Assembly (NCBI GenBank): GCA_965644315.1
Contig: CBFFRQ010000038.1
Span: forward strand, 293,178-357,177
DNA from: Caecitellus pseudoparvulus
Taxonomy: Eukaryota > Protista > Bigyra: Bicosoecida
Direction of reading: 5' to 3'
Length of the DNA stretch: 64,000 nt
The position numbers were made by a program, and so were the translations under genes. The notes beneath the pieces are model-generated. The model saw only the letters and a program-made list of their open reading frames with translations, did no database searches and was not told where the DNA came from. Positions 1 through 64,000 of this stretch are shown here, piece after piece; within the stretch, counting starts at the first letter, position 1; each line of letters opens with the position of its first letter.

Positions 1-190
1 GAAACGAGCAAACAGGGTGGCAGTGAGAACTCAGCAACTATCATGCCCGCCGAATCCAGGCAGTGCAGGCTTCTTCTCAGCTCTTGGCCCGCCCCCCCAG
101 GTGGCGGCGGACTCTGCCCCCAAGCCTGGCAAGGTGCGCCGGGTTCAAGGTACATCCGCGGGAGAGAAAGTACCCCCCGGGCTATTGAGG

Positions 191-1130
191 TCAACGCTGG
201 ATACAGTTGCCTCGCTCCGCCTGTGTGACTGGCTGCCTGGGCATGGTGGGGCGGCGGGTGGGGAGGGCTCGGGCAGTGGGACGTCGGCTCCTCACGCAGC
301 TGGCGCGGAAAGTCCAGGGGGGGTGGATCTGTGGGCAGGGTTGCCAGTGCTCTTTCCAGAGGTCCGGCAGTACCTGGACCGAGGTGGGCCCGTTCGCCAG
401 GAAGTCATTGACTCCCAGCGTGTTCACATTGCCGCCACACTCAATACCATGGTTGGGGGGCTTGGAGGCGCACATCAGCCATACGGCCATGCCTGACAGG
501 GTCCCGCAACGCCACGGTCAATTCATTATACGTTAGCAAACGATACGCGCGCACAGTCGTTGAGGTGGGGAACGCTTGTGTGTTTGTTGCTCCTGAGGCC
601 GTTGCCGACTGCAGCGAAGGACCCTTGTACTCGATGGCACGAGCAGCAGGGCCGGTGTCTGGGGTGGGGCACCGCGCACTGCCAGCAAGGCTGGATCTGG
701 CAGTGACAGGGCATGTTGCACCACTTTTCCGTGACGAGCGCATGCGTGCGGGTGTCGAGGCTGGGCACGGCCTCATTCCATTGCGGTGTGCGCCAGAGGT
801 GCTGGCCGATCGCCACGATTGCAGGCACGCCCTGGAATCCTTGCCAGCAAGCAGTGCCGCGTCGATAACACGGCAGAGTATCGATGACCGCCTTGAATGC
901 GAGCGCTGGCGGTACTTGCCCATGGACGCAGGCGGGCTGGGGCATCTGGGTGCGTGGAGGAAAGCGAAACGCAGACGAAACTGCACGCGCTCATTGATGG
1001 TGTACATGCGCTTGTTGCTACAGACGAGCAGGATCCAGAGTCTCACGTGCAGCTTCTCCAAAGTCTTGGCCTGTCTGACCTCAAGCACGTTCAACGCATT
1101 GCTGACGTCGGTGTGAGGATGGCAGCTCGC
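191..1130 (-). CDS. Probable multi-exon gene of unknown function (partial model, boundaries uncertain)
   Basis: Minus-strand segments with GC3-rich codons (VSNALNVLEVRQAKTLEKLHVRLWILLV; FKAVIDTLPCYRRG...LVTEKW; MAVWLMCASKPPNHG...WKEHW). A GTGCGC...CAG intron at about 493-554 joins the last two segments in frame. No domain recognised. Confidence 0.35.
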
Positions 1131-1679
1131 CCGCCTGCTGCAGGCAGGTACTCCGCTGTGCCTCCAAGCCAGGAGTTGCAGCGGCCAGCAGCAGCTTTGG
1201 CGGCGAGTGACAGCGCTGGAAACACACGCGGCAAAGAGTGCTCTGCAGGCAATTATTCTCCCCCGTTTCCTCTCCCCTCCCTCCCTCGTCACTCTGCGTT
1301 GCCGGGCAGCTGGAAGCAACACTTGCTCGTGCAAGCAACAGCACGCAAAGTGAGGCGCAGCCCGCGCCACGAGCACTTCCCCGCCGCCACACCCCACGTT
1401 TTCCTTCGCGCTCTTCTCTCAGGTAGCTGCCAAGCCAGCCATGGAAGTTCTGCTGACCGTGAAGCAGGCAGGCAATGTGCACCTTGCGTTTCTGGCGGAG
1501 TCACACCCGTTGCATGCATACTACCAGGCCCTCAAAGTGCGTACTTGACCTTGTTTACTTCGCTCCTTGTGTGGCATGTCAAGTAAGTCTGCTCTCTATC
1601 CCCGCAGCGTCGTGCGTTGGGCGGTGCGACACTCTGGCCCGACACGCCTCCTGACATCCCAGCACTGCTGGCCGCCCGC

Positions 1680-2738
1680 ATGGCTGCCCCCGCCGCTTCG
1701 CCAGCACCGCCCGTTGTCGGACTTGTGGACTACAGCGACTCAAGTGACTCGGATGCGGTCGATGAGGCTGCAACCGAGGGCGGTGGGCCCACTGTGCCGC
1801 CGCCCCAGCCACAGGAGAAGAGCGATGCCCTGGCATGGGCTTGGGCGCAGCTGCCCCCCGCTGCTGATCTGAGTCGCCGAGCGCGAGCCATGCTGCTGGA
1901 GGCGCCCACACAGTATCGCAGTGCGGCCACGGCCTTGATCAGTCAGCTGTGCGAGGCAGTGCGCCGCGTTTGGCGTTGCGAGGTGAAACGCCGGCGCGAA
2001 GCAGCCAACGCAGTGTGGGGCGCAGACACAGCGCCTTGGCTAGTGCCACCTGCCGCGTCCGCCGCCAAACGGGCTCTTGAGCTGCCACGTTGCTTGCAGC
2101 ATGCTGGAGCTCTGGGGCTGCGGGCACTCGTGCAAGCGGAGGCGGCTGCACTGCCCAGCCTGTCAGCTGAACACGCCGCTGCACTTGGGCAATGCCAAGC
2201 GTACGCTGCTGCGAGGCGAGCGACGGCAGCCGTAGCTGCAGCCTTAGGAGCTGCCATGGTGTGCGCCTGCAGTGGTGGGTTGGCTATTCGAGGTCGTGCA
2301 GTCGGCAGCCGATTCGCCTCCGACGCAGGTGGTGGCGGTCTGGCCCTGCCGCCTTGCAGCCGGGGGCAAGTGGAGGCTGTCATCGGCATCAAAGCGAGCG
2401 CACAGAGCCAACGGCTGATTGCGTGCACGCTGGTGTGCGAGCCTGCTCTGCCTGGTTTGGCGGCGGTGGCTGGCGCAGCGGGCGTTGCAGAGGGCAGCGC
2501 AGGAGAGCTTGCAGTTGAGGCAGGCTGGACTGCGGCAGCCACCGCCTCCGACCACAGAAGCAAGAGGGCCCGCGAGGAGGGAAGTGACCAGTGCCTGGAC
2601 CAGGAGGTGTCCAAACGCGTGCGCCGGCTGCAGCGTGCTCGGTTGCTTGCAGGTCACTTCAGCGCGGGAGCGAGTGAAACCCCCAGCACAGCTCAAACGG
2701 CCACAAGTGAGAAATCACCGTCACTGGGCGAAAGTTGA
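1680..2738 (+). CDS. Hypothetical Ala-rich protein (~350 aa)
   Basis: Uninterrupted ORF (track 1617..2738), first ATG at 1680. Contains an acidic LVDYSDSSDSD patch and a basic KRAR...KRVRR stretch. No domain recognised. Confidence 0.55.
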   Translation: MAAPAASPAPPVVGLVDYSDSSDSDAVDEAATEGGGPTVPPPQPQEKSDALAWAWAQLPPAADLSRRARAMLLEAPTQYRSAATALISQLCEAVRRVWRCEVKRRREAANAVWGADTAPWLVPPAASAAKRALELPRCLQHAGALGLRALVQAEAAALPSLSAEHAAALGQCQAYAAARRATAAVAAALGAAMVCACSGGLAIRGRAVGSRFASDAGGGGLALPPCSRGQVEAVIGIKASAQSQRLIACTLVCEPALPGLAAVAGAAGVAEGSAGELAVEAGWTAAATASDHRSKRAREEGSDQCLDQEVSKRVRRLQRARLLAGHFSAGASETPSTAQTATSEKSPSLGES

Positions 2739-2868
2739 ACCCGGTGAATGCAAACCCCTGCAACTCGCAACAGGGCCCAGTTTGCCCGGAGGTTCCTGTG
2801 TTGCACTGCAGGGCTTGCCCGGCCTTGGGAAGTGCCGGGTTTTGGCTGGGCTGGTGCGATTCCCGGGC

Positions 2869-5800
2869 ATGCCGCCGAAAGCCTCCAAGCGCAGGGGCTT
2901 GCCCGCCGCCAGCGCCTCGGACGCCTTCGCACAGCTGGCAAAGGGAGGGCCACTGAAGCTGAAATCTCGTCCATCCTTCCCACAGCTGCCGTCGGCCGCT
3001 TTGAGCGCTGCATCCTACGATGAGGGGGAGGGGGCAGCTGCAAAATCCGCTGCTGCCAACGGTCCCAGGCAAGCGACTCCTGCAGCAGGGTCGCCACGCG
3101 GAAAGGGCGAGAAAACTGCCAAGCCAAGCACTGCATCAAAGACGCCAGCTGCCGCACGACGGTCGGGATCAGCTGCGTTGGGCGAAGGCCGGGCACGCTC
3201 CGTTAGCGCCAGCGGGGTTGCAAGGGCCATGCCTGGAACACCCGCTTCGCCAACGACCAAGACACAGAGCAGGGGATCTGCGGCGAAGAAGTCCAGCTCA
3301 ACAGTGGATATTTCGCCTAAAGCGCTCAAGGCGGCTCTTGCAGCGGTGCAGGCCCTGTATTCCTCCGGCACTGTGAGCGGGGAAGTGCTGGCGCTGGCGC
3401 TGGGCCACTGGCTCGCTGCGGTGCAGAGCGGCGAAAGTGCGGCTGGCACCGCAGCGGCCGGGCACTTCTCCATCGCAGGTGGCGGCGAGGGGGCAGTTTC
3501 CAAGGTGTGTTTGGGGGATGCCCCCCTGCGCATGGTGCTGCAGCTGGCGCAGGCCGTGGCAGGTGCGGAGTTTGACCTGCACGGTCGTGATGGCGTTGCC
3601 GTTGAGGCCGACACTGCGCGAGCACAGGCTGGCCCGGCGGCCAAGCGAGCCCGGAACACCTCGGCAAGCTCTGCCAGCTCCACGCCCCCCTCCCAGCGCC
3701 GTGTGCGTTTCTGCACGTTTGACCTGTCTGTGCCCGACGCCACCGCCCGTGACGTGGGCACAGCGCACTACATTCTGCCGTACACTGAGCCAGCTGCCCC
3801 CAGCACGGCAGAGGAGCTGTTCACCATTGGCGGCAAGTTGGTGCAGCCGCCAGTGGCAGAGGCGCAGGGCGCCACGCTGCCGCCCGGAGCAACTGCCCCT
3901 GCTGTGACTCCCACGGACTCGGGGCAATCTGTGCCGGGAGTCACTGGCGCATGTGGCGTGCCCAAGCAGCACCCCTTGAAACGGCCCATGTCCAAGCGCC
4001 CCCCACGGTGGGCCAGCTCAGTGCCCTCAGATGCCTTGGCAGCACTGCCTGTGCCACCAGGTGCTGCGGCCGCCTATGCAGAAAGCACGCTGGTGCACTG
4101 CCCCAGTGTGCCAGGTGGGCCCACTCGCCGTGCTGCGGCAGGGGCAGTGCCCGCTACACCTACCTCCTTTATGCTGCCACCTCCAGTGGCCTCCACCTGC
4201 CCCATCGTCCTGCGTCACCCGCAAGAGCGCCTTGCAGTGGCGTTGCACGGGGTGATGGAGTGCGCTGCGCCGCTGCGCTCAGGCTTGGAGGGCCGTGGGC
4301 GGAGTGCTGCCACGCAAGCATGCCACGCAGTGGTGCGTGCAGTGCACGACACACTGGCTGCATGGGGACTGGAGCCCCCTGTGTCTGTCGGCAGTGCGGA
4401 GCGTGCTGCATCTCGGCGCAGCGCGAAACGCCCTCGTGCACAGGCAGCCCAATCGGGGCCCCTGCACCGCCGGCTAGCTGCCTCCACGTTCAAATCCGCT
4501 GCTCAGACTCTGGCACGAGAAATTAGCACCCTCTTTGTGCCTCGACATGCGACTGTCTCGAGTGGGCCGTGGCAGGTGACTGACGTGGCGCCTGCGCCGC
4601 TGTTGCTGCCGTTTCAGCAGCGGTACACGGAAGTCATCAGCTCGCTGTTCCGACACACCTTGCGGCGTGCTTTCAACGGACAGGTGTGGGAAGACGAGTC
4701 TCCCTTCATGCAGCTGCACATGGCGTTGTTGCGGGAGGAGGGCGGTGTGGACGGGGAGGAAGAGGAGACGGGTGGCAGTGGTGACGAGGAGTTCGTGCCA
4801 GACGGCAACGCAGCAGGCGCTGACGCAGCCTCCACCACCGGCCTGCCTGACTCCACCCATGCAGCTGCCGATTCGTCCGCTGCTACGAGTGACGCCGAGG
4901 CGCAGGTGGTGGATTTGGAGGAGGCTTCCCCAGAGGCCATGGCTGCCATGGCGCAGGTGGAGGCTGCCTGGCTGGCCAGCGTGGCTCCAGATGAGCCCGG
5001 CGCCAGCGCAGAGGATGAGGGGAAGAGCGTGGCGTCGGCCACCAGTGCCATGTCCGCTGCGTCGCGGGCCAAGGTGCCTGGGGCTGGCTCTGGCGTGGGT
5101 GTGGGGGGGGGTGCCACGGAGGATGGCTCCTACCTCAGCATAGCGGATGGGGAGGTGTTGAAGTACAACAGCGATGACTTGGCGGCGCTGGTGTACAGGG
5201 CGCTGCTGCAGCTGCACTGGGGGCGCTCCGTCTTGCTGCGCATGATCCACCCCCACACGCTGCTGCCCAGCACGGGGGAGGGCGAGGGGGGGTCAGCCCC
5301 CCCTCCCGGAGGCAGTGGAGGGTCGGCCTCCGCCCTCACTCTGCAGCAGTGCGTGGACCGGGCCCCCGTTCAGGACCTGGCCACGGCGTACGAGTTCTGC
5401 GTGGGGCACATGTTCCTGCAGGAGTTGCTGACGGCGCCCAGTGTCATCGCGGCAGTGGAGGGGGGGGGCGACGCATGGACCACCCTGCAGCGTCTGGGTG
5501 CGCATGTCATTGCCTGGGGTTTGGTGGAGGAGGGGCATGCTGGCGCCTTTGCAGACCTGCTGGCGCTGGGCAGGCAGTTGTCAGCAGAGGAGGAGACGGT
5601 GCGGGAGGTGCTGGCGTGTGTGGCGCCCACCCTCACGCGGCACCACCGGGCTCTCGCGCGAGCCCGAGCAAATTCCGCATCTCGCCGGCGCAAGGGCTCA
5701 GCCCGTGGCGGCAAGTCCTCTGCCCGGGCCTCCATGGCGGCTTCCAACTGGTCCCTCGCTGCCATGCCCAGTGCCAGCGACTCGCCGGGTCAGGGTGTGG

Positions 5801-6246
5801 CGGCTTCCCTGCTGCGCCCGGCAGAGGGCACCTTTGACGCTGCCTCAAACACCTGGCGTTTCGGGCGTTACACCGGCCTGTCAGTGACGGCAGCACAGCT
5901 GCACGCGGAGGAGCTCTTCCTGTCAGCCCCGCACCGCTTCCAGTACCCCAAGCTGGCGTGGGCCAAGCCCTGGCTGGGCATGTCGTTGGAGGAGCTGGCG
6001 CAGCTGACTGGCCAGTGCGAGGAGGAGGAGGAGGAGGAGGAGGAGGAGGAGGGGGGTGACACGGTGCACCTGTTGGGTCTGTCGGGGCTGGGGCAGATGA
6101 TGCAGAGCGGCGCCGTGCCCCCCCCTGGCCATGGGTCCAAGGTCCCGAGCAGCCCACCTCGTGTTGGCGGAGCGGCGCAGGGGAAGGGAGCGCAGGCCAG
6201 TGCTGCAGTGCCGCCTTCTCCTGTTGCGTTTCCATTCTCGGGTTGA
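2869..6246 (+). CDS. Large hypothetical protein (~1125 aa): disordered basic N-terminus, helical core, acidic tracts
   Basis: Long intronless ORF; MPPKASKRR start at 2869, 130 bp after the previous stop. Poly-Glu near the C-terminus. Confidence 0.7.
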   Translation: MPPKASKRRGLPAASASDAFAQLAKGGPLKLKSRPSFPQLPSAALSAASYDEGEGAAAKSAAANGPRQATPAAGSPRGKGEKTAKPSTASKTPAAARRSGSAALGEGRARSVSASGVARAMPGTPASPTTKTQSRGSAAKKSSSTVDISPKALKAALAAVQALYSSGTVSGEVLALALGHWLAAVQSGESAAGTAAAGHFSIAGGGEGAVSKVCLGDAPLRMVLQLAQAVAGAEFDLHGRDGVAVEADTARAQAGPAAKRARNTSASSASSTPPSQRRVRFCTFDLSVPDATARDVGTAHYILPYTEPAAPSTAEELFTIGGKLVQPPVAEAQGATLPPGATAPAVTPTDSGQSVPGVTGACGVPKQHPLKRPMSKRPPRWASSVPSDALAALPVPPGAAAAYAESTLVHCPSVPGGPTRRAAAGAVPATPTSFMLPPPVASTCPIVLRHPQERLAVALHGVMECAAPLRSGLEGRGRSAATQACHAVVRAVHDTLAAWGLEPPVSVGSAERAASRRSAKRPRAQAAQSGPLHRRLAASTFKSAAQTLAREISTLFVPRHATVSSGPWQVTDVAPAPLLLPFQQRYTEVISSLFRHTLRRAFNGQVWEDESPFMQLHMALLREEGGVDGEEEETGGSGDEEFVPDGNAAGADAASTTGLPDSTHAAADSSAATSDAEAQVVDLEEASPEAMAAMAQVEAAWLASVAPDEPGASAEDEGKSVASATSAMSAASRAKVPGAGSGVGVGGGATEDGSYLSIADGEVLKYNSDDLAALVYRALLQLHWGRSVLLRMIHPHTLLPSTGEGEGGSAPPPGGSGGSASALTLQQCVDRAPVQDLATAYEFCVGHMFLQELLTAPSVIAAVEGGGDAWTTLQRLGAHVIAWGLVEEGHAGAFADLLALGRQLSAEEETVREVLACVAPTLTRHHRALARARANSASRRRKGSARGGKSSARASMAASNWSLAAMPSASDSPGQGVAASLLRPAEGTFDAASNTWRFGRYTGLSVTAAQLHAEELFLSAPHRFQYPKLAWAKPWLGMSLEELAQLTGQCEEEEEEEEEEEGGDTVHLLGLSGLGQMMQSGAVPPPGHGSKVPSSPPRVGGAAQGKGAQASAAVPPSPVAFPFSG
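6019..6051 (+). repeat. (GAG)11 coding microsatellite (poly-Glu)
   Basis: Perfect GAG run read directly from the sequence. Confidence 0.95.
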
Positions 6247-6372
6247 CTCGGCTCCCGCACCGTGCTCGCCAATGGCGCATCTGCCAAAACCGTTTGAAAA
6301 TGTACCTGCGTGCGACGTCCTGTGTGCGCCATTCTGCCAGTTCCCTGCTTCGTTGCGCTCAGTGTGTTCGAC

Positions 6373-8012
6373 ATGGTTGCTGCTCGGCCAGCTCGTGCGG
6401 TGGTGCACCTGGCCCGGACGGCCCCCGCAGCAAAAGGCGAGGCTCTCGGCGCAGTGGCCACCCCATCACTGTGTGTGGATGAGGCTGCGTTGCGTCGCAA
6501 CGTTGCTCGGGCTGTGGCCATTGCGAAGGCCGCAGGGAGCGCCACCATCCGCCCCCATGTGAGGGGAAACGCGAGCGAAACGCCTGTCTTGCCAGGCGCG
6601 CCACTCCCCCCCCTGGCAACCGATGCAGATCAAGTCTTGCAAGAGTGCAGACCTTGCTCGCATCATGGTGAGAGCGGTCACTGTATACTGTGCACGTGCT
6701 TGGCGGCCGCTGCACTGTCGTTGGCCTGCTTGGTGTGCAGATTGAGGCTGGGCAAGGCGTCATCTCAGGCATGTGCTGCCAGAAAGTGGTGGAGGCAGAG
6801 GCCATGGTGGAGGGCGGCATTCACGACGTCTTCCTGGCAAACGAGGTCATTGGAGAAGACAAGGCCCTCAGGCTGGCTGCGCTGGCCGCTGCTCCGCACC
6901 ACGCTGCTGTGTCTGTGGTTGTGGACAGCGAGCTGGGCGTGCAGCAGCTGCAAGCTGCAGCCAAGGCGAACCAGGTCGTGCTGGGGGTGCTCGTGGAGGT
7001 GGACGTGGGCCAGGCCCGCTGTGGTGTGGCTGACGCAGCAGCGGTGGCTGCCTTGGCCCAGCACGTGGCCAGCGCCAGCCACCTGCGTTTCGTGGGCGTG
7101 CAGGCGTACCACGGCGCAGCGCAGCACATCCGCCACTGGGCGCAGCGTGCCGAAACCATCAAGGGCGTCGTGGACATCGCTACGTCTTGTGTGACTGCCT
7201 TGCAAGAGGCTGGCCTGGTGTCAGCTGACTTGTCCCTGCCACCATACACACCACCAGAGGGAGTGCTGGCGAGCTGCAGCATTCCGCCAGACACCACGCT
7301 GCGAGTCACTGGCGCAGGCACCGGCACCTTCCCCTTGGAGGCAGCATCAGGCGTGTTCACAGAGCTCCAGCCAGGCAGCTTCATCTTCAATGACGTGGAC
7401 TATGCGCGCAATGAGGCGTGGGTCAGCGGCACGCACCTGCCGCAGTTCCCCTTTGCCACGGCGGCCATCGACTCAGCGCTCGCAGCGGTGCCTGTGCAGA
7501 GTCAGCCTGCCCTGTTGGGGGAGGGTGCAGAGGAGTCCCTGGCAGTGGGTGAGGCCCCAGGCAGCGGCGAGGAGTGGGGGCAGCTGTGGGAGCACAGTTT
7601 GTTCCTGCTAGCCACGGTGATGAGCCGCAATGTGCAGGGGGGCTACGCAGTCCTGGACTGCGGCATGAAGGCGCTGTCTGTGGACTCCGGCCAGCCAGTG
7701 CTGGCGACGAGTGTTGCAGGGGCCCGCCGAGCGGGTGCCAGCGGCGCGGGGGCAGTGTTTGGAGTGACAACGGACGAACACTCCACAGTGCTGGCTGTGG
7801 ATGCGGAAGGTAAACGGCTGGCGGGGCAGGCAGCCGAGGAAGTGCTGCCAGAGCTGGGCAGCAAGGTGCTGCTGGTGCCGTCTCACTGCGACCCCACTGT
7901 GAACCTGCACGACTTCATCGTGCTGTTCACTTGCCCTGCGGAGGCGAGTGACCCGATGGCCTCCCAAGTGCAGTCAGTGGTGCAGGTGCAGGCCAGGTCT
8001 CCTGGGTACTGA
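6373..8012 (+). CDS. Fold-type III PLP enzyme, DSD1/D-threonine aldolase family; exons 6373-6558, 6629-6667, 6741-8012
   Basis: Motifs TPSLCVD, RPH|IKSCK (PLP Lys), VLVEVDVGQARCGV, GVQAYHG, TGAGTGT, ELQPGSFIFND, LDCGMKALSVDSG, DEH and VPSHCDPTVNLHD. Two phase-0 GT-AG introns of 70 and 73 nt restore the frame. Confidence 0.9.
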
Positions 8013-8157
8013 AGTGTGTGCATTGGAGCAGGAACTGCAGCACCAAGCACAAGAAGAGTATGGGTCAAAGCAAAGCAAGCAATGCAGCAAAGAGCGCCCA
8101 GCCTGGTGTGGCAGGCTGACGAACAAGGCGCTGGGGGAGACAGACGCGGTTGGTGAA

Positions 8158-8766
8158 TCAAAAACGCTTTCGGACGGGCGCAGACAGCCGGGTGGGCACG
8201 TGCTGCAGCCCCCACATGGGGGAGGCTCCCAGTACAACTGTTCCAGACACTTGCACTGTTTCTCCGTGGAGGTTTTGTCCACATTCATGGTGCACAACGC
8301 GCGCAGCGCCGCCGGGCCCAGGCATGCAGGTACTGCGCTTCACCTGCACAGTGAGGCGCTCCGCACCACTGGCGGCGTCACACGCTCCTGCAGAGAGAAG
8401 AAGAACAAGCACATGCGTGTAAAACGTTGGTCGATGTGAAGCGGCTTGGCGTGGGAATGGCAGGGCACGCACGGGAAATGACGCCAAAGTTAGCTTCCTT
8501 CCCCAACGGTGAGTACTGCGCCCCATCCCCGCTTGCTTCTGAGAAGGCCGCTGCTAGAGTGGCTGCTGCGCTCTGCAGGTGCAAAGCATGCTGACAAGGG
8601 CCAAACGTATGCTTGCGCATGGACGGGCCGGCTGTGTACGTCAAGGGCGCGTGGTGAGGTGGGGCAGCCCGCACGCGGCGTGGCACGTGCACTGTCACGC
8701 ACCCTGGGCGCTGACCGCGGCGCACACGGCCAGTACTGCAACCAATGCAACCGATTTCCACATCAT
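8158..8766 (-). CDS. Small secreted protein (150 aa), possibly cystatin-fold; introns 8632-8702 and 8388-8472
   Basis: Signal peptide MMWKSVALVAVLAVCAAVSAQ. Two GTGCGT...CAG introns give a 453-nt open frame. The ORF track does not show it as one unit. Confidence 0.7.
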
Positions 8767-9091
8767 GGTGAATGGGGGAGCACCGAGCGGCTTCCTGGCG
8801 CAGGCGCTGCAGCTGTGACGGGTGGGTCACTTGGCAGAGGAAACGGAAAGGCACTGCACTGTCCAATGCAAGGAACAGCCGTTGATAGCGTTGAAACAGG
8901 CACGCCGGAGATCGATGTATGCGGCAATGTTCATACTTGATTGTCGTGCTTCTCACTCACTGTTGCATTCGAAATTTGCCTGAGGGGCATTGTCCTCCTG
9001 CGGCACAAATCACGCTTCCCTCCCGCACCAGGAATGCACCCCGGCACAAGCGGAAGCCCACCGCGCAGCTGACACAGGGATAGCGGACGGC

Positions 9092-12000
9092 ATGGCTGCC
9101 GCTGCGAGTGGGCCCGCGCAGCTGCGCGTGACTGAAGTGTCCATTGCAGGGAGGTTGCGTCCGAAGCTGTCCAGCGACGATGCCGGCAGCTCAGCGGTGC
9201 AGGTGCAGGCCGATGCCAACACCATCTCGGTGAAGGTGCCAGTGGGCGGCAAGCACCGCAAGTTGAAGCGCTTCGTGTTGGACGTGGCCTTCCCCGCGGA
9301 GTGCGTGGCCTCGGCACCGCACGCTGTACTGAGCTGCGCCACTGCTCCACGCCGCCCTGCGCAGCGTCACACAAGCACAAGTGTACAGGGCAGTGTGTGG
9401 GCGCAAGGTGTCTGAGCTGTTGGGTGGGATAAATGGCCTGGTCATGGCGTACGGGCAGACTGGTGCAGGTGCGTGGGCCGCCGTGTGCAGAGGGCTGCGC
9501 AGCGGGCACTGCTGTGTCTAACCGCTGCCGGCGCAGGGAAGACCTTTACGACGTTTGGGCCGGACATTGACAGTGCAAAGGTGACGGCCACCGATGCATC
9601 TCAGTTGGGGCTGATTCCCCGCGCGATGCACGAGCTGTTCGAGGCGGTGGCCGCCGCATCTGCAGCTCGAGAAGGCGATAACGTTTCGCGTGCGTTTCGT
9701 GTGTCGGTCTGCTACTGTCAAGTGTACATGGGCAAGGTGTACGACCTGCTGCACACATTTGCTGGCCACGGCGGCAGTGTAGAAGGGCATGGACGTGAGA
9801 GAGAGGCCACGCCTCCTCACTTGTCTGTGCGTGAGGGGGAGGGTGGCGTGCCGTTGGTGCAGGGGCTGACGCAGCACATAACAACCGACGTGCACACGAT
9901 CCTGGCGCTGCTGGAGCATGGGGCGCGGTACAAGCGCGTGGATGCGACGGCCCTGAACCGCGCCTCGTCCAGAGGCCACACGCTCTTCCAAGTGCAGCTG
10001 GAGCAGCGCGTGACCTCCAAGACCAGCGGCACAGCCAGCGTCAGCGCAACGTACTTGACGTTTGTGGATCTGGCAGGCAGCGAGCGTGTGAGCAAGACTG
10101 GCGCCTCAGGGCAGGCGCTCAAGGAAGCCAATGACATAAACTCCTCCCTGTCCGCGTTGGGCAGCGCTGTGAGCGCTCTATCTGCAGCCACCGCTTCCGC
10201 CGTCGGACGGGTGGATCTGCGCAGCGGAGGAGGGGGTGGCCCAGGAGGCGACCCCCCCTCCGCGGCACCCGTCACGGGGCACATCCGCTGGCGCGACTCC
10301 AAGTTGACTCGGCTCCTGCACACGACCCTGTGTGGGAGGTGTCTGTCGGGGGAGGTGGCCCGTGGGGGGGCCATATCCACCACCCCCACCTCCTCTCTCT
10401 CCCTCGTACTGACCCTTGCACCCGGCCGTGCCCACGCCAGCGAGTCAGCCTCCACGCTCATGTTCGGGGCCCGGGCCAGAGGGCTGGCCACGCCGGAGGT
10501 GGAGTTGGTGGGCAGTGGATCAGGGGGGGGGGCGTGGAGGGGGGTCCTCCTGGACACCGCCCCCGGCCCAGGCGTGGTGAACGCGGCAGGCGGCAGTGCA
10601 GCCTCTGGCGTGTCGGCCCGCCTGGTGACGCAGCTGCAGAGTCAGCTGGATGAGCTGCGTGACGCGCACCGGACCGCTATGGCTGTCGCAGCGCAGGAGA
10701 AAGAAACGCTCATGGCTGATGCGTTGGCCAGTGCGTCGCGGGCGGAGGCCGCTGAGGGCAGGGCTGCAGCGGCAGCGGCTGCGGCAGAGGAGGCGCGAGC
10801 TGCAGCGGCAGCAGCAGAGGAACGGGCGGAGGTGGCTGAGGCAGCTTTGCGCGACCTTCAATCGCGCTTGGCCCCTGACACCGCCTCTCCTCCACGCAAG
10901 TCAGCCTCCCCGCCCGCCCCTCAGGCAGCAGTGCACCGAGCGGAGCAGGCAGAAGCGGAAGTTGCGTCATTGCAGGCGCGTGTCAGGCGCTTGGAGGAGA
11001 CGGTGACGACCCTGGCAGATTTGCGCAGTGAGGGGGTGGGGGAGGTGTCAGCCGTGTTCGAGCCGCCGCCGCCCCACCGCCATGGGGGTGCCAGCTTGCC
11101 ACGCACGCCCTCCAGGAGCCGAGCGGGGAGTGACGCGGAACAGTACACCGTGTTCCGATCTCCCACGGGGTGGATGTTCCCTGCAGGCAAGTCCCCGCTG
11201 CCCCGGCACCCCCCTCCTGCTGTCCGGGAGGGGCCCTCGCACCCCCACCGGTCTCACCGGGACTCCACCACAGACCTCTCGCACGCCCCCTCCTCTTCCC
11301 TCGTGGCTGCGCTGACGGCAGAGGTGGCCCAACTGCGCAGTGCGCTGGCGGCGGCCCACCCCCCTGCACCCCCCTCAGACCCCCGTCTCCCCCCTCCCTC
11401 CTCACGCCTCTCAGCACTGCAGGCCTTGGCAGCTTCCACAGGGGAGGTTGGGGGGTGGGCCCACCCCCTCCCGGCATGTCGCACCGCCCCCCCCAGCACG
11501 GCAAGGCACGCAGGGCCTCCACACCCCTGGGCCGTGATGCGTTTCACCCTCGTGCGTTGCCAGGCACAGCGTCCCCAGCCACCGCCGACAGTGTAACCGT
11601 GGGAGCAGTTGCCGTGTCAGAAGCGACGACGGCCCAAGCTGCCCTGCAGCCGTGGCAACAAGCAGGGGATGCGGGCCTGCCGGGCAAGGCCTACAAACAA
11701 GAGCGGCCACGACCTAAGGTCGCAGCCCTGCCACCCACTGCAGGCGGTGCTGGGCGTGCTGCTGCAGCGAGCAGCGTTTCTGTGGATGACAGCTGCGGTG
11801 ACCCGCACCACGCCCCCACCGCGCACCCCAGCGCAGCCCCCGTACCGACTCCAGTGACTCAGCCTGGCACAGCAGTGACTCAGCCTGGCACGGCAGTGAC
11901 TCAGCCTGGCCCTGGCATGTCTGTGCATCCCACTGTGCCTGCACGGGCACCCTCCCCCGCTGCCTCCTCCTCCTCCGACAGCATTGAGTCACCAGGTCTG

Positions 12001-12975
12001 CACCCAGCTGCAGCGCCGGGACGGCAACGCAGCATCAGCGTTGACTCCAAGTTGCCTACTCCATCCCCGCAACGCAGGGGCAGTTGGCGGGGTGCACGCC
12101 AAGTGCCGGACGACGACGCCACGCCGCCTGCCGCTGTGAAACGCACCAGCTCTGGGCGCAGGCGCCACAGTGTGGGCAGCGCAAACAAGCGAAGCACAGG
12201 CGCGCAAGGGAGCCGCCTGGAGGTGGGGGCGTCCACTGCCCCTCGACCACCCAAGGTGGGGGCCGCTGTGCCCCCCCCCAAGGCCCCCTCCAAGGCCCCC
12301 TCCAAGGCCCCGCCCAAGGCACTCCTACCCGCGGCACGCGCGAGCCCTGCGGCAACAACAGGGCTGACTCCCCGCCCACCCCCACCGCCCGGCACTGCGT
12401 CCAAGACCAGTCAGCCGAAGGCCGTGCCCCCCCCCCGCGCCACCCCTTCCAGCCCCCCCCAGACTCAGGGGGCCGTCTGCAGTGTGGCCGCACCAGGGTC
12501 ACAGCGAGTGGTGCGTAGGGAGCGACAGGCCGAGCCGTCCAAGGCAGAGGCCTTGTCTGTGTCGGCCACTGGAGCGTTGAGCTCGGGCAGCTCGGCGCGG
12601 CGTCTGCTTCCGCCCGGCGTGTCAGGGGATGAGGGCATGTCCAGTCGGGCTGCATCTGATGCGGAGGTGATGTCGCCGTGGTCCGGCGGAGGCAAGCGTG
12701 GCAGCGCGGTGCTTCGGCGTGTGGACGTCGCCGGCGCCAGCAAGGGGGGTTCCGGCCCCTCAGAGGGGGGGGTGTCCGATGACCCCCTCGCTGCCCTGGG
12801 TCTGGCGGACGTGGAGGTGGCTTTTGGCAGCGAGAGCGAAGCACCGCCCGTGCGAGTAGCAGTGCCGCCTGCCGCCCCACCTTCCCTGGCCGCTCGTCGG
12901 CGGGCCAGCGGCAGCAGTGCCGCCAGCCGTGAACTGCCAGCAACGCTGGGAGGCGGGTTCGGCGCAAACGCGTGA
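9092..12975 (+). CDS. Kinesin motor protein (N-terminal motor, coiled coil, long Pro/Ala/Ser tail); subfamily unassigned
   Basis: GRLRP, MAYGQTGA|GKT P-loop (split by an intron), NRASSRGH switch I, FVDLAGSER switch II, HIRWRDSKLTRLL, STLMFGARA. The join to the last exon near 11447-11591 is unresolved (intron or homopolymer indel). Confidence 0.85.
11854..11910 (+). repeat. 21-bp tandem repeat, ~2.7 copies (VTQPGTA), in the kinesin tail
   Basis: GTGACTCAGCCTGGCAC(A/G)GCA repeated in tandem. Confidence 0.9.
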
Positions 12976-13183
12976 GGCGCTGGAGCAGGGGCGGCTGCCC
13001 TGCAATTCAAAGTGCACAGCCACACATCATAGAAGGTAGTGTCAAGCTTGCGTTTATCTGCTCGGTAGATTTCCACGCGCATCCCTCGCCACTGGCCCGT
13101 GTGTTTGGAGCAGAGGCAAGCGGCGAGAGCCAGCCAGCAGCACCTGAGCGCTTGGCAGCGCCACGAGCGACAGAAGGCTCACC

Positions 13184-15961
13184 ATGCCGAGCAGGGCCGT
13201 GAAAGTCGCCATTCGCACACGCCCCACGGCGGTGTTTGCCGCTGAGAACATCTCCATTCCCTCCGATGGCAAGGTGGGTGCCAAGTGCGGTATTTGCAAC
13301 CCCGCGCGATGACAGCTCGGCACGCATGCCTTGCTCCCGCCTCCAGAGCATCAACGTGCAGCTGCAGGCGTCTGAGGCAGCTGTGAGCAACAAGCAAGAG
13401 CAGTGGGGGTTTAAGTTCAACTCTGTCCTGCACAACACAGGTGCGGCAGGGCGTTGCGGCGTGCCCGGCGCACTGGCCTTCACGCCTGGCCACCCCCTCC
13501 CCACACAGACCAGGAGCAGGTGTACGAGAGCCTGGCACAGCCCATCGTGAGGGAGTTCATGGCCGGCACAAACGGCTGCATCATGGCGTATGGTCAGACT
13601 GGCGCTGGGAAGACCTTTACCATGCTGGGCGACACGTCCACGTTCGTGAACCGTGGCGTGGCTCCCCGAGCCATCGGGCAGGTGTTTGCAGACATTGACA
13701 GCAAGCCCGAGACAGACTTCACCGTGCACTGCAGCTACCTGGAGATCTACAATGAGCGCATTTATGACTTGCTGCTGCCGCCAGGCTCCGCCCCCGCTGG
13801 TGACTACGCGCTCGTGGAGGACAGCTCAGGTGCAGTGCACGTGCGCGGTCTAACGCAGCAGGAGGTGGCGAGCGAAGAGGAGGCGCTGCACGCGCTGTTC
13901 GTGGGGGAGGCCAACCGCACGACAGCGCAGCACTTGCTGAACCAGCACTCCAACCGTTCCCATTGCATTTTCACGCTGCACCTGTCACAGCGCAGTCGGC
14001 TGGGGGCTGGCGAGCGCACCCTCACCTCCAAGCTGTACTTGGTGGACTTGGCGGGGTCGGAGCGGCTGAAGAAGACCATGGCGGCACGTGGGCCCATCGA
14101 CTCCGCCTCCACCGCCGCTGACGCGTTGAGCCGGGAGAGCATGCACATCAACAGGTCCCTTTCATACCTGGAGCAGTGTGTCGTGGCACTCACCTCCCGG
14201 TCACGGCGCCATGTGCCGTACCGCCAAACGCGCCTCACCAACGTGCTGAAGGATGCGCTGGGTGGCAATTGTGCCACCGTTCTCATCGCCTGCATCTGGG
14301 GCGAGGCGGGGCAGCTGGAAGAAACGCTCAGCACGCTGAAGCTGGCAGCACGCATGGCACATGTGAAGGGTCACACCGTAGCAAACGCCAGCACGGACCC
14401 AGCACTCCTGGCACGGCGGTATGAAAAGCAAATCGCCGAGCTGCAGCAGGAGCTGCTCATGCACGACGCGCTGTCTGACCGCGGGCGGGTGGTGTATGGC
14501 GAGTACACGCCGGAGCAGCAGGCGGAAGTAGCCGCCCAATTCCGCGCTTTCGTGGACGCTGGGAGTCGAGAGGCGGAGGAAGCCGCGCTGCCCCTGCAGT
14601 CTGTGCGACAGATGCGAGAGGTTCTGCAGCAAGCCAAGATCCTCGTGAAGCGGCTGGAGAGTGCGCTGTCGGACGGCGCCGCGTCAGCTGCGGCTGCTGC
14701 TGCGTTGGGCGGCAGTGACTCGGCGGGTGGCCGTGCACCCTCCGCTCTCAGCGCGGCATCGGGTGGGGATGGGGAGGGTGCCATGGGCGGCGCCCCCACC
14801 CTGGACATGCAGGGCATGGTGGGGGAGCTGTCTGCTTCAGGTGGGCATGGTGTGGGCTTGGCGCTGGCAGACAGCCGTCCTGAAGTGCTGGCTGCTTCAA
14901 AGGCTGTGGCCGCGGCACGGGGCGGTGGGTCACTCCTGGCCACATCCCCGGCCACGACGCCCCGCGCACGGGGGAGCGGCGGCGCCCACGCTGCAGAGGG
15001 CAAGAGTGGGGACGCTGAGGGCAAGTGGGGGGAGGGGGGTGAAGGGGGGGTGCAGCCCCCCTCGCCCGACCTCACTGACCGTCACAGCGCCTGGGAGTGG
15101 TTTAGGTCACCCCAAGGTGTCGGCTACGCAGCTGCGCGGGAAGTGGAGGAGGCCAGGACTGCCCTGCGCAGCGCCAAGGCGGCCTACCGCGCACACGCCA
15201 AGGACGTGAACGCTTGCAAAGCGGAAATTGACGCCGCCCAGGCCGGCCTGGCGCAGAAGGCCTCTCAGGGGCAGGGACATGCCCCCCTCGCCTCTGCTGG
15301 CGGCGAGGACATCTTGGATGAAGAGGAATTTGCCCTGCGGTCTCAGCTGGCCGAAGCCAAACGTGGGTACAAGGCTGCCTTTGGCCAGATGACCACTGCC
15401 AAGACTGCCATGCGCAGCGCGGAGGCGGAGTTGGAGTCCTCCCGTGAGGCGCTGGTGCGTGGGTTCGAGTCATGGTACAGCGGGCAGGGCGGCGTGGGCA
15501 GTGCACAGGGCTCCCCTCTGCGCCTGGCAGGCTCCTCCACGCTGTCTGTGTCTCCGCTGCCGGGTGCAGGGGACAGCCTGTCATCCACCTGGAGCTCGCC
15601 ACAGCGCCTGGGGCGAGGGGGGCGGTCCCGCACGGGGAGCAGGGGGCGCTCTGCCGCCTACTCCTCGCGGCAGGGCCAGGATACCTCCGCCGCCGTCTCG
15701 GCTGCAGCGGCAACTGCTGCTGCGTTGCTGGGCGCGACGGGAGGGGGGGGTCGCCGTGGGGCGGCAGGGGGAGTGCGGGACGAGAAGGGTGACCTGCTGG
15801 ACGACGGCGAGGCGTTTGAGCGCATGGAGTTCGAGCGAGTGGTGGGAGACGACCCTGGCTCTGTCGCGTACTTTGCGGCGCAGAAGCGCCTGCACGACAC
15901 GCTCAAGGGCACGCGAGTAGCCTCCTCACGCCGCAACGCAGCCAAGCGGCACCTGGCGTGA
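13184..15961 (+). CDS. KIF9: Kinesin-9 family motor (KIF9/KLP1-like, flagellar); 2 introns in the 5' part
   Basis: VKVAIRTRP, GQTGAGKT, LVDLAGSER, HVPYRQTRLT. Also kinesin-9-type post-motor motifs ELLMHDAL...YGEYTPEQ, ILDEEEF...KRGYK and C-terminal DPGSVAYFAAQK. Confidence 0.85.
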
Positions 15962-16145
15962 GGGGAGTCACAGCCGTCACAGCGGAGAAGGCCCTGCAAA
16001 TGTAAACCCTCAGACATTTCACAGGGGCTTGGTCTCCACTTCCAGTGCGCTGGGGAGGGGCGTGTGCAACTCTCTCTGGCGTGCTGGAGCGGTGCAACCA
16101 ATTTCCGCAGGGCACTCCTCTGACTTGACTTTCACCGTGGGAGCC

Positions 16146-17516
16146 ATGGCGTACTTTGCCTGCAGTCCCATGCCAGCCATGCAGAAGCATCTTCGAGAGG
16201 CCTTTGGCGTGGACCAGGGCCTGCAGCTGTCCACTCCCCGTGACCGGCGGTGTCTGTTTGCATGGGCTCCGTTCAACAGGCTGAAGCGGTCTGGCGCACT
16301 GCACCGCAGCCTGCAAGGCTCACTCATCGCGTCATCCTACCTCGTGCACACGACTCTAGTGCACAAAGACCGCCTCCAGGCGGCCCTGGCGCAGCTGCAG
16401 TCGCCTGCTGGCCTCGCCACCGTCCTACTGCCTCCCAGCACCACGCCGGCAGCGAGCAGCACGGGGGGGTCAGACCACCACGACGCAGCTCACGCAGCGT
16501 GGGCAGAGCTGGCCAAGCAGCTGGGGGCCCCGCCCTCCTCGGCCATTCTGAAGCACTCCCGCACCAACAACGCCTTCAACGTCTCCGTGGTGACTTCTCC
16601 CGAACAGCTTGCGACCGCGCTGGAAGGCGCTGATTCTGAGCCAAGTGGTTGCTGGCTGCTGCAGCAGTACGCACCCCGACCCCTCCTCGCGGATGGCTGC
16701 AAATGGACCGCCCGCGTCAACGTCTTGTGCGTTGGCCGGCTCGTTGTGTGTGTGCACGAGGCGGTGGTGGTGCACGTTGCCGGCGTGGCGTGGGACGAGT
16801 CAACCACGTCTGCAGCGCAGCACATCACGAACCACTCCCTCCAAAGCACGATGCCTGGATACTCTAGACAACGTCAGACCAAGTTACTTTCTGAACTTGT
16901 GGAGGGCCGCAGCGTGAAAGTGCGCGGCAAGCCGCTTGCGCTGGACTCTGCCATGCGCGGCGTCGCAAGTGCAGTGCAGGACGTCTGGGCAGCTGCCTGC
17001 CTACCAGGTGGCGCCAAGGGCTTCATGCCCCAAAAGGGCGCCTTTGAAGTGTTTGGCGTGGACCTCCTTCCCTGCCTTAGCGAGGGGGAGGAGGGCGTGC
17101 GGTGGTGCGTTTTGGAAGTGAACGAAGGTCCTGCGCTGGAAGCCCTGGCCCTGCCCAGCCTCAACCGCAGCATTGTGCAGGACACAGTGCAGCTGCTGAC
17201 TTCCATCCAACCTGTGAGCGAACCAGGTGGGGCGTCTTCCACAGCGCCCGCAGCGCACAGTGATGCAACTCATGTGCAGTGGGGTGCTGGGTGCATCCCC
17301 CGCAGCAGCTGGCACATTGTGCTGCACGCGCACAGTCCACTCACCGCCGCTACCCCCCTCGCCCTGCTGGGAGATGCGCTCCTGTCCCCTGAACTGTACG
17401 CATACATGCAGGCCATGCGAGCCGAGGCTGCCGCTGAGGCTGACGAGGCAGATGGCGTCGAAGCTCTGCCAGCTGCTTCGGGGGGCAGTGGAGAGGGGGT
17501 GAGACCCAGCCTGTGA
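16146..17516 (+). CDS. Tubulin-tyrosine ligase-like (TTL/TTLL) ATP-grasp protein
   Basis: VHKDRL, LQQYAPRPLL...KWTARVNVL, HITN, FEVFGVDLL and LEVNEGP motifs of the TTL domain. Intronless. Confidence 0.8.
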   Translation: MAYFACSPMPAMQKHLREAFGVDQGLQLSTPRDRRCLFAWAPFNRLKRSGALHRSLQGSLIASSYLVHTTLVHKDRLQAALAQLQSPAGLATVLLPPSTTPAASSTGGSDHHDAAHAAWAELAKQLGAPPSSAILKHSRTNNAFNVSVVTSPEQLATALEGADSEPSGCWLLQQYAPRPLLADGCKWTARVNVLCVGRLVVCVHEAVVVHVAGVAWDESTTSAAQHITNHSLQSTMPGYSRQRQTKLLSELVEGRSVKVRGKPLALDSAMRGVASAVQDVWAAACLPGGAKGFMPQKGAFEVFGVDLLPCLSEGEEGVRWCVLEVNEGPALEALALPSLNRSIVQDTVQLLTSIQPVSEPGGASSTAPAAHSDATHVQWGAGCIPRSSWHIVLHAHSPLTAATPLALLGDALLSPELYAYMQAMRAEAAAEADEADGVEALPAASGGSGEGVRPSL

Positions 17517-17653
17517 ACACCTGGGACTTCCTACATTACAATTTAAAATTCACCCTCGACTGTTGCTCCTTGCAGTGCGCTGCCTAGGGGGCGGTCATTG
17601 GCGCCTTGCGCTGGCACATTGCCCTGCCTGCAAAGCCAGCCATCTCGTGCAGC

Positions 17654-20600
17654 ATGCCACGGCGAGGTGGGCCGAAGCGCGCGCGCAGCGACCTTGACTC
17701 GGGCGACTCCAGTGACAGTGATGCGGGCGGGCAGGTTCAGGTCAAGGTGGCCCGCGCAGGGACGGCTGCAGCAGGTGCCGGCGAGGCAACGGCAGACACC
17801 GGAGCTGCCCGTGCCGCCAGCTTTGCAGCCATGAATCGAGCTGGGGAGGAGGAGGCAGTGGCAGGAACGTTGCTCAGTGTTGAGCTGTGGAATTTCATGG
17901 TGCACGTGCACTTCAAGCTGGACCTGCACAAGCACGCGAACTTCGTCGTGGGGCTCAATGGCTCTGGTGGGTGTGCGATGCCGAATTCCGCACCTGCGCC
18001 GAGCATGTTTGAAGGTGGTTTCTCCGGCTGGCAGCGCAGTGCCGCGGCAGACTTTCCCCTGATTCTATCCACTATAGTAGTCAAACAGCTCTGTGCACCG
18101 CTTTATTCACGGGAATGCTTCACCTCCGTGCTGCACAGGCAAGTCATCCGTGATGGGCGCGGTGATGGTGGCCCTGGGCAGCAAGCCTGCGAGGGTGCGC
18201 GACGGGGTGTCGAACCGGGGCCAGTTCGTCCGCAACACGTGCACACTTGGTCAGGTGGAGGTGGTGCTGGACAACTCCGGTGCGTGACGGCTCCTTGCGG
18301 CCACTGCTCGCGGCGCATCTCGCCCCGTTGCACAGAGCTCCTTCCTCACACCCCCTGCTCGCAGGCAAGGACGCCTTCAAGCCAGAGTGCTTTGGCCCGC
18401 GCATCATTGTGAGGCGAACCATTTACAAGTGCGTGGCGCGGGAGCCCGCTGCGTGCCTGCTGGCTTGCGTGACCCACCCACCCTGACCTTGCACTGCACA
18501 GATCTGGGCGGGAGGAGCTGCGTATGAGCAGCCAGGGCGCTGTGAACGGCGCGCAGTACGTGGACAAGGCCCCCAGGCGCACCCTGCCTGCCATGTTGGC
18601 CCACTTCAACATCAACATCGAGTCCCCAGCCGTGTCCATGACGCAAGATGACATGAAGATGAAGCTGGGCTCCAGCGACCCCCGCAAGCTGTTCGAGCTG
18701 TTCATGCGTGTGTCTGGGCTGGACGCCAGCTGGCGGAAGATGTGCGACTCGCAGGCCAGCCTCGAGAGCGCCACAAAGTCGTTCGCTGCGTGTGAGATCA
18801 AGTTGAAGAAGGCAGAGGCCGAGCTGCAGGCGGCTAAGTCCCTGCACGAGGGTTGTGCACAGGTGCGTGCAGTTGACCCTGTGGCCTAGGCGGCACTGTC
18901 CGTCAGTGACGGCACCCAGGCTGTACACCAACTTTCCTTCCTTGCTCGCACAGTTCCACGAGATGGAGGGTCGCATCGAGGCGCAAAGAGTCGTCACCAG
19001 CACGGTGCAAGCGCTGGCTGAGTTGCAGCGTCCCATTGCGGATGCGGAGAAGGCCGTGGACAAGGCAAACGCCGAGAAGGATGTGCAACAGCATGTGTTT
19101 GACAAAGCTAAATATCACTTTGACGCCCTGGACAAGGAGTTGGAGGCAAAGAAGTGCGTTTGCAGCGCAGTCGACGTGTAGCGACGGGCCCGCAGTACTG
19201 TGAGCCTCCCGGTGCGCAGAGAGGAAGCGGAGGCGGCCAAGGCTGAACTGCAGAGCATCCGGGAGCAGCTAGCATCGTTTCACGCGGAGAAAGAGCACGC
19301 CAAGTCAAAGACCTCCAAGCTGCAGGAGGAGGTGAAGCGGTGCCGCGAAAACGTCCGGACGAAGCGGAGCGCAGTGTCCACTGCTGGGCAAGAGCTCAAA
19401 CTTGCCCAAGAGGCTGCCAAGGCTTCCTCAGAGTACCAAGCTGCACTGGACGCGTACCATGCTGAGATTCAGGAACTGCAAGCTGGCGTGCGCAGCGCTG
19501 TAGGTGCCACGCAGAGCAGGCCGCCCGCACATGCACATGTCTGCACTCTAACTTGCCACTGCTGTTGCAGGGTGTTGCCCTGGCAGACAAGAAAGCTGAG
19601 TTGTCAGAGGCAGAAAAGGAACAGGAAGAGCAGCAAGCAGCAATCAAGGACCATGAAGTGACGGTGAAGAGCCTCAAAGTTGATGCCGCTCGGTACGTTG
19701 TGCGGAGTGGGCTGCTGCGTGTCACTCCTTCACGTCTGTGTCGCCTCCTGTCACAGAATCAAGCAAGAGATCGACGTGCTGGTGAACCCCACGTCCAGAG
19801 GCCGGGGTGCTGCCATGCAGGCTGCTGCAGCCCACGCTTCGGACCCGCGCATGTTGCCGTTCCCGCGCAGCGTGCAGGAGGCGAGGAAAATCATACAGCG
19901 GGAGGCGGCAGCCTTCTCGGAGCCACCCGTCGGACCCGTGGGGCGGTACCTGTCCGTGCAAGGTGACGATTCACACCTGTGAGTGAGCCGTGTCCGACGA
20001 TTGTTTCCTGGTGCTTCACCGCCACAGTGCACGCTGTGTCACAGCGCTCGCCCGTTGACTGGCTGGCTAGGGAGGTTTTCCCAGGTGTTCTTGGTGAACA
20101 CTCCACAAGACCAGGCCACGTTGTTCGAGCTCCTCAAGCGCCACAAGTTGTCAAGGGTTGCTGTGCAGGTGTACCCCAAGTCAACGTCGTGCGTGATGCG
20201 TTTCGCCGCGTCGAGCGCCTCCCACGGGCATCCTCGGCGTGCTCACTTTCCCCGCCTCCCCACCCTGCGCGCGACAGAGTGGACATTGCCAAGCACCTGC
20301 GGCCAGGTACCCTTGCTGAGAAGATCCTTGTGGAAGACACATGGGTGCACACAGCTCTGCTGGACTTCCGCATGCCTGGTGAAGTAGTCTACGCAGGGAG
20401 CAAAGCAGAGGCGTCCCGAATCATGAAGGGGGAGCAGTCAGTGCCATCCGGTGTGTGCAGCATCCTCACAGACACAGCCCTGCGCCGGCGGAATGCCAAG
20501 GGTCACTGGACGTCCAGTGCCTTTGGCTCGGAACGCCCCGTCGTCCACGTGTCAGTTGAGGCTCAAGTTGCCGCGTTGCGGGAGGAGCTGGCGGGCAACG

Positions 20601-22106
20601 CAGAAGCGCAGACACAGGTGAGGCGCGCACACTGGAGGCCTTCCATTCACACGTCCACCGCGCGCATGTCCAATAGAGCTGGCATGTCCACCCCCTTCCC
20701 TCGCTTGCGCAGGCGGCTGTTCAGCTGCGGGAGCTGCGCGCCGCGGCCAAGGCGGCCATTGCCAAGCGGTCGCAGATAAACAGGGAGTATGACGCGCTGG
20801 AGTCCAGCAAGCGTGGCGCACAAGCCCGCCTGGAAGGCAAGCGGCAGGAGGGCGAGCCGCCCAAGCCACCCCAGCAAAGCGCGCTGGAAGCAGCGCTCCA
20901 AGCAGCACAAGATGCGCTAGAGGAGGCTGACCAAATGGAGCACCTGGCACGCAAGGAGCTGCACAAGACCGAAGGGCGACTCACCAAGCAGGAGAGCGTG
21001 CTGGTCAGTTTGTCCCGCAAGGTGGAGCGCTTGCAGAGTCGAGCTGACAAGCTGGACCCGGCTCGCCTTGCAGCTGCGCGGGACAAACTGCTGGCCAAAA
21101 CGCAGCAAGCTGTGGCGGAGTGCGACGAGGCGAACAAGGCCGTCTTGGAGCTCACCATGGCTCGTGATGCTGCGCTGGCAGAGCTGGGCGAGCTCAAGAG
21201 CAAGGTCGAGGTGAGCATGATTCAGCACTGCATCCTGGTTGGTGCAGCCAGCAAATGTTCCGCATTTCCCCTTCCGCGCAGGACACACTGGCATCCACGG
21301 CAGCAGAGGCAGGCTGGTCTGCCACAAAGATGGAGGAGGTGCGGGGCATGACGCTCCGGGCGGCAGAGGAGGAGCTGCAAGGCATGCTTGCGCAGCAAGC
21401 CAAGGTGAAGCGCGCCATGGAGCGCGACGGCTTGGACGTGGAGAAACTGGCGCGGAAGGTGGCGCGGAAGCAGGAAGTGTACGACGAGACGCAGGCGTCC
21501 TACGCAGCGCTGCAGGACACGCTGGGCAGCCTGCGAGTGTCTGTGGCGCAGCGCAAGCGCAAGTGGCAGGCGCTGTTCGACAGCACCTCCGAGCGCTTCA
21601 TCGACACGTTTTCCGCGTACATGTCCAAGCGCGGGCACTTCGGCCTCGCACGCATCGAAGTGGACCCTGCCGCTGGGGGGGATGCACACAGTCGAGGCGG
21701 CAGCCTCACGCTGTCCGTGGCGCCCGACTGCCATTCTCGCAGAGCGGACTTCGCGCGCCTGACGCAGGGGCCGGAGGAGGAATCGGAAGACCGCAGCGCG
21801 TCACAGTTCGCAGATATGGGCGCGCTGTCGGGAGGGGAGAAGTCGTTTTGCAAGGTGGCCTTCGTCTCTGCGCTGTGGGAGTGCGTGGAAGTGCCGTTTG
21901 TCATGCTGGACGAGTTCGACGTGTTCATGGACGAAGCCACGCGCACTGAGGCGATGAAGCAGCTCCTGCGCAACGCAGCACACATGCAGGGCCAGCGGCA
22001 GTTCCTATTCATCACTCCGCATGACATCTCCTCTGCCGTCCCCGCGTCCGACGACTTCGTCAAAGTGTACCGCATCGGCCCCGCCAACGCCGGCGCCGCA
22101 CAGTGA
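17654..22106 (+). CDS. SMC6: Structural maintenance of chromosomes protein 6 (multi-exon)
   Basis: N-terminal LWNFMVH...VVGLNGS|GKSSVM Walker A, MTQD Q-loop, hinge PPVGPVG, long coiled coils. C-terminal LSGGEKSF signature, MLDEFDVFMD Walker B and QFLFITP. Confidence 0.9.
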
Positions 22107-22199
22107 CTTGCCGGCCAGTCAGGCCGCTGGCGCACAACGCAAAGTGCAGCATGATGAGTGCAGATGCGCCTGTGGGGTGCTGCTTGCCCCTCGGCTGCC

Positions 22200-24433
22200 A
22201 TGGCGACCCCCAATGCACTGACAGCCACGGCAGCGCCAAGCAAGCCAGACACGCCGCCGAGCGACGAAAGGCCAGGGCAGGCCTGCCTCGTTCAGTTCCT
22301 CGTCGGGGAGGCACGAAAGATACAGGCGGTGACGACGACCAGCAAGGAGAATGTTGTCCTCTTGTGTGTGCTGAGTGCGGACTTCGCTGGGCAGCGCGCT
22401 GCCGCGGCGTCCATCGCACGCACTGTGTGTGGCAACGGCAGCGGAATTTGGAGCGGCATGTGAGTGTTGCAAGTGTCGCAGGCTTGCGCCAACGGCGCAG
22501 GCAGGCAAGGCAGCACCCTTGTCGCCCTCGTTTCATGTGAAGATTGAAGGGCATGGCTGTGTTTGAAGTCATTGACCTGTGCAACAAGCTGGTGGCTGCT
22601 GGGTGCCTGCTACGAAGTGCCTCGGGCCGTCTGCGCATCTCCACGTCAGGCGTGACTCGGCTGCGAAGCGCTGGCCTGGACACACTGGGTGCTGAGGGCC
22701 ACCACAGTGCCTCGGAACGGATGGAGCTCGCTCGCCGAGCGGCGTTGGACGCTGCAGTCGCCCGGGCGTGCGAGGGGCTGTGCCAGCAGCAGCTGGAGGT
22801 GGTGCAGGCAGTGGTGGAGCAAAGGCGCAGCATCTTCTTCACCGGTGCTGCCGGCACCGGCAAGTCGTTCACCCTGCGGCGCCTGGTGTCCATCCTGAAG
22901 GACCAGGGCCACAACGTCGCCGTCACGGCCTCGACAGGCGTCGCGGCCTGTGCTCTGGGCGGCAGCACAGTGCATTCCTGGGCAGGGCTGGGGCGCGGCG
23001 AGGGGGCTGTGGAAGCGGTGGTGGCGACGGCCGCCTCTCGCCGCTCCGTGCGCGAGCGCTGGCACAGCGCCTCTGTCCTGGTCATTGACGAGGTGTCCAT
23101 GCTCAGCGCAGACTTCATGGACCTGTTGGACGTTGTTGGGCAGCGGTGCCGCGGCTCGACACGCCCGTTTGGCGGGTTGCAGTTGGTGTTGGTGGGCGAC
23201 TTTTGCCAGCTCCCCCCCATCGGCAAAGGCGGCAGGTCGCCCCGCTTTGCGTTCCAGTCCAGGGCATGGAAGGCTGCCGTGCAGCGCAGCATCGTGCTGC
23301 GAACCGTCTTTCGGCAGGGTGAAGACCCGGCGTTTGTGCAGCTGCTGAGCAAGCTGCGGTTCGGACAGGTGGATGCAAGCGTCCTGGCTGGGCTGGAGCC
23401 GTGCCAGGCAGCAGGTGCCAGCGGCCCCAGCGTGCACCAAACGCACCTGTGCTCTGTGAATGCCGTGGTTGACGCGCGCAATGCCCGTGAGCTGGGGCGC
23501 TTGCCGGGGCGTGGAGTCACGTACACTGCGCAGGAGCTGCTGCCTGAAAACCCAGCTGCACAGCAGCGCGGCCAGGCCCTGCTGCGTCAATTGAAAGCTG
23601 GCACCATCGCAAAGCTGTCCCTTACTTTGAAAGTGGGTGCTGCTGTCATGCTGCTGCACAACTTGGATGTGCGGGCGGGCCTGACGAACGGCACGCGGGG
23701 CGAGGTGGTGGGGTTCGCATGGACTTCGGCACACTCTGCGAAGCAGCGTGCAGCGGCGAGCGAGACAGGCGTGGATGCGGCCCCCCTTCGGGCAGACGCA
23801 CCGCTGCCTGCGCCCCTCGTGCGATTCACTGTGCGGCTGAACGGGCGTGTGCGGCAGCTTGACCCCATGCCCGTGCAGCCTCACAAGTTTCTGCTCAGCG
23901 AGAGTCCCCAGAACTGGGCAGGCCTGCGACAGATCCCACTGGCACTGGCGTGGGCCATGACCATTCACAAATCGCAGGGCATGACGCTGCATGGCGTGCA
24001 TGTGGATGCGGGGGGCATTTTTGAGCAGGGTCAAGCGTACGTGGCGTTGTCTCGTTCCAGCAGTCTGGCAGGGCTGTCTCTGGCGGCGTTCAAGCTGGCC
24101 AGCGTCAAAGTGCACCCAACAGCACTTGCCTTCCACACCAGTCTCGGGGATGGCTTGCTGGTGGCTGAGGCAGCGCCCAAGACCAGCACACAGCGCCAGG
24201 GTGGAGCTGCCCAGCCAGTTCAGCGCAAGCGCAGCGCAGCGGCCTCCCCGCCGGGCCGTGCGAAGCCTTCGACGACAGGGAAGAGCGTTGGGGGCGCAAA
24301 GCGCGCGCGAGATCCTGGGAGTCTATGGGCGGCATCCCCTGCCAAGCGAGGCGCAGCCGCATCCCGCATGGCAGCTGCGCTTGCTGCCAGCAAAGCTAAA
24401 GCAAAAGCAGCAGCCAAGGCATCGGGGTGGTAG
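22200..24433 (+). CDS. PIF1: Pif1-family 5'-3' DNA helicase with N-terminal RQC-like winged helix; intron 22460-22542
   Basis: FFTGAAGTGKS, TASTGVAA..LGGSTVHSWAG, IDEVSM, PFGGLQLVLVGDFCQLPPI, VFRQ, LKVGAAVMLLHNL, GLTNGTRG, QIPLALAWAMTIHKSQGMTL, GQAYVALSR. Confidence 0.93.
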
Positions 24434-24671
24434 GCGGAGGGGAGGGGGGGTCAGGGCACGCCCGCTCGTCCCTTCAGCATGGAAGTTCAATACATATATG
24501 TTGTCTGTTGCCAAGCAATTCCAGTGTCTCCTCCACATTGCGGCTTGAGCGGTGCCGGGCTGCCGATTCTGCAAGCGGAAATTGCGCGACTGTGCAGAGT
24601 GCCTCGTATTCGCGCAGCTGAGGGCTTGAAAGAGTAATCAAGGCGAACCTTAGTCTAGAACGCTAGTGAAC

Positions 24672-25594
24672 ATGTCAAACGTTGGGAGTGAGTGCGCAGG
24701 CGGATGACCAGGGGGTGCAGTGGACTGGAGAATCCTGCGGCATTCCAGCAAGCAACGCCACCACCCCGCCGTGCCGCAGGCAGCACGTCGTACCGCGCGG
24801 ACCCGAAGGAGACGACGGAATGGGACGATCTGCAGCGCAAGTATGGTAACTTGCCCAAGTTGGAGAAGGAAGTGGAGCCAGAGGAAGAGGAGGTGGACGA
24901 CTCTGTGGAGGCCCGCTTTGCTGGTGCTTCAGCGGCTGCAATGGCCGAGGCGGTGGAGGGTGACGACATGGAGGAGGACGAAGAAGCCACGCTGGCTGCC
25001 ATTCGTGCGAAGCGCATGGAGCAGCTCATGGCGTCAGCGAAGAAGAACAAGGTGCGTCTCACTGGCCCAGTGCCAGCACGCACCCTGCTGCGGACCTTGT
25101 TCAACCCCTCCCTTGCACAGTTCGGCGCGCTGTACCCGTTGACCCGTGACGAGTACACGAAGGAGGTGACAGAGGGCTCCAAGGAGTGCTGGGTGGTGGT
25201 GCTCTTGTACAACGACGCCGTGGACGCCAGCAGGGCGCTGCAGGAGGTGCTGGAGCGCCTGGCGCCGAAGCACAAGGCGGTGAAGTTTCTCCGCATCAAG
25301 GCCGACCAGTGCATCGAAGGCTTCCCTGACCGCAACGTGCCGACCCTACTGCTGTACCACGAAGGCGAGAACCAGCGCCAGCTCATGGGGCCGGGCGTGT
25401 ACGGCGGCAAGCGCAATGGGGCTGGCATTACAGAGGACACGGTGGAGTGGGTGCTTGCGGATGAGGGTGTCTTGAGCACGGATCTGACGGAGGACCCACG
25501 CCCTGAGCAGGGCTCCGGCAGCAAGGGTGCTGGTGGCGTGTTCTTTACTGGCGCCACTGGCATGGGTGGCATGGGGTACGACGAGGATGCGTGA
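24672..25594 (+). CDS. Phosducin-like protein, PhLP2/PDCL3 type (CCT co-chaperone); 2 introns
   Basis: TEWDDLQRKYGNLP, IRAKRMEQL, FG...EYTKEVT..S...WVVVLLY, KFLRIKADQCIEGFPDRNVPTLLLY. Confidence 0.88.
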
Positions 25595-26139
25595 GGCGGG
25601 TGGTGGGGCGCGGGAGCGCCGGGCCTGGCAACCGTTGAGGCATGCGGTGCTTCCGTTGCACGGCAAGGCACCTCCGCCACCCCTGAGGGCTGGGCACTGG
25701 GGCTGCCCTGCGAGGCAGCTGAATGCAAGGTAGACGAGGCTTGGCTCGTGCAGGAGGAGCAAAGCTATGGGTAGGGCGAACGCGTGCAGTCGACGTGCAA
25801 TGCAGGTGACAATCGTGACTTGAGGGCAAACAAAAATAACGCACCTGTGCACGTTCAGCCTCTTGACAGTGGTCTCCTGTCCATTCGTGTGGCTCGCAAG
25901 AGACCTCGGCGTGTGCGGGCGTTTCACTTGCCAGGCGCTCCGACTGCTCCTGCACGGGGCCATCACGGGAGGCTGCCTGCATCGAGTGAGGACTCACCAT
26001 GAGCCATCAAGGTGGGAATGTAGTTGTCAGGCCAGCTTCCAGTGCTGGCCGCAAGCCTGGGTGAGGGCACGGCAGCTGGGCGGCGACGCCAACGGTAGCG
26101 TTTCTGCACCACGCCGCCCCACTCCCAACTCGCGCACAG

Positions 26140-29100
26140 GAAGCTGTTTGAAGAGTCCGCACAGCCAGCAGCGGGAGATGATGATGGTGGCTATTCAGAC
26201 GAGTCCTTTGACGCATACTCGGACGAGGAGTTCGAAGAGGCAGCTCCTGCGCCTGCCCCCGTCCCAGCCATAACCAGGCGCCCAGTGGTGGCTGGCTCAG
26301 CCGAGTACGCTCCTCCTGCCGAGTGGTCAGCACCGCCCAGTGCGACGGCATCTGCACAGCCCACTCCATCTACATCCCCAGTGCCCAGTGCACCCGCCAG
26401 TGCCCGCCGGCACGCCTCGACGTTTCGAGTCACTCCAGGGGATGCAGCGGGCGCCACCTCGTCCGCTGGCTTCGCTGGGTTGGTGGGGCCTGCGCTGAAG
26501 CGTGCTGCAACGGTGCGCGCTCGCACCAAGTGCACACAGGCGTCCTTCAACGCGGAGTTTTCAGCCGCCCCGCTATCAGCCTATGACCTGTACTGCCGCA
26601 CCCTGCGCTCAGGCGGAGCGCGGCAGACTGGCGCCCAAACACGGCACGACGACGGCGAGGCAGGTGTGCAGACCGACGCCATTCAGTGGTCGAACAAGGG
26701 GGCCCAGGCCCCTGATGACCTGGGCCTGCCCAGCTCCATCCGCTGGCACCAGGCATACGTGGCTGGCAAGTTTAACCCGTACCTGAACGCGAAGGGTGGC
26801 GTGCGCCTGCTCACGCTGCTTCGTCGAGTGTCGCTCACTGTGGAGTTGCTGTTGGAAGAGAACGCACAGGAGGCGGATGCGGGGGAGTTCGGGGGGGGCT
26901 ATGGGCAGGGGGGGCGGCAGGGAGCGCCCACGTCCCCGTATTACGCGTACTCCGCCACCGCCAGGAACCAAGGCACAGCTCCTGAAGTGCCCCTTGTGGC
27001 GCTGCCCCAAGCTGACGCTGTGAATGCCGCGTTCGCCAGCGCAGCTCTGGGCACGGCCCTGGCCGGCGCAGACGCGCCTGTGCGCAGTGGGTACGTGTTG
27101 GGGGGCAGCGGCCTGCCGCAGTTGCTGGGTGGGCGCCCTGCCGTGGGAGTGGCGGTCGCACCGGTGACGTCGCTCGTGGCAGTTGCGTACGGCCCTTCCC
27201 GACACAGTGCCAGTGCGCTGATGGAGGGGCCTGGGCAGGGGGGCAAGGTGGCGGGTGGGGGGGGTCGACCCCCCCCAGCTGCAGCGCCCCTCTCCCAGGA
27301 CGGCTTGCTGCAGGCGTCAGTGGTGGTGGTGTGGAGTCCTGATGCACTGGCTGCGGCAGTGGTTGAGGATGAGTCGGAGGAGGCGCTGCGCATGCCACAG
27401 GTGGTGTTGCTGGCGCCCGGCCCTGTCACCCGCATCGCGTGGGCCGATGCACGGGGGCGCGTGTTGCTGGGCGGGGGGGGCAGCGGCGCAGTGTGGGTGT
27501 GGGACACACACGAAGGCGCAGGGCAGCACCAGCACCTGGTGCAGGGCGCTATGCGCCCTCCCATCGGCGCCTCATCCTCGTCCGCCAGCCCTGGCCCACG
27601 GCACAGGCGCCCACCCCCCGGTATGAAGAAGCCGAAGGCCCCCCGCCCACCCCCCCTGTGTGCATTCGGCATCCCCAGTGGCCTGCGTTATCCCACGTAC
27701 ACGACGGAAGCGCTGGGCGTCACGAGCACGGCCGTGGGGGGCGGGGCAGGCGACCTCAGCGTGACGGGGGCTGGCCATCACTTCGGCGACATCGTGAGTC
27801 TGGGGCTGGTGGGGTCCGCTCCCCAGCGCACCAAGGCCACGCTATGGAGCAGTGGTGCAGAGCACGCCACTGTGTCGCATGCCCCTGACGGGGAGGTGGA
27901 GCTGTCCGACAGCAGTGCCGCGGCACTCGCTCCCCTCCTGCAAGCAGCCGGAGTGCAGGTGTCCGCGTCTGCCCAGGGCGCGTGGACGGGCTTGGGCACC
28001 CCTGGCGTGCAGGAGGCTGGTCCTGGCCCAGCGGGAGGGGGCGACTGGGATGCCGCCGGTGCCTGGCAAGTGGCATCCTTGGACTCGCGCGGCGTGGCCA
28101 ATGTCTGGAGCGGCGTGCAGGCGCCGGTGTCGGCGCAGGTGGGTGCCCACGGGGATGTCCTCGCCTCTGATGGCGCGGGTGCTCGAGCAGCCACTGGCAT
28201 GCGCGCTGACCAACTGGTCAGTGGTGGCTGGTCCCCGCTGAACGACACGGACATTGGCGTGGCGCCGGGTGGGCGGCTGAAGCTGGCCCGGTCCTCCACA
28301 GTGGCCTGTGTAGGCGGGCTCGCAGGCCTGGCCACTGCGCACAGCACGGTAAAGGGCGTGCGGCAGCCGGGCCGCATGGCTGGGGCTGTCGGAACACGCC
28401 TGCCAGCTGCCGCCGATGACACCACCACCATTGCCCTTGCGCCGGCCGTGCCCGCCGCCGACAGCGCAGACTCCGCTGGCGGCGTGGCCCTCGGCGCATC
28501 ACTCGCTGCTGCCTCTGCCAGTGTTGGGGCGGCGGCACTGGACGACGCGCTGTGCCCGCTGCCGCTGGAAGGGGAGAGGGCCAGTGTGCTGGCTGTGGCG
28601 CCGGGGGCGGGGTCCACGTGGGCTGTCGGGCGGCAAGACGGCGCCATCGGGCACGTGACAAGGTGGGGCACGCCTGTCTCGCCGCGGGCCTGGCCTGCAC
28701 CCGCATTCTGCGAGGGCGCTCCCGTCACGGCGCTGCTGTTCAGCCCCTGGGATGCGCGCTACCTGCTGGCAGGCTACGCCAACGGCTGCTTGGCCTTATT
28801 CAGCACCGCTTTCTCAACGCCTGTGGCGGTGTGGCATGCCCCGACGCAGCCTTTGCAAGCCAGCACCGCGGCCACCCTCTCCTCCCTCGGTGACGCCCTG
28901 AGCCAGCCACCACTGCGGGAGGGTGGATCTGCTCCGATCCAGGCTGGCCTGTCGCCCCAGCTGGCAACCGCGACACGGTGGGCATGGGGGGCCGGTACTC
29001 TGAGCGCAGGCAGCCCTGCTGCCGTCGTGGATGTGGCGTGGAGCCCCACACGGCCGTGCGTGTTCTGGGTGCTGGACGCCTCGCCTGCACTGCACGTTTG

Positions 29101-29341
29101 GGATGTCAGTCGCGACACAAGGCAGCCGTGCACGACCGTGCGTCTGCCTGCGCCACGGGGCAGCGTCGTGACAGGCATGGCGCTGGGGGGTTCCGACGCC
29201 GTGCACGTGACGCGGCCTGTCATCGCCGTGTCGTTCTCGTGTGGGGAGGTGTGGTGCGCGCGGGTAGGACCGTATTTCGCCGTGCCCTTCGAGAAGGAGG
29301 GTGCCCTGTGGACCAGCGCTGTGGAGAGCGGCCTCATGTAG
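26140..29341 (+). CDS. WDR60: WD40 dynein-2 intermediate chain WDR60/DYNC2I1 (FAP163)-like; 5' exon(s) upstream of 26140 unresolved
   Basis: PLSAYDLY...QT..D....VQTD...AQAP light-chain-binding region, RLLTLLRRV..VELLLEE, LRYPTYTT, WQVASLD..G.ANVW, FSPW...LLAG and WSPTRPCVFWVLD...VWD. Confidence 0.75.
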
Positions 29342-30181
29342 TCTGTGCGTGCTTGATCAGACTAGGCAAGCTCCCAGAGTCCAATGCAAAGTTTACCAGG
29401 GTGAGAGTGTGTCGTGCGAGTTGGCGTGTCGCGCCCGCAAGTCGCTCTGGCTCGCCAGCCAGCCCACTCCCCCCGCAAAGCAGCTTAAGTGGTAGCAACG
29501 TCCCGGAAAAACGGATACAGACAGCATTCTGGTGTACTGTTTGACCCAATCGGGGAGCGGGGGTAGAGAGGGAGTCCGCTCTTGCGACGCGTTTGATGCT
29601 CTCCACTTGCGTCGGTGCCCGCAGGATGCAACGGATCCGGTAGAGGGTAATTTTCATTTTCTGTACAACAAATTATGAAGAATTGTTTGGGGAGGAGCAC
29701 ACGCATGCGCTCTCCTACATTTCAGCGCAGGCACTCTCTCGCAGTCTCTCGCCTGCGACGTGGAGTGCTGCGGATTTCGACCAGCCTTTCCCAACTCTGT
29801 GTCTCGGCACGCGAGCGTGCGTCTGGATTGAGCGTGGACGCTTTCAGCAAATTGGTTGGTTTTTGTGTGGGTTACGGCCCAGTGATCTGAGCCCTGCTTT
29901 TCCTGTGTGTGTGGCGCCTGTCTTTGCGCCTCCCTGCCTGCGGGCCGAATGGCGTGGCCCAACGCGCCTTGCTCAGCTGCTCGGCACTCAGCTGTCTCCT
30001 GGTGTGCTTGCACAGTGAATTCGAAGAAAACCACTGCAGTTTGCTCAAACCTGTCGGCACACGTTCATCGGCCGCCCATAAAGTCACGACTAGGGGCTGG
30101 ACATCTCCGCGGCGTTTCACGGCAGTCTGCGCACCCTCACAGCAGCCCACTGCTCGCCTCCGACATCACTGCATGCTCAGA

Positions 30182-33100
30182 ATGGCCTTTACTCAGGCAT
30201 GTCACCAGAGAAGACGGTGCTTTGCGTTTTGGCCCAACAGCGTGCGCCAGAAGCGTGTATCGAGGCCAGCTGCAACCTCGCGGCCAGGTACAACGCGACA
30301 CGGGCTTACGCTGTACACGCTCACCACTGTGGTGGTGGCTCTCGCTGCACTGGAGTGTGGGGCGACGACCCCATATCCCGATTGGATGCAGAGTGATGGG
30401 CCTTACTTCTCCTCGTTTGCAAACGCTGCCCATGGGCACGGCAGCAGCCTGCTTGTGTTGCCGGACATGGACGGCAACGGCCGCGTGGACATGGCGTTCG
30501 GCTCCCCGCTGAAGGGAGATGATGGAAGCTTCTCCGTTGTTTTTGCCTATACTGGGTCCCTTCCTGCATATGTGCAGGCACAGCGGAGTGAGTTCATCGC
30601 CCCAGGGCTCGCGCCTGGCCACACGGGCCGGTTTGGATCAGCTCTCGAGTACCTCGGGGACGTGCACCAAGACGGCATGTACGGCCTTGCTGTTTCCGCA
30701 CCACTCCTTAGCGATGGCACGGTCTTCATGCTCAAATTTGATGCGGTTGCCAAGTCCATCCTCCTCGTCGCAACTCTGGCAGGGTCTGATGCGTCTGGCG
30801 GGCTTGAAGTGGCGCGGTTCGGCAGCGCCATCTGCTCGCTTGGCGACTTGAACGCAGACGGCGTGGTGGACCTCGCCTTTGGTGCCGTAGCTACAGGTGG
30901 CTTTAAGGGGGGTATTATCACGGGCACGATGAACTCCACGCTGGACGGTTTTTCATCCAGCTCGGAGACGTTCGCTTCCGAAGAGCCGGCGCTGGACGGG
31001 GTCATGTTGGCAGATGGAGGGTGGTTTGGAGCGTCATGTGCTGCAGCAGGAACGCACATTCCAGGATCGGGCTCATCCAGCACTTGGACCACTGGCTCGG
31101 AGGGGTCCCTCGGCATTTGGCTTGCTGTCGGGCAGCCGGCAGTGTCACAGGGCAAGGTTTGGATGATCGCGCTGGATGAGACTGCCTCCCGGGACTTCAG
31201 CAAGCCCATCCGAGTGCTAGAGCTGGCAGGCGCGCCGGCCTCCGGGGTTGGCTCGTCCATTCTCTGCATTGGGGATGTTGTCGGTTTAGACGGTATCCCA
31301 GAGCTTCTGGTGGGCCGGCCTGACCTTGGGTCATATGGCGCTGTGCTGGTGGCTCACGTGAACCAAACGCGACACTTACAAGCAGCCCCGGCATTCAATG
31401 CCGGTGGGTATCAAATGGGGGGGTATGGGGACCATGCCAGCTCGGGTGACGGGTTCGGCTCAGCCATCGCTGCCGTGCAGGACACGTCCGTCGATGTCAA
31501 GCTCAGCATATTGGTGGGCGCACCCAGTGATAATTTGAATGCCGGATTCCACCATGTGATTACTAAGTTCTCCATCGCGTCCCTGGACACCTGTCGACCG
31601 CCCATCGCCGAAGTCTTTTCCTTGGTGAACTCCACTGTCGCCGCTTCCGACTCAACATCCTTTCAAGCATCGTCCGTGTCAGATATGCAAGTCGGCGCAT
31701 CAATCGCCACGGCTGCAGACTTTGACAAGAATGGAGCTGAGGAGTTGTTGCTGGGAAGTCAAAACGAAGCGGGAGCCGGTGAAGTGTGGTTGCTGTTCAT
31801 GGGGGATGCAACATCTGTCTCATCTGTCGTTCGTCTCAGCCATGGAACACAAGGAAGCAGCAACTTCCCCGCCATTCCCAGTGTTTCTGAGAAAGGCCTC
31901 GCAGTTGAATATGTTGGACACGTCCCGGGGGCCCAAAGCAGCCACGCCATGGCTGTTGGCTTCCCGGAGCGTGATGCCGCCGGAAAGACCGCGCTCGGGA
32001 CCGTGTACTTGGTCTCATTGAACCCTGCCGGAGGTGCTATCGGTTTTGACGAGTGGATGCCGGGCACCGGAAGCTTTGGGCATGTGCCTGTTTCAACGGA
32101 GAACACTTTCTTCGGAGCTTCTTTGGCCCGCCTTCCAGACCTGAACCCCGGCACAGGGCTTGGAGGCGGCGTTCCTGAGCTTGCCATAGGAGCTCCAGGA
32201 CACGACACAGGGTCAGGCATGGTTGTACTGGCTTTCATTGAAAGCGCAACTGCTGGGGCGCATTCGACAGCGTTGCTGTATCAAGGATCACCACATGTTC
32301 TGGATGGGTCGTATTCGCTAGAGGGTGCCTTTGGTTCCTCCATTGCATACCTTGGATTGCCGGAGACGCCTTCGGTCAGCGCTCCGACTTTCATCCTTGC
32401 GGTTGGTGCACCTGAAGGTAGTGAAGGGTCGGGCGCAGTGTACATCCTGGAGGTAACGGTGATTGGCCTCTTAGTCGGTTCCAGTCAAGTGACAGGTTCA
32501 TTGCAAGGCATGCCGCAGGACTGGGCCGGCCCACACTCGTTGGGGTCTGCAGTGGCGCACGCAGGGGACTTGAACGAAGATGGCATCCCCGACCTGTGGA
32601 TTGGTGATCGCGAGGCAGGTTCTATCTACCTCTTGGCCTGGGATGGGTATGAGAACGTGCTCTCCTTGGAGGCGTTTAACCACACGTATCCCCTGCTCAA
32701 CATTGGGAACCTGCCATGGGACGGCGGCTTTGGGTCAAGCCTGGCAGTCTTCCCGGGCCTGCACCCGGGACACACCTTGCTCCTCGCCGGCCTCCCGCAT
32801 GCAGATGTTGGCGGAAGCTCCGATGCCGGCGATGTGCTTTTTGTGAACTTGGAGGTCAGCGCATACTCAAACCATTCCCAGCTCCAGACGAGCGACTTTT
32901 TGACCGCGACTCGCATTGCTGCGGGCACCAGAGGATACAACGCAAGTGCTGTAAGCTTCGGTACCTTTGGCTCGTCGATGCACGGAATCGGCGACATCAA
33001 CGGCGATGGGGTTCTTGACATTGCAGTCGGCACGCCAGGAGACACCTCCTACAGCGGGTCTGCCGTGGGAAGCGTCGCCTTGCTGTGTTTGGGGCCCGAT

Positions 33101-36100
33101 AGCGATGTCGTTGCCATGTATACGTTGCACCCGGCCAACTTCAGTGCCCCTGCTTCCTCTGGACTTCGTTTTGGAAGGGCGGTGTTAGCGTTTGCAGACC
33201 TGAACGACGACGGCAGCATGGACCTTGCAGTTGGGACAGCGGGGAGTGTTTCTGACCATGGCGGTGTGTACATTCTCTTTCTTGGAAGCATGGGTTCCGT
33301 GCTGTCCTTCAATGACTTTGGCCCTGGAGACTTTTCCATCAATACGAACTTCTACCCGGATCCAGATATCGGTGCGAGTTTCACACCCTCGTGTCATCAT
33401 GGACAGAATGGCTTGCCCGCCCTTGTGATTGGTGCCCCTGGGTACAACTACGATGATGGTGCAGTCATCATCGCCAACTTGACCGTGTCTGCAACAGTAG
33501 ACTCGCCTGCACTCCTGCACAAACAAACCCCTGGCCTGACGAGTGTTGACTCAAATGTTCGCTTCGGGGCTTCGCTGGCAACACTTTCGGATGCCAACGA
33601 TGGGCGGGCCACCTTCGCTGTGGGTGCGCCTCATGCAGACTCTTCCTACGGAAAAGTGTACCTCGTCGAAGTTGACAAGGTTTTTGGAGTATCGCTGAAG
33701 AGCACCATTTCCACAGCATCGCCAGGCATTCCCTCATCGTCCGGCCCTGCCGGCCTTGGCGTGAGCCTGGCAGCTGTGCGGGCTTCGCAAGGTGCCGCCA
33801 TCGCAGACCTTCTCGTTGGTGCCCCGATGCTGGGGTTGGACGAGTACGGGTCAAGCGACATTGGCTCCTTGCTGCGTGTGAAGCTGGACGTGTCCGGCAG
33901 CGTGCAACACGTGAAGCAAAGCACAGTACTTCCTGTCAGCGATGCGACCATGCGTTTTTCTTCTTCCATCGCAGTTCTCCCGCGCTTGCGGGGAGCAGGA
34001 CTGGGTGCTTCTGTCCTCGTTGGTGCCCCAGGCGACGAGCAAGACGGACAGAGCGCGGCAGGATCCATTTTTGTTCTTGACACTGACCTGGCCTTGAACC
34101 CGCCTCCACCACTTTGCGGTGGAATCAACGACGACATGGTGAATCAACATGGTGTGCTACAGCCCGGCATGCCTCGTGCACCCGCACCAGCTGAGGAGTC
34201 TTTCGGCTCAGGCATTGCTTGGGTTGGAGACTTGAACGAAGATGGAACACCCGATCTCGCAGTCGGCGCAAGTGGTGGTGGTTCCAACGGAGGGGCTGTG
34301 TACATCCTGCTCCTCCAAACACGCATACCCACCGTGGCGTCGTTTGTCGAGCTGGATGCAGTCCAAATCGGCGTGTCAGGTGGTTCCTCGTCTGGCATCG
34401 GCCAAGGCCTTGCGTTTCTTGGCGATGCTGGGGGCGAGTGGGAGTCCAAGCTCGCCATCGGGGTGCCTACACATGATGATATTGGCTTCTTGCAAGTTGT
34501 AGAGCTCACCGCATCAGGCTCTGTGGCTTGGACAAAGCGGGTTTCGCCGCTTGCGCCAACTGAGCCAAACGCGATCACAGAGGGAGACATTTTCATTGCA
34601 TACTATGGAACGTCCCTTGCAACAGCCCCAGATCTGAATGGCGACGGACACCCTGAGCTGGTTGCCGGGATGCCTGGCTTCCACAATGCGGGCGGGTCTG
34701 GCGGCATTGTGTTGACTTTTTTCGGCACTGGGGCAAGCACACTGCACCACGTCCACGTGGGACAAGGGCTGCCTGCCACTGAGGGCCTCATGGGGGCCGT
34801 TCCGTTGCTTCGGGGGGGGCTTGGAGAGTCTGTGGCGGTGCTTGACGCCGACCTCACGGCCCGAACACTTCTCGTCGCCGCTGGCGCGCCATACGTGGAC
34901 TCCAAGGGTGCCTTGTACCTGTTCAAGTTTCATGCCTCTGGTGTGCTGCTGAACGTGACCATGATTGGGAGCTCAGTGCTGTACACGCCACCCCATGTGT
35001 CAGCGTTTGTCGCCGCGCACTTGGTGTCGAAGTTCGGGCATTCTCTGGCACCAGCTGGGGATGTGGACGGAGACGGTGCGCAGGACATTTGGGTAGGTTG
35101 CAGCGGGTGGAGCTCAGCAGAGGGGGCCGCCTTTTTGCTCCATCTCGGCCCTGGGGGCGAGCTTCAGAACGTTTCTCGCATTTCCAATCAGACGCAGGGC
35201 TTGGCCGCAGCCGTTTTTGGTGGAGACGAACTCGGCAGCGCACTTGCATCCACCAGCACTTGGACTGGAGGTCGGAACGTGCTTGCGATGGGGGCATCTG
35301 GTGCCTCCATCCAAAGCCCCGACGATGGTCGAGTCTTCTTGGTGGAGCTGAACACTGGTCCTCCCCCAGCCTCCCCAAGCTTTCCCAGTGGCACTGTTCA
35401 GAGCGTGTCCTCCAGGTCATCTGATAATCTTGCAGCCCACTTGCACTTTGGAGCAGCAATGGCTGGCATTGGAGACTTTTATGAGGATGGAAACTCCAAC
35501 TTGGAAGTCGCTGTCGGCTTGCCGGGTTCACCTCATGGAGGCGCCTGCACCACTGGATCGGTGAGCCTTCTCATTATGGATGGAGGAGGCTCAGTATTGA
35601 GTTTTGATAACATTCACGGCTCGAGTCTGTCAGCGCCACCAACAAGCTGTGCAGCTTCTGGCAATACCCCTGCCCTGTTCGGCAGCAGCATCGCAGCCAT
35701 CCACAATTTGCGAGGGGATGGCTCCACTGTGCTCGCTGTCGGCAGCCCTGGGATGCACTTCTCCAGCAAGGCAGGTGCAGGGGCCTTGTTTCTTATTCCG
35801 GCGTTTCAACGGGCCCAGTCTACGCGCATCACGTGGGATGATGTAGGCAGCGGCCTGCTTGCGGGCCAGGGAGCTCCACACCTCGGTGCATCTGTCGGTG
35901 CGCTGTGCGACTGCTCAGCTGATGAAGTCCCGGATGTCATGGTCGGGGCACCAGGTTTTCAAGTTCAGTCCAGCTCTCCTGATGGGGCCGTGTTCTTCCT
36001 GGCTTTGCACTCCAACGGATCAGTCCGGCACACGCAAGCTGTGCTGCACCGAGGGATGCCAGGGCTCTCGCAGCTTCCTGCGGGAGCTCGATTCGGCGCT

Positions 36101-39100
36101 TCCCTTGCTCTGGTTGAGCGCAGCGTTGATGCAAACTCCGCCCTCGTGGCTGTCGGCGCGCCCCATTCTTTGGCAGGGGCCGGCATGGTGTTTCTGATCG
36201 AGATGACCCTTGCAGGCAGCGTGACACAGGTTGCTGAGGTGTCTAGGTACCACGCACAGTTCAGCAGTGCTGTTCTGGGATCGCTGAGTCCAGGCCCAAG
36301 CGCCGCGTTCGGGTCGGCGTTGGCAGCGGGAGACGTCAACAGCGATGGCATCATGGACCTGCTCATTGGAGCAGAGAACGCCACTTCGGCTGTTTCAAGC
36401 AATAAAACCGGCGCCATGTATGTTTTCAGGCGGGGTCCAGCCCAGCAGGCTGCGGAGCGCGTCATGTGGCCGTTCACCGCTTCGCTTGGCGACGGCGATC
36501 GCCTCGGGTCCGCGTTTGCCTTCTTTGACAACTCTACCATAGCTGCGGGCGCATTGCTCGCAGTGGGTTTGCCGGGAAGGGACTCCCTTGAGTATGAGAA
36601 CGAGGGGGTCGTGCTCATGGCTCACACCTCCTTGGATGGTCCGGGACAGATTCCAGCGACCTGCGAACCAGGCATTCCTCAGGTGTCTTCCTTCCCTGAG
36701 GTGATGCACGCGAGCATCATCAGCAATGGGAGTGGCATAGATCCCGCAACCTTCCCCGATTGGTCCACCGGTGACAGGCTTGGTTGTTCTGTTGCATCGC
36801 TCGGAGACCTGGACAGAAATGGAGTGCCAGACATCGTCATGGGGCTGAAGGGCCACTCTGAGTCAGCGTCATCAGCTGGCGCAGTGTGGATTATGTTCAT
36901 GGACAACGCCGGGCGGGTAAGCTCTTCCGTGCTATTGAACAGCGACACTGTCGGCTTTCCCACGCTGCCGGCAAACTCAAACTTTGGCTGGAGTGTGGCT
37001 CTCTTCAGGAAACCGACGATGTTAAATCCTTTGGAGATCCTTGTGGGAGCGCCTGGCCAGAACGGAGGCAAGGGTGCAGTGTACTGGTTGCAATTGACCA
37101 ACGCAGGCGGCATCGCGAACTTCGAACAGTTTGGTAACTTGGACGCACTTGCCCATGACCTTGGCTCAGGTGCGGCGTTTGGTCGCTCAGTGGCCGCATT
37201 GCAAGATCTCAACAATGATGGACTGCCCGATTTCGCTGCTGGTGCTCCACTGGATGATGGGGACGATGGGTCAGTCCGGATTGTGTTTACTCGCGGGCGT
37301 GGCGAGATGAAGTTCTTCACGACTATCAGCAGCACGTCTGATGCCTTCCACGTAGCGCCAGGGCCACTCCTTGCACCAGGCAGTGGCACTAAGTTTGGCT
37401 CTGCTCTTGCGCCTTTGGTTGACTACAGCTCGGGCGGGCACACCGCCCTTGCAGTCGGTGTTCCTGCCCTTGACGTTCGAGGCGGCGTGTGGATCCTCGA
37501 GCTTGACGTGGATGGGTCTGTTCGGAACCAAAGCTTGATCCGGGCCCTGCATCACTTGCCTTCGAACCTTCAAACATACATTTCGGAGTGGGGCGCATCC
37601 CTTGCCCCAAGCGCCAAGCTTGATGTCACTGACTCCACTCCAGACCTGTGGGTCGGTTCCCCTGGCATGGTGGACCCATGGACTGGCGTGGCCGCAGGCG
37701 GTGTGTTTGGCATTACTTTCAACGCTCCGCAAGGCACGACCATACCTGCCGAGCAGTGGCTGAATCCTTCTGTGCAGTGGATCAACACAACGCAATTCGA
37801 GCTGTCCGGGCACCCACCCACCCAAGCTGGTCGACTTGGGTCGTCCATGGCAGCCCTGACGCCAGCCTTCTCGGGAGCCCCTGGTCGCACGGGGCTGTTA
37901 GTTGGGGCAGCCAAGCTGACTCCCGTCGGCCAAGGTACATGGGGTGGTGCGTACGTCTTGGAGACAACGCTGCCTGGTCGTCCCATCTCGGAGAACCCGC
38001 CCACAGCAAACGGTCCAGCCCCACTGGTGCACAGCTCGTTTGAGACTTCATACGGTGTCCTGGGTGTGGGGGCAAGGTTCGGCTCATCCATGGCTATGAT
38101 CTCCGAGAATGCGACTGTTGCGCTGGTGGCTGTTGGAGCGCCTGAGACGCAACTTATGGGAACGGGACGAGCTGGAGCGGTGCTGTTCTACCAGTATAGT
38201 GAAGGCGCTTTGAGCACCCCGCGCATGAAGGGGCTGCGAGACTTCATGCCATCAGCCACTCTGAATTCCGACCAACACTTTGGGGCCGCTGTGTCCTCAG
38301 CTGGGGATGTGAACCGTGATGGCGTGGTGGACTTGGCTGTTGGGATGCCTGGGTGGGCAGGCAACAAAGGAGCTGTGGTTATCGTTCCCCTGGCTGGTGA
38401 CTTCTCTGGAAAGGAAGTGGCAAGCGCTGTTACTATGCTGCGAGATGGCTTGAACGGGTTTTCGTCTCCGGCAGGGGCAGGGCCTGCCCCGAGGCTTGGC
38501 TCGAGCCTTGCCAATGGCGCCACGCAGCCCATCACACGGTTCACGACACTTTTCATTGGCGCGCCAGGTGGGGGTTCTGGTCAAGGGCATGTGGAGGCTG
38601 TGTTGCTTGCTGTCGATGGGCATGCAGCTGCACAGGCCACCGTTGCCATCGAGAACGAGAGTGACTCCGGATTCGGCTTGGCCATTGCGTACCTGGGGCC
38701 TGCCACTGGAGTGCAGGGCAAGTCCATGCTTGCGATTGGAGCCCCAGAAGAAGACGGCCGGGGCCTGGTCCACGTTTTCACGATATTTGATTCTTGGCCT
38801 TTGGCTCCACAGCTGTGGACCACGGTGAGCCAGCCAGTGACTCAAGCAGGCGTTCCCCACTCATACGGTTCCCGCTTTGGCGCAAGCTTGCACCTCTATG
38901 GAGACACCAATGAAGATGGCATCCCTGACATGTTCGTTGGAGCACCAGGTGCGGGGCTGAACCAGGAAGGTGCGCTGTTTGCGCTGCAGCTGTCCAATTC
39001 GACCCCTCCAACGAACGTGCTCGATTGGGTTGTGCTTTCTGAGACTCGTGGGGGTCTGCACCAGAATATCAAGCCGTCTTCCTTCTTGGGGTCTGCGGTG

Positions 39101-42100
39101 CTGCCCCTGAGGTACTCGCCATCCCCCTCTGGAGACATGCGCTTGTTGGTAGGCGTGCCGGGAAGGGGAAACTCGGGCTCCGTTCTGCAGGTGGTGTCGA
39201 CCCTGGAAGCCACACGTGAGATGGCACGTAAGCCCGAGCCGCTACCTGCAGCAAGGTTTCTGATGCCTTTTTCAACCCCAGGCTTGGTGCAAGTGGGGGA
39301 CGAGTTTGCCCGCTCTGCTATAGGCCTTCGCCGCAGTGACACGCACACCCACCTCGTGATTGGGTCGCCTGGAGCTGCCGCCGGTGCGGGCCGTGTTTGG
39401 CTTTCTTCAGCTCCCACCACGAGTGCCGGTGCGTCTGGCCTCTTCATTCACCTTGACCCTGAAAATGGGACGACGCCGGAGTTTGCGCTGTTCCCCGTCC
39501 AGCGCTTTGGCAGCGCACTGTGCGGTGCAGGGGACTTGACTGGCGATGGCAGCGACGAGCTCGTTGTCGGCAGTCCAGGCGAAGCGAGTGGGACTTCGAT
39601 GGGGCTGTTGCTGGTGCTGGACCTCGCCGCTCCGAGTGAGCGCAAGGGTTTGGCCGGCATTGCGGCAACTGAGCTGAGCGGAGGCATGGCCGGAACGGAG
39701 TTTGGCTTTGCATTGGCGTCCAGCTGTCGCAGCAACAGTGGCGCCGCTGCTTTAGTTTTCGCGGGTGCGCCGTGTGGGCCGAAATCCTCCTGTACAGGCT
39801 CAGTTTTTGCGTTGTTCCTAAATGCTACAGGCTGGCGGGAATCACACGCTGAGCTACCTGGAAGCACCTTTGGTTTCAGTGCTAGTGCAAGGTTTGGCTC
39901 CAGCATTGCTGTGCTGTCAGCGTCACTGGAGGATGGACACACGCTAGCCATTGGTGCACCAGGCGCAGATTCTGGCGACGGAGATATCGCTCTCGTCACG
40001 TATTCTCCACTCTCCGAGGAATCTCGTCTCATCAGCCGCTTGCGATCTGCCGGCCAAGCTGGGTTCATGACTCCAGTTCCGCAGGGCTACGGCTTCGGTC
40101 AAGTGCTGGCGAGCGCTGGAGACGTGATGGGAGACGGCATGGCGGACCTGGTGATTGGCATGCCTGGCGAGTTGGCCAGTGGCTTCACCGGACCTGGAGG
40201 GCTGCTACTGGCTTTTTTGGCGCCTGACGGCAACGTAAGCCACACGACAGCCCTTGGACCCACGGCAGGTGGGCTGACTGTACAGCAAGCCGCAGGGGGC
40301 TTGGGCGGCGCGCTTGCAGGCTGGCCATACAAGATTCCTGGGGAAGTGGTGCTGGTGGTCGGTGCTCCACAGCAGGCCGGAACTGGCAAGGCGTTCCACC
40401 TCCGCCTGCGAAGCCACACGGCGGTGAACCGCTCCACCTGCGCCGTTGATTGCCCAGGTGCCGGGTCGGGGTTCTGCCACCCTCCTGCGCTGAACAGCAC
40501 AGGGCAGAACCGTTCCACGCCCGTGCAAGAACCTTCGCCATCCCCCACAGCCTCCGCGACCCCTTCATCTTCCACATCCCCTGCCCAAATATCTGCCACT
40601 GCAACATCCAGTGCTTCACCGAGTGTGAGTGGATCCCCATCTGCTACAGTGTCCGGGGTAACTACCTCCCCGACAAGCAGCCCGCCTGGCAGCCCAGGGC
40701 AGGCGCCCTCTCCCTCAGGAGCTGCCCCGTCCACCACGCCCAGCCCAAGCCCCTCTGCCCTCCCTCCCTCTACTTGCGAGTCACAGTGGTGGGCAGTGTG
40801 TGTGTCGGGACGCGGACCTGCCCAGCCAGGCGCGAGTGCCTCACCATCCCCCGCTGCCGCCTCTAGCACTGCTGTCTCGAGGCTAGCTGTGTTGCCTGGC
40901 GCATGGTGCGATGGCTGCACCTCTGCAGCCCACTTGTTCCTGGCCAGCACCCAGTCGCAGTTCGGTGGCGTGCATGTGTGCCCTCGCTTCGGTGCCTGCG
41001 AGAGCGGCGGGGAGGGTGGCTCTCAGCTGCGGTGTGCGGCGGGCCACGTTGGGGCAGCCTGTGCAGGCTGCAAAGCAGGGCATGCGCCTCCAAACGGCTC
41101 ACCTTGCGCCCCTTGCGAATCCTGCCCCGAGACAGATGCAGTGTTCAGCGCTGGCCTGGCGGTGTTCGTAGTTGCGGCCACGATCGGCTTCGTCGTGCTG
41201 TCTGTGCGCGGTGTACAGCTGCGAGGCCAACTGACGCAGGACCTGCTCATCGGCTCTGCCCGCATGTTGCTGGGGTACATTGCGCTGATGGGGTATGTGA
41301 CCATGGCCCTCTCTCCGTTCACGGAGAACACCCTCGGCCTCGGGTCTCGCGCCGTCACCCGTGAGCAGTGGTACGAAGCGTGTGGCAGGGGCCAGGGGAG
41401 GCACTTGCAGCAAGTCTCACCTCTGGCTGGCTCGCTGCAAGCGTCGGCGGGCAACGCTTCATCGTCCCCGTGGGTGTCTGACGCTGCCTTGTACAGCCCT
41501 GAGCCGCCTGCTTCCGCTGGCAGCAAGTTCGCGTGGGTGAGCGACGCGTTCCGCTTCGCCGCATCCCTGACCGGCGCCCTTCCGCCGTCCAGCATTCCTG
41601 CCGCCAGCTGTGCGTTGGGGCACACCGCCTTTGCCACCCAAGTCCGGGCCATGTTCGGTCTGGCCGGCGTCGTGCTGGTCGGCATCGCGGTGGTGTTCGG
41701 AGTGCTGGAGCTGGGCTTCGCGAAGCCGGGGGCCCCTAAGCCCGTGCGGCCCAGCGCAGCCAAACCCCGATCACTGACTGCGAACCCGCTGCTGCTCTCC
41801 ACCGCAAAGTCGACGAAGAAGAGCCGGGCAGGCGAGGGGCCTTCGAAGGGCTCCGGGGCGCCTGGTGGCTCAGGCAGCCTTGCAACAGCCCAGCTGGTGC
41901 TGTGGACACTGCTTCGTTTCCTGCTGTCGGTGTACTTGCTGGCTTGGGGGGCAGTGGTGGCAGCATCCATGCAGGTACTGGCACCGGCATGGGCGCTTCC
42001 ATCGGGCACCTATGCCTTCCCGACCTCCCTGGCAGTAGACATTTCAGAGACTGGGGACTTGACTGTCGTGGCATGGCTGAGCCTGATCCTGCACGCAGTG

Positions 42101-43381
42101 GTCGTGCCCTTCCTCGCGGTGCTGGTGCTGAGGGCGCGGGCGGCTGCCCTCCTGCACGAGGACCACCACACCAGTGCCACTCTCGCCGTGATGACGGCTG
42201 GGTACAGACTGCAGCTGTCTCCGCGCCAGGCGCGGCAAGTCACCAAGCGCACCCTGGCAGCCAGCGGCAGCGGCGCGTCAAATTCTGCCCAGCAAGCAGT
42301 TGCTGTCGCGCTGTCAGTGCGCATGAGTCGGCGCATGGAGCAGCGGTGCTGCGGCGTAGCCAAGTTCGTCCCCAGCCACGCCTTTGCGGTGCTGCGCCTG
42401 CTGCAAAATGCCATTGTGCTGAGTTGCCTGTGGCTGACCACGAACATGGTCGTGCGCAGTGTGGTGATGGGGCTGGCCGTGTCCACGCTGCTGCTGCTGA
42501 CATACTCCCTCCGCCCCTACTCCCTGCCCGCCCACAACACCCAAGACATGCAAGTCAGCGTTACAGTGCTGCTGCATGTCATCCTGCTGTCGGCATTCCC
42601 CGGGGACGCCACCGTCGCCATCCTGCTTCTGACAGTGCACTGTCTGACGGCAGGGTCGATCCTGTGGAGCATTCTGCGAGGGGCGTCATCCTACGTGCGG
42701 TCTTTCAGCGCCACTGTGCGCAAGCAGATACACACGTTGCTGCCAGAGGTGGCTGTTGCACAAGGTGCGGCACAGGATGCGGAGGGCGTGGCAGCTTCCG
42801 CGCTGCCTTCTGCCAGCCTTGTGTGCCAGGCGCTGCTGTCCCGAGCGGGGTGCACCTGGTGCAAGCCTCGCCCGGCGTCGACGCACCCGCTGCGCAGTGG
42901 CACACAGCAGTGGGCGGATCTGCCCCAAGTGGCCAGCTCTGTCCTGGCCACCGCGAACGCCAGCTCCAAGCAGGATGTGGCAGCAGCGCTGGAAGCAGAG
43001 TCGGACGGAATCTTTGGCTCCGCCCCTCGCCTGGCTTGCCCTTGCGGGTCGGGCAGGGTGACATCGTCTGGGGTGGAGGACGAGGCGCTGGCGCTGGCTG
43101 TGCGTCAGGCGGTTGGTAGTGGCGCTCTGGGCAGCAGCGGCTCACTGCGAAAACCCGCCGCTGGCAGTGTGCTGGCTACGCTCACCAACGCGAGGAGCTC
43201 ACGCCGACTGCTCCTGCCTGCCACGCGCTCCAAGAGCATAGCTAGCTCCAAGAGCATGGGGCGTGTAGCCTTTGACAGCATGGTGCTGTCAGCTGCAGGC
43301 GGGGGGGAGGGCAGTGGGCCCAGCACTGGCACGTTCCAGCCCCAGCGCACCCGAAGTCGGAGCAAGCGCCTGCTGCCGTGA
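30182..43381 (+). CDS. Giant (~4400 aa) intronless membrane protein: 48 FG-GAP blades + Ser/Pro/Thr stalk + Cys-rich module + ~9-TM domain + cytoplasmic tail
   Basis: Single 13.2-kb ORF. Hydrophobic leader LTLYTLTTVVVALAALECGA, repeated FG.S....D.N.DG..D..VGAP motifs, CAAGHVGAACAGCKAGH, then a run of hydrophobic helices. Start codon uncertain (30173 or 30182). Confidence 0.88.
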   Translation: MAFTQACHQRRRCFAFWPNSVRQKRVSRPAATSRPGTTRHGLTLYTLTTVVVALAALECGATTPYPDWMQSDGPYFSSFANAAHGHGSSLLVLPDMDGNGRVDMAFGSPLKGDDGSFSVVFAYTGSLPAYVQAQRSEFIAPGLAPGHTGRFGSALEYLGDVHQDGMYGLAVSAPLLSDGTVFMLKFDAVAKSILLVATLAGSDASGGLEVARFGSAICSLGDLNADGVVDLAFGAVATGGFKGGIITGTMNSTLDGFSSSSETFASEEPALDGVMLADGGWFGASCAAAGTHIPGSGSSSTWTTGSEGSLGIWLAVGQPAVSQGKVWMIALDETASRDFSKPIRVLELAGAPASGVGSSILCIGDVVGLDGIPELLVGRPDLGSYGAVLVAHVNQTRHLQAAPAFNAGGYQMGGYGDHASSGDGFGSAIAAVQDTSVDVKLSILVGAPSDNLNAGFHHVITKFSIASLDTCRPPIAEVFSLVNSTVAASDSTSFQASSVSDMQVGASIATAADFDKNGAEELLLGSQNEAGAGEVWLLFMGDATSVSSVVRLSHGTQGSSNFPAIPSVSEKGLAVEYVGHVPGAQSSHAMAVGFPERDAAGKTALGTVYLVSLNPAGGAIGFDEWMPGTGSFGHVPVSTENTFFGASLARLPDLNPGTGLGGGVPELAIGAPGHDTGSGMVVLAFIESATAGAHSTALLYQGSPHVLDGSYSLEGAFGSSIAYLGLPETPSVSAPTFILAVGAPEGSEGSGAVYILEVTVIGLLVGSSQVTGSLQGMPQDWAGPHSLGSAVAHAGDLNEDGIPDLWIGDREAGSIYLLAWDGYENVLSLEAFNHTYPLLNIGNLPWDGGFGSSLAVFPGLHPGHTLLLAGLPHADVGGSSDAGDVLFVNLEVSAYSNHSQLQTSDFLTATRIAAGTRGYNASAVSFGTFGSSMHGIGDINGDGVLDIAVGTPGDTSYSGSAVGSVALLCLGPDSDVVAMYTLHPANFSAPASSGLRFGRAVLAFADLNDDGSMDLAVGTAGSVSDHGGVYILFLGSMGSVLSFNDFGPGDFSINTNFYPDPDIGASFTPSCHHGQNGLPALVIGAPGYNYDDGAVIIANLTVSATVDSPALLHKQTPGLTSVDSNVRFGASLATLSDANDGRATFAVGAPHADSSYGKVYLVEVDKVFGVSLKSTISTASPGIPSSSGPAGLGVSLAAVRASQGAAIADLLVGAPMLGLDEYGSSDIGSLLRVKLDVSGSVQHVKQSTVLPVSDATMRFSSSIAVLPRLRGAGLGASVLVGAPGDEQDGQSAAGSIFVLDTDLALNPPPPLCGGINDDMVNQHGVLQPGMPRAPAPAEESFGSGIAWVGDLNEDGTPDLAVGASGGGSNGGAVYILLLQTRIPTVASFVELDAVQIGVSGGSSSGIGQGLAFLGDAGGEWESKLAIGVPTHDDIGFLQVVELTASGSVAWTKRVSPLAPTEPNAITEGDIFIAYYGTSLATAPDLNGDGHPELVAGMPGFHNAGGSGGIVLTFFGTGASTLHHVHVGQGLPATEGLMGAVPLLRGGLGESVAVLDADLTARTLLVAAGAPYVDSKGALYLFKFHASGVLLNVTMIGSSVLYTPPHVSAFVAAHLVSKFGHSLAPAGDVDGDGAQDIWVGCSGWSSAEGAAFLLHLGPGGELQNVSRISNQTQGLAAAVFGGDELGSALASTSTWTGGRNVLAMGASGASIQSPDDGRVFLVELNTGPPPASPSFPSGTVQSVSSRSSDNLAAHLHFGAAMAGIGDFYEDGNSNLEVAVGLPGSPHGGACTTGSVSLLIMDGGGSVLSFDNIHGSSLSAPPTSCAASGNTPALFGSSIAAIHNLRGDGSTVLAVGSPGMHFSSKAGAGALFLIPAFQRAQSTRITWDDVGSGLLAGQGAPHLGASVGALCDCSADEVPDVMVGAPGFQVQSSSPDGAVFFLALHSNGSVRHTQAVLHRGMPGLSQLPAGARFGASLALVERSVDANSALVAVGAPHSLAGAGMVFLIEMTLAGSVTQVAEVSRYHAQFSSAVLGSLSPGPSAAFGSALAAGDVNSDGIMDLLIGAENATSAVSSNKTGAMYVFRRGPAQQAAERVMWPFTASLGDGDRLGSAFAFFDNSTIAAGALLAVGLPGRDSLEYENEGVVLMAHTSLDGPGQIPATCEPGIPQVSSFPEVMHASIISNGSGIDPATFPDWSTGDRLGCSVASLGDLDRNGVPDIVMGLKGHSESASSAGAVWIMFMDNAGRVSSSVLLNSDTVGFPTLPANSNFGWSVALFRKPTMLNPLEILVGAPGQNGGKGAVYWLQLTNAGGIANFEQFGNLDALAHDLGSGAAFGRSVAALQDLNNDGLPDFAAGAPLDDGDDGSVRIVFTRGRGEMKFFTTISSTSDAFHVAPGPLLAPGSGTKFGSALAPLVDYSSGGHTALAVGVPALDVRGGVWILELDVDGSVRNQSLIRALHHLPSNLQTYISEWGASLAPSAKLDVTDSTPDLWVGSPGMVDPWTGVAAGGVFGITFNAPQGTTIPAEQWLNPSVQWINTTQFELSGHPPTQAGRLGSSMAALTPAFSGAPGRTGLLVGAAKLTPVGQGTWGGAYVLETTLPGRPISENPPTANGPAPLVHSSFETSYGVLGVGARFGSSMAMISENATVALVAVGAPETQLMGTGRAGAVLFYQYSEGALSTPRMKGLRDFMPSATLNSDQHFGAAVSSAGDVNRDGVVDLAVGMPGWAGNKGAVVIVPLAGDFSGKEVASAVTMLRDGLNGFSSPAGAGPAPRLGSSLANGATQPITRFTTLFIGAPGGGSGQGHVEAVLLAVDGHAAAQATVAIENESDSGFGLAIAYLGPATGVQGKSMLAIGAPEEDGRGLVHVFTIFDSWPLAPQLWTTVSQPVTQAGVPHSYGSRFGASLHLYGDTNEDGIPDMFVGAPGAGLNQEGALFALQLSNSTPPTNVLDWVVLSETRGGLHQNIKPSSFLGSAVLPLRYSPSPSGDMRLLVGVPGRGNSGSVLQVVSTLEATREMARKPEPLPAARFLMPFSTPGLVQVGDEFARSAIGLRRSDTHTHLVIGSPGAAAGAGRVWLSSAPTTSAGASGLFIHLDPENGTTPEFALFPVQRFGSALCGAGDLTGDGSDELVVGSPGEASGTSMGLLLVLDLAAPSERKGLAGIAATELSGGMAGTEFGFALASSCRSNSGAAALVFAGAPCGPKSSCTGSVFALFLNATGWRESHAELPGSTFGFSASARFGSSIAVLSASLEDGHTLAIGAPGADSGDGDIALVTYSPLSEESRLISRLRSAGQAGFMTPVPQGYGFGQVLASAGDVMGDGMADLVIGMPGELASGFTGPGGLLLAFLAPDGNVSHTTALGPTAGGLTVQQAAGGLGGALAGWPYKIPGEVVLVVGAPQQAGTGKAFHLRLRSHTAVNRSTCAVDCPGAGSGFCHPPALNSTGQNRSTPVQEPSPSPTASATPSSSTSPAQISATATSSASPSVSGSPSATVSGVTTSPTSSPPGSPGQAPSPSGAAPSTTPSPSPSALPPSTCESQWWAVCVSGRGPAQPGASASPSPAAASSTAVSRLAVLPGAWCDGCTSAAHLFLASTQSQFGGVHVCPRFGACESGGEGGSQLRCAAGHVGAACAGCKAGHAPPNGSPCAPCESCPETDAVFSAGLAVFVVAATIGFVVLSVRGVQLRGQLTQDLLIGSARMLLGYIALMGYVTMALSPFTENTLGLGSRAVTREQWYEACGRGQGRHLQQVSPLAGSLQASAGNASSSPWVSDAALYSPEPPASAGSKFAWVSDAFRFAASLTGALPPSSIPAASCALGHTAFATQVRAMFGLAGVVLVGIAVVFGVLELGFAKPGAPKPVRPSAAKPRSLTANPLLLSTAKSTKKSRAGEGPSKGSGAPGGSGSLATAQLVLWTLLRFLLSVYLLAWGAVVAASMQVLAPAWALPSGTYAFPTSLAVDISETGDLTVVAWLSLILHAVVVPFLAVLVLRARAAALLHEDHHTSATLAVMTAGYRLQLSPRQARQVTKRTLAASGSGASNSAQQAVAVALSVRMSRRMEQRCCGVAKFVPSHAFAVLRLLQNAIVLSCLWLTTNMVVRSVVMGLAVSTLLLLTYSLRPYSLPAHNTQDMQVSVTVLLHVILLSAFPGDATVAILLLTVHCLTAGSILWSILRGASSYVRSFSATVRKQIHTLLPEVAVAQGAAQDAEGVAASALPSASLVCQALLSRAGCTWCKPRPASTHPLRSGTQQWADLPQVASSVLATANASSKQDVAAALEAESDGIFGSAPRLACPCGSGRVTSSGVEDEALALAVRQAVGSGALGSSGSLRKPAAGSVLATLTNARSSRRLLLPATRSKSIASSKSMGRVAFDSMVLSAAGGGEGSGPSTGTFQPQRTRSRSKRLLP
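30430..40410 (+). repeat. Protein-level tandem array: 8 units of ~1250 bp, each with 6 FG-GAP blades
   Basis: Manual count of FG..GAP motifs. Units are separated by Pro-rich linkers near 31600, 32870, 34110, 35370, 36665, 37980 and 39230. DNA-level identity is eroded. Confidence 0.8.
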
Positions 43382-43486
43382 CGGCAGTGGGCGGCGGAAG
43401 GCTGTCTGCAGGGTGGACAAGCTGAGGGCCCTGTCATTGTGTGTGAAGTGTGTGAAATGCATGTGTTTGTCTGCAACGAGGCGGCG

Positions 43487-45840
43487 TCACCACGCCCGCA
43501 CTTGTTGTGACGCGTGGCCGGAGGATTCCACCGACGCTGAGCGGGAGCCACGCCCTGCCCGGGACTGCTGCCCCCCGACACCACCGCTGAACAGCGAGCC
43601 TACCCACCCAGACACACCTCCACCGGTGTGGCCGCTGGGCTCGCTCCTACCAGGCTCCCCCCCACTGGCCCGTGCAGAGCGGGGCATGTAGTCGCCGTCC
43701 TCGGACACATCGCCGCGGTCAGCGCCGTGATCGCCTGGGTGCAGGCGCGCGGCAGTGGGAGCTGGGGCGGGGGAAGCCAGGGCTGAGGCAGGTGCAGCGG
43801 CTGCCGCTGCTGCGGCGGCCCGCTGCGCCTCGAGGTAGTTCATGTGTGCGACCATGTCCAGGGTGGCGCGGTCGCCAGTAGTGACGTCACGCATGAAGCG
43901 AATGCCGACGGCGATGCAGCCTGCCCCCACGGCCATGACGAAGATGAGCTCGGCAGCCACCGCGATGGCAAGCCCGACGATGGGGGCTGGGCGGCGTGGA
44001 GGCACGACATCGGGAGGTGCTGGGTTCAACACTACTGCAGCGATGGCGGCGCCTGCGATGGCATCTGGGCCGTACATGGGCACCCGGAGCGGGGCGCCCG
44101 TGTCACCACTGTACACCTCAGACACGGGGTCCAGGGTGGACCCAGGTGCCAGCGTCCCGCGGCTGCCGTTGCACACGAGGCGGGCGGCAGACAGTTGCAG
44201 GGCGGCTGTGACGCCTTGCAGGGAGGCCTTGGAGGCTGCCGTGGACAGCAGCCACACCATGCGCAGCCACACGGGGCCTTGCGCTAGGTGCGTGCTGTTG
44301 AAGGTGAGGGGCTGACCGGCGTACCCTCGAGGTGCGTCGTCCAGCGGTGTGGAGTAGCGTGAGAGGGAGGGGGGGAAGGGCGGTGCCACGAACGCGCCAG
44401 ACAGCAGCACACTGGCCACCTGCTGCGGCCAGGTGTCGGTGCCCGGCACATCGTCGCCGCCGCCGGCCAGGGCACTGGCAGCCGCCGGCACGTTGGGGGC
44501 GATGCGTAGGCCAGCAGCACCCGAGGACTGCAGGAGGGCACGCTGCAGGGTCAGGGAGGCGGGCTGCAGGGCCCAGACGTCTACGCCTGTCAGGGCCACG
44601 GCGTCAAAGAAGAATGCGAGGGAGGTGAGGAAGCCGGTGGAGGAGCTGTGGCCGGGCGGGTGGGGCAGGGGCGTGTGGCCGGACTGGGCGAACTGGATGC
44701 CTCGCGTCACCTGCGTCTGCCACACCTCCAGCTCCCGCAGCACCTCGTCCTCCTCCAGCAGCTCTGCCGCCATGACCTCCACCGCCTGCAGTTCTTGCAG
44801 GAACAGGGCGTTGTCAGGCACTGTGGCGCCGGCAGCAGGGCAGGCTGCGAGGACAGCGGCGGCGTCGAAGGCGTGCCGCTGAGCACAGCGCAGCAGGCAG
44901 TACTCTTCCTGCCACATGGACGTGTCAAAGGCGGGGGAGGCGTGCACCCACTCAGCTGGTGCAGGCGCCTCCCTCGCACAGGCTGCGCTGGTGACGTTGG
45001 CCTGTGCGGCGGCCCAGGACCAGGTGGGGGCGGTGGGCATGAGGGACTCCCAGGGGTGCATGGTGAAGGCCAGGCGGCCCTCCAGGCCAGGCTTGGCGCT
45101 GCCAGCCCCACCCGCGGCCACCAGTGCCGTGCGCTGGTCGTAGATGTAACGAACCGAGGCGTGCGCGGTTGACCACGCTTCACGGAGGAAGGTTTGCACT
45201 GCAGACTGCAGCTCCAGAGAGGACAAGCCAGAGCTTGCTGCGATGCCGGCTGTGTCGTTCTTCACCATGGCGTACACGTACAGGGCCGCTTGGGCGAAGA
45301 GCGGCGGAGACATAATTGGCGTGGAGGTCAGAGCCTCACCACTGGCACCAGCAGGGAGCCACACGGAGCGTGGGGGCCAGATGGAAGCGCCATGCGCCGT
45401 TTCGGAGGGGTAAACTGCCCATGGAATCAGCCCCGACTCAGCTTGGTGCTGGGAGATCTTCCTGCAGAGTCAGCGGCGGAAAGTGCCGTGGAGCTTGCGG
45501 AGCGATTTCCGCAAGGACATACCCAAGCAACTGAGCTGCCAGCGTGAAGTTGCGCTGCGGAGTGGCACGAAAGGAATGCATGTACTGCCTGCCACATGGG
45601 GGTGCGCTCGCTCGCCTCGATTCCACTCACACTCGCAGCCATGGCAGTCCACGCGATTTGAGCAGTGTTGGACAGGCGCCCAGATTCCACTGCCGCCACG
45701 CCCTGCTGCACTGCCTGGTCCGTCACAGCCGCCCGGCACTGCTGCAGACGCGTCAACTCCTCCTGGGTGGCGGTTGCGTGGCTGTGCAACATGTGCAGCG
45801 AGACCAGCAGCACCAGCGCTGCAGCCTGGCAGCCTCGCAT
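43487..45840 (-). CDS. Type I membrane protein with a degenerate GH63/MGH1-like (alpha/alpha)6 glycoside-hydrolase domain; 2 introns near the 5' end
   Basis: Signal peptide MRGCQAAALVLLVSL. Spliced QAESGLIPW..WPP..VW..TST..SPP, HPWES, QGPVW and SEVYSGDTG resemble MGH1-like motifs. One TM helix (IVGLAIAVAAELIFVMAVGAGCIAV), then a cytoplasmic tail. Confidence 0.7.
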
Positions 45841-46285
45841 GTTGGTCTCGCCTTCGCCAAAGGCTGCTTGGAAGCTGCACTGCCCGGGAAAGCGCCTGTG
45901 ACCTGTGCCCCACCTCTGGTGTACACTGCTGAGAGAAAGAAAGCCGTCTCCACCTTGTTGCTTGCCTGCCTCGCCGGCGTGTGGCCTGCAGATGTGTGAG
46001 CTGCAGGACGAGCCTGGGACCCGTGCAATCTCGGTGCGAGGGCGTGGCTGGCCTGGTGGCTCCAGATGTAGCGGGGGGAACATCTGGAACCAGCAGTGGC
46101 ATGCGGGATTTGTGCCGTGCCGCCCATCTGCAAGGCACGCCGTCTCTGCTCCGCCCAAAACATTGGTGCGAGCGACACGGTACTCATTGCGTGAAATGTG
46201 CCAAAACGAAAACACCCACAGGTGTGCTAACCCATTTCAAGTCAACCCTGTACTGATTCAATTAAGCTTCTCCCGCCCCTATGCC

Positions 46286-47369
46286 ATGAGGCTCGCTGTG
46301 GCCGTCCTCGCAGCTCTGGGCGTCGCAGGGGGTGCAAGTGCAGTGCAGCAGAATGACAAGCCTTTCATCGGCATTCTCGGGGCACCCGCTGATGTATCTT
46401 GCGACACAGTGGTTTTGGATTCAAGCCTGCATGATCCTATTCGTGCAGCGGGCGGCTCATGCTTCGCAAATCTGTATGAGCTGTGGTTGAGAGCGGTGCG
46501 TGCTGGAGCTTTGTGAGCGCGAGGGGCGCGCTGGAGATGCACTGAGCCGTCCCCACCCACACACCCAGGCTGGCGCGCGCGTGGTGGGCATTCCTCACGA
46601 CGCATTCGATAATGCCAAGGCGGACCTGGACACCATGCTGGGCTCCCTAAACGGCGTGCTGTTCACGGGAGGTGGCCTGTCCCTGGCGCCCGACACAGCA
46701 TACTACCGCACAGGGCACTACATCTTCCAGCAGGTGCAAGCCATAAACGACGCGGGTGTGCACTTCCCCCTGCATGGCACCTGCATGGGCTTCGAGTTCC
46801 TGTCCATCCTCGGCGCAGGGGGCAACGCGTCAGTGCTGCAACCTGGCTTCGACTCGGAAGGGCTCACGGTGCCGCTGGAGTTCACTCGGGAGGCCAAGAC
46901 CAGCACGCTGTTCGGGTCGGCCCCCGCCAACATCCTGAACATCCTCGCAACGCAGAACGTGACGTCCAACCTGCACCACGACGGCGTGACCCCCGACACG
47001 TACGCCACCAACGCCAACCTCAGCGCCTTTTACAACGTGCTGAGCACCAACACCGGGCGGCAGGGGCGGCGCTTCGTGTCCACTGTGGAGGCGAAGCGGT
47101 ACCCCATCCGCGGCACCCAGTGGCACCCCGAGCGCCCCCAGTTCGAGTGGAACCCTGCCCTGAACCTGCCACATTCGGGCGACGCCATGCTGGCTATGCA
47201 GTACATGGCAGACTTCTTCGTGTCGCAGGCTCGCATGAACGACCAGAGTGTGTACGCGTCCCCTGCCGCCCTGGCGCTGGCGCAGAAGTACACGACGTAC
47301 ACCATGAAGGCAATGCCCATGTCCAGTGACGTGCTGGAAGGCTACTATGCCCTGCTCTTTGCCTCGTGA
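46286..47369 (+). CDS. GGH: Gamma-glutamyl hydrolase (peptidase C26), secreted/lysosomal; intron 46496-46568
   Basis: Signal peptide, PFIGIL, AGARVV, NGVLFTGGG, FPLHGTCMGFE (catalytic Cys), TQWHPER.FEW (His-Glu), PHS..A..MADFFV..AR.N. Confidence 0.92.
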
Positions 47370-47509
47370 GGCGGCTGTGCGGCGCTTTGAGCGGATGAAG
47401 GGGGTGCCCGCGAGGCGCCCTCGCAATGCACGCGTGTATGGCAATTCCAAGCCTTGCCACACCCATGCACCGTGCAATGTGTGCCTCGCAACGCTGTCAT
47501 TCACTTGCC

Positions 47510-49230
47510 ATGGCTGGTCGGGCGGTGCTGAGCAGCTTCACAGCGCCCCCCCCGCCGCCGCCAGGCGTGCAGGTGGAGGGCGCTGCGCGGGAGCTGCCGG
47601 GGGAGGAGGAGGGTGCACCAGAGGGGTACACTGCAGCGATCGATGCATGGGAAGTGGTGGAGGAAGAGGTGTTTGAGAACGAGCGGTGGAACATTCAAGG
47701 CGGGTGGGGACGGCGCTATCTGCTGGGTTGGGATCGGCCAGCGTGGAGCTCACGCCAGGGCCAGCCACGTAGCAAGGCATCGGCCAAGCTGCCTGAAGGG
47801 TGGGAGTGGAGCGACCCAGATTGGACGGTGGATACGGCAGGACTGGATGCAAACGGCTGGGCGTATGGCCTTTGCTGGGAGGGCGTAGGCCGGCGTCGCC
47901 AAGGGTGCGTGTCGATGTTTCCCTGAAACGCCGCTCTCAACACGCCACCCCTTGCCCCGCTCCTCGCCTGCGCACTGCCTCTCCAGCGCACAGACAGTGG
48001 ATTGAATTGATTGCCCGTCCCTTCCTGCACAGGCTCCCGCACCATGTGCACTTCACCCGGTGGAGGCGCTGGGTTCGGCGGCGACAACGCCCGGCCAAGT
48101 CCACGAAGCAGAGCTGTGCTGTGATTCCCCATGTCCCCTCCAAGGCGGGCCTGCAGCAACTGGCGCAAGGCTCGCCCCACCACACAGCGCTGGACGTCAT
48201 GTGGGGTGGCTTCATCCCCCACCACCTGCCCTCGGCTCGCACAGGGCAGACTGCCCAGGGCGGCTGGGGCCTGGCAGCAGCGTACCCGGCACCACCCCGC
48301 CCCTCAGACACGACGCCCCCTGCCAATGCGGGGGCCACCTTGCAGCACCTGCTGCACATGTCTGCCAACGCTGAGGACTGTGGCGAGCCAGACTACCTGT
48401 GCTGCACCGTGCTGGGCGAGGTGCTGACCACTCCGCTCGTCTGCCTCACGTCTGGACACACCTACGAAGGCAGCGTGCTGCACAGCATGATGGCGGAGGG
48501 GAGGGGCTGCCCCATGACCCGCAAGCCCATGACCCACGCCGACGTCGTGCCCAACTACACCCTGGCGCTGGCCCTGCGCATGTGGCGGCAGTACATGCAG
48601 CTGACCCTGCGCGGCGGCGGGGAGATGTGTCCACCTCCCTCATGCGATCCGCCCGTGCCCCCCGCCCCGTATGAGGAGGATTGGCTGCTGGTGGTGCCAG
48701 TGAGCCGACCCGGCATGGCTCAGCAGTTTGCTGCGCCATATGCCGCGGCAGCCCTCACCACCGTGTCAGCGGAAGCGACGGCACCGCCTGCTGACACGGG
48801 CGCCGAGGGGCAACTGCCGCAGGTCGCGCCGTCCGAAGGTGAGCCTGGAGAAGCGCCACGCAAGCGCAGCATGCAGGGCGTGGGCGACGGGCTGCGCCAA
48901 GCTGTGGCTGCGAGCACGCCCCCCTTCCTGGTGTGTCCTCTGAGCTGCACACCCAGCCCCGACGCCATGCGCGACCCGGTCATCACCCTAGCTGGCTGGA
49001 CGTACGAGCGGGAACACTTGCTGGCGCACTTTGAAGCGCTGTCAGCGGCATGCGAGGAGGGCGTGCCCCTTGCCAGCTTCACAGACCCCATCACGGGCAT
49101 GGCCCTCCCACGTGCCGCCCCCTTCTGCGTGAATGTCGCTCTGCGGGATGCCTGCAACCACTGGCGCAGCCGCAAGCAGTGGGTGCAGCACATGCTGCAG
49201 TCCGTGTCTGCCATGGTGCCCGAGCAGTGA
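47510..49230 (+). CDS. DysF (dysferlin/Pex30-type) domain + two U-box domains; intron 47905-48032
   Basis: EEVFENERW...W...LPEGWEW...WTVD...GWAYG...TRWRRWVRRR (DysF). PDYLCC...GHTYE...CPMTRKPM...VPNYTL and PPFLVCPLS...MRDPV...GWTYER...DPITG...NVALR (U-boxes). Confidence 0.82.
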
Positions 49231-49239
49231 GAGGGTGCA

Positions 49240-50616
49240 TTACGTGGGCACGACAGCAGTGGTCACTTGGCAGTCGATGGCGCAGCGGTTGAAGCCTCTG
49301 GCCAGGCGGAAGTACCCTGCCTCGCCCCAGGCAGCCCCCCAGCTGTTCTTCACGAGCCAGTACGGAAGCCCCGAGGCGGCGTCAGTGCCGTACCCCACCA
49401 GCAAGACTGCGTGGTCCAATGCATCGCACTGTGAGGAGCAAGCGAGGAACCCGGTGGGGTTCCACACGCCCCCGCCGTACCACTCCAAACCAGTTGCGTC
49501 CATGAGCACTGACAGCGGCCCCTGCTGAGCCAGCGCCAGCTTCATCGCAGTCTCGTTAGCGTCAATGCGGTGCCAGCCAGAGATGGTGGCTGCTGGTGTG
49601 TGGCTGGCGCACACGAGCTTGGACCGTGTGTGGTTGCAGTAGGTGGGGGGCGGCCCGCAGAACGTCGTGTTGGGGTTCAACATGCACGGGTAGCAGGCGC
49701 CGGTCCCTGCGCAGTACGGGTGCGACGCCGCGCTGGGCACGCCGCCCACACTTTCGATGAAGCCGTATGCGCGGTACGGCCACCCTCCAAACACGGAGCA
49801 GTCGCGATCATCACAGTCCTGGGTGTCGGGAGCGGCGTTTGGAGTGTGCCGAAGTGCTGCGTTGCGAGCACCTTCGAACAGAGCACGTACCACCAGGTAC
49901 TCGGCACTCAGAGGGGTGAGCCCATGCCCCGCAAGTGCCCATTGCCCCTCGATGTTTTCCACCGTCGAAAAGGCCCAGCAGCTGCCGACAGTGCCCTGCG
50001 ATGGAGTGGAGGGTGCGGGGTGTGCCAGCCGTCGCGCCTGTCCCCGCAACGCAGTGACAACACACTTGATCTGACACGGGTGTCACGCAGGGAACGGAGG
50101 AGTTACGCCAATCCAGAGTATCGGGCAGGCCCTGTGTGGTAGGCGCACGCGGAGGGGCGTGGGTCTTCGTCAGAGGCGTTGCTGGTTGCAGCAACAAAAT
50201 CCGCACCTGAGCGTCGCCTTGGGCAAGCGGAAGCACTGGCTGACGCGCGAACTCCGGGTGGGATCGGCGGGCGAGGCGACGAGCCTTGATTTCCTCGGGT
50301 GTCCAGTCTGCAAACTGAAGGGCCACGTTGCAGTTCAATGGACAAGGCGAGTGGGAAGGCTGTGGGAGGTGGTTGGCTGGTGTCTCACCCGGTTCACCTC
50401 CGCCCAGAACTGTCCCTTGCCCTCCCGATTCAGGCTAGCAATGACCTTCAGATTTTCCTCATACACTTTTTCCCTCTGGATGAAGTCTTGGACTCCGTAC
50501 TGCTTCCCGTAGCGGCGTGAGAACTCCTTGAAGGTAGGCGGCTGGGACACGCTGGCTGCGCCACGCAGCAGAGCCAGACAGCCGCAGACAACTGCTGTTG
50601 CGTGCAGGGAACGCAT
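49240..50616 (-). CDS. Papain-family (C1A) cysteine protease with I29 propeptide; 4 introns
   Basis: Signal peptide, ERFNIN-like prodomain (FSRRYGKQY...R..YEEN...N...VNRFADWT.EE), LPDTLDWR, QGTVGSCWAFS, LDHAVLLVGYG, YWLVKNSWG..WGE.GY. Confidence 0.93.
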
Positions 50617-50924
50617 GGTGGACAAAATTGGTACGATGCCGTGCTGGTGTCCGTCTTGGTGGAGCAGGTAGAGGATTGTACGTTTGGGCTCTACATTTAG
50701 CTCGGTGGACGATTGTGCTTGGAAAAGTAGATCGGGTGATCTGACCTGCAGGAAGCTTGCTCAGAATCCAGAGCGAAATCTTGACTAGATGTTCAAAAAT
50801 AACAGGCCCATGCCAGTGTCCTCTCGCATGATACCACAGGGCAGTGTGGCGATTGCCAGCGAAGTGTTCTACTTGCCATTCACCCGTGTGTCGATTTGGG
50901 CTGCATGGTCACTTCGTGCTCAGC

Positions 50925-53900
50925 ATGCAAGGCGAGCAAGCTTTTGTGGTGTACCTGGACGATGGGGGGATGCCCCTGCGTCAGGGCCCATTGATCATGC
51001 CATGTGAAGGGTCGTGTCATTGGATGGTGCAGACCTCTGAGTTGGTGGACCTGTCTACTGCACAGCTGTGGCTCGCAGAAGGCGGGCGTGGTGAGGGCGA
51101 GTCCAAGTTCCGCAGGCTGCCTTCGCTACGGGCCACTTTGGATGGGAGCTGGTGTGCAAGCGCAGACCGCCTGCCAGTGGGAAACCACGAGTTTGTCTTT
51201 ATCGTACAGCGCTTCTCTGACGGCAGTGCCATTGACGAGGACCCTCAGGGCACTTGGAGTGACGGCCCGTGGCACGGGCGTGAGCCCAGCACACCCCGCA
51301 CCTTGGCCCAGCTGCCTGGCAGCCCTGGGTGGCTCGTTGGGCCGCGGCAGCACATCGCCGTGCTCCCACGAGGACCGAATGACCAGGAACTAGCTGGGCT
51401 CAGCATGCAGACGGTGCTGACACGGTGTGCGGGGCCCTGTGCGGATTGGCCATCGAGGTTGGGCGCCACCCTGGCCAGCGGCTGCAACATGGTGCACTTG
51501 TCTCCCGTGCAGCAGCTGGGCGCCAGTGGCAGTGCGTACAGCATCAAGGACCAGCTGGCACCTGGGGCATCCCTCTCCCCAGAGCTAGAGCCAGTGCCCC
51601 ACGGAGACACTTCTGTTTGCGGACGGGTGCAGGTCGCAGACCCTGACGCCGCAAAGACTGCGGGAGGCTCCAGCGCCGGAGCACAGGGGGCCGGGGCAGG
51701 GGCATGGTCGGGACTGCGCGCTGCGTTGGAAGAGCTGCGCAGTGCTGGGGCTGGTGCTGCGTGCGACCTGGTGCCCAACCACACTGCCGACGACAGCGAC
51801 TGGTTGCTGGCAGCGCCGGATGCGGCATTCACTCCTGCGAACAGCCCATGGCTGTCTGCAGCATACTCGCTGGACACCTCCATCATGAATTTCTCTGCCC
51901 AGCTCTGCAGCGGCAGCGCACAGTGCCCTGCCGCCGCCATTCTTCGGGAAGTGGTTGGCAGTGCTGATTGCGTCCGCAAGATGTATGAGGGTGAGGCAGG
52001 GCCGCTGGTGAATTGTGAGGCCACAGTGGACGCGTGTGCCGACGCAATGGAGGCGTTTGTGAAGGAAGACGCACGGGTATGGGAGTACTACGTCATGGAC
52101 GTCGACGCAGCTGTTGCAAGCGCTGTGGACGGCCTGGCATTGGTGCCGGCCGCACAGGAAGCGGAATACTGGCAACGGGCGAGTGCGGCAGGTAGCGATG
52201 CTGCAGCGTTGATGGCATCGGCGGTGCAGGATGATACGCTGAAGGGCGAGCTTCTCCCGGCCGATTCGACTGGGCAACCCATGCCCAGTGCAGGGGCGGC
52301 ATGCTCCTCCTTGACTACAGAGTACGATGCGCCGTCCTGGCACAGCCTCGCGTCCATCAAGGCTGACCTTGTGCAGAGCTGCGCAGATGCGTTGCTCGCC
52401 TTGGAAGGTGGACTGGAGAACCCCACCGCAGGCGGGCTGCGGTTCCCGGTTAAGGTGCGCAGTGGCGTGCTTGCAGCTGCAGTGAACTGGCTTGCCTGCT
52501 CAATTGGAGAGCCACCCTTGCGGCAGAAGCGCTGGGCAGGCATGGTGACAGCGGCTGCAGGCGACACGAAGCAGGGCGTCGAAGATGCCGCTCGGCCGCC
52601 ACTGCCTCCACTCTTGCCTCTGGTGAGTGCGAAGCAGGCGGGAGCAGCTGGGGGAGGTGAACTGCCGAGTGACCTCGTGCTGCTTCTTCGCCGAGTGCTG
52701 GAGGCCGTAAACCTGAGGCTTTACGAGCGATACGACGCCGACTTTGCAGCTGCCATGAAGTCAACGCGCTCGACCATGAAGCACAGGTGGCTGTCTGAGT
52801 TTGACGGGGCAGGCCGCGTGTCGCTGGCCACGCCGCTCGTGAATTCGTACTTCGTGCGGTGGGACAGGGAGCCGTGGGAAGGCCAATTTTCCATGGACCC
52901 AGCGAAGTATGCAGCTGTCTTTGCATGCAACGGGTTCGTGTGGGGCGGCGACCCAAAAGTGCCCTTCATCTTCCCAGACCAAGTTGCCAGGTCCATTGCG
53001 GCAGCGGAAGCAGCAGCAGCCCACGACCACTCGCCCCCCTTGCCACACCTCGGGCCGGACGGGGAGGAGTCTGCTGGCCCACAGGTCTCACAGTCTGACA
53101 GTGGCAACTGCGGGGAACATGCAGGCAGCTCCCTGCCGTGGGGATTCCGCCACCCTGTGCTGTCTGCCAGCTGCCCCTTCGTGCGGCGCGAGGTGGTCAT
53201 TTGGGGAGACTGCGTCAAGCTTCGGTACGGCGACGGCAAGGATCTGTCGACGCCCCTGTGGCAGCGCATGCTGCAGTACGCCTGCGAAACTGCTGCGAGT
53301 TTTGATGGCGTGCGCCTGGACAACTGCCATGGCACGCCTCTGCACGTGTCTGCGACGCTTGTGCGGGCCATGCGCAGGGTGCGGCCCAACTTATTGGTGT
53401 TTGCCGAGCTGTTCACAGACAGCTGGGAAGTGGACGCTGAGTTCGTGTCGGTGCTGGGGATTTCTGCACTTGTTCGGGACACGCCCAGCAGTGACTCATC
53501 GACCGGCCTGGCTGCGTTGGTGGGCGGCAACGGCGTGGCTGGCAGCTCCCTTGCGTGGGGCACCCTGGCCTCCCTGCGCACGGCAGCTCGTGACGTGCCC
53601 ACCGCTCTGCCCAGCATTTTGTACGATTGCACCCATGACAACGAGCTTCCTGCCCAACGCCATAGTGTGCAACAGACGCTGCCCATCGCCGCAGCAGTGA
53701 GTTTCTCCAGCGGACCCATCGGTTCAACTCGGGGCGTTGACGAGCTGCTTCCCAAGCAGCTCAATGTCGTGACAGAGCGCCGTCTGTATGCGGAGGACAG
53801 CGACTGGGGCATGCTGCGAGCTCGTCGAGTTCTGTCTCGCTTTCACTCAGCCATGGCTCGTTGGGGCCTCCGTGAGTGTTTCGCTGAGGTGCTTGAGGAG

Positions 53901-56438
53901 TCGGGCATTGTGAAAGTACAGCGCACTAGCGCCTCGTCTGGGATTTGCGTAACCTTGCTGGCACACGCGTTTCCGTCAGGCGTCGGCAGGGGCAGCAAGA
54001 CAACTGTAGTTGATGGCGATGCAGCCCGCGTCGTTGTGCTGGGGCGCATTACTGCTGCCCACTGTGGTGATGGTGCTGCACAGCGCATTGCACCTGTGGA
54101 GCACGAAGTTGATTGGCATCAAGTGGCGGGACTGGAGGAGTGTCTGGGAGCGGGCTCGGCGGAGGAGGCTGTGGCAGCTGTGGAGGGCGCTGCACCGTTG
54201 CCCGGTGCGGAATGGGGCGTCGCTTTCAGCAGCCACGAAGCCTCCAAGGCTGTGGCGACCTTGGATACTTCCAAGTTTGCATGTGGATCCATCGCCGTCC
54301 TTGTCAGCTTCGTGCCGCGGCTGTCAAGCCTCACGCCGCCGATCAAGGTGTGGAGTCCCACGGAGGCAGTCCAGGCCACGGGCGATGGCTTGTTGGAGGG
54401 TGTGTCGATGGACGGGCTTCGGCACTTGTTGTTTCTGTGCGAGGCGGAAGAGCGGGATGCCACAGGGGGCGAGCATGGTGTTTACGTCGTGCCGGGACAT
54501 GGGGCGCTGGCTTGGGCTGGCCTGGCAGGGATTGAGCCCCTGCTGCGTGACATGCTGCGCGAAGATGGCACCTGGCACGCGATCGCCCACCATGCACGGC
54601 ACGGGCTGTGGTACGTGGAGTACGCCAAGACGAGGGCTTCACGCTGCGATGAGCTGGACAGCGTCTGCGCTTGGCTAGAGGAGGTGTCGGCTGCTGCGGC
54701 AGTTCCCACGTTTCGCCGCCCCGCGTTCCTCGCAGCGACAGTCCTGCACCTGTACCATGAAGCGCTGCGCCGTGTTTGGCGCCTCATGGGCGCTGCTCCT
54801 GTGCTGGAGGAGCTGGAAGGTCGCGGGCAAGACTTCGACGAGTGGAGAACAGTGCACGCTGCTGCTCTGTCTGCAGCTCTGCCGTTGCCAGCAGCGTTGC
54901 AGCTGTGTCTCACGTGCCCCATGCTGCTCGGGGAGACGCCATCAGCACCGCTACTGCGCCAGAAGCGGCTGCACATTGACGGGGCATGGTCGCGTGGCGG
55001 TGGCAGCTTGGCTGCCGGCTTGCCGCACTTTAGCACGGGGTACATGAGGTGCTGGGGCCGAGATACATTCATTGCGCTGAGGGGCTTGCTCCTGGCCACC
55101 GGCCAGCGCCAAGCAGCCTTGCAGCACATCGCTGCCTTTGCCTCGGAAGTCGAGCATGGCCTCGTCCCCAACTTGCACAACGCAGGGGAGCGCCCCCGGT
55201 TCAACGCCCGGGATGCCGTGTGGTGGTGGGCACAGGCCGTTGTGGACACAGTTGCACTGTCTCAAGGGGACGCCAGTGCCGACCAGGCGGAAGTCCTGGG
55301 ACTGACCGTTCGGCGGCGAGGCAGCGAAGCTGTCTGCACCGTGGCAGATGTCCTGGTGGAAGTGCTGCAGGCTGCCTGGGAAGGGCGTGCTTTCGTTGAG
55401 GAGGGCGCGGGCCCTGCCATTGACGAGCACATGCAGGAGGAGGGGTTCCATGTCTCCTTTGGCGTGCCTCGGTCTGGAGTGTACGCTCAGGCGGGGCTGG
55501 TGCCGGGTGGAAACCCCCGGAACTGCGGCACGTGGATGGACAAGATGGGCTCTACCCCAGGGCTGAACGCAGGCGTCCCCGCCACACCCCGGCATGGTGC
55601 ACCCATTGAACTGACTGCGCTGCAGGCCAGCGTGCTGAAGTTTGCCGTGGAGCAGGGCCTGGAGGTGCCTGGCGTGCCAGTGCAGGAGTGGTTGCAGCGG
55701 CTTTCTGCACGCGCTGGGGACGCGTACTGGATACCGACACCCGTGCCTGAGTCTCCCACAGGCATGCAGGGGGCGAGCCAGGAAGACATGCAACACCACG
55801 TGCGCAGTGTGTTGGTGAGCCAGTGGAGTCGGGGGGGTCTGCGTGACACCGTTGCTTCCGGCCCTGCTTTTGACGGGCCGCAGCTGCCAGACGCACACTG
55901 GGAGGGCGAGTTCGCTGAGTACCAGCAGCGCTGCAACCAGTTGCTGGCACTGGCAGTTGCGCCTTGGTTGTTTGATTCCAGCGAGGGGGCCGACAAACCC
56001 CGCCTGTCTTCCGCGCTTGCACTGTGCGAACGGCAGTTGCTGGGATGTGGCAGCATGGGTGTCCGGACGCTCAGTCCAGCTGATGCTGCTTTCCGGGGTG
56101 CCTATGACAACAGTGCTGTTGGAGACAAGTCTACAGCAGCGGGTTGGAACTATCACCAAGGTCCCGAGTGGCTGTGGCCATTCGGGTACTACTGGCGCGC
56201 TCGGCTGCATCTGAAGCGACTGCGCGGCGGCAGTGGCGGAGCAGAGGCACTGCACCAGCTGTGGGCGCGCCTCGCGCCACACGTGCGGCATTTGGCCCGG
56301 CAAGCTAGCCACGGTGGACTCCCAGAGCTCATGAACCAAGGCAACACACACTGCCATGACGGTTGCCCGGTGCAAGCCTGGTCGAGCGCCACCGTGCTGG
56401 ATGCATTGCTGGACACGGCAGGCGCCGCGAGGGCGTGA
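50925..56438 (+). CDS. AGL: Eukaryotic bifunctional glycogen debranching enzyme (4-alpha-glucanotransferase/amylo-1,6-glucosidase)
   Basis: SAYSIKDQL, NHTA, IWGDCVKLRYG, GVRLDNCHGTP, AELFT, DCTHDNE, SLAAGLPHF, MRCWGRDTFI, CGTWMDKMG, YHQGPEW, GLPEL, QAWS. The catalytic-motif residues are present. Confidence 0.95.
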   Translation: MQGEQAFVVYLDDGGMPLRQGPLIMPCEGSCHWMVQTSELVDLSTAQLWLAEGGRGEGESKFRRLPSLRATLDGSWCASADRLPVGNHEFVFIVQRFSDGSAIDEDPQGTWSDGPWHGREPSTPRTLAQLPGSPGWLVGPRQHIAVLPRGPNDQELAGLSMQTVLTRCAGPCADWPSRLGATLASGCNMVHLSPVQQLGASGSAYSIKDQLAPGASLSPELEPVPHGDTSVCGRVQVADPDAAKTAGGSSAGAQGAGAGAWSGLRAALEELRSAGAGAACDLVPNHTADDSDWLLAAPDAAFTPANSPWLSAAYSLDTSIMNFSAQLCSGSAQCPAAAILREVVGSADCVRKMYEGEAGPLVNCEATVDACADAMEAFVKEDARVWEYYVMDVDAAVASAVDGLALVPAAQEAEYWQRASAAGSDAAALMASAVQDDTLKGELLPADSTGQPMPSAGAACSSLTTEYDAPSWHSLASIKADLVQSCADALLALEGGLENPTAGGLRFPVKVRSGVLAAAVNWLACSIGEPPLRQKRWAGMVTAAAGDTKQGVEDAARPPLPPLLPLVSAKQAGAAGGGELPSDLVLLLRRVLEAVNLRLYERYDADFAAAMKSTRSTMKHRWLSEFDGAGRVSLATPLVNSYFVRWDREPWEGQFSMDPAKYAAVFACNGFVWGGDPKVPFIFPDQVARSIAAAEAAAAHDHSPPLPHLGPDGEESAGPQVSQSDSGNCGEHAGSSLPWGFRHPVLSASCPFVRREVVIWGDCVKLRYGDGKDLSTPLWQRMLQYACETAASFDGVRLDNCHGTPLHVSATLVRAMRRVRPNLLVFAELFTDSWEVDAEFVSVLGISALVRDTPSSDSSTGLAALVGGNGVAGSSLAWGTLASLRTAARDVPTALPSILYDCTHDNELPAQRHSVQQTLPIAAAVSFSSGPIGSTRGVDELLPKQLNVVTERRLYAEDSDWGMLRARRVLSRFHSAMARWGLRECFAEVLEESGIVKVQRTSASSGICVTLLAHAFPSGVGRGSKTTVVDGDAARVVVLGRITAAHCGDGAAQRIAPVEHEVDWHQVAGLEECLGAGSAEEAVAAVEGAAPLPGAEWGVAFSSHEASKAVATLDTSKFACGSIAVLVSFVPRLSSLTPPIKVWSPTEAVQATGDGLLEGVSMDGLRHLLFLCEAEERDATGGEHGVYVVPGHGALAWAGLAGIEPLLRDMLREDGTWHAIAHHARHGLWYVEYAKTRASRCDELDSVCAWLEEVSAAAAVPTFRRPAFLAATVLHLYHEALRRVWRLMGAAPVLEELEGRGQDFDEWRTVHAAALSAALPLPAALQLCLTCPMLLGETPSAPLLRQKRLHIDGAWSRGGGSLAAGLPHFSTGYMRCWGRDTFIALRGLLLATGQRQAALQHIAAFASEVEHGLVPNLHNAGERPRFNARDAVWWWAQAVVDTVALSQGDASADQAEVLGLTVRRRGSEAVCTVADVLVEVLQAAWEGRAFVEEGAGPAIDEHMQEEGFHVSFGVPRSGVYAQAGLVPGGNPRNCGTWMDKMGSTPGLNAGVPATPRHGAPIELTALQASVLKFAVEQGLEVPGVPVQEWLQRLSARAGDAYWIPTPVPESPTGMQGASQEDMQHHVRSVLVSQWSRGGLRDTVASGPAFDGPQLPDAHWEGEFAEYQQRCNQLLALAVAPWLFDSSEGADKPRLSSALALCERQLLGCGSMGVRTLSPADAAFRGAYDNSAVGDKSTAAGWNYHQGPEWLWPFGYYWRARLHLKRLRGGSGGAEALHQLWARLAPHVRHLARQASHGGLPELMNQGNTHCHDGCPVQAWSSATVLDALLDTAGAARA

Positions 56439-56478
56439 TGCGCCTGAACGCAGTCGCAGTCTTCTCGCCACTGCAGCT

Positions 56479-57935
56479 TCACTCCTTGACCAGAGACACA
56501 GAATGCACACCCGTCACGCCCTCGCGTCGCAGCCTGGCCTTCATGGCAGGCACGTCGTCCTCGCCCATGCCGATGGGGTCTGCCACGCGGATGCGTTCCT
56601 CCCGCCCATCCACGAAGTGCACGTGCAGCAGCGCAGTGGGCGTGCCATCTGCAAGGTGGCTCGTGCGTGCTGCCCCTGTGGTGCCAGAAGCAGTCTCCGC
56701 GGACCCTGCCAAGGAGCCTGCCCCAATCGTCCTGCCCCCTGCATCTGGAGCGCGGGCTGAAGTCATCGCGGCAGTCACGCCCAGCTCAGCGTCCAGGTCG
56801 CCTCGCAGGCCAGCCAAGAGCTCCTCCCGGGACACCGCGCCGCTGCCGTCCACGTCGAAGAAGAGGTACAGCGCAGACAGCTCCCGCTCAGGCAGAGGCA
56901 CGCCCAGGCGCTTGAGGCCTTGGCGCAGAATGGCCAGGCTGATGCTGCCGGAGGGGTCCAGGGGGCGCCCCCCCGCAGCCACTCGTGCCGACTGCTCCAA
57001 GGCATCTGCCAGGGCCTCGGAGCCCAGGGAGGCGGAGCCGTACCGCCGTGTGAGGGCCAGGCGCACCCGATCCAGCACCTGCCCGAGGCCCAGCCCCGCA
57101 CCTGGTGCGAGGGCCATGCTGCTGCCCAGCTTGCGGATGCCTGTGGGCTTGTCTGGCGCATCTGCGTGGCCGATGGTGGGGTCGCCCAGGTCATTTGTGA
57201 AGGCTGCCGAGCGGGCGAAGGGGTTGGCCTTGTTGGCGGCCTCCGAGGCGGGGAACACGCCTTCGGCAAGTCGCTGGGAGTACACGGTGACGGGCGCATC
57301 TCCTGCTGCAGCGGGGCCACCGGCGCCACGTGTCGTGTCCAAGGCGCCCATGGCACCCTCTGGTGCCAGGGATGCGCCGAGTGCGGCGGGGTCCGCTATG
57401 GTGGCCCGGGGCGGCATCCAGCCACAGCTGACGGCGAAGTCCACGTCCCTGGCTGAGGCGGGGAGGGGCTTGCCCTCCTGGGTCTTCATGATGCGCGCAC
57501 CGGAGGCATCTGCGTAGCACTTGTCGTCGTGGCGCGTGAAGGCTGCCTGCTGCGTGGACGTCAGGTACCGCGCGTTGGCCTGGCGTTGCTGCGTGGAGGC
57601 CAGAGTCGACTCGGCGTGCTGCTTGGCTTCGGCTTGCATGCGGGCGAGGCGTGCCCGGGCCCGTGGTGGCAACGGCACACCCTCGAACTCAGCTTGGTGC
57701 TTGATGACGTTGTGTGCGTCGCGGGCCTGGGATTCCACGCCGCGGTAGCTCTGTGCAGCAGCAAAGAGGCCGTGCAACAGCAAAGCGACGCAAGCACCAG
57801 TGCTGGCTGGGAACGCACACCCTGGGCATTGAGCACTCGCGTGGCTGTGCTGGACAGCTGCTCTGCTGTCACCCCAGCTTCAATCAACTGCCGGTCCTCG
57901 AACCAGTTCCCCATCAGCTGCGGCGGGGCAGGCAT
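56479..57935 (-). CDS. EF-hand protein with N-terminal GNWFED (NWE) motif, candidate ciliary microtubule inner protein; 1 intron
   Basis: MPAPPQLMGNWFEDR start, intron about 57750-57821, canonical EF-hand FDVDGSGAVSREEL and a degenerate partner hand DPSGSISL. Confidence 0.65.
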
Positions 57936-58524
57936 GCCGCGTGCTGTGGTGGCGATGCGCGATCTCGCCAAAAACGTGCTCACTCACCGCACGAGGCTTG
58001 CCAGTCTGGTTGAAAGCCATGAGTGTGGTAAGGAGTGGCTAAAGATTGGGGTAGTGACGACCCAAATCGCAGAGCAATGCTCGCTCCGCTGGCCTGCAAC
58101 GGTGCCAATCGGCAGGTAGCGGCGGGCGCCGTGCGGAAATTGCTCCGCCGCAAATGAAGCAGTGTGCGAGTGAAGCGGAAGCGGAGGAGATTTGGGGGGC
58201 GGGGCTTGTGGAAGAGTAAATTTATATGCTGTGAGAGTGTGCGCGCAGCATGGGCCATCTTGAATCGGGAGCGGGGGGACGTAGGGGGAGGCACGGCGAA
58301 GTCGGTGGGCGGTCTTCCCAACGCCTGAAGATGACAAACCTTCCCCGACAACGTCCGCAGCACGAGTCGTTCCAATTCAGTTGTGTTGTGGAGTGAAGTG
58401 CATGGGCGAAGTGCGGCTTGTGGTCTCTGTGGTGCAGGACTGCGGAGGGGAAGCCAAGCAGTCCCATTTCGCAGCTGCGGTTCAGCGTTGAAAGCGTTGC
58501 GTGGGGGAGAGACAGGCTCGCAGA

Positions 58525-58990
58525 ATGGCACTCGAAAGTAGTGCTGACGAGGCACACTTGCAAGGCCAGGCGTCTGCTGAGGAACTCGACCCAAGCACGG
58601 CGGACGGGCGAGAGCAAGCGGTAATTGGTTGCCACGTCAGGCACTCTGCCCTAACCCCGGAAGCACAGAAGAGAATCAAGGCCATCTGCTTTGACTTGGA
58701 CGATACTTTGTGCGTGAATCGGGGCCTAGGCATGCCTTGCATGGTGTCCTTCACGCGTGTGCCCTTCGTTGCAGGTGGGACAATTCAGAGGTTCTGGCTG
58801 CGGCTTGCGCCGCACACACACGCTGGCTGGCGGAAAGGCACCCCGACGTGGAGCAGCCACTCCGAGCTGCACCACTGGGACACCGCATGATGGACATTGC
58901 GAAGCGGCAGACCCACCTGTCCCACTGCTACACACTGCTCCGGGAGGCCGCCGTCCGTGAAGTGCTCGCTGAAGCACAGCTTCCTCCCAG
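58525..58990 (+). pseudogene. HAD-superfamily phosphatase (YigB-like), 5' part only, interrupted by a transposon; intron 58710-58774
   Basis: IKAICFDLDDTL|WD is HAD motif I, followed by the cap segment LSHCYTLLR. The frame runs into the TIR at 58991; motifs II-IV are absent from the window. Confidence 0.8.
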
Positions 58991-59018
58991 GGCCGTGTCT
59001 CATTGAGGCCAGCGGAGG
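58991..59018 (+). repeat. Left terminal inverted repeat
   Basis: GGCCGTGTCTCATTGAG-N6-GGAGG. Confidence 0.88.
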
Positions 59019-59309
59019 CCTCTGAATCGAGAAAATCTGTGAAACGAGAATGCATTTTTTGAAGTTCACGGAAAAGTGCTGCAGGCAGCATGTTTTGTCA
59101 CCTTGACACTAACAGAGGATGTTAGACTTGAACGGCCGCTCTGTCGTGTGCAACAGAGCGTTGTTTATCGAGCCTATTAGCATGCGGAATTTGCCACTTG
59201 CTGGCAGTGGTTTGTGTACCATGGCGAGCAGTGCAGATATGGATATCAAACTCTACTTTTAAACTATTCACAGTAAGTTGTGAGCATACTCTTGGAATGA
59301 TTTGCTGCC

Positions 59310-61530
59310 ATGTCTGGCCGCAAGCGCCCCCGGAATGCACGCGTTCAGGCAGATGCGCCGACGAGTGGCAAAAGAACCGCAGTTGAAGGCTCGCAAGCGG
59401 ACACACATGCACTGGTCCGACAGTTCCTTCAAGGTAACGCACCGACTTCCCGACTGCGGACGGGCGCGAGGCTCGGGGCAGCAGGACGGGTGTTTGAGCT
59501 GCCTGCAACGCCTCCAGGAAGCGAACTCGCTGCGCAAGAATCACCCGCCATCGCAACGCCTACCAGACCAGTCCGGATTGCTGCCCTTACAGCAAGCATT
59601 GCCAGGAGGATGAAGACAAACGCTAAGGAACAACTGGAAGCTTTCGGTTCGTTTTCATTTCCGCTGTGTGAAACTCCGAAACGCTTCTCGCAAACACGCC
59701 TTCCTGACTCTGCCCGCAGACGAGGTCGTTGACATGAGTGGTGATGAGGGCAAGAGTGACAGTTCAAGTCCTGACTTGGAGAGTGGTGGTGTGTCCTGGA
59801 CAGCTGGCAGCCCTTCCCCACCACGGAGTGCTGCTGGTGCCGTCGGCGCGACACCAGCTGCCACTTCCCCTGCCCGTGCGTTGATGCGTCTCGACTCAGC
59901 GAGCCCAATTCCGTGGGCCTCTACTGATCGAGCTCTGTTGCAAACACCGTCCAAGAATGGGGTGCAGACGCACCCTGACAAGAAGGAGTTCGCCACCTTG
60001 ATGCCGTCGTCGACCTGGGCTGCCTTTGGAAACAAAGCAAGTGCATGGAGAATGTCTGGAGCTATCGTTCGTCTGGGTGTTCGTGAGGGTACCATTGACT
60101 ACTCATCTCTTGGGGGTCGTGTTGTCTCGTCGGGTGAGCCATGCCCGGAAGGCTCTGACAGAAGCCTGTTCCGGACTTTTGCCACACAAGGGAGCAACAA
60201 GATGCGAAGTGGCATTGTGGGCAAGAGCCTAGCTCACAAATTCTTGCCGTTGCTGCTCACTGCCTTCGAGGAGCATGACACGAACATGCTAGGAAGGCCA
60301 TGGCCGGAGCGAGACGACTCAAAGTACATGGTGTTGGTTTCAACACCAGGTAGTGATTCCCAAGAAGCCTTCCTGTCGTGGTCAGGCTTGGTCCTGGTTT
60401 CAAGCCTCCTTCGTGAGGCTCTGGTTCCAGCTTCAGGTACTTGGGCCAGCCTCGAAACGTTGAAGAAACAGGTTGACATCATCAACGGGTCTGAGGGCAG
60501 AAGGACGGGAAGCGGGGGGGCAAGCGAACCCACAGCCCCTAGCCACCCTGGTGCTCCCTCTCTTGATTTAAATGGAAAGAAGTACACACGTTGGGACATC
60601 ACGAAGGTGGGGTGGAGCAGGGCACGAAACGCAAGCGCCGCTGCGCGCTTGCGCTTCCAGCGCCTGCGGTGTAGCGTAACGAACAAGGAAATGTGGTTGC
60701 CTGTGGGACCAACTGATGACTTGCGCTATCCACCCCTGAACGGTGGACTGCTTCCGGGCGAGCTGATGAATTATGCAAGCGTGTGCCAAGGCAAAGCCAG
60801 GCCAAAGGCAACGATGTCTTCAGTGCCTCGCAACATCACCAACGGGATATTTGCAGAGGCTAGATCTGAAGGATCACACACAGTAGCCTCGCTGTTGGCG
60901 AGTGGCAGGCCCGCTGCGTTGCCCACTGAAAGTCCGCGACAGGGCGGAGAGTACCTATCAGGTGCGGGGAGTGGAACGAGCACGGGAAGCCGTGTTGCTG
61001 CTGTTGCAAAAGCAACTGGAGCCCTGGATGGAGGTCGCCTGGGGTCTGGCACGTCACCACCAGCCGCAGGCATGCGTGACATCGTTGCCCGTTTGGCAGA
61101 TTCGCTGGAGAAACGACAGGTTGCTGAAGAGGCAGCACGGGAACGACAAGCACAACAGGACGCCTCACTTCTTCAGTTTTTCCAGCAGTCCTTGCAAGTG
61201 CAGCAGCCCGCACCTTCGCTTTCGGTGCCTGCACCAGGTGCTGCTGCCGCACATAGTGAGCGTGCGGTAGATGCAGCGATATCAGGTGTAATTACAAGAG
61301 TGCAGGGGTGGTTGGACCTAAGCATCATTGACGGTGACCTTAGCATGCAAGAGCAGGTTCAGACTGTTTTGGAGCAGCTGCACAGCGGAAGTGTGCCTCC
61401 AACCTTGCGTGGCATGCCACCGCACCCGCTGTCAGACGCAGACAAGGAGCTGAAGGTCGCACGCGCCCGACTTCAAATGGTTACAGCCCTGAAGAAGCGT
61501 AGTGTTGCTGGGCAACCCATGCAGTCATGA
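59310..61530 (+). CDS. Harbinger companion protein (~715 aa), probable divergent Myb/SANT-like DNA-binding protein; intron 59647-59719
   Basis: NLS-like MSGRKRPR. A 73-nt GT-AG intron joins ORFs 59310 and 59668 in frame. Trp-spaced LSW...GTW...GKKYTRWDITKVGWSRAR segment and a C-terminal coiled coil. Position matches Harbinger ORF2. Confidence 0.72.
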
Positions 61531-61550
61531 ACATGAGACAACACACTGCA

Positions 61551-63379
61551 TTATTGACTGCCAACAGAGTCACCTTCCCAGTCACTCCCTTCATCACCTT
61601 CGCCGGCAGCCCCAGGCTGTTCAGGTGCTTGCAGGTGCAGAAGGGCTAGCTCTTCAACTCTCTCGCGGCACCACTGGGCAGTGCCCACCATGATGGAGCG
61701 ATACTGAACCCCAGCATACTTGAAGATGGTGTGGGTGGAAGCTGGCCAAGCGCCAGCTCCAGCACTTGCGTCTTCCATCCCATGGCACTCGGCATACTCC
61801 ATGAAGGGGGCTGCGCCTCAAGCAAGTCCTCTACCACCTTTGCCGTTGCTTCTTCCAGCAGGTCACCCCAGACAGTCCCCGGCGCTGTCACATCAAGGGC
61901 ATGCCACACAGATGCCCGCAATGGCAGAGCTCGCAGTACAAAGTTATGCAGTGCTACAGCTACACGTAGACGCAGTGCAACTGCTGCTGGCCCAAGGTTT
62001 CCATTCGCAGTGTTGTTCAAGATGCGGAACCTGTTCTTGAGCTCTCCAAATGCACATTCTACCTTAACTCGAATGTGCAAAAGTGCATCGTGGAAAATTG
62101 TCACCAAATGATTCGGCTGCACCACATCAGTGTCCCGCTGGTCGAACGGAAGAAGTAAGAATGTGTACCCCGGACGAAATCCCGAGTCTGCTGCCAATGT
62201 ATATGGGAGTGGACAAGGACGTAAGCTTGGGTTCCCGACCATTGCCGCAAACATGGGAGACCTTATGAGCTTCCCCCGATCGCTTTCGGCACCAGCATAC
62301 CCAATGTCTGCTTGCCAGAAGAGTCCGTGGCCACTTACCATGCACTGGGCACTAACCGAAGCCACGCCATCCTTGTTTATGTATACGCCCTTTCCACTAT
62401 CTTCACTGATGTAAGCACGCACATGTGTATCATCCACGCTGCCTGCTACGCACGGCAGCTGCATGCCTGACAGGGCAAAGTTCAATCGTACACTCTCCAT
62501 CCACTCCCCAGAATCTGGTGCTGGCATGTACACCTGCTGTTCAAACATGCTGGATGAGATAGACCGCAAGAAAACCTTTAGGATTCGACTGCATGTGGAC
62601 TTCGATGCCCCAGTGAACGCTTCTTGTCCAGCTCTCATGTTGAAACCCTTGCACATATAATGCACTCCAAGGCAACAAGCCTCCAGCCAACTGAAAGTGC
62701 ATCCTTGGCCGCAGAATGATGAGTCCACAGCACCCCACCAGTCTGCCACTGATGGCTGTTGCTGCACCATGGGACGCTCGCATGCCCCAAGGCGACTGCA
62801 GTGCTCGTGCAGACAGTCTTCCCTGTGGCGCCGAAGCTGTCTCTGCCAGGTCCTGTGCTCTTGTGAGTCTGGTTCCTCTGCAGGTTCATCACCTGCAAGC
62901 TCCACAGCGTGGGCCTCTACTTCCACGGGTAGGATCGAATGCATGACCCACCTGTACCAGAGTTTTGGTGCAGAAGATTTCATGAACCACACCGATAGAG
63001 CTAAAATAGTGTTCACACCAACAGAGCACAACTGCTTCATAGTATACTGCAACACCGTATGTGGGGTTGTGCAAACCTCGTGCTCTTCGAGAGGCACTCC
63101 ATGTTGCCGTGCCACCCACGTCCTCACACCGGATGCCAAACCTGCAAGAGGATTGGTGCGGCCACGTGCGCTGGCCCTCACGCCCTCCTCCAGAGCACAG
63201 TCTTCATCGAAGCACGGTAGTGGCACGGCCTGCTCGTGTCCATCTTCATCGGCCATTGCTACCACTGCCAGCAACAGTGCTGCTTCTGTGGCAATAAGTG
63301 CTTGGAGCGCTTGCAACCTACGGACATGCTGCCGCCGGCGCAACAGTAAAAAGGAAACCAGGAATTGCATGCCAGACAT
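61551..63379 (-). CDS. Harbinger transposase (DDE_Tnp_4/HARBI1-like), with a probable 1-nt frameshift at 61806-61810
   Basis: HTH F..SKST.SRI; GSVDDTHV (D), YINKDG..S...Q, GAESD, LAADSGF (D), RVKVECAFGELKNRFRIL (E), LHNF. As sequenced the frame stops at 61646; the alternative frame ends at 61551. Confidence 0.9.
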
Positions 63380-63972
63380 GGTTGTATGATCTGTGCAAGA
63401 CAATACGGGGAGTCTTTTCTCACAGTGCCTTGTTCGGCCTGTCTCAACCAAGACTCATTTCGATTTCCGCGAAACTCGCCTTGCGGGAAGTGCAAGCCTT
63501 CGAGGTGAAAATTGTGAATTGCAACCCTGGGACGCTGATCGTTTGATCGGTAGTTCGACACTGTGAAAGACACATGGGGGCTGGAGTGCTGGTTGCGCCG
63601 GTGTCGAATGCGGGTTTGTGAGCACCTCGATGACGACGCAGGCCCTCTGTTCGTAATCGACAGACAACTCACCCGAATCGAAAGAGGGTGATCACCAAAA
63701 CGGCCCGATTCCTCGAAATTCGGCCCACACTTCATAAAAATTTGCATTGGATCACGAAAGTGTACGAATACGCGCAAGTAGACTGGAACATAAGACAGCA
63801 GCCTCCTTTTACAAACGTGGGCAAGCAAATTCCGCATCCAGTTTGCATCACAGACCCAACCTTTCAAGCACACTCTGACAAAAATAATGTATGCATTCGT
63901 TATTTTATACTCAGTACATTATCACATACAACTATCGCCAACATGCCCTCCTGACAAGCTCAAAAACGAACC

Positions 63973-64000
63973 CCTCCTAACCACTCAATGGGACAGGGCC
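63973..64000 (-). repeat. Right terminal inverted repeat
   Basis: Reverse complement reads GGCCCTGTCCCATTGAG-N6-GGAGG; it ends at the last base of the window. Confidence 0.88.

Follow-up and report, generated by a model that had tools for sequence, protein, structure and literature searches.

The head of integrin α is formed by FG-GAP blades, and the integrin α chain has one propeller and one transmembrane (TM) helix. A different kind of membrane attachment is provided by the PF06011/DUF7630 membrane module, which is common across protists, algae and some animals; to our knowledge, this module has no solved structure, and functional data on it are nearly confined to fungi. The PF06011 family (Pfam TRP), to which Flc1-3 of Saccharomyces cerevisiae and Pkd2 of Schizosaccharomyces pombe belong, is characterized by about nine helices, an N-terminal domain outside and a tail inside. 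S. pombe Pkd2, oriented with its N-terminus outside and its C-terminus inside, responds to stretch with Ca2+ permeation in reconstituted membranes (PMC9727806). Giant surface proteins with several C-terminal helices have also been described in other protists. DGF-1 of Trypanosoma cruzi consists of β-helix ribs, a hat domain and 7–9 helices, and has no known signalling role (bioRxiv 10.64898/2026.07.27.741050); the CRMPs of alveolates are nine-helix proteins proposed to be contact sensors that trigger exocytosis (PMC9670195).

The gene described here lies in a 64,000-nucleotide stretch of DNA (the window; C38:293178–357177, from an assembly of 30.6 Mb in 215 contigs) and encodes a giant protein that resembles each of these systems in part. 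Like integrin α, it has FG-GAP repeats with DxDxDG Ca2+ loops; however, it has 48 repeats in eight putative six-blade units where integrin α has one seven-blade head, nine helices where integrin α has one, no GFF[KR]R motif and no Integrin_alpha2 (PF08441) thigh/calf region (Pfam, E ≤ 1). It shares with the PF06011 family the number of helices and the predicted orientation, and its module aligns with the GY-R and [RKQ]P[YF]....N..[ED] motifs of that family, but it lacks the TRP_N/ML-like domain and carries an FG-GAP array as its ectodomain. Protist and algal proteins annotated as 'TRP C-terminal domain-containing' are similar in combining Cys-rich (Ephrin_rec_like, DUF7630) ectodomains with about nine helices. 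The likeness to DGF-1 is one of architecture and a shape match: both have a giant ectodomain of tandem modules, a small membrane-proximal domain, 7–9 C-terminal helices and a large family, whereas the modules are β-helix ribs in DGF-1 and propellers here, and DGF-1_C (PF11040) has no match in this genome. CRMPs, by their description, likewise end in nine helices, which follow a large ectodomain for adhesion and an EGFR-like region rich in Cys; alveolin (PF12314) was not found in this genome, which may therefore not be that of an alveolate.

Open Reading Frame and Genomic Setting

The gene occupies positions 30182–43381 on the plus strand of the window, as do all features given below. Translation yields a single frame of 4,399 codons with zero internal stops, in which a propeller array precedes a multipass module; this is the arrangement given in the preliminary description, and the same order of parts recurs in paralogs. 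Upstream of 30182, the frame stays free of stops back to 29909. Its earliest in-frame ATG is at 30173 (MLRMAF...), three codons 5′ of 30182, which is therefore the second ATG; the 5′ end of the gene may be incomplete. The N-terminal leader (30182–30367), defined by sequence and hydropathy, begins with an Arg-rich stretch of 40 aa, and the hydrophobic segment after it (aa 41–59) is interpreted as either a signal peptide or a signal anchor.

The short open reading frames on the opposite strand are shadow ORFs typical of GC-rich coding DNA. The surrounding genes in the window are unremarkable for a eukaryote and encode two kinesins, of which one belongs to the KIF9 type, together with a tubulin-tyrosine-ligase-like protein, a Pif1 helicase, a U-box protein and a Harbinger-type transposase. 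A debranching enzyme gene also neighbours the FG-GAP giant.

Propeller Ectodomain

The FG-GAP array spans aa 86–3420 (30437–40441) and was delimited with Pfam and a self-iterated HMM. Searched as a whole against Pfam, the protein matches FG-GAP (PF01839; E 9.9e-65, 13 stretches) and FG-GAP_3 (PF13517; E 8.9e-30), and no other family at E ≤ 1. The HMM iterated on the protein itself recovers 47 repeats, and one more is found inside a double-length gap of 134 aa near aa 1409; the count is therefore 48, in agreement with the number of blades claimed earlier. A complete calcium loop, D-x-[DN]-x-[DN]-G-x-x-[DE], is present in 14 repeats, mostly at positions 1, 3 and 5 of the six-repeat units described below, which bears out the DxD/NxDG loops that had been reported in many blades.

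The repeats are organized with a period of six. Repeat-to-repeat similarity has maxima at lags 6, 12, 18 and 24, with z = 6.5 for period 6 vs. z = −1.4 for period 7, and the observed period-6 excess is attained in none of 5000 trials in which repeats are shuffled within odd and even classes only. The linker that follows the sixth repeat of a unit is longer (mean 76 vs. 68 aa). Units 1–4 start at 30437, 31694, 32966, and 34202, and units 5–8 at 35447, 36779, 38078, and 39293.

An AlphaFold model of repeats 13–24 is of moderate confidence (pLDDT 63, pTM 0.52); it was built on a shallow alignment of 5 rows, a phmmer search with a 15-blade segment against the paralogs having returned fragments only. 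When the model is compared with solved structures by Foldseek, the best matches are integrin α propellers (E 1e-12). Structural alignment divides the model into residues 1–374 and 402–823, and each half overlays nearly whole six-bladed propellers, including Bacillus phytase 3amr (Z 25.9, 301/352 residues), sialidase Neu2 (313/347 residues) and an NHL domain; with integrin α heads, the overlay takes in six of the seven blades and no more (chain residues 94–438). Together with the period in the sequence, these superpositions on known folds suggest that a ring closes after six blades, and the array would then form eight six-bladed propellers, two per twelve repeats. A seven-bladed head of the integrin type is not upheld, given the period of six and the fit of the model halves (pLDDT 63) to six-bladed folds.

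The identification of the protein as an integrin α was rejected because the array has a six-repeat period, the thigh/calf region is absent, the membrane attachment is not a single helix and integrin β (PF00362) gave no six-frame match at E ≤ 0.01 in the 30.6-Mb assembly, although the controls of that search were also silent and absence from a draft falls short of proof.

Stalk, Neck and Membrane Module

The array is followed by an S/T/P-rich stalk (aa 3440–3565; 40499–40876), delimited by its composition of 28% Ser, 12% Thr and 19% Pro (59% in all). This composition agrees with the mucin-like stalk recognized earlier, and the stalk is probably O-glycosylated. A Cys-rich, DUF7630-like neck (aa ~3598–3650; 40973–41131), delimited by alignment columns and Pfam, then directly precedes the first membrane helix and has the pattern CPRxGxC...RCxxGHxGxxCxxCxxG...SPCxxCxxC. 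The CxxGHxGxxCxxCxxGH motif of the preliminary description was found here, and an alignment of 32 modules shows no variation at the eight Cys positions of the neck or at its Gly and His positions. DUF7630 (PF24633) scores E 0.31 on this copy (11.6 bits against a cut-off of 27) and matches 32/32 family modules at E ≤ 10, with a best E of 4.2e-6.

The membrane module (aa 3652–4168; 41135–42685) was delimited by hydropathy, AlphaFold, hhalign and atlas matches. Nine Kyte–Doolittle peaks, at aa 3657, 3688, 3824, 3910, 3965, 4067, 4089, 4123, and 4143, match the nine long helices of an AlphaFold model based on a 32-row alignment (pLDDT 83.7, pTM 0.83), so that the earlier estimate of about nine hydrophobic helices is confirmed. 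TM1 (41135–41218) and TM2 (41231–41308) are followed by a loop with a conserved Trp and two Cys that would lie outside (41309–41620) and is structured in the model. TM3 (41621–41719) is separated from TM4 (41873–41980) by a variable, disordered loop, predicted to be inside (41720–41872). After TM5 (42053–42136) comes a conserved helical insert (42137–42373; GYRxQLTPxQA...RCCG...PSH), also predicted to be inside, and then TM6 (42374–42436), TM7 (42446–42508), TM8 (42527–42595) and TM9 (42608–42685), with an RPYxLxxxNxxD motif between TM7 and TM8. The sidedness of the loops is assigned on the basis that the N-terminal ectodomain is taken as outside; the odd number of helices then puts the tail inside. 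This tail (aa 4169–4399, with the stop codon at its end; 42686–43381), delimited by sequence and composition, is of low complexity and rich in Ser, Ala and Arg; its length is that of the ~230-aa tail noted before, and it is predicted to be cytoplasmic.

Across modules that are 23–45% identical, GYR, RCCG, PSH and RPYxLxELNxLD, as well as an Arg in TM7, are invariant or nearly so. The five motifs on which the preliminary description had relied (RMLLGY, SCAL, VVPF, TAGY, and LRPY..HN..D) are all present in the translation, on conserved or invariant alignment columns.

Relation of the Module to Known Families

PF06011 does not match the giant protein or any of 32 family modules at E ≤ 10. In a Pfam search with the C-terminal 893 aa, PF06011 is likewise absent, and only weak matches to VIT_2, DUF7630, and DUF7287 are returned. 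A six-frame search of the genome with PF06011 does find matches at the C-terminal ends of other giant frames, none of them in this gene. In these PF06011-positive giants, a Cys module is followed by helices, and these in turn by FLYxGY...WE...RK and [QK]P[FY]....LN.LE motifs; the giants lack the ~55-aa cytosolic insert (LTPxQA...RCCG...PSH) that is conserved here between GYR and TM6. When nine comparison modules were searched as proteins, PF06011 was found in six (best E 6.8e-10) and DUF7630 in eight.

Profile–profile comparison links the two groups. By hhalign, the profile of 32 modules aligns with the PF06011-positive modules of this genome with a probability of 99.1% (E 5.6e-19, 415 columns) and, after removal of the Cys module, of 94.6% (E 7e-8, 199 columns spanning TM5–TM9); reversed and column-shuffled controls give E 0.2–0.8. 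TM1–TM3 alone reach 29%, and the PF06011 link is strongest at TM5–TM9. The motifs that line up with the PF06011 core in the profile alignment are TAGY and LRPY..N..D. When the ESM Atlas was searched by shape, the matches included DUF7630 and Ephrin_rec_like multipass clusters (TM 0.53–0.54), a fungal PF06011 cluster (TM 0.42/0.49, 312 residues, rmsd 4.7) and a DGF-1_C cluster (TM 0.41/0.46), and the first cluster in a language-model search is a 'TRP C-terminal domain-containing protein' (0.95).

Comparisons of the membrane model with solved structures gave unrelated proteins by Foldseek (best E 0.16); by VIA, the best Z of 8.3 did not rise above helical background, and TRP, polycystin and GPCR chains were absent from the matches listed. 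The results therefore give no support for a link with animal PKD2. Polycystin-1 and the adhesion GPCRs, in which a multipass unit for signalling or conduction likewise bears a giant, modular ectodomain for adhesion, offer an analogy only and no relation, with no chain of either kind among these matches.

These results partly support the interpretation of the membrane module as a remote relative of the Flc/S. pombe Pkd2 superfamily (PF06011), connected to it via an intermediate family. Of the TRP_C/Flc-like domain originally proposed, what stands is the likeness seen in profile–profile, shape and language-model links; what does not is direct recognition by PF06011 at E ≤ 10.

Distribution of the Architecture

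Relatives of the membrane module number at least 40 in this genome, and a six-frame search with DUF7630 gives 102 matches, almost all of them close to the end of a frame 1,000–8,600 aa long; these counts of the chassis are upper estimates because some contigs pair up with identical scores, as duplicate haplotigs would. The nearest modules, with 44–45% identity, end other FG-GAP giants, one each on contigs C34 and C67 and two on C44. A third module on C44 lies close to its two FG-GAP giants, and C43 has another copy at 44–45% identity. The DUF7630 matches include further FG-GAP giants (C6, C56, C43, C41, and C78) and PF06011-positive genes. By sequence comparison, then, the gene is not unique: it has several FG-GAP paralogs and belongs with them to a large family. 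The unit of Cys neck and nine helices is a reusable chassis that appears to carry many different ectodomains in this genome.

A search of 1.84 billion representative proteins yields just 32 matches to the module, some of them near-identical to copies in this genome. Two public proteins, P0005 and P0007, combine FG-GAP repeats with the module and share no more than 38–42% identity with any copy in this genome, which places the fusion in at least one other organism. Long FG-GAP giants among public proteins, several of them bacterial, are without PF06011 or DUF7630. Nothing was found in the literature on DUF7630, and nothing relevant on protist proteins that combine FG-GAP with a TRP multipass region.

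Discussion

The explanation favoured here, with a probability of roughly 0.6, is that the gene encodes a giant surface protein in which FG-GAP propellers are mounted on an Flc/Pkd2-related chassis and binding is passed inward. What has been observed is the anatomy, the relations within the family and the uninterrupted reading frame; that the protein depends on Ca2+, recognizes prey, acts as a channel or senses force is something that we only infer. In the proposed working, the leader would be followed by eight six-bladed propellers displayed outside, about every second blade of which would carry a calcium-binding loop, and the propellers may attach to a ligand, a surface or a matrix outside the cell in a way that depends on Ca2+. 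The S/T/P stalk would lead to a disulfide-rich neck placed directly on the membrane, and the neck, if rigid, would couple the ectodomain to TM1. The chassis would anchor the protein and pass a binding or pulling event inward, and the output might be made through the conserved cytosolic insert and the tail or through ion flux across the helical bundle, as reported for S. pombe Pkd2 under stretch.

It is possible, though rather unlikely, that the protein is a structural adhesin or coat component whose nine helices serve only for anchoring and sorting, with no part in signalling or transport. One chassis under many unrelated ectodomains is what a generic anchor would look like, and DGF-1 of T. 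cruzi likewise joins a giant ectodomain to 7–9 helices with no known signalling (bioRxiv 10.64898/2026.07.27.741050); the DGF-1_C cluster was among the shape matches of the module. However, anchoring would need no more than one helix or a GPI anchor, and the near-invariance of the cytosolic motifs and of the TM7 Arg, in modules that otherwise retain so little identity, argues for a role beyond it.

A more doubtful alternative, which corresponds to the proposal of the preliminary description, is that the protein is an adhesion-gated cation channel, in which a pull or a ligand on the propellers opens a path for Ca2+ through the helical bundle or an oligomer of it. The Cys neck, which joins the ectodomain straight to TM1, fits such a device, as does the remote PF06011 homology of the membrane module, since a member of that family, S. 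pombe Pkd2, passes Ca2+ on stretch (PMC9727806). Against this, Pfam gives no direct PF06011 match, no solved channel was matched and no pore was identified. In addition, other members of PF06011, the yeast Flc proteins, have been assigned other roles.

That the propellers and the membrane module are made separately, from two or more genes or as a chimera of the assembly, is very improbable: GC3 does step from ~0.60 across the FG-GAP part to 0.755 across the membrane part, but the 4,399 codons are free of stops, and no fewer than four paralogs on other contigs, as well as foreign proteins, keep the same parts in the same order in one frame.

The favoured explanation, binding by propellers that is passed inward by the chassis, concerns one paralog among several, and the interest therefore lies in the family more than in the locus. 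The gene belongs, as a product of domain shuffling, to a membrane-module superfamily that is catalogued and functionally unexplored. A much broader proposal, which is put forward as speculative and improbable at present, is that the DUF7630 neck and the nine-helix module constitute a general transducer, and that about a hundred single-chain receptors of this flagellate convert binding to, or pulling on, diverse ectodomains into Ca2+ entry or another intracellular signal. If this were true, polycystin-1 and the adhesion GPCRs would have a counterpart in protists, built on an Flc/Pkd2 fold, whose transducer chassis would be related to that of DGF-1 and perhaps to that of the CRMPs as well. FG-GAP propellers that would be displayed on the surface with no sign of integrin α or β bear on the origins of adhesion machinery outside animals. 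The genome also provides a tractable collection of natural chimeras, with recognizable adhesion domains mounted on the module, with which to ask what the module does: whether it anchors, signals or conducts ions.

Module copies in the genome

The membrane module of the giant gene, made up of a DUF7630-like Cys-rich neck and a nine-helix membrane part, recurs in the genome assembly (30.6 Mb, 215 contigs), where three copies form a local cluster within ~36 kb of contig C44 (193000–230000). These copies lie at 193472–195373 (+), 211268–213028 (−) and 227684–229438 (+), and two of the three belong to FG-GAP giants, of 6,750 and 5,093 aa. Identical scores were obtained for the same FG-GAP, PF06011 or DUF7630 matches on paired contigs (C22/C79, C20/C68, C65/C32, and C13/C40); the assembly therefore probably holds duplicate haplotigs, which, if present, would inflate the paralog counts. 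The strongest PF06011 match of the genome (C141:9933–11921) holds seven TGA codons and one module copy (C12:22099–22755) holds a single TGA; such codons might point to a broken copy, an intron or a sequencing error.

Relatives in public metagenomes

A public protein (P0033) from a 275-kb metagenome scaffold (ENA ERZ23499096, scaffold_33) looks near-identical to the module copy on contig C43, as judged by eye in the alignment, and a second (P0038; ENA) is a debranching enzyme that shares 97% identity with its counterpart encoded in the window. Together, these sequence matches indicate that public metagenomes contain the same or a sister organism.

Sequence features of the giant gene

The preliminary description placed the start of the giant frame at 30182; this codon is in frame, but the earliest in-frame ATG is at 30173 (MLRMAF; window 30173–30184). 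The reading frame stays open upstream as far as 29909, and the true start codon is uncertain.

The membrane module of this gene includes a conserved cytosolic helical insert (42137–42373, +; aa 3986–4064) with the motif GYRxQLTPxQA...RCCG...P[ST]H, which is kept in the module subfamily to which the gene belongs and is replaced by an alignment gap in the PF06011-positive modules of other giant genes, which lack the insert. The adjacent Cys pair beside helix 6, the sixth of the nine membrane helices, is a possible site of lipidation or metal binding.

An ORF with a DDE_Tnp_4/Plant_tran (Harbinger-type) transposase domain (E 8e-13; 61649–63451, −) sits at the end of the window where GC content is lower.

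Within the giant gene (window 30182–43378), third-position GC rises from 0.58–0.65 over the FG-GAP array to 0.755 across the membrane module and the tail, a compositional break within a single frame; the adjoining genes have values of 0.69–0.77. Turnover of the repeats, or gene conversion between FG-GAP paralogs, is a possible cause of this break.
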